A stretch of 64,000 bases of DNA from Hydrolagus colliei (Eukaryota), in contig CM068748.1 of assembly GCA_035084275.1 (NCBI GenBank), positions 7,564,001 to 7,628,000 on the forward strand, read 5' to 3'. The notes beneath the pieces are model-generated. The model did no database searches. It was given only the letters and a program-made list of their open reading frames with translations, and had not been told where the DNA came from. The first letter of the stretch is position 1, and each line of letters opens with the position of its first letter. Both the position numbers and the translations under genes were made by a program. Positions 1-64,000 of the stretch are shown piece by piece.

Positions 1-107
1 ATTTAATCACTTGGTTCATCTTCATGAACAATGTTCTAAATGTTTGTACCATTCTATAATATAATTTTGAATGAAAACACTCTTTAAAGATTTTGTTAGA
101 GACATGC

Positions 108-309
108 AGCAATGCATTCACCTTTAATATGTCAGGGACACTTATGTTGAGGTTCTGGCACTTCAGTTTAATTCACTTGCTGCCTTCAATAAGGAAGGTG
201 TAATAGTCCTCTTTAAGGACATCTTTCTTGAAGGCAGCACTTGAAAGAAACTGAAATGTCAGAACCTCAACATAAATGTCCCTGACACATTAAAGGTGAA
301 TGCATTGCT
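108..309. repeat. near-perfect 200-bp palindrome (fold-back/MITE-like)
   Basis: Arm 108-169 is the reverse complement of 248-309 (4 mismatches in 62). Inner pair TGCTGCCTTCAA/TTGAAGGCAGCA. Confidence 0.9.
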
Positions 310-412
310 AATACCGGTAATGCAATAATATTCCTTACATTTGGTACAGCACCTTTCATGGTGGGAGAATGCCTCACTGCATATACTAGCATTCACAGGA
401 TATACTGCAGTA

Positions 413-756
413 TAGGGTCCGTCGATATGGAAATTTTCTGATATCGGTGGGCTCATATCGATATATACCGATATATCGATATCGCTGGGGGGGTTTTGTA
501 CTGCGCATGCGTGCGCATTACGAGGTGCGCGCGCATTTCGTGCTCTAGGCCCAGGAGGTTTGCAATGCCGGCGACAAAGTAAGTTGAAAAAGTTCACATT
601 ATACCGATATAACCGATATATCAATGGACACGATATACTGATATTTGCAATATATCGATTTTTTTAATACTGAATTTTTCGATATACCGATATATTTAAA
701 TTTCCAATATCAACATATTGATATGAAAAATTATACCGATATATCGCCGGACACTA
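413..756. mobile_element. non-autonomous hAT-type MITE
   Basis: TIRs TAGGGTCCGTCGATAT / ATATCGCCGGACACTA (14/16), perfect 8-bp TSD CTGCAGTA (405-412, 757-764), many subterminal CCGATAT/ATATCG motifs. Confidence 0.9.
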
Positions 757-831
757 CTGCAGTAACTATTTTGCTACAAATTTGTGCACAACAATATCCC
801 ACAACCAGGCATGAAGAAGATGACCAATTTT

Positions 832-1068
832 AGTTGACCAGGATACTAGGAGAAACTCTTTAAATATTGCCTTGGGATCCTTGCCATCCACCTGAACAGG
901 CAGACACTACCACTAACTATGCAGTACAATCCCCAGCACTGTGTTGGAGTGTCTAGACTGTTTGATTTCCAAGTCCCGACATGGGGTTTGAACCTGCAAC
1001 CTGATTCTATCTAATATAGCATTGACCACAATCTGACTCAGGCGAAAGTGCTAGTAATTGAGCTAGGC
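832..1068 (-). mobile_element. old DeuSINE-like SINE
   Basis: Reverse complement of the CTGTTCAGGTGGA...GATCCC..GGCA core and tRNA-like head seen at 63682-63912. Confidence 0.65.
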
Positions 1069-2853
1069 ATCAATATGTGACAATGTCACTGGTTCCTCGA
1101 TAACTAAAAGGAAAATCTTTATAAAATAGTACTGCATCATCTCAAATACGATTGTGTAAAAATGAAAGGAAAATTGAAACCCTTTTCCCCTAAGTTTTAA
1201 TGTAATTTATTGGAAATTTCAGCCTTGAACCAGATCTAATATCACTATCTAAATATGTTTTCATGATAATAATGTGTAGAATTCTAAGTCACTAAATTGA
1301 GAATTAAAAGAACTGTTGTGCTTTTAAAGATTTACTGCTAGGGTATTCAACAATAAAACATGTTCGTACAAGAGAAACCTGTGGGATATTTGTGCTGGAA
1401 CTGTTGCCCTCTGACTTCCAAGTGATTGTATCCACCATTTTCTAAGCTAAGGGGCATAAAAGACAACTAAAATCTATTCGTGCAGAAGATTGACTCACTG
1501 CATGATGTTGATATTCTTTTTGTTCTTAAGGCTCACGTGTCAACCAATTGGGACTGTAAAAAAAAAGAATTTGCTTGCTCCGTTATTATTCTAGGCTGAT
1601 AGGCAACCCGATAGACAAGAACTACACAGTGCTTAGAGTTATTCACAGGTAAGGGAATGAAGAGAAGGTGTCCCAAAATACATTTATATTTCAGTGCAGC
1701 AATATAGTGGTGGGTATTTTCCATTTGCCTTCAACAATGCAATACACTCCCAGCACTTCTTTATGGAGTCAGTTGAGACGATAAATTCCAATTAGGGGTT
1801 AAACCCACAGCCTTCTGATTTGGAGGCGAGCATGCTGTGTTGAGCTAAGTTGACACCTGGTATGTACATAAACTTCCATCCTTGTCAGTTATGTGAATGC
1901 ATTGAGATGTCCTCCAGACGTGAAAGGCATGATCGATGTACATTAAAACTATTATGTTTTGAACATTACAGTTGTGTTAATCAGTTTCACATTGCAAAGA
2001 AGTTTCATTCTCAAACTAATAAGATACTTTCCAACATTATTAAATCTGAAAAACAGAAATTCACCAGTTGAGAATATCATGTTAAATGTGTTTTATTTTT
2101 GCACAAATCACGAATTGTTCTTGCGGTATGGAATGATTCTCTGGGACTTTTCCAGTGGAGAGTGATCAACCTCAACAGAGGAGGGAAACGTAGAGATTTA
2201 TGCTGTGAAAGGATAGTCACAGGATATGAGGATAGATTTGTGGAGAACTACAGAAGAAAAATCAATCATAAAATATTTACAATTCATGTCATCTGAAATT
2301 GTACTGTGAAGGGCTGCAAGTATTTATAGTCCTAATAGTAATGCTCTAGTTCCCATTTATGAATGTACCGCATATTCAATTACCACTGGGAATAAGAGGA
2401 ATGAAATGTCATGTAGACAGATGCATTGCAAATTTTAGAGAACAAATCATTCATGGCATTAGAGATTTTTAATTAAACAAATTTAAATTACAAAATCATC
2501 TGCAAACCCAAGGGTTTGTGGGTCATGCAGTCATGTGTAAATCAAACTGCATTTAATCTGTTAGTTCTATATTGTAATTCAATATTTATACTGTGTATTG
2601 TAGCCATAATGCAGAAACTGTCAATAAGTTCCAACACTCAGTTAAGTTGCAATTGATACTGTTTGATACAATCTCTGTTTTTAGATCACCTGGGGTTTGG
2701 GAAATTTACTTTTAAATCTGATTTCAATTATATCTTTAGAATACTGGTATGATGAGTTGGTAATATGAGGTCTTGTATCATCTATATTTCAGGTGGTGAT
2801 GAACAACATTGTCTTAGTGATTATTGTCATCAACCTTGATGGTGAAATAGTCT

Positions 2854-3024
2854 TTGGTCATTTCAATGTACAACTGTTTGTGGGACACTGCTGTGCGCAA
2901 TTGGCTGCCTCATTTCACCCACAAAATATACAGTCAATTCACTTTACAGTATATTCTGTGAAGCTTTTTGGGACGTCTAGAAGACATGAAAAGCACTATA
3001 TCAAATGCAAGGATTATTATTATT
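2854..3024 (+). mobile_element. abundant Deu-core SINE, 5'-truncated
   Basis: TTGGTCATTTCAAT..CTGTTTGTGGGACACTGCTGTGCGCAATTGGCTGCC..CAGTCAATTCACTTTACAGTATATTCTGTGAAGC..CTATATCAAATGCAAGGA(TTA)n; about 20 copies or fragments in the window. Confidence 0.85.
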
Positions 3025-3340
3025 AGACTAGAAAAAAATGGTGGATAACTGAGAATCTAGAGTCTGCTTTTTACCTTTGGAAAAGGATGGTTCTGAACCT
3101 TGTATGTTTTAAAACTGCTTAAGATCCTTAATTTAACCCTGAGGATGGAAACATCAGCTAAATGTTACAATCTATTCTTCAAAGGTTTAGTGGCATTGAC
3201 ATTAGCTTCAGAGTTGGCAGGAACATTAAGTTCCATTTTAATTTTATTAAAAAGTCTTCTCTCTCATCCAAAGGAAATGGCCATAGTGGCATGAGAAAGT
3301 AACATAGTATCACTTAAAGGGGTGATAAATAATGATTGTA

Positions 3341-3597
3341 GTCCTGTAGCTCAGTGGTCAGAGCACCTGGGTTCAATTCCAGGCAGGGCAAAACCTTGAG
3401 CAAATTTCCTTACTCCACATGCCTGATAATAATCTCTTACAAAAAAAAATTGGTTGTTTTAATCTACGTCTACTGTGTGCAATTGGCTGCTGTGTTTTGC
3501 CTGCAAATGCACAGTGAATTCATTTTACAGTATTGTCTGTGAAGCGCTTAAGACATGAAAAACGCTATATCAAATGCAAAGATTATTATTATTTTAT
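3341..3597 (+). mobile_element. Deu-core SINE with tRNA-derived head
   Basis: A box TAGCTCAGTGG, B box GGTTCAATTCC, then the same core and (TTA)n tail. Confidence 0.8.
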
Positions 3598-4584
3598 TAA
3601 ATAATATGTTAGGAAGCACCCCAAAGTTTCAGGTCAAAGAGTAAAATAGTGAAGGCTGGATATAACATCAAAAAGAGATGTAGAAGCATTTTGGTAGAAA
3701 ATTCTAATAAGGAACCACACAGTAAAGGTTTTGCAATATGAACTGGGATCGAAAGCTTCTTTCACATAGCTACTATTCTGTGTGGAGAGGGAGGGCTGCT
3801 CTTATGATGTTGGCTTACATTATCCTAGGCATTTTAACTGCAATACTGAAGGCAATGTCTTTTTAAAACATTGTACTGTATATGAAAATTTCTAAATCTT
3901 AATTTCTGAAAGTGTAATTTCATAATTTCTTTGATCCTTTCCTAATGATTATTTTGAAATCAGCATGATAAATATGTCAAGGGTAATAACTTATAAAGAT
4001 CAACTAGCTTCTTTAGAGCTCATTAATCCGGTTGATTTGTAATGTTACAGCTGGCATTTGATTTAATGACCAAACTTACAACTGCCAAATTTAATTTACT
4101 GGAAGAGTCAAAATAGTGTGTTCATACTCTATTGATAAATCAATGGATTTGTTGCCAAAGTGTTCACATATGTGATGCGTACTTGTGTCTTATTCTTTTT
4201 CAATTAGTAATGATAAAATGCCCACCTTAAGAACTATTTAAGCAGCTAATATATTAACAGCATTGTAGCTTTGAGACTGGTAATCAGATGCCGTGAATGG
4301 TTTGGATATGTACATACACTTGTCTCTGTGATATGTACGTACACACTCTGACGTAATAGTCGGTCTGCAATTTTAAGTAAAAATCCTTGCAATTTTCAGT
4401 TATGCTTTGGCCTTGAGTAAGTGATATTACAGAACTGAGTTATGAGTTCCATTTTCTCATAATAATGCATAATAATGCTCCCTTCAGACCTCTATGCCGT
4501 ACCCCAAAGCTTTGGCTCCCAGGCACCAATGTGAAGCACTTTAAGACATCCTCCCAATGTGGATGGTGCAATATCATCACAGAC

Positions 4585-4705
4585 TTTCACAGCACAAAAG
4601 GAGGCCATTCGGCCCATCGAATCTGTGCTTGCTCTTTGAAAAAAGCTATTCAAAGTCAATCCCACTCTCTGACTCTCTCTCTCTCCATACACCCACAAAC
4701 CCCAC
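4585..4705 (-). mobile_element. CR1-type LINE 3' end
   Basis: Minus strand GATGGGCCGAATGGCCTCCTTTTGTGCTGTGAAA 3' motif; same sequence as 32165-32280. Confidence 0.7.
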
Positions 4706-6584
4706 ATACATATACATTATATATACCTATATATATAATATATAATATATGTGTGTACAATGTTGTTGATTGCAACTTTAAGCCATCCAGTACTTCATCA
4801 AAAATTATTTTGATTTCAGAATCTGAACTAGCATACTTTTTGCTCCCTCGTTTTAGGGCTAATGCTATGTATGTCTGAGACTTAGAAATAGATCAACTTT
4901 TCTTTGAGATTCCAACAACTGACATTATGGAACATTAGTTGTGCTTTGCAAAGCGCGTGTTACATACTGGCTGATGCACCTATGCACAAGAACAATGCGC
5001 ACCAGGAAACAGAATGTCAGTGACGTGATCACTGACATCCCATCTGTGCATCAATTTACTTATTAACCGGAGCCCAATTTCAACTCTTAATCTTTTATAT
5101 GCATTATAAACTCAGTATCCTGATTACTTGCTAACAAAAATCACAGATTTATATTCTGTACCTTGAAAGAGGTGATATTATATTATCCACCATAATGACA
5201 TGGAAACAATTTTATTTTCCCTCTTGTTTCCCTTAACTCTTTTCCTGGTTAGGTAGTGTCCAGGATGGGATAAACTCGCAGATCCTGATAGTTTTCTAGT
5301 ACTGTATCTTGCTCAACTAGCTGTTTATCATGTGTAAGGCCACACACTGAATGCCAATGGTTTGTTTGACAGTGAGATACATTGCAGCTTTAAGCTATTC
5401 AAATTTATCTTTGATGAACGTAATCATATGTAAATGCTCCAGAATGATTTTAAACTAAGGATGCTGAGCAGAATTTTGCATCTCAGCTACGATTAACTAA
5501 TTTAGCATTGACCAAGGACCAAGTCTGCAATTTTCGTGGTCTGTATAGCCTCACCATGCAATATAAAGTAATTCCTTCAGAAAATGTTGAACAATAACAA
5601 CAATAATTATATTTGTAGAGCGCATTTCATGTTGAGAAGATGTCCAAGCTGTTTAATGAAATATTTGGTAGGAAATTTTCCATTGCTTAAAATGAGCTAG
5701 ATTTACGTTTTTACTGAGGCATAATGACACGAAACCTACCAATTTACAAGGTGGTTAGAAAAGAAATAATTAGAGAATAATTATTAAAGGTCATTTAATG
5801 GACATAGTGGAGTACTGGTATGTGCTTTAAAATTCATTCATCATTGTCAAATATGCATTGCAGTGTGCAAATTTGAATGGGTTATGTTGTAAAGCTACAA
5901 TAGTAATTCAAGAAAATGTAATTAACCTCGACATCTTTTCTGCTTTTGACTAAAGACATAAACAGAATAGTTTTCAGCTTTCAGTGGGTACAAAGGAGGA
6001 ACCCAGAATGGATGGATCCTAGATTTTAAAATAAAACAAATTACGACAGACAGTTCTTAATGGTACAAAATCCTAATGTACTCTACATTTTCTCTGAAGA
6101 CAGATGAACAGCTTAGTTTTGACAGTTTCTTGACTCTTGTGTTGTGTGAACTATTTGAGATTCTCTCCCCTCCCCCGATCAGTTACAGCACAAAAGTCCT
6201 GGTAGCTAAAATACTGCATTCATCAGTAGCTATGACAACCTAAGTTAGAACTATTACAACTCTGTCAACAAAAAACACCATTCTTGGTTTGTGTACATAA
6301 CAATAGCATTTTCAGTACCTTTCTATTCAACATTTCATTCTTTGTAATATAATTTTTTTAATTCTTGTTTGGGGATTTAGGTTTTAAAATAAACCACAGT
6401 TCTCATTACCGATTCTATCTCAGTGGGTAATTCTCAGCTCTGAGTCATAAGGTTGTGGGCTGTGTCTGTGGGAAAGCTGCATTGATGAGATGCTATCCTT
6501 TGAATGAGATGTTAAGCCAAGGTCCTGATGCCTCTTCAGAAGGATGTTAAAGATCCAAAGACACTATAGTGAATGCCTGTTTTA

Positions 6585-6812
6585 CAACAACAACAAAATT
6601 ATACTTGCAAAATTATACTTGCCTCTTTCACGACAAGAGGACGTCCCAAGGCACTGGACAGTCACCGTTTCAGACCCAAGCTGGGGACAGGGAGGAGGGA
6701 AGGGGGAGATAAGGAGTTGCCGATGGGACCATCGAAGAGGAGAGTCTTGAGGCGGGACTTGAAGGAGGCCAGGGAGAGAGTGAGGCGGAGGGACTGCGGG
6801 ATGGAGTTCCAG
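6585..6812 (-). mobile_element. L2-type LINE 3' end
   Basis: Minus strand TGGAACTCCATCCC...TTCAAGTCCCGCCTCAAGACTCTCCTCTTC (WNS.P..FK..LKT.LF) and tail GTGAAAGAGGC..(TTG)n; abuts an old SINE fragment at about 6415-6575. Confidence 0.75.
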
Positions 6813-9469
6813 GTATCCAGAATTGACTTTACACTCAGTCAGTGCTGGTATTGAAATTACGCTCAACCAGACCAGATCTCCCCCTCCCACCTCCCCCAGC
6901 CATAAATTAATTGTAGACAAAGATAGACAAAATTGGTCATTCTCTTAATGCAAGACCCAGCTGTGAACAATTTGACTTTTAAATTTTAACTTGATAAGAT
7001 TTGCTATTATCAAATGCAAAGATTACTATTTTAAGTGTTAAACTTCAGTTTAAATATTTATTGGACTTTATCGCTACATTTTAGAACCAAAGCACTTGCT
7101 ATATATAGTCTTGCAGCCTATATTTTATAGTGATCTGGATGTTCTATGCAGTTACATTGGGTCTGAATTTTGGCAAGCAAACAGTCATTTTAATGTAGCA
7201 CGTCCTTAAATTAAACATCAGTCTGCTGTGTATCAACAATTAATAGGAATGCTAGAATGGTTTTAAATACTGTAAATGGTTGTTGATGCAATTTCAATCA
7301 TTTTCATGTTTTGTTCTCATTAAATGATTGGATTGTACAATAATTAAATTGACATCAAATTGGTAACAGTTGCTGATCTTCCCAAATCTACTTGAGACTA
7401 GAACAAATGTAATGTTCTCATTCCCACAATGGCTAAAATCAACTTGACATAGCCTATAATCAGGTGGATAAAGTTCCAACATGTAGTACAATGCTAGTTT
7501 ACTGGACAAACTGTGAAATGTTCAAATTCTTCACATTAGAAAACAATTTGAGCGTTATTCTAAACTACTTCAGGAGACAGGCAAAGCCATTTAAAAATGT
7601 ATTGGTGTATAAAAATTTAGAGGTGTCAAATGATATTAAGGAAAAGGCTAATTCAACAAGAAAAAATGCAAAGTGAAAATTATGATATAAAATATTGTTC
7701 CCCATTGCAGGAAATGAGAGAACATACGATAGATTGAGCAGATGGGTGGCAACTTTATTGACTGCAGCCTCGCATGCTTGTTATACAAACCTCAATTGAA
7801 GCATCTAACATGTTAGATTTTGTTTCAAATTACTTTTGCAGTGATTTAAGTATTGAATACTTGGCTCAAGTTAAAGGTTGTAAATTAGTAAACCATCATT
7901 AACTGCAATCTTGGAAGTGTCAGTAACTGATAAAATCTATCTTTTTAAACTCATTCAATTAAGACTAGTTTTCAAATCCTCTTTCCACAATAAACCAAGG
8001 CATTGCATACAAAATGTAAATATTTACAGTTAAGGGAGTGGTATGCTTCAAAAGAAATAATTTAACCTCTTAACTACAATTCTTTCCAAAAACATAGGTT
8101 ATCAACACAGTTCTTTTAGTATAAATCTAAGAAGTTGATGTAATCTAATATCCTTTCAATGTACCTCATTTAGTTTTATGATTAGAACCTTCTGATTGAA
8201 AATAATTATGTTGTTTACTGACATTTACTGATTTAACCTTGTTCTTTATGCCATGCTTCATTTTAATACCTTGAATCACTTTATAGGCAGCTAGTTTTAT
8301 TTTGTTTTCCCTTTCACCCACACAAAATATCAAATATGTTGTTTCCTCCAGTTAGTTTATGGTTCTCTAACTCAATGAAGTTAGGAACACGTTATTCCGT
8401 CATATTAGTATTAAATCTTAAGTTCTATCTCATTTTCCTGTATCCGACAATCCCCCAGGTAAAATTATTCATTAAACACTGCTGTTTATTGGACATTCAC
8501 TGTGACAATTGGCTGCTACATTTGCCTACAAAATACACAGTCACTACACACTACAGTAAAATCATCCTGTGAAACATGTTGTGATGTTCTCCTGTTTTGA
8601 AAGTCACTTCAAATACAACAATTATTTCTACATATTTGCTAATATTGAATCATATTTAATGTAATTGACAATGTTCCAACATTTTCTTTCAAATATCCCT
8701 GCAATTGTTATTGCTTTATATGTTCCATTTAGTGATTTAACATGATGTGTTTTAAATACAGGTATGTACATACTATTTGCCCACAAAATACGGTAACTCT
8801 ACTTTACAGTATATCCTAAGAAGCATTTTTAAACATCCTTTCAACAAGCATTGTACCAAATGTAAGGATTATAATTTCTATTATTCCTAAAAATATAATG
8901 TCTGCTTTCGGTGCTGTACTCTATTATCAAAAACCTCTCAGACATTATTGTGCCTTTGTCAAGAGCAATTTATTGTAATGCTTGTGCTGATCTGAAAATC
9001 AAGTCATGTACTGTACTTGTAAACTTGCTACTTCACTTGCCATGGTCAGAGTAATGTGCGTTATTAAAGCTTCATTTAATAAGAGATATATGACTCATTC
9101 TCTTTCTGAAACTCATTCTACTACTGTAATTTTATGAAAATTGAATGTACTGTATTGCACATTTATAGCGAGCTGTGGCTTTTTACAGATGGCTAACATG
9201 ACAAGAAAATAATAGTGTGCATGTATGACATGTTAGTGAAAGAAAGTAACAGGAATAGATAGAAAGTGGAAAAAAAACATGTTAAAATAATTTGGACTTT
9301 AGAAAAAAATCAAACCAACATACACTAGTGACAGAATTGTCACTTAATGATGTTTCATTAAGCTTTTCACTTTAGAACTAACTGTTCCCTTGGTATATCT
9401 GAAAATATTGCTAACTGTTCCCTTGGTATATCTATCTCATAAAGTATATTTTATACCTGTATCGGGTCT

Positions 9470-9627
9470 CCGATCACCCCCACCTTCATCTGGCTCCCCA
9501 TTCTTCAGAGGATCAAATTCAAGATCCTTGTCCTCACTTTCAAGGCCCTGTGTCAGGCCTGAGTTGGGGACATCGAGGAGTGGGTATTCGGAGTTGCCGA
9601 ATGGACCATCGAAGACGAGAGTCTTAT
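9470..9627. mobile_element. two L2 fragments joined in opposite orientation
   Basis: 9470-9550 (+): ATCACCCC..CATCTGGCTCCC..AGGATCAAATTCAAGATCCTTGTCCTCACTTTCAAGGCCCTG (ITP..HWLP..RI.FKIL.LTFKAL). 9553-9627 resembles the minus-strand L2 3' piece at 6675-6750. Confidence 0.7.
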
Positions 9628-12600
9628 AAAGTAACAGGAGAACAAGCAATCCTACTTTCAAAAACAAAATTGTCCGTTTAAAGTCATTAACTAGCTCTTG
9701 AAATGTTATTAAAATGTTAATGTTTAATAACACGTTAATGTTAAAAGTACTGTAATTGGGTAATGGTTAATGTGGGAGCTGGCCTTATGGTGCAGATTTC
9801 TGCCATCTCAAACATCCTATGAGCAGTACTCATTGCAGGTGCAGAGCTGCTAAAGCCTTCAACTGCATCTGGGCTGTATTATCATGTGGTGCACTGCTGG
9901 AGATAATTGTTTTTAAGGGGTACAGTGCTTTTAGTGTAGAGAAATGTATTACTCAATCATCCCTGAAACTCCACTGACATGGGTTCCTGCTTCGTAGCTC
10001 AATGAATGTACTCCTTCACAAACTGTGTCACTAAAACTGAGCACTTTCACTTTATTTGCAACTTGCATTTATATAGTACCTGTCACATAAAGAAATGTTT
10101 CATAGTAGATACTGTATCACAATGTACTACATTGCCTGATTTACTGAATCCCACATTTCAGGCATCTCCATACCCATTCAAGACATATTACACAGGCAGG
10201 AAACCTGCCACAGCTTTTCCACAGCCATTAAGGACATTAATGGCATGGAACAAAACATTCCAAACAGTGGCTTTAAAACAATAGCGCAGGTTATATAACT
10301 AGGGTGATGCTCCCTCCACTGTTGAACTGTTCTCCACCATAAATAAACCATTTATTTTGTCTGAGACAGAGAAAAGGTTTTTGTCAAGCAGAACACAACT
10401 AAATGAGTACTAATGGAATAAATTACCTCATTTACACTAGCTGAACCTGATCTTTAAATTCACCAACAAATGATTACTGCACATGAAAAAAACCTGGCTA
10501 TATTTTTAGCAAACCATTTAAGAGTGTTCATTAACACTGCTGAAAGGAGATCAACATGAAGTGCAAGCATCAAAAAGAACAAAATCTCTGAGAATTTTCA
10601 GCTGGAAAGTCTTAAAGTGCTCTTTACATTCGAGAAGAGGTAATCACATTGACAGAGTTGTAGAGAACCGAATAATTAAAGGAAACTTGTGGCAATATAT
10701 GATTGGAAAAATAGATAAGAACACTGGTGGGAAGTGTGAATAGCAGCAGAGATGCAGCAAACAACTATTTCATCTGCTTGTTTCCTGCCACAAACAATAA
10801 ACTTGACAATAATTACTGTCAAACACTTGAAATGTTTCGATGCATAACACACTAAACGAGTTCTTCAAGAACTTTTAATTGTTTTACAGCATCCTAAGAA
10901 AACTTTTTTTAAAGCTTGCATTTATTTCCTGCAATGACAGAACCTTGTTTTTTTTCCGTTTTTTTTGAGTTCAGCAATTTTTTTTACAATGCAGTAAATC
11001 AGCTTTGTGATACATGGGGTCATGAAGAAGTCACTGTTTATTGCTCCTCTTAGCTTGCCAAAAATGCTAAACAAAAGGGTGGTGGGCTCTGCTTGTTATA
11101 ACAGAAGTTATTCTGAGAATCATGGTAATTCTCAGAATCAGAGCCTTTTTGTGTACTTCAGGATAGTTTAAAGTTATTGTAAATATAGTTACTGCTGTTC
11201 AATTCGTTGGATGTGCTTTTATATAATTCACGCCACTAAACACAATATTTGAGACAAATTTTGAAATTATATAATATATATATATTCACAAGATCATTCT
11301 TTTAAAAAAGGGTTATTTTGCGTGACTTTATGATTAGTCCGAAAGTGATCAAAGCAATTCTGTGCTTTTCAGAAAAGCAAGCAGGTGATAATGGTAATCA
11401 CTAGTAAATGTCAGCAGGCACTAACTAGGGTAGAAATTACTTGATTGAAATACCTGGAATATGACTGTAGAAACCTGATTCGATTAACATTAGAATACAA
11501 GAGATAGAAGAACTACAGATGAGATTCAATCAAGATACAATTTTGGCATAGGATTGAGAAGGTCCAAGAAGTGAAAAATCATTGTTCTACCCATCCTCAT
11601 TTCCATTGCTTCTCTCCCCAGAAATAGACGGTGTTATTTAATTCACATCATTTAAGACATAGAACATGTAACTAGGTTGTCTATTTAAGAGCAATGATAT
11701 GGAGCCCAGTATATATTTTACTTCTAAGTTTTATATTTGTATTGTAGCAGGCAAAAATAAACAAAAGACTTGACTGTCAGCTTCAAGGGAAGATCTTTTA
11801 TATGCTCTGACTCTAGTCTATGACTTAGCATTATATTTCAAGGCTAAATAATGTAAGGCTTTGAGACTTAACACGTTTATCTTCCACTTTGGACATCATA
11901 ATCTTACGGTTATATAGAGCTATCTTATTTTAATGAAGGATGTGGAGGGCATTGATTCAGAGTGTGAGTCACATGTATGTAACTGAACTCTTAAGAAATA
12001 TAGTAAATCACTAGTAATATTGACATCAAACTGTTATTTCTCCAAACTTAATTAAAATGTTTAAATGTTTACTTCACAAGCTTTTATTGATATTTGTAAA
12101 GGCCACAAACAGCAGTGAATAATGATTTCTCATGGGTGATAATGAGCCAGTAATATAATACAGTAATAATAATCCTTGAATTTGATATAGTGCTTTTCAC
12201 GTCTTCTGGACATCTCAAAGCGCTTCAAAGAATATACTGTAAAGTGAATTGACTGTACAGTATATTTGTAGGAGAAATGTTTCATGTTAAAAGAAATCTG
12301 AAGCAACTGGTTACTGGTGTGGTAAGCTGTGAAATGTTCTGCTGCTTCCCTGCTTTCCTAAAAATCAATGTGCACTTATGGTTCTTGTTACCTAAATGCT
12401 ACCAGATCACTCATTGCATTTAATGTAATATGAATGGACCTTATAGCAGTGGTTTATGTCTCCATTCAGCAATTCTGTATTTTATTGAAATGGCTGTGAC
12501 TGCACAAGCACATCATGTGGCATAAAAATACCCTGAGCACCAGGACCAGCTGTTTCTTATCCAGGACATCCATTGATTATAGTTTATTTCATATGTTTAA

Positions 12601-12699
12601 GCATGCAATCTCCCTATTAAAAATAACTATGAATGATAAAAACAGTACTGGCAGATTTATGCAACTTCAATGGCCTCACTCTTGAAATGAAATGAATGT

Positions 12700-12940
12700 G
12701 AACACCGATTTAAGGGTAGTAAACATCAATTTCAGGACAGAAACCAATAAGTATTTATTTGCCCAAAGGCAATTAACAATTGGAACTGGTTATCGGCCAC
12801 TGTGCTTGCTTGATGCCGGGATGCTGGGCTCGTTAACAAAAGAGTTTGATGCTCTAATTGGAGAATGGTGGGTATTCTGGGAAGATGAAATCAAATGGGC
12901 CAAATAGCTTTCTTCATCTGAATCTTTCTTGTGATATTGT
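12700..12940 (+). mobile_element. CR1-type LINE 3' end
   Basis: Degenerate FR...KY.F.QR....WN.L pattern followed by AAATGGGCCAAATAGCTTTCTTCATCTG tail. Confidence 0.6.
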
Positions 12941-14119
12941 GATGTGCACCTTATCATAAGTTTGTCTCACTATGGATTCAAACTATATTTTCGAAAAAAC
13001 CCACAAGGTTAACAACAATTATAAAAGGGTGGATTACAGGACCAGTAACACAAGTTCCAATTACAGTATATTCTTCAGAAACCCGAATGAATAGGATCCT
13101 TTGAGATTTTATGCTTACAGTATCCCTGCTAATAGATAGATCATTTGACTGCCTCTTTGATCATTTTCCACCTCAAACTCCTCTTGACCCCCACCTCTCT
13201 CAATTCTATCATCCATGATTATCCAGTGCCTTGAGGTGTCTTCCAGGTGGAAAAGGCGCCATATAAACACATTTAATATGAGTTGATTTACTCTGAACCA
13301 GAATTATCTGTAAACCAGAATTAATTCTAATTTGACAACTTCCATTCAGTTTATTGAAAACTGCAAGTGCAATTTTGTTGTTGTCATTGTTGTTTTTGTT
13401 GAAAAACTCTAACTGGATGGAAAATTCATGATGGCTTACGTCTGGTTTCCTCATGAGCAAAACCATCATTTATTTTTTAATTATTCTTTTTTGAGTGAAC
13501 AGCAGCTACACTCCTCAAAGCCACTGCAAGATTTTTGATTCAATCATTTTGTTATTCTCCCAGAATTAGTTCTGTCTTGAGTTTGTTGAGTAGAACAGAA
13601 CTAAAAACTTTTCCCAGGACTGTTACAATAAGCTATATCTCCCTTTGGCAATTTGAAACTAATTCTTGCACTACATTTATTTGAAGGGTTCCCCCAGTGC
13701 CTCGCATTTTCTGCCATATTCTGTATTATGCATTTTTGTATTACAGTGTTATCAATTTGTTTTTTGAATGGTGTCCTGGGATCTTTAATACGTATTCATC
13801 TGAACAGCTGCGGTTTGGTTGAAATATTGCAATTAAAAACACCTTTATTTTGAAGGAAAATAGAAAATGCTAGAAATACTCAGTAGACCAGTTAGCAACT
13901 GAAAGAAGACAAGCAAACATCTATTTATATTGTCACTGCCTGACTGAAGACATAAATCATAGATGGATTCAGACATGTCTGCTGATACTAAAAACAAAGG
14001 CACTCCATTTGCAAGATATCACCCTGTCTGTCCATATTTGGAGATTTATTTTGCATCTGAATTGAAGGATAATTACCAATGATAAATGACATGATACATG
14101 CAGCCTCTGTGATTTATTG

Positions 14120-14545
14120 TTATCATCACCCTACCTCTGTCTTCTCCAGCGCTCCCACCCACTCCCTGCATTTCTAACTCAGACCCGCTTCATGATACCC
14201 CACCTTCCATCCCTTACCCACACCCTCCACCTCACCAGCAACAAAGTGGCTTTTCAGTAGATTTTCTAAATCTGACATTTTACTCCCTTCCTCTTCGCTT
14301 TCAAAATGCGCTTAAAAACCTATCTCTTTGATTATGAGTCTAGCTACCAACCTCCTACCCTCCCCACCTCCCCCCACCAAATCACACACACCACACCACG
14401 CACTGTGAAGTGCATTGAAACATCTGTACACTCCATTTTTCACATTGCACCAGACTCCCCCAGCACCCTTGAATGCTCTATTAGTTTCCTACACCTGCCA
14501 GCGCTCCGGGATGCTGTCCTATTAGTGCTATATCAGTGCAAATTG
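14120..14545 (+). mobile_element. degraded L2 LINE 3' region
   Basis: TTCAAAATGCGCTTAAAAACCTATCTCTTTG (FK..LKTYLF) and tail GTGCTATATCAGTGCAAATTGTT. Confidence 0.6.
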
Positions 14546-16421
14546 TTTTTGTTACGCAATGGTGAAGCACTTGAGAACTTCAGAGGTGACGAGTGCAGCT
14601 GCCCAGACATGTAAGGCCTTGAAAAAGCTTTGTAGGAACTGAGGGACAATGCAAGAGATAACATGCAAAGCACAGAATATCAAACTGCAACATTAGAAGA
14701 ATCCAACATATGGTTCATTTTTGTGAAATTATTTTGCACATTTAAACAGACCATTGTTTGTCCTATGTGTTTAATTGTTTTCTTTGTGAATTTGTTTTGT
14801 TATTTCACCCGGATAATATCTGTTTTCTTGGTACAAATAAATGACGAGAATCAGGTATGTCTCAGTATTACCTTTCCTGACAACTGTGAGTTGATATTGC
14901 ACAGTTAAGAACCACTTCTATATCAGCCTTTCAAATTCTGCAGTCCCCAATAACCCCCAAGGTTAATTTAGGGAGTTGTTTACCAACATAAACAGCCCCA
15001 CACAGTTTTTGATTCTTTGATAATCATCTTTTGCACCAATGATTTGTTTAGTACAGTAGTATTTATGTGTTACTGGAATAGTGCAGTCCTGACCCCTAAC
15101 TGTTCAGTGCCTTGGGATGTCCTCCCAATGTGAAAAGCGCTCTAGAAATGTAATTTTGTTGTTGTTGTGGTGCTTTCACGTTCCTCAAAGTCAAATCAAA
15201 CGGACAGGCCAGGACTTGATGCCAGTAATGTCTTGATGGATTATACAAAGAAAGATAGATACCAGAATTTGGTATGTATTTCAATTAAATATTACTTTTT
15301 TCCCCCCAAGTTCTGTCACTTTCTAAATATTTAATTGACAGTATAGGCATGCCATTTCAATCTTTAGCACTGCTAGATAGGCACTAAAACTGATTTCAAT
15401 TTCTCTGTACTTTTCCAGTTTTCATAGGTTGTGGTGCAGCTGACTTAGCACACACTGACTGCAGGCTATCCTCATTTTCTAGCAATTGGAGAGTTGAATC
15501 ATATATCTCGAGGTCAGTGCAAACGTGGATAGTCTCTTTGCCTTCCTGACATGCTCAACTTCTGCCTGCTTTTTCCTTGATAGTACATTGTTTATCTTAA
15601 GAATCTGAGCTGCACCATAACCTATTAAAGCTGGAAAATAAGCGTGATAGCAGTGTAATAGATAGGCAACTATGCCAGAGATGTTTAGAATTAGTGACCC
15701 AACATTAATATCAAATGCGATAGCAATCTGATAGCAATCTGAATGACAAAGCCTGGAGAAATTGCAAATGTAGCAGGGTTCAAATGCTTCATTCGAATCC
15801 AATGCAGCAAATGTAATTCCTTCCTCAATGGATGTGCTTTTTTATTCATTGAAATCGTTTTGTAGCAAACTGAAAACAAGCAAGTCAAAGTAGGCTTCAG
15901 TAAGGGTAATATGCTCCATCCAAATTCCTTGAGCTGATCGCTGAAGAAGTTTGGGTGACCATTTTAAAACTGAAGAGCGTGGCAGAGTATCCTGTAAACT
16001 TGGAAGGCAAATATAATAATGTGTTCAAAATTGTGCTGTGAAAGAATGTGTTGTCTTAAGGAATGTCTGTATCCATTTAAAGATGAAACAGTATTTCCAA
16101 ATTGGCACGTTAATTCATCACTGGGTTTGTATCCCAAACTTCCTTTCAGCAAATCGTATTTGTTTTGACAGTTCCAAGGCATACAGGATATGGTTTGTTT
16201 TATTGCTAACATACATACAGACTTTTAAATATCTTGTCATTGTAAAGTCTCCAGAGCAATTTTGTAGATTCACACAAATTTCTGAAACAATGCAAAAACT
16301 AACAATGCAATGTGTGTATATGTGTGTGTGTGTGTAGTGGAGGGGGGTGTAGCAGAGGGGGTTGCTTGTAAAGGATGTTGGGTGTTTGTGGCAGAGGGGC
16401 TGTTTTTAGTGGAGGGGTGAA

Positions 16422-16717
16422 CAGGACCGGCGCTACTTTTAGGCGAAGTAGGCAGTTGTCTAGGGGCCAAACGTTTGGGGGCCCAGCCCTGGTTACAGAG
16501 CATGTACGGTTTGCTGCGCACAATGAAAATGACTGCTGTCGTCTGCTGGCGTATCGTGGTGGAGGTGTGGGAGTTAGCAGTAAGTTGAACAAGCAGTACA
16601 CACATAAACACACACAGTTTTAAGCGCACTACATACACACACGCAGGATGGTGTGATTTCAAACGGCGCACATCTGAAGTCTCGCCTCGGGTGCCAAATA
16701 GCCTTGCGGCATTCCTG
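16422..16717. mobile_element. non-autonomous hAT MITE (CAGG...CCTG termini)
   Basis: Ends CAGGACCGGCGCT / GCGGCATTCCTG, subterminal TAGGCGA/TCGCCT motifs, perfect 8-bp TSD GGGGTGAA (16414-16421, 16718-16725). Confidence 0.85.
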
Positions 16718-16825
16718 GGGGTGAAGCAAGTCTGTTTGTAGTGAATGGGGGGTTTGGTAGTTGTGAGTTTATTTGCAGCTGAGGTTTTTTTTTGCAGCGG
16801 AGGGAGAGTTGGGTTAGATTCCAGG

Positions 16826-17022
16826 GATGGTGAAACCTTGGGCAAGGCAACAAAAAAATTGGTTATTTCAATCCATGACTATTTGTGGGACACTGCTGTG
16901 TGCAATTAGTTGCCGCTTTTCGCCTACAAAAATACAGTCGATTCACTTTACAGTATATTCTTTGAAGCACTTTGAGTCATCTAGAATACATGAAAGTGCT
17001 GCATTAAATGCAATTATTATTG
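16826..17022 (+). mobile_element. Deu-core SINE
   Basis: GAAACCTTGGGCAAG head remnant, core and tail. Confidence 0.8.
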
Positions 17023-17967
17023 TTATAATGCAACCAGTCCACAATCTGAGGAACCAGTGTAGAAAATACTCATTTGTATTCCTCTATTGTCACAGTCTCT
17101 GCAACTAAATTACAAAGGCAGACTATTTAAATATCTTGTACATTATGAATAACTCATTAAAATATGAATTACAATGCTGAGTGCCTGCAATTTTATATTA
17201 AAACCTCCAGTGGTACACATTGTCTTCATACAAAAATGACAAGTCAAACAATTAAGCACTTAACTCCTAAATGTGTAAGTATAATCGATTTTTTGGGGTT
17301 GGATTATGTGCTCATCTTGAAGGCATGATTAGGCGCTATATCAAATGCAAGGACTATTATTATTGTCTGTGTGTGTGTGTGTACATATATATATATAAAT
17401 ATATATGTAAAATCCCAATCTGCTTTGCCCATCACAGCTCAGTCGCTTCATCTCAGGTATTGACATAATGAACCGTCACAAGAGACACCCTCTGATTTAA
17501 AAACGGGATGACCAAAACTGAACACAACCGAGGTTTGACCAACTCTCTATAATTCGAGCATGTTGGCATCTTCTTTGATACTCCAGATTGCCTCTTGTTT
17601 TGTTTGTGGGATAGAAAATCACACTCTCACTGCCATCTTTCTCTTGTTACGTTTCATCCACAAAATGTACAGTCGGTTCACTTCACGGTATATCCTGTGA
17701 AGCGCTTTTGAGATGCTCTCAAAGACATGATGAGGTGCAGTATCAAATGCAAGGGTTATTATTACTGACCCACATACCAGTGGCACGGATTTGTTAGTGT
17801 TTATCCTGTCGTAACACTTTGGAATCGTGGTGACCTGTATTATGACCACAAGATTACATAATAATATATATTATATAAATATATTAATTGGATTAGTTAG
17901 AATGAAGAAGGGTTTCCTTCCAGAATGCCCTCACTTCTGTTTGCTCTCCATCCTAAAACAATAATAA

Positions 17968-18128
17968 ATCAGTCATTTCATTACATGACAGTTTGTGGGA
18001 CACGGCTGCCACATTTCACCCACAAAATACAGTCAATTCACTTTTCTGCATATTTTGTGAAGCACTTTGAGACATCTAGAAGATATGGAAAGCCCTATAT
18101 CAACTGCAAGTATTATTATTATTATTAT
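17968..18128 (+). mobile_element. Deu-core SINE, truncated (another 3' piece at about 17650-17765)
   Basis: Core and (TTA)n tail. Confidence 0.75.
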
Positions 18129-19127
18129 GTTTATTACAATATAACTTTGAATTAGAAATCACTGTTGCTATTATTACCGTGTAATGCCTATCATACCAGA
18201 ATCCACCAACGTAAATGTAAGTGTATAATATTAGTTATTTAATTATTAAATATCTTATTTAGGGATCACTTTCAGAATAATGTTACAATTGCTATCATTT
18301 TAAACATGTTCTCTATGATTTTTCTATTCTGTCTTTTCAAATTTTTCACCTTCATCTTGATTAGAATTTTAAAATCATATTGAATGTAATTAGGTTGATA
18401 AACACACTCCACTAAACATCTGTGGTAAGAAAATAAGGTTAACCTACATTTCTCTTGGCCACCAATTTATAATATATAAATCTACCATTTGATGTTTTCT
18501 TTGCAATATTTGAGTAACTTCTAATAAAAAATGTGGAGTGAATAATCCTTTGGGAGAAATTCCTCAAAATGATACCATGAGATACAATATATATAATATA
18601 ATAACCATGAGGTATGCAGCTATTGCATTGTGTAGTTACATGAAAGATTGCTTCTCCGCATGGCACCTCTTCAAGATTGTCTGATCTGTATTGCTTGTAA
18701 TACAATCCATCACATCCACATCTTGCAGTAAAAATAAATTACATTTTATATATTCACTTCAAATTTGTAATGTATCTTGTGGTGTACATCTACAAATAAC
18801 CCTGGGTTCAAATATCTATTTGGTTAAAAAAAATTGAAGATAACTGATCAGAATGTAATCAAAATAGTATCTGGTTTTGAAAGAAAATGTAACAAGCTAA
18901 TAGCCATTCTAATTTCTTCTAATTGTGTACATTACCTTACCCTACCCATTTAAGGTATGCTTACATTCCGCTTCCAACTTCATTCAACAGATTTGGAGTG
19001 TTGCTATTGAAGGGTAAGCAATACACATCTCCAAAAACATGTTAGAGAAGAACTTTAACAGGTACAGCAGTTTATTGTAAGGTCACCTGGGCTAAATTTA
19101 TTTGCTAAAATGTATCTGTCTCATCGT

Positions 19128-19208
19128 AGCGCTTTGGGATATCCTCCCGACGTGAAAGGCGCTCTATAAATGTAATTTTGTTGTTATTGTTGTTGTTGTT
19201 GTTGTTGT
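19128..19208 (+). mobile_element. short L2 3' tail with (GTT)n microsatellite
   Basis: GCGCTTTGGGATATCCTCCCGACGTGAAAGGCGCTCTATAAATGTAATTT(TGT)n; similar tails at about 15105, 39705, 50882 and 54248. Confidence 0.75.
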
Positions 19209-21999
19209 AGATTAGCAATGTAACAGCAAAAAAAAAATGTCTGGTTGTTTTCCTCCTTTACAACTTGTTGGAACAAATTATATTCAAATGTGTTTGTTTT
19301 TACACAACCGGAACTATTTGCGAGTGCTTTACAGAAATTGTTCTTGAATTGGTAGAAATTTACATAGAAAATGACAAAGCTAGAATAAGTAGAAACACGT
19401 TTTGATTTTGATGTGGGAATGATTATATAATATGATGCTGTTTAATCCCCTGATTTATTTTATTTTGTGTGGCTCATTGCTCTATTCACATTGCAGAAGT
19501 TACATGCTAATAGTTTATGGCCATAACAGTTTTCTCTTTGTTCATTAAAATATGTATATGTAATGCATCAATCTGAATTTAAAATGTAAAGCTCCAAATT
19601 CACATATTATTGTTTAATATCATGACAAAGTATATGAGAAGAAATATTATAATCCATCGATTCAAAATTCTAATATGTGCTTTTCAAGTAGCATAATAGA
19701 ACAAAATGTTTCCAGTATTGCATTGTCCAAATTAAAGATGAAATCTGACTTTGTATTTAGCACTGGGGTACTACATGTACTCTTAAGCAGTTTTTCTTTA
19801 TGTCTCACTTGGATTTCTCAGACTATTTTCCAGGCCTAAAACAGAACATTTGTGGGTGTAACAAGAAATATTGTTAAATATTTATTCAACTAACTGTGTT
19901 ATATTTTTGCTTCAGTACCTTCGATACCTTCGATACTTTTAACACTTCAGTTGTTACCTCTGGACAGCAATGAGGAATAATGTGGGAGAACATAATATCT
20001 CACTAGGATGGTGTGTGAGAAATAGCTTTTCACCTGCTTCTACAGGCGTCTAAAAAGGTTAATTTGGTAATGAATGCTGTCTGATCGAAAGAAATGTCAG
20101 AAAAACAATAGTGATTCAAATGTCCTTGTTAGTGCAAAAATAATTGTTTTAAAATCACAGCAAGTGGCTGGTAGTGACAAAAGCCCCAACTCCAGAATAG
20201 TTCTTATACTGGGTGTATTAGCTCAATGGGCTGAATGGCCTCCTATGTTGCAATGTTATGGCTCTATATTTGGAAATCAACTCATATAAATGGTATAATA
20301 TTGTTGCTATCTTACCCTGAGACATAAGTAACTGAAAGAAATCCTGCATAAAATCCTTGTCGATTAATTATCCCATATTTCCAGGGATTATCGCTTGCAA
20401 CTGCAAATTGTAAAGAAACAAGGTCACACAATTCTAACTTCTAACTAGGGAAGGCATCATGGGAAACAATATTGTACACATTGGTATTTTTGAGATCACA
20501 TGGAAAAACCACAACAATAACTTGCAATCATAAATAATAACAACCCTGACTGACCATAGGTCACCATTGCCTGTGCTGCTGTGAAAGCCACATAGAAGTA
20601 GACTTCTTCACTAAACAGTAATCCTTCATCTTTGGACTAGGCAGTAATATGTTGACGTGCATTTAAGAGGTAACTGATGCACTAATCCAGAAAGATAACA
20701 GTCTTGCCTACATTCACAGATATCCGGATACAATATATAATTATACATCCCTACCATTGTTAGGTTCCTCACGGTGCTGAATGCTGTTGATTACAGTGAA
20801 TTGATAAGATCTTTCTTCTATATATTCTATGTAATCTTCTGATATAAGGCTAACATACTGACATGTACGAAGGCTGCGTAGATCTCAAATATATTGATTA
20901 GAGAATGATTGATGAACAGAACAGTAGCCATTTGTCAAAGAAGATCTCCGATTCAGTAAAGTGTCCCCTCTATGTTTTTGTGCCATTACTTTACAATCTT
21001 CTGATCAGTGCATCTGGAGCACCAGCTGCTCAATGTTTTCTGAGGGGTTAAGAGACTCATTTCCTGCTCAGTAAGGTACTCAGTCAGGCCCAAGCTCTGA
21101 TTGGATGGCTGAATGCCCCTCTCACTATGACACTCATTATTGCTGAAGCGCCATGCTCCTGTGGGTGTCAACAAACGTGTTAATCTGTGAATAATTGTGT
21201 ACTGTACCTAACCTTAAAAACCCAGCTTGAACCCAACCCATGTTGTCTAAAAATACTACTTTAATAAAACACAGGATAGAAACTACTACAGCATACATAG
21301 GCTGAAACAAAATTTATACAGGACAAATGAAATGGAAAACAAGAACATAATGACAAAAAGCAATTTATACCCTTGGTGAGCACTCAATGTTGTTCATTAT
21401 TACCTTAAAATAAATTAATTATAACCGTTAAAATAGAAATCTAACATTCTTGCTCATATTATTCCTTCCTTGAGCATATGATTTTTCTTGTCATTTCTTG
21501 CGTTATATACAAATATTTGTGTATTTTTCAGTTTCTCTCTCCCTTTAATTTATTTTGTGTTGCATATGCATTTTAAACTGTGTCTCATGTGCATTGTAAA
21601 ATCAAGTTTCAGTTTGGGTACAGACTTCAAACCAATAATCTTCTGATTTAAAATTGAACTCATAATTCAGCCCGACACTGCAGTGAGGCACTGAATTGTT
21701 GGATCCTTCGATAAGAGGTACTGTTCTATTAATTTAAATGGAGAATTAAAATCCTATGGCATTATTTTGAGATAGCGGGAGACAGAGAAAGATGTTAGTG
21801 TTCTTGTCACTGCTTTGGTGTGCTAACAGTTACAAATATCTGACTTTGGATTTTATATCATTTCACGCACCACTCTAGGGGATTTAGGCATTAAATCATT
21901 GATTTAGCCTTAAGGCTACTAATTTACGATTTAAGATGAGACAGTTCTCTGAAATGCTACCTGTTTCAAATGTTGACATTTTTGAAACTCTGCAACTCG

Positions 22000-22490
22000 T
22001 ATCCTCTCCTTCACCAGGCTCCATAACCAATCACACCAGGTTTCGTGACCATATTACATCCACCCTGACCCAGCTCCACTGGCTCCCTCCCCATCCCTCA
22101 GAGGATTGAGTTCAAAATTCTCGTCCTCACCTTCAAGGTCCTCCATGGCCTTGCTCCTACCTAACCTTTCCCGACCTGCTAACAACTTATTAACCTGTTC
22201 CCTTCCCCCGCTCAGCAGGCTCTGGCCTGCTCCATGTCCCCCCTTCAGCTTGCCGCACGATTGGGTCCTCAGCCTCTATGCCTCCACCCTTTGGAACTCC
22301 ATCCCACATTCCCTTTGCCTTGTTCGCTCCCTTGCCTATCTCAAAGCACACCTCAAAATGCTCCTTTTTGGCCACCCTCCTACACTCTCTGCCCTCCACC
22401 CTCCCTGATCCCACTGCCCTCTTCCACTCGGGTCCTAATCCCTGACCATTAAATGCCATGGGACGTGTAAGGCACTTTACAAACATAATT
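22000..22490 (+). mobile_element. L2 LINE ORF2 C-terminal fragment
   Basis: Encodes DHITSTLTQLHWLP..QRIEFKILVLTFK.LHGLAP..WNSIP..LKAHLK with frameshifts. Confidence 0.85.
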
Positions 22491-24026
22491 GTGAATTGTA
22501 TTGTTGCTGACAAAGTGATAGAACAGTTTATTATAGTTGCTAAGGCCTTATTAAAATGCGTCAAACAAGGCAAAGTCAAAATTTTGAGTTGGTCTCCAGT
22601 GTGCTGTAGTGCATTAGCTTTTGAGTGATGCAGCAGATTTGGCCACAGACAAGGGGGAGAGATTTATGAAGTGCTTTTGGCATCCATTATACGAGTTCAG
22701 TTCTGCACTCTCTTCAGGAGGGAGCATGAGTATATTTTGAGATGTTTGGGGCTACTATTCTAGTGTAGAAGATACACTGAAATAGATAGTTATTTTGAGA
22801 AAAAGTAGGAGCAAATGTAAGCTTACAAATATCATGACAACTGCAGAGCACAAGCACCAGGGAAGGCTAATGTGAATGTAGTTGGTTGAACACCTCTGCC
22901 AGTAATGTAGTGAATAAATGCTGATTTATTCTAATTAAGATCTTATGTACAATGAAGTGAAAGGCTTTTATTTGTTCAGTATATAAGGAAATGCACAGAT
23001 GTACTTTGAGTTTGGTTAATATTGTTTTTCTTAAATGGAAGATGTTCATGCAAAAGTAGGTGTCATATGATGGTACTTGTGGTTTTACAGGTTTGTTTGT
23101 CATGTCTAAGTTTTCAGTGTACACTGTTGTGCGAATGAAATGCTCATCTGTGGAACAAGTGGCACCTTTGGATGATCCATGATCCAAACGAAGAACTGCA
23201 GTAGGTACAGAAGAGCCACTATTTGCATCACAGACAAACAACCCCAATAGTTTCCGATATTGTAGTCATGGACTGTGTTCTTCTTGTGCTAACATCTAAT
23301 GTCTTTACTCATTGTGGCTTCCTGGCTCCTTACCTCCCTCCCACCCACCTTATTGTGCCTCACTTTCCCATCACCCTTACTCTTGTCCTTATATTTACTC
23401 CCACTCCTCTCAGTGCCATGTTTCCCTGCTGCATTTGCTATTTCTCTCTCTCTCTGCATCTTCTTCTTATTTGCTTTCCACTCCGACTTTGTGGGAGAAT
23501 TTTACCATAGATTTTACCACTGCTGATTTTATGAGGAATTTCATCAAACTTCTATCAGTTACAGTGGTATGTAAAATGTGATTCCAAATACAAATGTCAG
23601 TTAAGTCTACTTGAATATTTCCAGAGGGTTAGGTTCATAAATATCCACTGGGTATCCTTTTAAGTTTCCATAGGATTTTAAAGAGAAGAATCCAAATCAG
23701 ATGTGACATTGCTAAATTATTAATGTGGACTGTCAAAACAACAAAACCAGCCCACATCAACACTGTTTCATGAAGACCTGAAATAATGTAAAAGCAGACA
23801 ATGCCTAGAAACCTTCAGAAACAAATGGGGATGGTTATCCCCCATGGTAAAATGTGTGCATGATTTGTCACAGGAGGCACATGGGAATTTCAGCAATGCT
23901 TACATTTGGTTTGTTTGCAATCGCAATTTTCCAGCAAAGGATTCATTAGCTAACAAGGGTTACCAAGGGTAGTCATAGTGATACAGTAATATGAGGAATC
24001 CTTGCACAAACCACAATAATAAAAAA

Positions 24027-24193
24027 AATTGATCATTTCAATTCACGACTGTTTGTGGGACACTGCTGTGTGCAATTGGCTGCCGTGTTTCGCCCACAAA
24101 TATACAGTCAATCCACTTTACAGTATATTCTGTGAAGCGCTTTCAGACGTTGATAAGATGTGAAAAGCGCTATATCAAATACAAGGATTATTA
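24027..24193 (+). mobile_element. Deu-core SINE
   Basis: Close to consensus core and tail. Confidence 0.85.
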
Positions 24194-26809
24194 CATATTA
24201 TATATATTATTATATTATATATTTGATAACTTTCTCTGAGACTACTGAAAATGCCAACAGTAAAACCTGAAAAAACCCAAAAGGTCAGAGAGAGAAAAAC
24301 TGAGAGAATTGCGTGTAGAAATTCCACCTAGGCCTTGATGTAGTCTATTACATCAAAAATTCAGAACATGCACAATTTATCTAATTCTTCACTACTTTAA
24401 TATGGTCTTTAATTTTGAAATTAGTTTTCTGTAAGATCTTTAGAGAGCTGTAGAAAATGGGCTTCAAAGTTAAAATGGAATTCAAGAATTTGCCAAATGA
24501 AGCACACTCTGAAATATCAATATCGAAAAACTAGACCCAGGTGGAATTCTACCCAGTAGGTTGGGAGAAAGACTGAAATAAATCAAGATATAATTTATTT
24601 TCTCCTTATTTGTTTGTTGTTATTTTATAAAGGGCAGCCACAGTGGCAGCAGGGAGGACGAGGACTAGGAGGTGCAGGTGGAAGTGGAAGTGACAGGCTT
24701 CCATTGTATATCCTTGCGACAGTACATTTGCAATCCTTCAGTGTGATATCAACCCAATGATAAACATGGATGTTCACGCTCTTGTCCATCCCTGGCAGCC
24801 AAGACAGGACCCATTTAAATTACTTTGTAATGTTTTCTGAGCGTGGGATAGTCTGAAAAATACTTTCAGCGATTGCACATAAAACTCAAGCGAAACTCTA
24901 AAATAGTTAAAGAAAAGTAGGAACATTTAAAAATAAGAAGCAGAACTTAGTTTTTTACCTAACGTTTTGTGGACCATCAGATCTTGCTGCAGAATGATAG
25001 TTTTCGCAACACAGAATTACAAATGTATTTATCAAAGTCAGCAAAAGTGTTGATGCAAGCAAAATCATGTGTTACTTTCATCAACAGTTGTATGATTAGA
25101 GCATGACGTTTCCTTCACTGTATGATGTATCTTCTCGGAATGCAGAGGAGTAGCAGTTCACACGAATAACATTTGTTCCTCCAATGATTCAGAAGGTTTA
25201 TTCAGTGAGAAACTATGTCAGGGAGCCACAAAGAGTTCCAGAGATCTTGGAGTCATGCTGAATTAATAGCTGGTGATGGCTATTAAAGAGAATCATAACA
25301 GATGTTTTGAAGATAAGAGGCATGGAAGAGAACATTTTGTTGATTTTTTTAAATTCAAAACTGGCTGAAGAAAAGAAACTCAGCCAGGGTTTCCACTCCC
25401 AGATCCTATTTAGTGATATATCTTGTAGGGAAGAAAATCATGATGAACTGCTTCTCTATGTGTATCATATTACCATGCGGTCCTAATTTATTTATTTTTT
25501 GCTTCTTTTCCCCTCGCTCCACCAGCCATTTTATTCAATGACTATGGTTCCAATTGTTCCCATTCTGATGATGGTCCACATCTGAAATACAGTATTAATA
25601 TCTTTCTATTTCAGGTGTTTAATAGTCCATTTTGCATTTGCAGCAATTTCTGTGTTTTTTATTTCAAATTTCAAGCATTTGCACTTTTTATTGCTATAAA
25701 CAACCAATTTAACCAATCATTACATTGTTCTCTATTTTCAGTTCCATTTCAAATCACATCTAACCTGATATGAGTCTTCTTATCTGACAGCAGTAACCTC
25801 ATCCCAGTAGGTTAGACAATTTAACATGACTGCAAATTGATTAATCCAGTTGTGATCTGCCACTTTTAAATTAAAAATAGATAAACTCTCTGTCAGAACT
25901 TTAAACGCTTCAGTAAATCAAATTAAACTCTGCTTCAAAGGGACCGATTCCATAAGTGTAATTATAAGCACAAAATGCAAATATGTTAATAAGGGTATTT
26001 AGCAGGAGGGTAAATAATTAAAATGTTGCTGTACCACTCTAATTGTGAAAGAATTCTGCTCTGTACCTATCCAAATGTATGAGATCAAATTGATATTTAT
26101 CATATATCCAATCACACACTAATCATGTGCGTATGATATCAGTATTTTGGTAAATACCGAAAAATTTCTTTGCACAATTTTAACAGAAAGTTAGTCAGTG
26201 CATTGTTTAACTATCCGTGAATCAATTACTTCCCAGAGGGTGCTATTTTGCAGCTGTGAAATCCCAGTATAATAATCATACTGCATGACAAACCATTTTA
26301 TGACTCAACAACACTGAAGAATGTCAATAATCTAAAATGCTTCTCTGCTTGATAGAGACTACAGCTGCACTGTATGTGTTAGGTACTTGTTTAAGAAACA
26401 GATACAAAGGTGTGATCGAGTTACCAGATGCAAGCACAAACCAGTCAAATGCAATATAAACATACAGTATTTGGGGAATATAACAATTTAATAATCATAA
26501 GAATTATTGCATTTCATATAGCATCTTATCACATCATGAGATGTCTCAAAGCACTTCACAAAATATACTGTAGAGTGAAGTGACTGTATATTTTGCAGCA
26601 ATTTAGGATTTATTGAGTGTTTCTATTGCCAATTGCCAATTTTCACACTTCACTATTTTCTTTTGAATCTTTACTGAGTGCCATAATGGAGGAGACAGGA
26701 GAATTTCTCTGGGTAAATTTGTTCCAGTTTCGCCAGGTGGTGCAGAACAACTGCAATCATTCTTCCATGTGCTGCCAGGTGCTGTTTATCTTCTCATCAT
26801 AGCTGAAGT

Positions 26810-27105
26810 GGAGACCAACAGCTCAATGGGTAGAGCACTCGCCTTACAAGCAGGAAACCTGGGTTCAATTCCACGCAGGGTGAAACCTTAGGCGAAACCA
26901 CACGCCTAATAATAAACCCTCCCAAAAAAAATTAGATTGGTCATTTCAATCAACAACTATTTGTTGTGATTGCTGTGCGCAATTGTTGCCACGTTTTGCT
27001 CACATATATACAGTGAATTCGCTATACAGTACATTATGTGAAGCGCTTTGAGATGTCTGAAAGACGTGAAAAGCACCATATCAAATGCAGGGATTAATAT
27101 TATTA
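26810..27105 (+). mobile_element. full-length tRNA-head Deu-core SINE
   Basis: AGCTCAATGGGTAGAGCACTCGCCTTACAAGC..GGTTCAATTCC head, core and tail. Confidence 0.85.
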
Positions 27106-41063: not shown

Positions 41064-41608
41064 CTGTCTATACTGATGATGCACAATGTCATTATCGAGG
41101 CGGTGCAACACATCACGTCCATGGCGATGAAGACATTGCAAAAGCCTTGTCCGAAGATCCACTGTCCGCCGATCAGGTCGGTGACGATCACGAAGGGCAT
41201 GACGGCCAGAGCCACAGACAGGTCCGCCAGCGCCAGGGACACGATCAGGTAGTTGGACGGCTGCCGCAGCTTCTTGACGAAACACACCGAGATCACCACC
41301 AGGCAGTTCCCGCAGATCGTCAGCAGCGTGATCAGAGTCAGCACGGCTCCGATGCCCACCTTCTCGGCGTTGCCGTAGGGCAGGATTTGCTCCCCGCAGT
41401 TCGTGGCGTTGAGCCGCCGGGTGGGAGGCGGTGGGGAAGTTAGTCGGGAGCCGGGCGCGGGGTGCGGGAAGGTCCTGGCGAGCGGGGGAGGCTCCAAGGA
41501 GCCGGAGACCATCATCATCATCACCATCGCGGTGACAGGGGCGCCGGGCTCCGGGAGCCTGGCTTCTGTCAGGCGGAGGTCAACCACAGAACTGCCGTTA
41601 AGGTCCAT
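41064..41608 (-). CDS. HTR7: 5-hydroxytryptamine receptor 7, coding exon 1 (N-terminus to TM3)
   Basis: Translation MDLNGSS...CGEQILPYGNAEKVGIGAVLTLITLLTICGNCLVVISVCFVKKLRQPSNYLIVSLALADLSV...DVMCCTASIMTLCIISIDR is near-identical to 5-HT7 TM1-3. ATG at 41608 (GTTATGG, good Kozak) aligns with the mammalian MMDVNSS start. Ends at a phase-2 donor AG|GTGAGC inside the DRY Arg codon, the conserved HTR7 intron position. Lies in a CpG island. Confidence 0.97.
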
Positions 41609-42004
41609 AACCGTGGCGTGCGTGTCCTCCCCCCGGCGCCCGGCATTGGGTTCCAAGTGACTCGTGAGATGCCGGGCAATGAGCACAGACAGCCACCCAC
41701 CCACAGGGTGTGGAGTTCAGGCGGTCAATACCCACCCCCCCAACCCCCCCCTCAGTTCGCGTCTCTCTCTCTCTCTCTGAGTCTCTTACTTATTCTGCCC
41801 CAACAGTAACCCCCCCCCCACCACCCCCTCTCTCCCCCTCCTCCCAAATCAGCCTTGGGTTTGATTAAAAGTCTAATCTTTGCAGAAAACAAAGCGTGTG
41901 GCTGAGAGCCGACAGGACAGATGTAAGTGTAGTCTCTCACCCACACAATGGAAACGGAGGAAGGAGAACCCGCTTTCTTCAGCACTTCTGCCTTAACCTT
42001 TAGT

Positions 42005-43360
42005 CACCCCCTCAACCCACCCACCCCTCACCCCCTCACCCCTCAACCCACCCACCCCTCACCCCCTCACCCCTCACCCCCTCACCACACCCACCCCTCA
42101 CCCCCTCACCCCCTCACCCCACCCACCCCTCACCCCCTCACCCCCTCACCCCACCCACCCCTCACCCCTCACCCCCTCAACCCACCCACCCCTCACCCCC
42201 TCACCCCACCCACCCCTCACCCCCTCACCCCCTCAACCCACCCACCCCTCACCCCTCAGCCCCTCAACCCACCCACCCCTCACCCCACCCACCCCTCACC
42301 CCCTCACCCCCTCACCCCACCCACCCGTCACACCCTCACCCCACCCACCCTTCATCCCCTCACCCCACCCACCCCTCACCCCCTCACCCCACCCACCCCT
42401 CACCCCCTCACCCCCTCACCCCACCCACCCCTCATCCCCTCACCCCACCCACCCCTCACCCCCTCACCCCACCCACCCCTCACCCCCTCACCCCCTCACC
42501 CCACCCACCCTTCACCCCCTCACCCCCTCACCCCACCCACCCATCACCCCCTCACCCCACCCACCCCTCACCCCCTCACCCCACCCACCCCTCACCCCCT
42601 CACCCCCTCACCCCACCCACCCCTCACCCCTCACCCCCTCACCCCTCACCCCTCACCCCACCCACCCCTCACCCCCTCACCCCACCCACCCCTCACCCCC
42701 TCACCCCACCCACCCCTCACCCCCTCACCCCACCCACCCACCCCTCACCCTCTCACGCCCCTCACCCCCTCACCCCCTCACCCCACCCACCCCTCACCCC
42801 CTCACCCCACCCACCCCCTCACCCCACCCATCCCACCCACCCCTCACCCCCTCACCCCCTCACGCCACCCACCCACCCACCCCTCACCCCCTCACCCCCT
42901 CATCCCACCCACCCCTCACCCCTCAGCCCCTCACCCCCTCACCCCACCCACCCCACCCACCCCTCACCCCTCACCCCCTCAACCCACCCACCCCTCACCC
43001 CACCCACCCCTCACCCCCTCACCCCCTCACCCCACCCACCCCTCACACCCTCAGCCCACCCACCCCTCACCCTTCACCCCACCCACCCCTCACCCTCTCA
43101 CCCCCTCACCCCCCTCACCCCCCTCACCCCACCCCCTCACCCCCTCACCCCCTCACCCAACCCTCACCCCCTCACCCAACCCACCCCTCACCCCTCACCC
43201 CCTCACCCCACCCACCCCACCCACCCCTCACCCCCTCACCCCCTCATCCCACCCACCCCTCACCCCTCACCCCCTCACCCCACCCACCCCACCCACCCCT
43301 CACCCTCTCACCCCCTCATCCCACCCACCCCACCCACCCCTCACCCCACCCACCCCTCAC
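42005..43360. repeat. 1.36-kb compound C-rich/G-rich tandem repeat (CCCCTCA, CCCTCA, CCCCACCCA units)
   Basis: Directly visible. The minus strand reads (TGAGGGG/TGGGTGGGG)n, with dense G3-G5 runs and short loops. Confidence 0.97.
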
Positions 43361-43936
43361 CAGCGTGTCACTGTGGTGAGCAACTGAGCTCAAGACGAGA
43401 CACAATCGTTAACCACACGTCCGGCTTAAAGAACCGGAGTGACGCGCGGGGATGAATGAATCGCTATATCAGCCACTATCATCCCACAGCTGACACAGAG
43501 GGCAACACGCGTAACGTTGCAACGCGGTTGTCAACATTCAGAAGCCAATGTCCTGTACATCTCTCCCTCTTTCCATTATGTTTTTCTCTCCGCTTATTGC
43601 AAAATATGATTGTGGATTCCTTTTTTTAAAAAAAATTGGCTGAGCAATATTTAAGTGATGGATCATTACGTTTGATAATAATAATAGTGACAATCCTTGC
43701 ATTTGATGTACTTTTTAACGTTCAAAGCCCGTGTAAAGTGCTGCTGTACATCTCTTTTCCTTATCAATTGTTTGTTTCTCTTCCCCAGTACTTTAAAGCT
43801 GATCGTGTGATCAACGATGGGCATCTGGTCTGGAACTCAAACAACAGCTCAACGTCTCACCACAATGGCACACCCAGGGTGGAGCACTGTAGCTCAGCGA
43901 TCAGAGCACTCGACAACAAGTTTGATTTAAGGTCAA

Positions 43937-44310
43937 AGGTCACAAAGGCACGGACCAAAGTTTCAGCGGCTTTTGGGGCGAGATATTGCCGGAGACGGGC
44001 GATACGTCGGAGGTGCCGGTGAAGGACCGGATGTGGGGGAGGAAGGACAGTCGGGGGTCGAACCTGACGCCAAGGTTGCTTATGGGTTCGGAGAGTTTTA
44101 GGGGCAGGTCGGGCGGGTGGAGGAAATGAGAGCCATGTGATTGAAGATGTTGACGAGAGCCAAAGTGTATGGCTTCTGTCCTGTCAACATTCAGCTGCAG
44201 GAAATGCACGCTCATCCAGCTCCTGATGTCTGACAGGCTGACTGACAAAACATCAGGGGACTGGGGGGTCGCAAAGTGAGGTAGAGAAATAGAGTTGGGT
44301 GTCATCCGCG
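43937..44310 (-). mobile_element. L2 LINE ORF2 fragment
   Basis: Minus-strand peptide LSDIRSWMSVHFLQLNVDRTEAIHFG..ISNLGVRFDPRLSFLPHI. Confidence 0.9.
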
Positions 44311-47300
44311 TACAGATAGGGTCTAAATGTCTGCATTGGAGACAGAGATTTGTGATGCTTTGATGCATTGTGTGTATTCCATGTTAAACCCAGACAATTT
44401 AGAATTCTGCTGCTCTCGGGACAGAATGCAACAGTGTTACTTTCTTTCAGTAATACTGGTTATTATTAGATTACTTGGAGAAAGGCTATTTCAACAGTAC
44501 TGTATTTGCTGTTTAGATTGCCCTGGTTCTATATTGTTTTTGAATTGTTCTAAACACAGTTGTCTTAAATCTGTGGTGGCTGTTTAACATTGTAATACAA
44601 AGGGAGTATCAATCTTTTGATCTGTTCAAGCATGAAAGTAAATGTCAAATGTATGGAGTTGCCAAAGCTCCTTAAATCCTCTAATTATAGGAACTGCCAG
44701 AACATATTTCATTGGCATATCTGTATTAAACACTGCAGATCATCCATCAATTTCCAGAAATGGTAAACTATCAGTTTTAAGTTAATAACTTAAATGTATT
44801 TTATGTTAAATTAGGGATTATCATTGAATTTTTCATGTTTTTCAACAAAGTTTTCATTTAATTGTTCTGGTGTTTGCCCTCAAATTATTCCTTGTTCTTT
44901 TCCAGTTTGTTGAGAATTTTAAGATCCTGAGCTTTAAATCAGGCAAATCTTGTTTTGAATTTTAAACATAATAACTGTTAAGTTTTATTACAATAATTAC
45001 ATTTTGATTTAGTATTTATTGTATTAAATTATCAATTAGAGGAGCAAATATCTGCCTTACAATTCAGGAGACCTGTTTGGCTGTGAAGCTCAAACTCTTT
45101 CCCCTATTTGTAATTTATTCTTCCTTGTGTATTAGCTTCCCTTAGACCAGGGTGGTCCAACTGGATCACATTTGGCCTGGGGGATGGTTTAATCTGGCCC
45201 CAAATCCATTTCCACCTTCAAGCCCTTTCTCTCTCTCCTCGGATCCATCCTCTCGTGGCAGTGGCAGTCTTTGAGGGAGTTCCAGTGAAGCTGAGTGATG
45301 TAGACAATCTATCATTTCCCAGCCAAGATAGTAAGTTGCAAACCTTCAAAGCAGATCTGTAGCTGAGTGGTATGAGATACTTGGGAATAGATTCATTCTT
45401 GATTCTCCGATATTTCTCTCTCTAGTGTGGAAAGTCTTGTCTTCTGCTGCACAACTCCCTCTTTTGAAAGAGTTGAGATTAACAATTTTCTCAGCAGATA
45501 ATCACGAAGTTAATCTCGCTTCCTACCACTTGGGAACATTGCATTTTCTGAAATTACCACTACATTGTGTCCTTATTTGAGTGCAAATAGTAATCCATGA
45601 TAATGTAATAGTGTTGCAATAAATATTCATACATAATCCAAAATGTCTCAGTATAATATCATTCAACAAGTGTGTTCATTGAAAGCTGTAACAATGGCTT
45701 TTGTCTGCTTCCAGTAAGAAATGAGAGAAAAATATCAAAATGAACACTAACACTTTACTTATGCATCCCATGAAAGTCAAAAGTAGTGGAATCCAACATC
45801 ACACATTAAACCACGAGACACGATCCAGAATCTAGTTTTTATTCTGAAAATAAAATATATCAACAGCATCCTCACAGATCAACCCACATAGCTCAGACAC
45901 TTCACTGATGAACATACGTCAGACCATCCGACTGACAAAATTTGCAGTTAGTTAGATCAAAGCAACACCAAAGTAACGCTGAACTGTAGGCAATTGCAAG
46001 AAGGTGCACACTAGAAAAATAAATATTTACTTGAGCTAGATGCCAATAATGGCCTACAAGTGCTCTGAGATGCTACCCTGTGAAGAGTGTTTTATAAATA
46101 CTGGTTATTGTTGTTGCTATACAAGCAACTCTCCAATGTACACTTATCTAATGCACTCATATATATTGTATACATTAAAGACAATGCAATTCAAGATCAA
46201 TTCTAGTTTAATAAAAAGATTGGCTTAACCTTTTTTTGAGTGACTCAATCTGAGACAAAGACTCTCATCTTTCAGTTGCAGTTGGAATTAAATTATTGAT
46301 AGTTACATTATTTCAAAATTGGAAGCTATACATTTCTATTATGTATTACAGTGATGTTTTATATTTTGTTGCTTAAATTATCCTATGTTTTTATGGTACA
46401 CACGTTTTATCTTTTCACACATTAAAGATATGTTAGTATAAGAGTTGAGAACTGTTTAAAGATTTATGGGATTAGTTTTACTTCAATGTTTGAATATACA
46501 ATTGTTTGAAGGAGAATTTGAATGAAGGGTCCAATGTGTCAGCAGAATGTTTTAAAATTCTAGAATGCACAACGTGGTCAATTAAGTTTCTTAAGTGAAA
46601 GTCAATATGATTTTCCAATATAATATTCCTTGCATTTACCATATGACTCATTACACCTGCAATCAAGCGCAAACCATGGAGATCTTAATTGGAGAGAAAG
46701 TCTAGACAACAGGACACTTGGAATTGGGAAGCTAAGTTATCACAGTACTTTGGGGGAAGAGCAAAACAGCACTACACAAAAATCATCTAAATTTTTTTTA
46801 TTGTGATTTCTCAATGAAGCTTGTTTCATCTGTCACACTAACAGTAATACTCATGTGAGAGCTAACACATAGAATCACAATAATGTACATTAATTTAGCT
46901 GCTAATGCTGGAATTGAACTATTCAACATGTGACTTATTCTGAAAATATCCCACTGTATTTACAATAAAATGACTATGACTATGATTATTGACAAACAAA
47001 ATATTAGAAATGTGCTTAACATTTAAAAACACAAGGAAGCAGTATTTCAGTGGAAAAACCCACCCATAAACAGTTGATCATCAGTGCTAACAGATGGCTT
47101 CTGTGATCTTGGCCCGAGTCTGCTTTGTGAGAGCATAACATTTATTACTTTTAACCAAGTTGGTACACGACACATACAATAAATAATCCTTAAGTTTATA
47201 TAGCGCTTTCCACATCTGATCAACATCTCAAAGTGCTTCACAGAATACAACAACGTCCCAAGGTTGGGACCAGAGCAGTCGGGGAGGAGTCATGGTTGGG

Positions 47301-48954
47301 GAAAGGAAAGCAGGAAAATTGACTGTATATTTGTGGATATGAATAGATTAAAAGAAGAACTCTTTCATATGTGCATAGACAGCAGCATTATAGATGCTAT
47401 CTGCAATATCAACTCTTGGTTCACTCATTATTAAAGGCTTTAAAACAAATTACAAATTTACATTTATATACCTCATTTCACGTTGGAAGGGCAATCCAAA
47501 GTGTTTGACTGCAGTGGCTTGCCAAAAATGTTCATTTTGCATGTTTTTATACTGTTCAGCAAAAGCTACAGAACACTTGAACATCAGCAAGTTTTCTCTA
47601 TCAATTACATAGACAAGATGTAAGTAAAGTGCATTTTAGTACTCAAACCTTGAAGATGCAGAAAAACACAAATGCCATTTAGATTTTTTTTATGTCACTT
47701 AGATGCTTGTCCCATTGAAAATAAAAAGACAACGCAGGACTTCTGCTGAAATCGGGAAACTTGGCGTAATTGTAATTATATCAAATAATCAAATCTCAAA
47801 TAATCAAATAGCAGTATGTCTTGATAGATTAGTGCAGGAAATCACAATAAAGGATTATGTTCTTTGATTTGATTAGTTATCAGATAACTACCGGTACTAA
47901 CCACATATCACAGAAAATTGTCCTACCAAATGTCTGTAATATGTTACCAATTTGACACATCACCCTGTATTTATTAAGTGTATATCTATGTTTTGGGATA
48001 AGTTTTCATCAGAAGGAAGTACCTTTGTGAATACATTGTTCCAATTAATGGGCAGATTTTGTTGAATTTTACAATCATAATAATCCTTGCATTTTATATA
48101 CCACATTTCAATTAACAGGATGTCTCATAGCTCTTCACAGGATTTACTGTAAAATGTAGTGACTGCATTTTATATGTACCTGATTTGTGCACCATATTGC
48201 TCCATTTTGTTCCTATTTAGACCAAATTCTTGAAGCATGTAATGATTATTCATGTAGTCGATCAGTGAATCAAAATGCAATTGTTTGATGAACACAAAAA
48301 AATCCCCAAACCCATAGTTTTACAATGTATTTTTGCATGTGGAAGATCAAATCTGACATGACTTCCCTGTGGAAGAGGTGGAGAAGTGAGCCACCTAATG
48401 CTGTTATGCAGAAACTGCAGTTTTACAGCTGCCATGTATTTGCAGAACACGCAGCATTTTGAATGAAAATCTCCCCCAACACTGTATCAATGGAAACAGG
48501 AATAAAATCAAGCGCATAACGATTGCCAAATTAACCAATATTAAATTAAAAATATGATGGCATTTAAGGTAACCTTTAAATGTGCAGCAGCTGAGTCAGT
48601 GGAAGCAGTGGAAGGTCACCTCTGAGTCAGACACTTGTGGGTCCAAATCCCACAGGGGAATTGAAGTCTCATAGTCTAAGATAACCACAGCAACAACAAC
48701 TTGCATTTATATAGCACACCTCATGGATGGGAATGTCCCAGTGGGGGCAGGACAGTGGCGGAACATGATTCCGAGCCAAGGGGGCGTGGGAATGCGACCT
48801 TAGATACGGTCTAAGAGGAAGGAGCAACCTGTAGATGGAGTAGGAGGGGGCAAGGCAGAGGGATGGTGTGACACTCCAATCCAGTGCTGAGGGAGGTGTC
48901 ACATTATCTAAGTTGTCGTCCTATGGATGAGACGTTAAACCGAGGTCCCATCTT

Positions 48955-49255
48955 CCATCCGAGAGATCGGTCCACAATTCTTCAAGCACATTTTGGAAAG
49001 AAACAACCAAACAATAGCTATTGCAGCCTGAAATCCAGACACTTGCTCTCAAACCACTTGTGGTTTGAGAGCAAGTTATCCCAAGAACCTCAAATGGCTT
49101 AAAGTGGAGGCCACTTGGGGAGATGACATTGTTGTGCATGTGCCTAAGACTGTGAAACGGAAATTCTGCAAACTGGATCTTTTGATAAATTTTGCAACAG
49201 TGTTTTCTCCTCCTGCAGCAAAGGAGAAACAAGCTTCTGAGATGTGTCCAATGAG
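48955..49255 (+). pseudogene. C-factor/CsgA-like short-chain dehydrogenase/reductase pseudogene, first exon remnant (Rossmann fold)
   Basis: Frame from 48963 reads EIGPQFFKHILERNNQTIAIAA*NPD...YPKNLKWLKVEATWGDDI...VKRKFCKLDLLINFATVFSP, then after a frameshift SKGETSF*DVSNE|GTATT. This parallels the family pattern SRGLGLQFCRHIL..IATCRNPD..LRLDV..EEDI..FG.VDLIIN..MLHPSGKGETSLRDVS. Stops at 49029 and 49238; the 5' end is cut by a SINE. Confidence 0.8.
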
Positions 49256-49832
49256 GTATTAATGGTTTCTCTGTATCTGCCAAGTTTCTGTTGTGCAACT
49301 GTTACACAGCGTAATATTTTGAAATTGGCCTGCACAAAATGAGCAACGATCTCGTTTTTTTTCACAAATTGAATGATTCTGATAACATGTCACAAATGTG
49401 CCTCCAGTTTTCCTCTGTGCAAAATTAATAACCTGTTTTCAGTTCATTAGCAATATTTCCATGCCAAATGAATGTGAGATAACTGCTTCTGTAGATTATT
49501 CCAATAATGCTGCTGACTGGACTATCTTAACATATCTGCAGACCATCCACAACACAGACGATCCTCGTCCTTTCCAGCACCAGGAGCCTGTCACCCTTGA
49601 TCTCACTCAGTTCTACTGGCTAAAGCAGATTGATTCAACATTGTCATTGTAGCATTCAAATCCCTTTCTCATCCTGAAAACTGGAGGCACATTGTGACAT
49701 GTTATCAGAAGCATTCAATTTGTGAAAAAAAATGAGACCATTGCTCATTTTGTGCAGGCCAACCTCAAGGTATTATACTGCGTAACAGTTGTACAACAGA
49801 AACTTGGCAGATACTTGGCAACCATTAATACC
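49255..49832. repeat. long inverted repeat, arms about 158 bp (49255-49412 and 49676-49832)
   Basis: GGTATTAATGG...GTATCTGCCAAGTTTCTGTTGT...GATAACATGTCACAAATGTGCCTCCAGTTTTC recurs as a reverse complement with scattered mismatches. Confidence 0.92.
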
Positions 49833-50071
49833 CATCTCTATAAGCCTAAATCCCCGGCGGCACCCTCACTGCACTCAAGACAACAATGACCTGTTTCACT
49901 GCCTGTTACACCATCAGTTTGGCAAAATTTCAGCTACCCGGTTCCCATATTCTGGAACTTCATTACTTCCTTTTCCTTTCTGTCTCTACTGCTGCCAAGT
50001 TTTAATTTTCTGCTTTGTAATGTATGCCGCATGAATAGCATTGTCATAATAAATCCTGTTTTATTCTGTAG

Positions 50072-50330
50072 GTGGATGGTACATATAGCAAAGGTCCAAA
50101 ACTGTTCCAAATATAGCCAGTGAAAAACTTAGCATTGAACGAGGTAGAGAGAAGGCAAAGGTGGTGTGTGTTTCTCTGCATCCAGGAACTGTAGACACTG
50201 AACTTTCAAGGCCCGATCACAAACATGTAGCCAAAGATAAAATATTTACTCTCTTAAACTGAAGACGTTCGGATATTTACTCTCTTAAACTGAAGACGTT
50301 CAGAACTGTTTGTCAGTCACCATTGGCAAA
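50072..50330 (+). pseudogene. C-factor/CsgA-like SDR pseudogene, last exon remnant (catalytic region)
   Basis: Acceptor ttttattctgtAG|GT, then GWYI*QRSKTVPNIASEKLSIERGREKAKVVCVSLHPGTVDTELSRPDHKHVAKDKIFT..TEDVQNCL, versus family GGWYSYRMSKAALNMATxNLSIELGR..VVCVSLHPGTVNTDLSRPYH.NVPKDKLF. The YxxxK Tyr is now TAG (50086-50088). The 3' end is truncated by a SINE. Confidence 0.88.
50242..50301 (+). repeat. tandem duplication, period 31 (29-bp exact unit), frameshifting the SDR pseudo-exon
   Basis: ATATTTACTCTCTTAAACTGAAGACGTTC at 50242-50270 and 50273-50301. Confidence 0.95.
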
Positions 50331-50332
50331 TA

Positions 50333-50678
50333 GTAATAATTATTGTTGCATTTCATACAGAGCCTTAACACATCTTCAAGATGTTTCGAAAAGGTTCACA
50401 GAATATCCTGTAAAGTGAGTTGACTGCAAATTTTGTGGGCGAAAGGCAGCGCACAATTGTGCACAGCAGTGTCCCACAAACAGTCGTGGATTGAGTGACT
50501 AATTATTTTTTAAGGGATTATTATCCCCTGAAAAGTAATTTACCAATGGACTAACAATTGGGTTTCCACTTAAACACAAGCATGTGGAGTATGGCATACC
50601 CAATGTTGATCACTGCCTGGAAATCAAACACTGGTCATCTTGGTTATGAGGCAAGTGCTCTAACCACTGAGCTCCACT
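50333..50678 (-). mobile_element. full-length Deu-core SINE truncating the SDR pseudo-exon
   Basis: Minus-strand head GAGCTCAGTGGTTAGAGCACTTGCCTC, core and tail. Confidence 0.8.
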
Positions 50679-50944
50679 GTGCCAGTCAATATTTTCCCCA
50701 AAAATGCAACCCAAAGTACAGATAAATATTTGTGTTAACTGCAAAATTAGAAATATGTATTTCTTTTGCCCTCAAATAAAATCACTGCACCTTAGAGAAA
50801 AACTCTGCACAGTACCTTGCAATGTTGTGGTACATTTTGACATAGTATCAAATACAAGAATTATTATTATTATTGTTGAATGTGATGTCCTCCCAACGTG
50901 AAAGGCGCTCTATAAATGAAATGTTGTTGTTGTTGAATGTGGCT

Positions 50945-51560
50945 CAAAGAGGGGGATTTTGAAACACGCCACAATGGAGGGAGCCAGACAAAGGGAATGT
51001 GGTATGGAATTCCATTGGGTGGGTGCAGAAAAGCTGAAGCCCGACTATCGATGGTGGAGCAGGCCAGAGCCTACTGAGCGGTGGGAGCGGATAGGTTCAT
51101 ATGGGGTCAGCAGGTTGCAGAGATAGGTAGGGTCAAGGCTGCGGAAGCCCTTGAAGCTATGAGGATTTGGAGAGATCGGGTGCCAGTGGATCAGGGTGAG
51201 GGTGACGGGGTTACTGAGCTTGGTGCAGAAGAGGACATGAGCTGCAGAGTTCTGGATGATTTGCAGCTTGCGGAGGGAAGAGTTGGGAAGGCTGACAAGC
51301 AGGGAGTTGACATAGTCAAGCCTAGATATGATGAATGTGTGGATATGGGTTTTGGTGACCTGAGTGGTGAGGCAGTGGCAGAGCCGGGGAATGTTGCAGA
51401 AATGAGGGAAGACACAGATATGAGGTAGAAAAGACGGTTGAGGGTCAAACAAGACATCAAGATTCTGGACTGGCTCAGTGAGTTGGAGTGGGCATCCTTG
51501 GATAGTGATGCTGTCAGTACCTGAGGTGTGAAAGTACTGATAGAAGTCAATCGATCGGTG
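50945..51560 (-). mobile_element. L2 LINE ORF2 fragment
   Basis: Minus-strand peptide FDPQPSFLPHI..IHTFIISRLDYVNSLLVSLP..LRKLQIIQNSAAHVL..IHW. Confidence 0.9.
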
Positions 51561-52196
51561 TGGGAGGGAGGGGGGAGCATTTCATTGTAATAAATTGACT
51601 GATTCATACACATTTGTTGGACAGTTAGGCTCCTGGGCATATTGTAGTCAAACAAGAACAATGCAGGGTTTGCAACCGAGCTGTGGGTTGCAATCAGTGA
51701 CTGGTGGAGGACAAGGGGAAGAAGAAGGGAAGATGACTGAACTCACAGTCCAAAAAGGACGGACTAGAGACAGGCCTTGAAGGAGGCAAGGGAAGGGGTA
51801 ACGGACCATAAAATTGGATTTGAACCAGGTGTGTTCAGTGGTGAAATAAACAACCATTGAAAAAAATATAAGGTGCGTCAAAGTCCAGAGTGCAGAATAA
51901 TATTGACTCAATGAACCAGGGAGAACTTTCCCCTCTATCTGTAACTGGTTTTCAACTCAACATTTAAAATTTATATAATTATTTTTCATTATTGGCCATA
52001 AATCACTTTAATATTTTTTAAATCTCCCTCGTCATTCATTGTGAACAATGTTTGTATTTTTAATTTGATAAGGAAGCAGGAGAAAATAAGTTTTACGAAA
52101 TATTTTATATTATGTACCTGAGAGTATTATTTTAGTCATTGCTCATATGAAGACATTTTGGTATTTACAGTTCAATCGTAAACCTTACCGCTAGAA

Positions 52197-52636
52197 CAGG
52201 AGTTTTCAAATTTTGTCAGAGTGAGCCTCGCTAAACTGAAGGCAAAAATTGCAACTCTCCCTGTAGTTTACCAAGACACCACAAAGAATTGAAAATCCTC
52301 TACTAGAAAGCAGAAGAGCTATATAATCAACACAGTTACAATAAGTGTATAAGTGTCAAAAGTACTCATTTTATTTCATAAAGCACCTTTCGTGTTATCT
52401 CATGGTTCTGTTCACAAAGAATACAAATCGGAGCAGCTAACATAAAATGTCCCAAATATTTTTGGAAATTATAATAACAAACAAGTATAGATTATGTCAG
52501 TTCCCCGTTGTTGCATAGGTTTGGTTGTTGGGGTAATGGCTTTTCTGCGACATGGAGCAAGTCCCACGAAACCAGTGAATGTTGAGGCATTTGACTCATG
52601 CTTCCCCACGCACACCCCACAGTTTGAGAAACTTTG
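52197..52636. mobile_element. degraded hAT-Charlie-like MITE
   Basis: Ends CAGGAGTTTTCAAA / TTTGAGAAACTTTG; TSD CGCTAGAA vs CCCTAGAA (7/8), fitting the CTAG-centred Charlie target preference. Confidence 0.7.
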
Positions 52637-55567
52637 CCCTAGAACATGTCACCTGAAAACATCCGTCAAAAGCAAACAGAAAGAGGCATGTGGAAAGATG
52701 AAGGAAAGGCTACAAAATGTTTGTGCTTTCCCACCACACATTATATATTTGTCTTTTGTTCAGTTTGTTGATTGCTTATTATTATCTGTGGCCCTTCCAT
52801 CGCTAGGCTATCATTGTAAAAACAAAAAGAAGACAGTTTCACAACATTGGCAGCTCAGTAAAGGCATATATTTTCATGACAGAAACCAAAGAGCTTTCTT
52901 CAGTATTCAATATATTGCAACATGTTTGGCAGGATTTACTCAGGAAGCTGTTGAAAAAATAACAATGAAGTGCCACTTCACAGCCAAAGTGACAATACCT
53001 AGACATGCTGTTATTCTAATGGTAGGGTTGACACAAGTCTTTTTATCAGTAGAAAGGAACTTGCTAATATTTATGAATTGTGACAGGTGATTTCAAAGGA
53101 TGTTTTTTTTAGAAAATCCCTTGGTTTTCTTTTCGAATTCTCTTTTACATAGTGTACATATTTTATTTTTATTGCTGATTCTCTCAATTTGTCCTTGTTG
53201 TCTTTGAAAGTAAAGATAAAACAGTGGACAGCATAGGTTGATGCAATAAAGTAATACAATCCAAGCGTTCAAAGGTAATACAAAGATGTCCACTGGTTAT
53301 ATACAAACAGAACCTTAAATTGGAGCCTTGACCCATGCTTAATATTTAACTTATTTCAGAATTTTTTGCAATAATAGCAATGGTAAGAAATAAATTAAAT
53401 TCTAGTGGAATAAATGCAATAGACTGGTCAGCTTGGCATAAAGGCATGACTTGGAAGGGTTGACCAGTCTCTAGCGTACAGGAATGCTTCCCACTCAGCT
53501 CCTGTTAAACCTGCATACCAAAGCCCGAACTGGTAGAGTAGTCCTATCGAGACAAGTAGTGGGAAACTTGACTAGTGAATGGTACAAATGGCAAGCTATT
53601 TAGTTTTCTGCTGATTAAACACGCACTCTATACTCTGAAATGAGCTAAGTGGGAGACATTGCCCATCCACTCCATTCCAGACAAAAGGAAATGTATAGGT
53701 AACACACATATATTTAACTCTCAGTCTGGTTGGATATTATTAAGCATGGGGTACAGCTATAACAATACAATATGAGGTAGTATTGAACAGATGTTCCATA
53801 AATTCATAGATTTAAAGTAACATGGAGACAACTGTCTCTAGACGTATCTTATATACTTTCTTAGTCTCATCGAACGTAGAATTATTTCACAAAATATTAC
53901 TTGAAACGGTACTGCATCATATTTAATCACATTTTCCTTTATTTAATTAATATGAACACAGTTTGTAGCCTTTTATTAATGGTTTACAACATTAGTGTAT
54001 TCCACATTGCTATCACCCATTTCAGAAATCGTTGCAAGACGAGAACCTTGGGCAGCATGTGGAATCCTGTAGCTCAGTGGGTAGGGCACATTTCTGTGCT
54101 TTGTTGTAACAAGATGATAGTTGTTACAGTTATTTAGACTTCCAAAGGATTTTCATTGGCAATTTTCAGAGGCAAAGTGACAGTATGTGGAGTCCTGTAG
54201 CTCAGTGGTTAGAAATGGTTGCATCTTCAAAGAGCTCTTAGTGTTAACGCCTTGGGATATCCTCCCAACGTGAAAGGCGCTCTAGAAATGTAAGTTTGTT
54301 GTTGTTGGTGGTGGTGGTTTACACTACAGACAGCTCACTCAAAAATTAAACTGATACAGGACAAAGACTTTCAATAATAAATAATAATCCTTATATTTAA
54401 TGCCTTTCACGTCAGAAGCATTTCACAGGGTATATGTTAAAGCATCAAACTATTTTCTGGACACATTTTTAAATTAGGAGTGCCACCTTTGTTCTGCCCA
54501 AAAGTTAACAGAAAGGAGAAAATAAAGGTGTAGGAGAGGTTGAGATAATTGCTTAAGTTGTGTCATTTATTTCTATTGTTGCTGCTGAAAAAAACACCCC
54601 AAAAACCTGTGGCCCAGTGCCTCCACATCATTTTTTTAAGCCAGCTGGCTTTTTGACATAGGCGGGAACCCATCAACATGCTTAAGAATTTCCAAACCAG
54701 ACTGAGTGCCAAGTATGCCACCCACACAAGGAAACTTCTGCAAATATAAAATGTGGACTCTCTTCCTAGAGGGACACACCTTGCTTTTATAATTCTGGAG
54801 AGAGTATCAGGTAGAAAGCTAAGGCTTAGGAATCCCAGAGTGTACATTGGGTTACCGCGAGAGTGTAAAACATATTTATTCAACCACGCTTTCAGTCATC
54901 TTTTCCCTTCCCCTACCCACTTTGGCTCGGAGTACTTATGTGAGGGATTTCTGGGTCATGAAAACACTACAGTACATAAGTACTTTCAGATGTCCTGAAG
55001 AAGTGATAAGTCGCTATATCAAATTATTACATCATTATTAATATACTGTATATTGCATGCATTCACTTTTCTGGGGGTAATATTTCCTTAAAAGAAAAGA
55101 ATTAATTGGTCACTTCAATCCTCAACTGTTTGTGGGACACTAAAACAAAAACAGAAATTGCTGGGAACACTTAGCAGATCAGGCAGCATGTATGGAGAAA
55201 GGAAAAGTGAGTCAACGTTTTGTCAGACTTGGGGCAAGTTGGGAGGGAGAGGCACCCAACGTCATCACTCTTTGCCTCTCTGCATTTCACCCATAAAATA
55301 TGTATTCAATTCAATTTACAGTCCATTCTGTGAAGCAGTTTGTGACGTCTCGAATATTTGATAAGGCGCTGTATCAAATGTGAGAATGATTATTCTTATT
55401 CTTCTTATTATAATAAGATGCAGAAGCTGCAGGCAGCATAATGCCCGGGGAAATGATAAAGAGGAAAAGGAATGAAGAAAGGTGCCATTTTAAATGTCAC
55501 AACATCTGACTCATTTCCAAACCCAGGTAGATGGGGAAATCTTGAGGAGGAGTTCAGGGTGAATAAT

Positions 55568-55848
55568 AAATTGGCCATTTCAATCCACGACTGTGAGACA
55601 CTGCTATGCGCAATCGGCTACAGCGTTTCGCCCACTTATATACAACAAAATTACATTTGTATTGTGCCTTTCACGTCAGGAGGACGTCTCAAGGTGCTGA
55701 GCACATTTGTATTATCATGTAAATTAACATATTTATACAGTCAATTCATTCACTTTACAGTATATTCAGCAAAGTACTTTATGAGACGTCTAGAAGACGT
55801 GAGAGAGGCGCTCTATCAACTGCAAGAATGATTAGTAGTGTATTATTA
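55568..55848 (+). mobile_element. Deu-core SINE with an inverted L2 tail inserted (about 55642-55703)
   Basis: The SINE core is split by ACAACAAAATTACATTTGTATTGTGCCTTTCACGTCAGGAGGACGTCTC, the reverse complement of the L2 tail. Confidence 0.7.
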
Positions 55849-55939
55849 TGATGGTGATGGATGGATGGGAGTATTAGAGTTAACACAAACAACAGCCAGC
55901 ACCCTCCCTCAGTGTGCAGGGAATGGGGGGGGAGAGAAA

Positions 55940-56058
55940 GGCGATGGTGCGCGTGCGCGGTCGTAGGGTTGGGGGGGGCGGGGCTGTGTGGGGTGATGAC
56001 GTCGGGTGCTGCCGGCGGTGACCGTGAGTGACCTCGGGCGCGAGCCGCAGCGCGAGAT
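55940..56058 (+). promoter_or_regulatory. PANK1-alpha CpG-island promoter/5'UTR
   Basis: NRF1-like TGCGCGTGCGCG 55948-55959, GC box GGGGCGGGGC 55975-55984 and CRE-like TGACGTCG 55997-56004, directly upstream of the ATG. Confidence 0.6.
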
Positions 56059-56224
56059 ATGGAGGAGCGGCGAGGCAGCCTCTGTAACGGCTTCCACCCG
56101 TCAGCCCCCGACACCGGCCCCCGTGCAGGGCCCGACCGTGACCATGAGCATGAACACGCCTCGCCCGCCAAGAAATGCCGCGTCAGGAGGAGGTTGGACT
56201 CGGCGGGCAGGAGGAACAGACCGC
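56059..56224 (+). CDS. PANK1: pantothenate kinase 1, alternative first exon 1-alpha
   Basis: MEERRGSLCNGFHP...HASPAKKCRVRRRLDSAGRRNRP matches the PANK1-alpha-specific motifs NGFHP and [22 protein letters not shown] that precede PFPWFG. Kozak GATATGG; phase-1 donor C|GTAAGT at 56225; inside a CpG island. Confidence 0.9.
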
Positions 56225-56639
56225 GTAAGTCAGGCTCTGTAAGAGCGACAGCCTCCACCTCCCCTTGTAGGCGGCAGCTTGACAACCCCCCACCCCCCCC
56301 CCCCCCACCATCCCGCCGGTCACTCTTTCCCGGGGCGCCGGTGGATGGAGCTACCGACATGAACACTGAAATTAAATGAATGGCTTCTTTTTTTATTTGC
56401 ACTCATCTATAGCTGCCGTGTTTCGTGTGGATGGCGCTGTGTGAGTGGGTGAGTGTATGTGTGTGTGTGTGTGTCGGGGGGGAGGAAACCTGCCGCAATA
56501 TTATGTTTAAAGATCTTGCAGTCGCATCAATTTTTTTTGATGCTACAATTGATGAGAAAAATGGCAGTCATCGCCCGACTGACTGAATAAATAACTAACT
56601 AACTCTTCGCCTAGTTTTACACCCGACGCTGGTTGTTGC

Positions 56640-56830
56640 CGGTGTTAAATTGCCAGCCGCTGGCGCCTGGGGCAGTCAATGACTGAGCGAGTGATTGGGT
56701 GGCTGCTGGGAGGCGTGCGGGTCTGTTGTTAGTAATCACTGGTGACTAAGTGACCTGCTTGGTCTTGGCCAATGAAACCAGCTCACGTCAAGCACAGCCG
56801 TCCCACTGGCAACATCGACATCGTGGGGGT
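56640..56830 (+). promoter_or_regulatory. candidate PANK1-beta promoter
   Basis: ATTGG 56694, TGACCT 56751, CCAAT 56769 and CRE/E-box-like TCACGTCA 56783. A CpG-containing patch about 300 bp upstream of the 1-beta ATG. Confidence 0.4.
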
Positions 56831-57088
56831 CTGGCCACTTGATCCAGTGAGGACAAAACCAGCTACTTTTGCACCACTCTTGTTAATGCGTTGCTGATTT
56901 TACAGTACCTGTACTGATTTTATTTAGACAACCACTCTTTTCAGTTTTAGGAGGAATCCATTTTGCATCACATCTTCTGTTTGCCTTTTGGTTTGAATCT
57001 CACTGCAGCTAAACAAGGCTTGTGTCTTTGGTTCGTTTACTGTGTGTATATATACTGTAGCGCATTTGTACTGAAGCATAAAGCAGCT

Positions 57089-57116
57089 ATGAAGTTCAGA
57101 GAAGCTAAACATTCAT
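57089..57116 (+). CDS. PANK1: pantothenate kinase 1, alternative first exon 1-beta (28 coding nt, MKFREAKHS+1 nt)
   Basis: GCT ATG AAG TTC AGA GAA GCT AAA CAT TCA T|GTAAGT. It has the same 9 codons + 1 nt length and phase-1 donor as human PANK1-beta (MKLINGKKQ|), resembles PANK3 MKIKDAKKP|, and lies just downstream of exon 1-alpha as in mammals. Confidence 0.75.
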
Positions 57117-57824
57117 GTAAGTAATATATATATTAATTAATCCTATCGAGTTCTATCCCAGCACCATAGTCTGGTGCTGTTAAAGTGCAGTAATAGTTAT
57201 GTCAAGTTTGAGGTAGTGAGAAAATTGTTCTTAAGTGAAATTAATATTTGGAAGTCATATCATCAGTAACTAACAGTCATTCAAAGGCTATCCATATATT
57301 TGGTTTTATGTACTAGTAATAATCCATGCATTTGATGTAGCACTGTATATGACTGTATATATCAAATGCTGTACCTATAGCACCGTGACTCTTTTTGACA
57401 ATCTTTGCTCAATTGTCTTCTGAATTCACGTCCACAGCACAATCCTTTATTGTTAGTTACGCTACGTTGCTGCGACTGGCATACTATGCTACTAAACACT
57501 ACAAACATTTTTTTTACAGTTAGTTACATACTACAATTATTTATTTGATTTACTTTTAAAATATGCATACAACTTTTGCAAAGATCCTTTAAAGTTTTGT
57601 AACAGCTGGCGAGAAGTGGAAGCTACATGTTGGAAACCTGTACTTTGTACCATAAAACTGTCTGGCTGTACAAGAATAGTAAATACAATTGCGCACTTCT
57701 TTTTGCCATCAATAACTGAAAAGAATGTCTAAGGCTAGATTTTGTAATTGACTTATTCATATAGCAGTATCAATTTCTTTGAATCTGACACCAGTAAAAT
57801 AATAATAATTTAATATTTAATAAT

Positions 57825-57972
57825 CCATGACAGTTTGTTGGACACTGCTGTGCAAATTGACTGCCATATTTCACCCACAAAATAAACAGTCCATTCACTT
57901 TACAGTATATGTGAACTTTGAGATGCCTCAACAATGTGATAACGCGCTATATCAAATGCAAGGATTATTATT
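57825..57972 (+). mobile_element. Deu-core SINE, truncated
   Basis: Core and tail. Confidence 0.8.
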
Positions 57973-59639
57973 TATCATAAATAAAAACTTGGTAAATGAT
58001 GAGTGTTGTTTTTCCAGCTTTGGTTGTGTTTGGGACCTTTATTGGGAAAATAGCCATCTTTTAATATTTGTGGACCTGTATTACAATAGTCACTGCACTT
58101 CAAAAACAACTAGCTGAGTGAATACTTGTATAGAATCTATGTAAAACGACCTTTTTTATGTGGTGCTGTTCATTGAGCTCAGGTTCTCTTGTATCATACT
58201 GAATACTGTCTTTTACTGCCTCTTTGTAAATTGAACTTTTTTGCTATAATAACTGGTGTTTCTGTTTGACAAATTTAATTCCATTTAAAATAGGTGCACA
58301 AACTTTGACAGTATATTAATAGTTTTTCTATTAAAGTATGTGGAAGTGAGTTTCATCATCGTAGTTTGCATTTAAAATAATTAAATATTTACTTTCGACT
58401 TTTAAACATTTGAGTGCTGATGACCTCTTTGGCAAAATTGGCAGGGAGCAGTTACTAAGGGACACCGAGAGGGAGCTGAATTAATTTCTGTATATAGAGC
58501 AGGGCTCATTATTGTAAAGTGCTTAGTTAATTGTCATTTCAATTGTGTGTGTTGATTCAGCTCCATTACACTGCCTGGCACAATAAATCTTGACCTAATT
58601 TCTTTCCCCCTTTGACATGATCAATGAATGTTTGTTATTTTAAAAAGCTAAAAATGGAAAAATGCTCATCAGAATTCTTGGTACTGTTTTGAACAATTAT
58701 TGAGACTTGTTATATGCACTATATAATAATAATTTTAAAATAATAATAATAATAAACTCCACCTAATAAGTATGGGAAACAATAGACTTAAACTCAACTC
58801 CAACAATTCTTGATATACAAAGAGATTTGATTAAAGTACAGTTAAAACTTTGGAACGGCACAACTAATCTATTTGGAATGTTTTAGTAACTAATATGATT
58901 AAAATAATTGTTAGAATAATTGTTTGATCCTCAATTTCGATGAGTTTGAGTACACAAGTAAAAATCTTAGATGTCCTGTGCCCAACCTGGTACCTATTGT
59001 ATACAGTATAAAATAATAACACTGAAGGAGATATCACATTAGGCACAACCCTTTATTAGACAAGATATATCTTTTTAGGATGTTTGTTTTCAGTTCAGAG
59101 TTTTGTGAGCAACTGATGCATTCTGCAATTTGTACCCATAGTTTGATGTTCAAACAGCTGTTTAGATTCAATGTGCTCCAAGATGCTTCATATTGACCTC
59201 TTACCGAATTACCAGCTGTCATGTTTGCATCAATGCTGGGTCATCTTCTGTCAATTCTAAATCACAAGATACACGCACTAATCATTTGCCAAAGTTGCCC
59301 AATGTCAATGGCATTACGAAAGACTGAGAGGATATGCTTGAAAAAGCTGTTGTGTCTTCCTCTATCCAAACCAGGTTATACTGACAAATAGTTGCAAGTC
59401 AATATCACTACTACAACTAATAATAATAATAGTAATCCCTGCATTTGTTATACTGTAGTGACTTTTGTGTCTGGAGGACATCTCAAAGCACTTCTCTGGA
59501 TGCACTGTAAAGTGGAGTGATGTATTTTATAGGCTAAACTCCATTTGACGTGTTCCCAGCAATTTTTGTTTCTGTTCCGTATGTTTGGCTCAAGTATTTT
59601 AATTATATTGCTGAATCCTTTCTCTCTCTCCCCCCCTCA

Positions 59640-60178
59640 CAATAATATCCCTAAAAAAAACACGATAATAAAATTGGTCATTTCAATCCTCGACTATTTG
59701 TGGGACACTGATGTGGGCAATTGGCTGCTGCGTTTTTCCCACAAAATATAGTCAATTCACTTTACAGTACATTCTGTAAAGCACTTTGAGACGTCTAGAA
59801 GATGTCAAAAGTGCTATGTCAAAATGCTATTATTATTATTATTATTATTATTATAGGAGCCCTGTAGATTGGTGGTTAGAGTACTTGCCTCGCAAGCGAG
59901 AGACCTGGGTTTGATTCCTGATAGGTCAGGGTGAAACCTTGGGCAAGTTGTCTTACTTCACGTGCCTGGTAGTAATCACTTTTTTTAAAAAGACAAAGGC
60001 TACAACAATAAATTGGTCATCTCAATCCGCGACTGTTTGTGGGACACTGCCGTGTGCAATTGGCTGCTGCATTTCACCCACAAAAATAAACAGTCAATTC
60101 ACTTTACTGTATATTTGAAGAGCATTGAGATGTCCAGAAGATGTGAGAAGCACTATATCAAATGCAAGGATTATTATT
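59640..60178 (+). mobile_element. two tandem Deu-core SINEs (59640-59853 truncated; 59856-60178 full-length)
   Basis: The second copy's tRNA head begins immediately after the (TAT)n tail of the first. Confidence 0.85.
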
Positions 60179-61146
60179 CCTCAAGGTCCAGCAGCCTTCA
60201 CTGATGCCTTGCCTTTCTTCATTTGTGTTCCTAGATACTGAATAGCGACATGTTATTTGAGGAGGGTGTTTCAGTTCTCACCTGACATCTACAAATGCAC
60301 TTTTCAGAGCGGGCCACTACACGGCAATCAGGATTGGGAAACCTTGACTGATTGTTATTCTACTGGTCCAGACGTGTTGAAGCCACCTCAGTTAAATATA
60401 TGTGTATATTTATGCATAACTGAAAAAACATTGGTAACTGATACTTAATTAACCTAAACAGCATAATTCCATAGTTAACAGTTTGCTAAGAAGTCATTTG
60501 GTAATTAAGCCTTCCCATGGTAAATTAGATTTACTGTACTTCAGTAGTGCTATTAGTCTCTTGGGATGTTTAGCATTGCTAAATTCATTCCATTCTATCT
60601 GAGCAGGAAATATTTTTCACAAGACATTCAAACCACAGACTTACATACACTACTTTGTGGTTAATGAGAAATATTTGACTATTCAAGTTGCTCTTTAAAA
60701 TGTAATAAGTTTCATGAACTGCTCAGAACCATCCGGGAACTTCTGTATAATAATCAATTACTGTTTCTCATCAATTGTTATGACCAGAGAAGCCCTATAT
60801 TTGCTACTACCGTAATAGTTCCTGAATCTCAATGTTACAATATATTGAGTTGCAGCACACTTATTTGGAGTCTCGGCTTGAAACACTCAAAACTCTTGTG
60901 CTAATAAAACATATGATTTGCATTTGATTATAGAGTAATGACTTATCACATTAAACATCTCTGAATGCTTCATGTTGTGAGCTGCTATAAAGTATAATTT
61001 TGCAAGCAAATGTTCCGGCTGTGTTAACAGCAAAAATATGATCACATTTAATTTGCCTGGATGAGGGAGGAGAATTAGCTGGAACATTGAGAACTCTGCT
61101 TCTGATGTGTTCTTGTGGCATCTTTCACTTGTAATTAGATTAACTA

Positions 61147-61621
61147 CAGGTAAACCTCTATTTAGGATGGGGTTGCGTTCCTGAAAAATTGTATCTAGAT
61201 TGAAACGTCCTAAATCGAAACGCAATTTCCCATTCGGTCCCATTATATAACTAGAGATGCGTTCTTTTCACAAAATTTGCGGACCTTAAAACCACTAAAT
61301 AACACACAAAACCACACAAATTAACACACATAGGCAAGAAGGGGTACTTGGGGTAACTACGGTGTTGTACTTTACTACTGGCAAACTTTAATACAGTACA
61401 CTACTGGCAAATTTTAATACTGAAAGTGTGACAGTGGCAGTGGCACTTGCAGCTTCCCCACTCATCTTGATGTTGTGGAGTCCATAGAGTCTTTTAAACC
61501 TTTGAAACCACCCTCTGCTAGCACTGAAAGATGGTGCCGTTGAGCCTTCTCCTTCTTCATCATTTAACTTCCTCTTACCTCTTATTGAACAGGTATCTAT
61601 TGTTCTGATTGTGATCTTCAT
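61147..61621 (-). mobile_element. Tigger/pogo DNA transposon remnant with CENP-B-type HTH fragment
   Basis: TA|CAGGTAAACCTC terminus with GCGTTCC motif. Minus-strand peptide FSASRGWFQRFKRLYGLHNIKMSGEAASA is a typical Tigger transposase motif. Internally deleted. Confidence 0.85.
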
Positions 61622-63201
61622 GGCAATGGATCATCAGTTTCCCCAGGCCCTGTTTTGACTTCCACTTTTTTTTTGTGAGCATGGGGGGGTGGGATTGGAA
61701 GAACCATATTCAAATTCATTTTTATTACAAATTATTTCTGTTAGAAACAGATTTGGAATGTATGGTAGAAAAGCTATTTGGAAATAGTTTGGATCAAAGT
61801 TGACTTGATTAATGGTATGTGCTTGGCTACCACTGATATAGAATAAGTATACTTGATGGTAACTTTAGACGGGGCATCTGTGATTACCAAAAAAATGTTT
61901 TGATCTATAGGTAGGTCTTGCAGTAGTATAATAATTATTTTGTAAATACTGTATCATGAATCTTCTGTGCTTTACTTCACAGATGGTGACTTTTCTTAGT
62001 GAAATACTGTGCCTAGTTTGTACAGTGTATTAGTGTTTCCTTTTGACCATTTGCTCTGGTAGTGTAAAAAGCGCCACTGTATTCTTTCAGCATATTTACT
62101 CTAAAATAATTGCCTAAAATACTACCCTTTGAAAGGGTGTGTGTTTCAACTGAGCTTTCTGTGACTCAAATGTTCTCAGATACTTCAGGCAAATTTTTCA
62201 ACTGAGAGCTCCTGAACAGCAAGCGTTTCTGGAATTGTGTCAACATTTGCTGTGAGGGCAGGCTTTCAACTGGTGCTACTGAGAATGAGCCAATCAGGCA
62301 ATAAACAGGCCATATCATGCAGCTGGAACACTATTAGCCTCAAGTTGTGAGATTTAGGGGTGGGATAAGTCTTACACTTGCATTATTGCTATCAAGAATT
62401 AAAGTTGCAAAATGTAAAATACACTGCAGTAATCCTTTTGTATCACTCCAGGCAGTAGGAGCAATAATAGAATGTAGATACAAATTCATTTTAAGCAGCT
62501 TTCCATGTCTTAATTTGTTATGACTTGCTGACTAAAGTACCTGTAACTTGTGTGACTAAAGGAATCCAATCATAACATATATAAAGATGTTTACAATACT
62601 CCAAATGTTTCTAATGCAATTGTTTTATCTTCAAGGCAGTTACAAAAGAATGGATACTTATAGACAGACAGACTTGTAGTATCAACCTAATCTAGGCATT
62701 TTCAGTTCAATCCTGACAGTAACAGGTTAGCCTCTGTTTTTATAGATTTTGTATTCCATTCAGCGATCAGCTTGTGTTAGAGATTAAATTACTCGTCTCT
62801 TTAAAACAGATTCGTTTATTCAGGTATACTCATTGAGCTGACACTAAAGCATATAAAATGACTACAATGCATGCAAAAGCCAACCACTCCATTACTTCTG
62901 TTTCCTTCCAATTCTTCTTTTACTTTGTTCACCCTTTTCGCCTATTCCCTCTTATCCTCCCTTCTGCCTCGGGTCTCAATATCGCATTACGCCCTAGTCT
63001 TCACTTTTGGAGTTTACCTGTCATCTACCTCTTGTGATGACGCTCCATTAATACACTAGGTTTCTCATAATGCAATCTCATACACCAATATACTACCCGG
63101 CACGCATTCTTCAGGTTAAAAGGGAATAGTCCTTTCTCTTCCTTTCTTCCTCTCAGTCGGTCTCGGGGAAAAGTAGGGGTGTAGATCTCTTTGGGGATCT
63201 G

Positions 63202-63356
63202 CTGTCACGTTACAGCTCTTCCATCAGTTGTTTCCCTTTCTCGAAAGCGGTTTGGCTACTGTCAGTTACAGTTTCTTCCATCAGTTGTTTCTCCTTCTCG
63301 AGAGCGGCTTGGCTACTGTCACATTACAGTATCTTCCATCAGGTCCTTCTCCTTCT
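63202..63356. repeat. 57-bp tandem repeat, about 2.7 copies
   Basis: CTGTCA..TTACAG..TCTTCCATCAGTTGTTTC..TTCTCGA.AGCGG.TTGGCTA units start at 63202, 63259 and 63316. Confidence 0.9.
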
Positions 63357-63681
63357 GCTCCTCCGTCTCCGCTCTGCTCTATTCCTTTGTCTCAACACTT
63401 TTATCCTTTCTTGGACACATGGTGTTCACGTGAACATCTCATGCCACTCTCGTGCTTATTCACATTCTCTTTTACACCCAACTCTGCCTTTCTTCGCAAA
63501 CAAGCTCTTCTTATTGCAGTCTGTTCTAGCCGGTTTCTAATGGTGACCTTGACAACTCAAACTATGTGCAGCAACTTCCCTTATCTTATACAGCAGTTAT
63601 ACAAAAACATCATTCTAGCCCACTCTCTGTTTTTAACAGTCTATACTAATTTTAACCAGTTCTTCACCAACTCTAACACTT

Positions 63682-63912
63682 GGCTCAGTGGTAGCACTCT
63701 CGCCACTGAGCCAGAAGTTTGTGTGATCAAGCCCTACATTGGGACTTGGAATCGCATAATCTAAGTTGACATTCCAATGCAGTGCTGGTGGTGTGTTGCA
63801 TGGTTGGTGGTGCTGTCTTTCGAATGAGACATTAACCAAGGTCCCACCTGTTCAGGTGGACATTAAAGATCCCGTGGCACTATTCGAAAAGAGAAGGGAG
63901 TTTCTCCCAGTG
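63682..63912 (+). mobile_element. DeuSINE-like SINE (older family, tRNA head)
   Basis: GGCTCAGTGGTAGCACTCTCGCC head; GTCTTTCGAATGAGACATTAACCAAGGTCCC..CTGTTCAGGTGGACATTAAAGATCCCGTGGCACTATTCGAA core. Confidence 0.75.
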
Positions 63913-64000
63913 TGTATCTTAAGTTTTGAAAGTTACCAATTAAAAGAATTTTGAGAAAATAGAAACGAGGCGTTATATTTAAGGTGTCCCAAATATATTT

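Follow-up and report, generated by a model that had tools for sequence, protein, structure and literature searches.

The 64-kb stretch of vertebrate-like DNA analysed here (39% GC; hereafter the window) contains two exon-like pieces that raise the question of whether they are the remains of a once working gene and, if so, how and when that gene was lost. The initial annotation had read them as a pseudogene of a C-factor-like SDR with its pieces in the correct order and strand, and had proposed tblastn with C-factor-like proteins against the interval. Exon 1 and exon 3 of the zgc:65997/PRK09009 ('C-factor') SDR were both recovered, in order and on the + strand, by tblastn, profile HMM and frameshift-aware profile alignment (Table 1). 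With the paddlefish C-factor P0003 as query, tblastn aligned exon 1 at 48945-49226 (32% identity, E 1e-7) and exon 3 at 50068-50250 (66% identity, E 2e-21), both significant. The profile HMM detected exon 1 with E 2e-11, homology resuming at 48954. The frameshift-aware alignment scored 110 for exon 1 and 192 for exon 3, where shuffled sequence reached at most 27 and 33, respectively (n=10 shuffles each), so that both pieces stand well clear of chance. Exon 3 as query gave 12 matches among 31 candidates, with paddlefish, frog, lizard and amphioxus 'C-factor/C-signal-like' proteins at 60-66% identity; tblastn with eight of these proteins matched both pieces and nothing else notable in the 64 kb.

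The family to which the pieces belong could be narrowed further. The exon 3 translation (X at stops; P0002) matched NCBIfam PRK09009 with E 7e-15, a value that lies under the whole-protein cut-off since the piece is a fragment, and the next family followed at 0.013. Sniffer matched the pseudogene with E 9e-4 only, which assigns it to the PRK09009/zgc:65997 clade instead of the sniffer-like SDRs. In a tree, the exon-3 piece fell among the vertebrate orthologues with weak support, on a branch of 1.22 compared with 0.03-0.47 for the other vertebrate tips. The zgc:65997 proteins of paddlefish (P0003), zebrafish (NP_956847, P0036 in our set) and coelacanth (H3AHF4) share 59-66% identity with exon 3 of the remnant and 26-42% with its exon 1, and their exon boundaries are those of the remnant. 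Homology in exon 3 is clear up to 50250, and beyond the tandem repeat the resemblance is by eye only. Unlike the zgc:65997 proteins, the remnant cannot be translated: it carries stops and a frameshift, and exon 2, the start and the C-terminus are missing.

Table 1. Features of the SDR locus and its neighbours (positions are those of the window).
Feature	Position	Strand	Remarks
HTR7 second coding exon	34892-35701	-	human 5-HT7 receptor 7xtc, E 6e-142
HTR7 first coding exon	41063-41608 (start approximate)	-	Pfam 7tm_1 E 3e-27
High-copy SINE-like repeat end, abutting exon 1	48900-48953		start codon and Gly9 gone
Exon 1 remnant	48954-49255	+	residues about 10-108 of P0003
Perfect 17-bp palindrome in exon 1	49041-49076		organism A (window's organism) only
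Inverted duplication left arm, start of intron 1	49255-49412	+	
Intron-1 GT donor	49256-49257	+	phase 0, conserved position, after codon 108
Inverted duplication right arm	49676-49832	-	
Exon 3 remnant	50066-50328 (start approximate)	+	residue 168 onwards
31-bp tandem duplication interrupting exon 3	50242-50303	+	
SINE-like repeat truncating exon 3	50329-50510	- (relative to most other copies)	
Candidate PANK1-alpha first exon	56059-56224	+	basic cluster at end, GT donor at 56225

The inactivating lesions were judged against 115 aligned orthologues. Gly9, Gly13, Gly15 and Arg36 are invariant in 115/115 of these, and Tyr175 and Lys179 (YxxxK) in all 114 with a residue at that column. That the Tyr codon of YxxxK had been turned to TAG was well read: the TAG at 50086-88 aligns to the invariant catalytic Tyr175, and Lys179 is retained. 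The further stops, frameshift and SINE truncation at both ends were likewise located. The Arg36 codon has become a TGA (49029-31), and exon 1 contains a second TGA (49238-40) as well as a frameshift of net +2 somewhere in 49191-49219 (29 nt vs 27 expected); repeats cut off the gene at 48953 and 50329. The GxxxGxG cofactor motif is disrupted, with Gly9 lost under the repeat, Gly13 replaced by Glu and Gly15 kept. With YxxxK broken and the frame closed, the locus lacks what a working PRK09009/zgc:65997 SDR requires. Neither the last about 22 codons (the C-terminal end) nor the N-terminal end was found in the window by HMM or frameshift-aware alignment. The 3' SINE-like repeat has 14 other copies in the window (70-86% identity, mean 76%).

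The neighbourhood of the locus was inspected next to its content. HTR7 had been named as a neighbour, and its identity is borne out by the match to human 5-HT7; its intron measures 5.4 kb and SINEs are dense in the window. An approximately 1.5 kb C-rich tandem repeat with long proline-rich open frames lies just upstream of HTR7 (41933-43455), and a marginal tRNA match at gathering score at 26820-26875 is likely a SINE head. On the other side, the exon at 56059-56224, by its motifs a candidate first exon of PANK1-alpha, had no match in the PDB, a protein search or the Atlas, and PANK1 exon 2 motifs are absent from the window. HTR7 (41608) and the PANK1-like gene (56059) are arranged head to head. 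In human, KIF20B lies between HTR7 and PANK1, so that an inversion would have occurred in one lineage. A Pfam search of 59 frames (57 of the 159 candidate non-repeat frames plus two others) revealed no additional gene in the interval from HTR7 to the PANK1-like exon. A Tc5/pogo-type transposase DNA-binding domain at 61391-61630 (- strand) scored below cut-off (E 4e-4), a weak sign that intron 1 of the PANK1-like gene houses a degraded DNA transposon. A basic NLS has been described just before the PANK1 catalytic domain (PMC3496714), and PANK1 has been placed beside IFIT loci across vertebrates (PMC3688568). The zebrafish orthologue NP_956847 is assigned to chromosome 17, which also carries an IFIT cluster (PMC8073704), a placement consistent with the PANK1 neighbourhood at chromosome level only. 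The turtle orthologue P0293 is named 'AN1-type zinc finger protein 4' (ZFAND4), a naming error that could stem from an adjacent gene and may hint at another gene neighbourhood in turtles.

Where the intact gene survives bears on whether the remnant is the only copy. A search with P0003 scored 8000 candidates, of which 526 passed; the best 120 were considered, and 113 of these are named. The named proteins come from ray-finned fishes, coelacanth, amphibians, a turtle, lizards, a brittle star, an acorn worm, a water flea and a snail, and the best 120 of 526 extend as far as Daphnia (63% identity). Among the seven remaining, three are in clusters with named teleosts; the tree groups six with teleosts and gives the seventh no clear place. 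The initial annotation had these SDRs in bacteria and fishes, which is right as far as it goes; the range is wider and takes in amphibians, turtles, lizards, coelacanth, invertebrates, plants and protists. No shark, ray, chimaera, bird, crocodilian or mammal is found among the 113 named of the best 120 of 526 matches, and no chondrichthyan among the 12 matches to the window's exon 3. These names suggest that the gene is absent across cartilaginous fishes. Two proteins of a cichlid cluster bear the name 'Mustela', which was taken as a database mislabel and not as a mammalian orthologue. The arowana and reedfish zgc:65997 models (P0178 and P0154) are degenerate or patched and may be further independent losses. 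A metagenome scan returned two weak 24-residue matches, both to a non-homologous tail and judged to be chance.

The remnant is unlikely to be a segmental or tandem duplicate that died while an intact paralogue lives on in another part of the genome. One C. milii entry named 'c-factor' (XP_007900418), which would fit such a paralogue, stands in a published table that lists no human c-factor and is itself incomplete, as it is without a gar orthologue (PMC8073704). Against a duplicate, no chondrichthyan is named in either set of matches, and depth over both exons is flat and single-copy at likeness of at least 80%, an argument that is weak for an old duplicate because a paralogue below 80% DNA identity would escape it. 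A unitary loss, in which the remnant is what became of the gene itself, is the reading followed below.

The stretch 48900-50360 was compared with contigs of four runs (X5, X9, X10 and X6) among the 12 containing it, a set that includes a gut metagenome (X11) and in which no RNA run is listed, a fact that carries no message about expression. X5 is from organism A in another sample and study, X9 is from organism B and X10 from organism C. The repeat that abuts exon 1 has a summed depth of about 18,000-23,000 in X5 and X9, and loose contig ends lie at 48948-48953. The start of intron 1 holds an inverted repeat, overlooked in the initial annotation, whose left arm begins at the exon-1 donor. Its arms are 89% identical over 158 bp (16 mismatched pairs) and it spans 578 bp. 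X9, X10 and X6 each contain at least parts of it, and its right arm is covered by contigs of all four runs. An old MITE that inserted at the exon-1 donor and helped to kill the gene would account for 158-bp arms within a 578-bp span and for a left arm that begins exactly at the exon end. We regard such an insertion as quite improbable: no other copy was found in the window or, at 80% likeness, in the four runs, no target-site duplication is visible by eye, and the arms, which differ by 10%, seem more recent than the decay of the coding sequence. X5 depth is flat at 27.6 across the repeat (80% likeness), indicating a single copy, and it is this single-copy state that makes the repeat a local inverted duplication of the start of intron 1 instead of a multi-copy MITE. 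A possible continuation of the repeat into exon 1 did not reach significance on its own (score 27 vs shuffle maximum 38).

Exon 1 contains an inverted structure of its own. The palindrome at 49041-49076 is perfect in organism A only; in X9 its left arm has three bases fewer and five substitutions, which leave the frame like that of the orthologues, and X10 and X6 carry three of these X9 differences, among those listed. A later template-switch change in organism A is the probable origin of the perfect palindrome. As the relatives keep the older sequence, it offers a clean natural case of quasi-palindrome template switching.

The exon structure determines whether the gene decayed in place or was copied from RNA. 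The GT at 49256 had been called a phase 0 donor, and it coincides with the intron-1 boundary after residue 108 in isoforms of turtle (P0132), amphioxus (P0152) and snailfish (P0159). Because this GT stands exactly at the conserved exon-1 boundary, the locus is non-processed, with intron 1 kept at its conserved site. The acceptor had been put at the AG ending at 50071 and in phase 1. The phase was correct, as isoform and fragment ends (P0133, P0134, clam P0201 and P0250) place the intron-2 junction within codon 168, and exon 3 therefore starts near 50066; the AG itself (50070-71) is exonic, two codons inside exon 3, and the ancestral AG lay 6 nt upstream at about 50064-65 and is mutated. A processed retrocopy that was later interrupted by an insertion is highly improbable. 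Such an origin draws on the absence of exon 2, which leaves only one junction pair to judge, but the homology stops precisely where exon 1 ends in the orthologues, with a GT there, and picks up again, beyond a T-rich tract, where their exon 3 begins.

The middle exon had been considered lost, and our searches agree. Exon 2 (residues 109-168) was not found in the window by HMM, and in six intron sub-regions its scores were 16-25 (p 0.07-0.91, 300 nulls each); simulated half-exon remnants scored >35 in 95% of runs, and one-third remnants were often missed. A match picked by eye on the minus strand at 49841-49890 was rejected (p 0.24). Exon 2 may have been deleted by the event that produced the inverted duplication, be it fold-back or template switch, a link that is positional only.

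Contigs of the relatives provided information regarding the reality of the lesions, and confirmation of the stops in independent sequence data, as the initial annotation had advised, was obtained. X5 covers the stretch in one contig with eight substitutions and one gap, and no stop is repaired: seven listed substitutions lie outside the stops and the eighth, a C>T, cannot alter TGA or TAG. X9, X10 and X6 are about 97% alike to the window; the comparison of lesions rests on the listed differences, 13 substitution and three indel rows lying outside these. All three have a G>A at 49117 that creates an extra TGA in exon 1. In X9, where all 10 differences of the contig concerned are listed, the TGA at 49029 persists alongside a +1 frameshift. 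For X9 and X6, the tallies of changes contain no unlisted G>C or G>T able to restore Tyr175; the X10 contig ends short of exon 3. Across 49624-50360, X6 has 21 bp fewer, the greater part of the difference falling within the 31-bp tandem duplication. Among the differences listed, X9 has 8/274 bp changed in exon 1 (palindrome arm left out) and 22/751 bp in the intron, both 0.029, and in exon 3 1/153 bp, with up to three more unlisted. Exon 1 and the intron have thus diverged equally, in line with neutral decay. The lesions are real and fixed, not assembly errors, and the four-run comparison refutes both an assembly artefact, since the independent run X5 reproduces the locus, and a still-functional gene, since the relatives have further stops and exon 2 and both ends are absent.

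The extent of decay in exon 3 was used to place the loss in time. Of 47 columns conserved at at least 90%, 16 are changed in the remnant (16/45 without rounding), compared with a median of one and a maximum of six in the intact orthologues (113 of 115 rows, two having been dropped for gaps). Neutral simulation reproduces this decay at d of about 0.2 substitutions per site (compatible range about 0.12-0.3), a value that leans high because changes before the loss inflate d with a teleost-heavy consensus. This is roughly 14 times the per-lineage divergence between organisms A and B, and because exon-3 decay far exceeds the 0.029 between relatives, the loss is old. One run of 11 consecutive conserved columns at about 50160-50205 is intact (permutation p 0.056), slightly uneven for neutral decay and probably due to chance.

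These distances suggest an order of events. First inactivation would have come about 0.2 substitutions per site ago, followed by insertion of the 3' SINE, about 0.12-0.14 from its family, and then by the inverted duplication of the start of intron 1 at about 0.055 per arm. Next would come the separation of organism A from organism B, at about 0.015 per lineage, and last the changes confined to organism A, such as the palindrome. As the inverted duplication is younger than d of about 0.2, the loss of exon 2, if tied to it, would postdate the death of the gene. The initial reading as a non-processed C-factor-like SDR pseudogene is upheld, with intron 1 retained, stops that are real in an independent run and a dead gene common to relatives. 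Very probably, then, the locus is a genuine pseudogene, old and non-processed and in all likelihood unitary, the in-place remnant of a three-exon vertebrate zgc:65997 orthologue that is decaying neutrally.

How far the loss extends beyond this lineage can be considered on the same evidence. The dense SINEs and compact genes of the window fit a holocephalan (chimaera), the probable host. Chimaera assemblies are about 1 Gb with more SINEs than shark; chimaera families are put 187 My apart, and sharks at about 400 My from chimaeras (PMC12952989). For shark, a mutation rate of 7e-10 per generation has been given (PMC10587355). On balance we lean towards absence in all cartilaginous fishes through separate losses. 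It is doubtful that a single loss before the shark-chimaera split about 400 million years ago, still readable through the slow chondrichthyan clock, accounts for the pattern together with convergent losses in birds and mammals; if it did, the remnant would be among the oldest recognisable vertebrate pseudogenes. The CC-licensed literature searched contained neither a description of this loss nor a paper on zgc:65997. The locus records what is apparently a previously undescribed loss of an enzyme whose conservation extends from bacteria and plants to bony fishes, amphibians and reptiles, and its decay forms a datable series in a lineage that evolves slowly. Should the gene also be missing from sharks, birds and mammals, its repeated loss could give a hint of the substrate.

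The intact zgc:65997 protein is a classical SDR in which the GxxxGxG glycines are invariant, strand 2 is followed by a basic residue and YxxxK is present. A basic residue at the Arg36-type position is an established SDR rule for NADP(H) use, and the invariant Arg36 suggests the same cofactor here. Going by general SDR rules, the protein probably acts in carbonyl or lipid oxidoreduction, as an NADP(H)-dependent carbonyl reductase or a lipid-glycerol oxidoreductase. The closest solved structures to the intact orthologue are 3wxb (E 1.5e-28), deposited as a 279-residue uncharacterised protein and presumably chicken carbonyl reductase, and Drosophila Sniffer (1sny, E 1e-27); an Atlas search with P0003 returned generic SDR clusters only. 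CsgA and Sniffer have been described to oxidise cardiolipin (PMC4579348). Myxococcus CsgA, Drosophila Sniffer and chicken 3wxb form a separate, more distant sniffer-like SDR subfamily; any likeness in substrate to zgc:65997 would be analogy only, and the name 'C-factor' on zgc:65997 proteins is an automatic annotation. Among vertebrates, GULO and UOX in primates are unitary pseudogenes. The remnant differs from these in being probably much older and in a slowly evolving fish lineage; like GULO and UOX, it shows a metabolic gene, probably present once, that decayed where it stood, keeping an intron and bearing lesions common to relatives.
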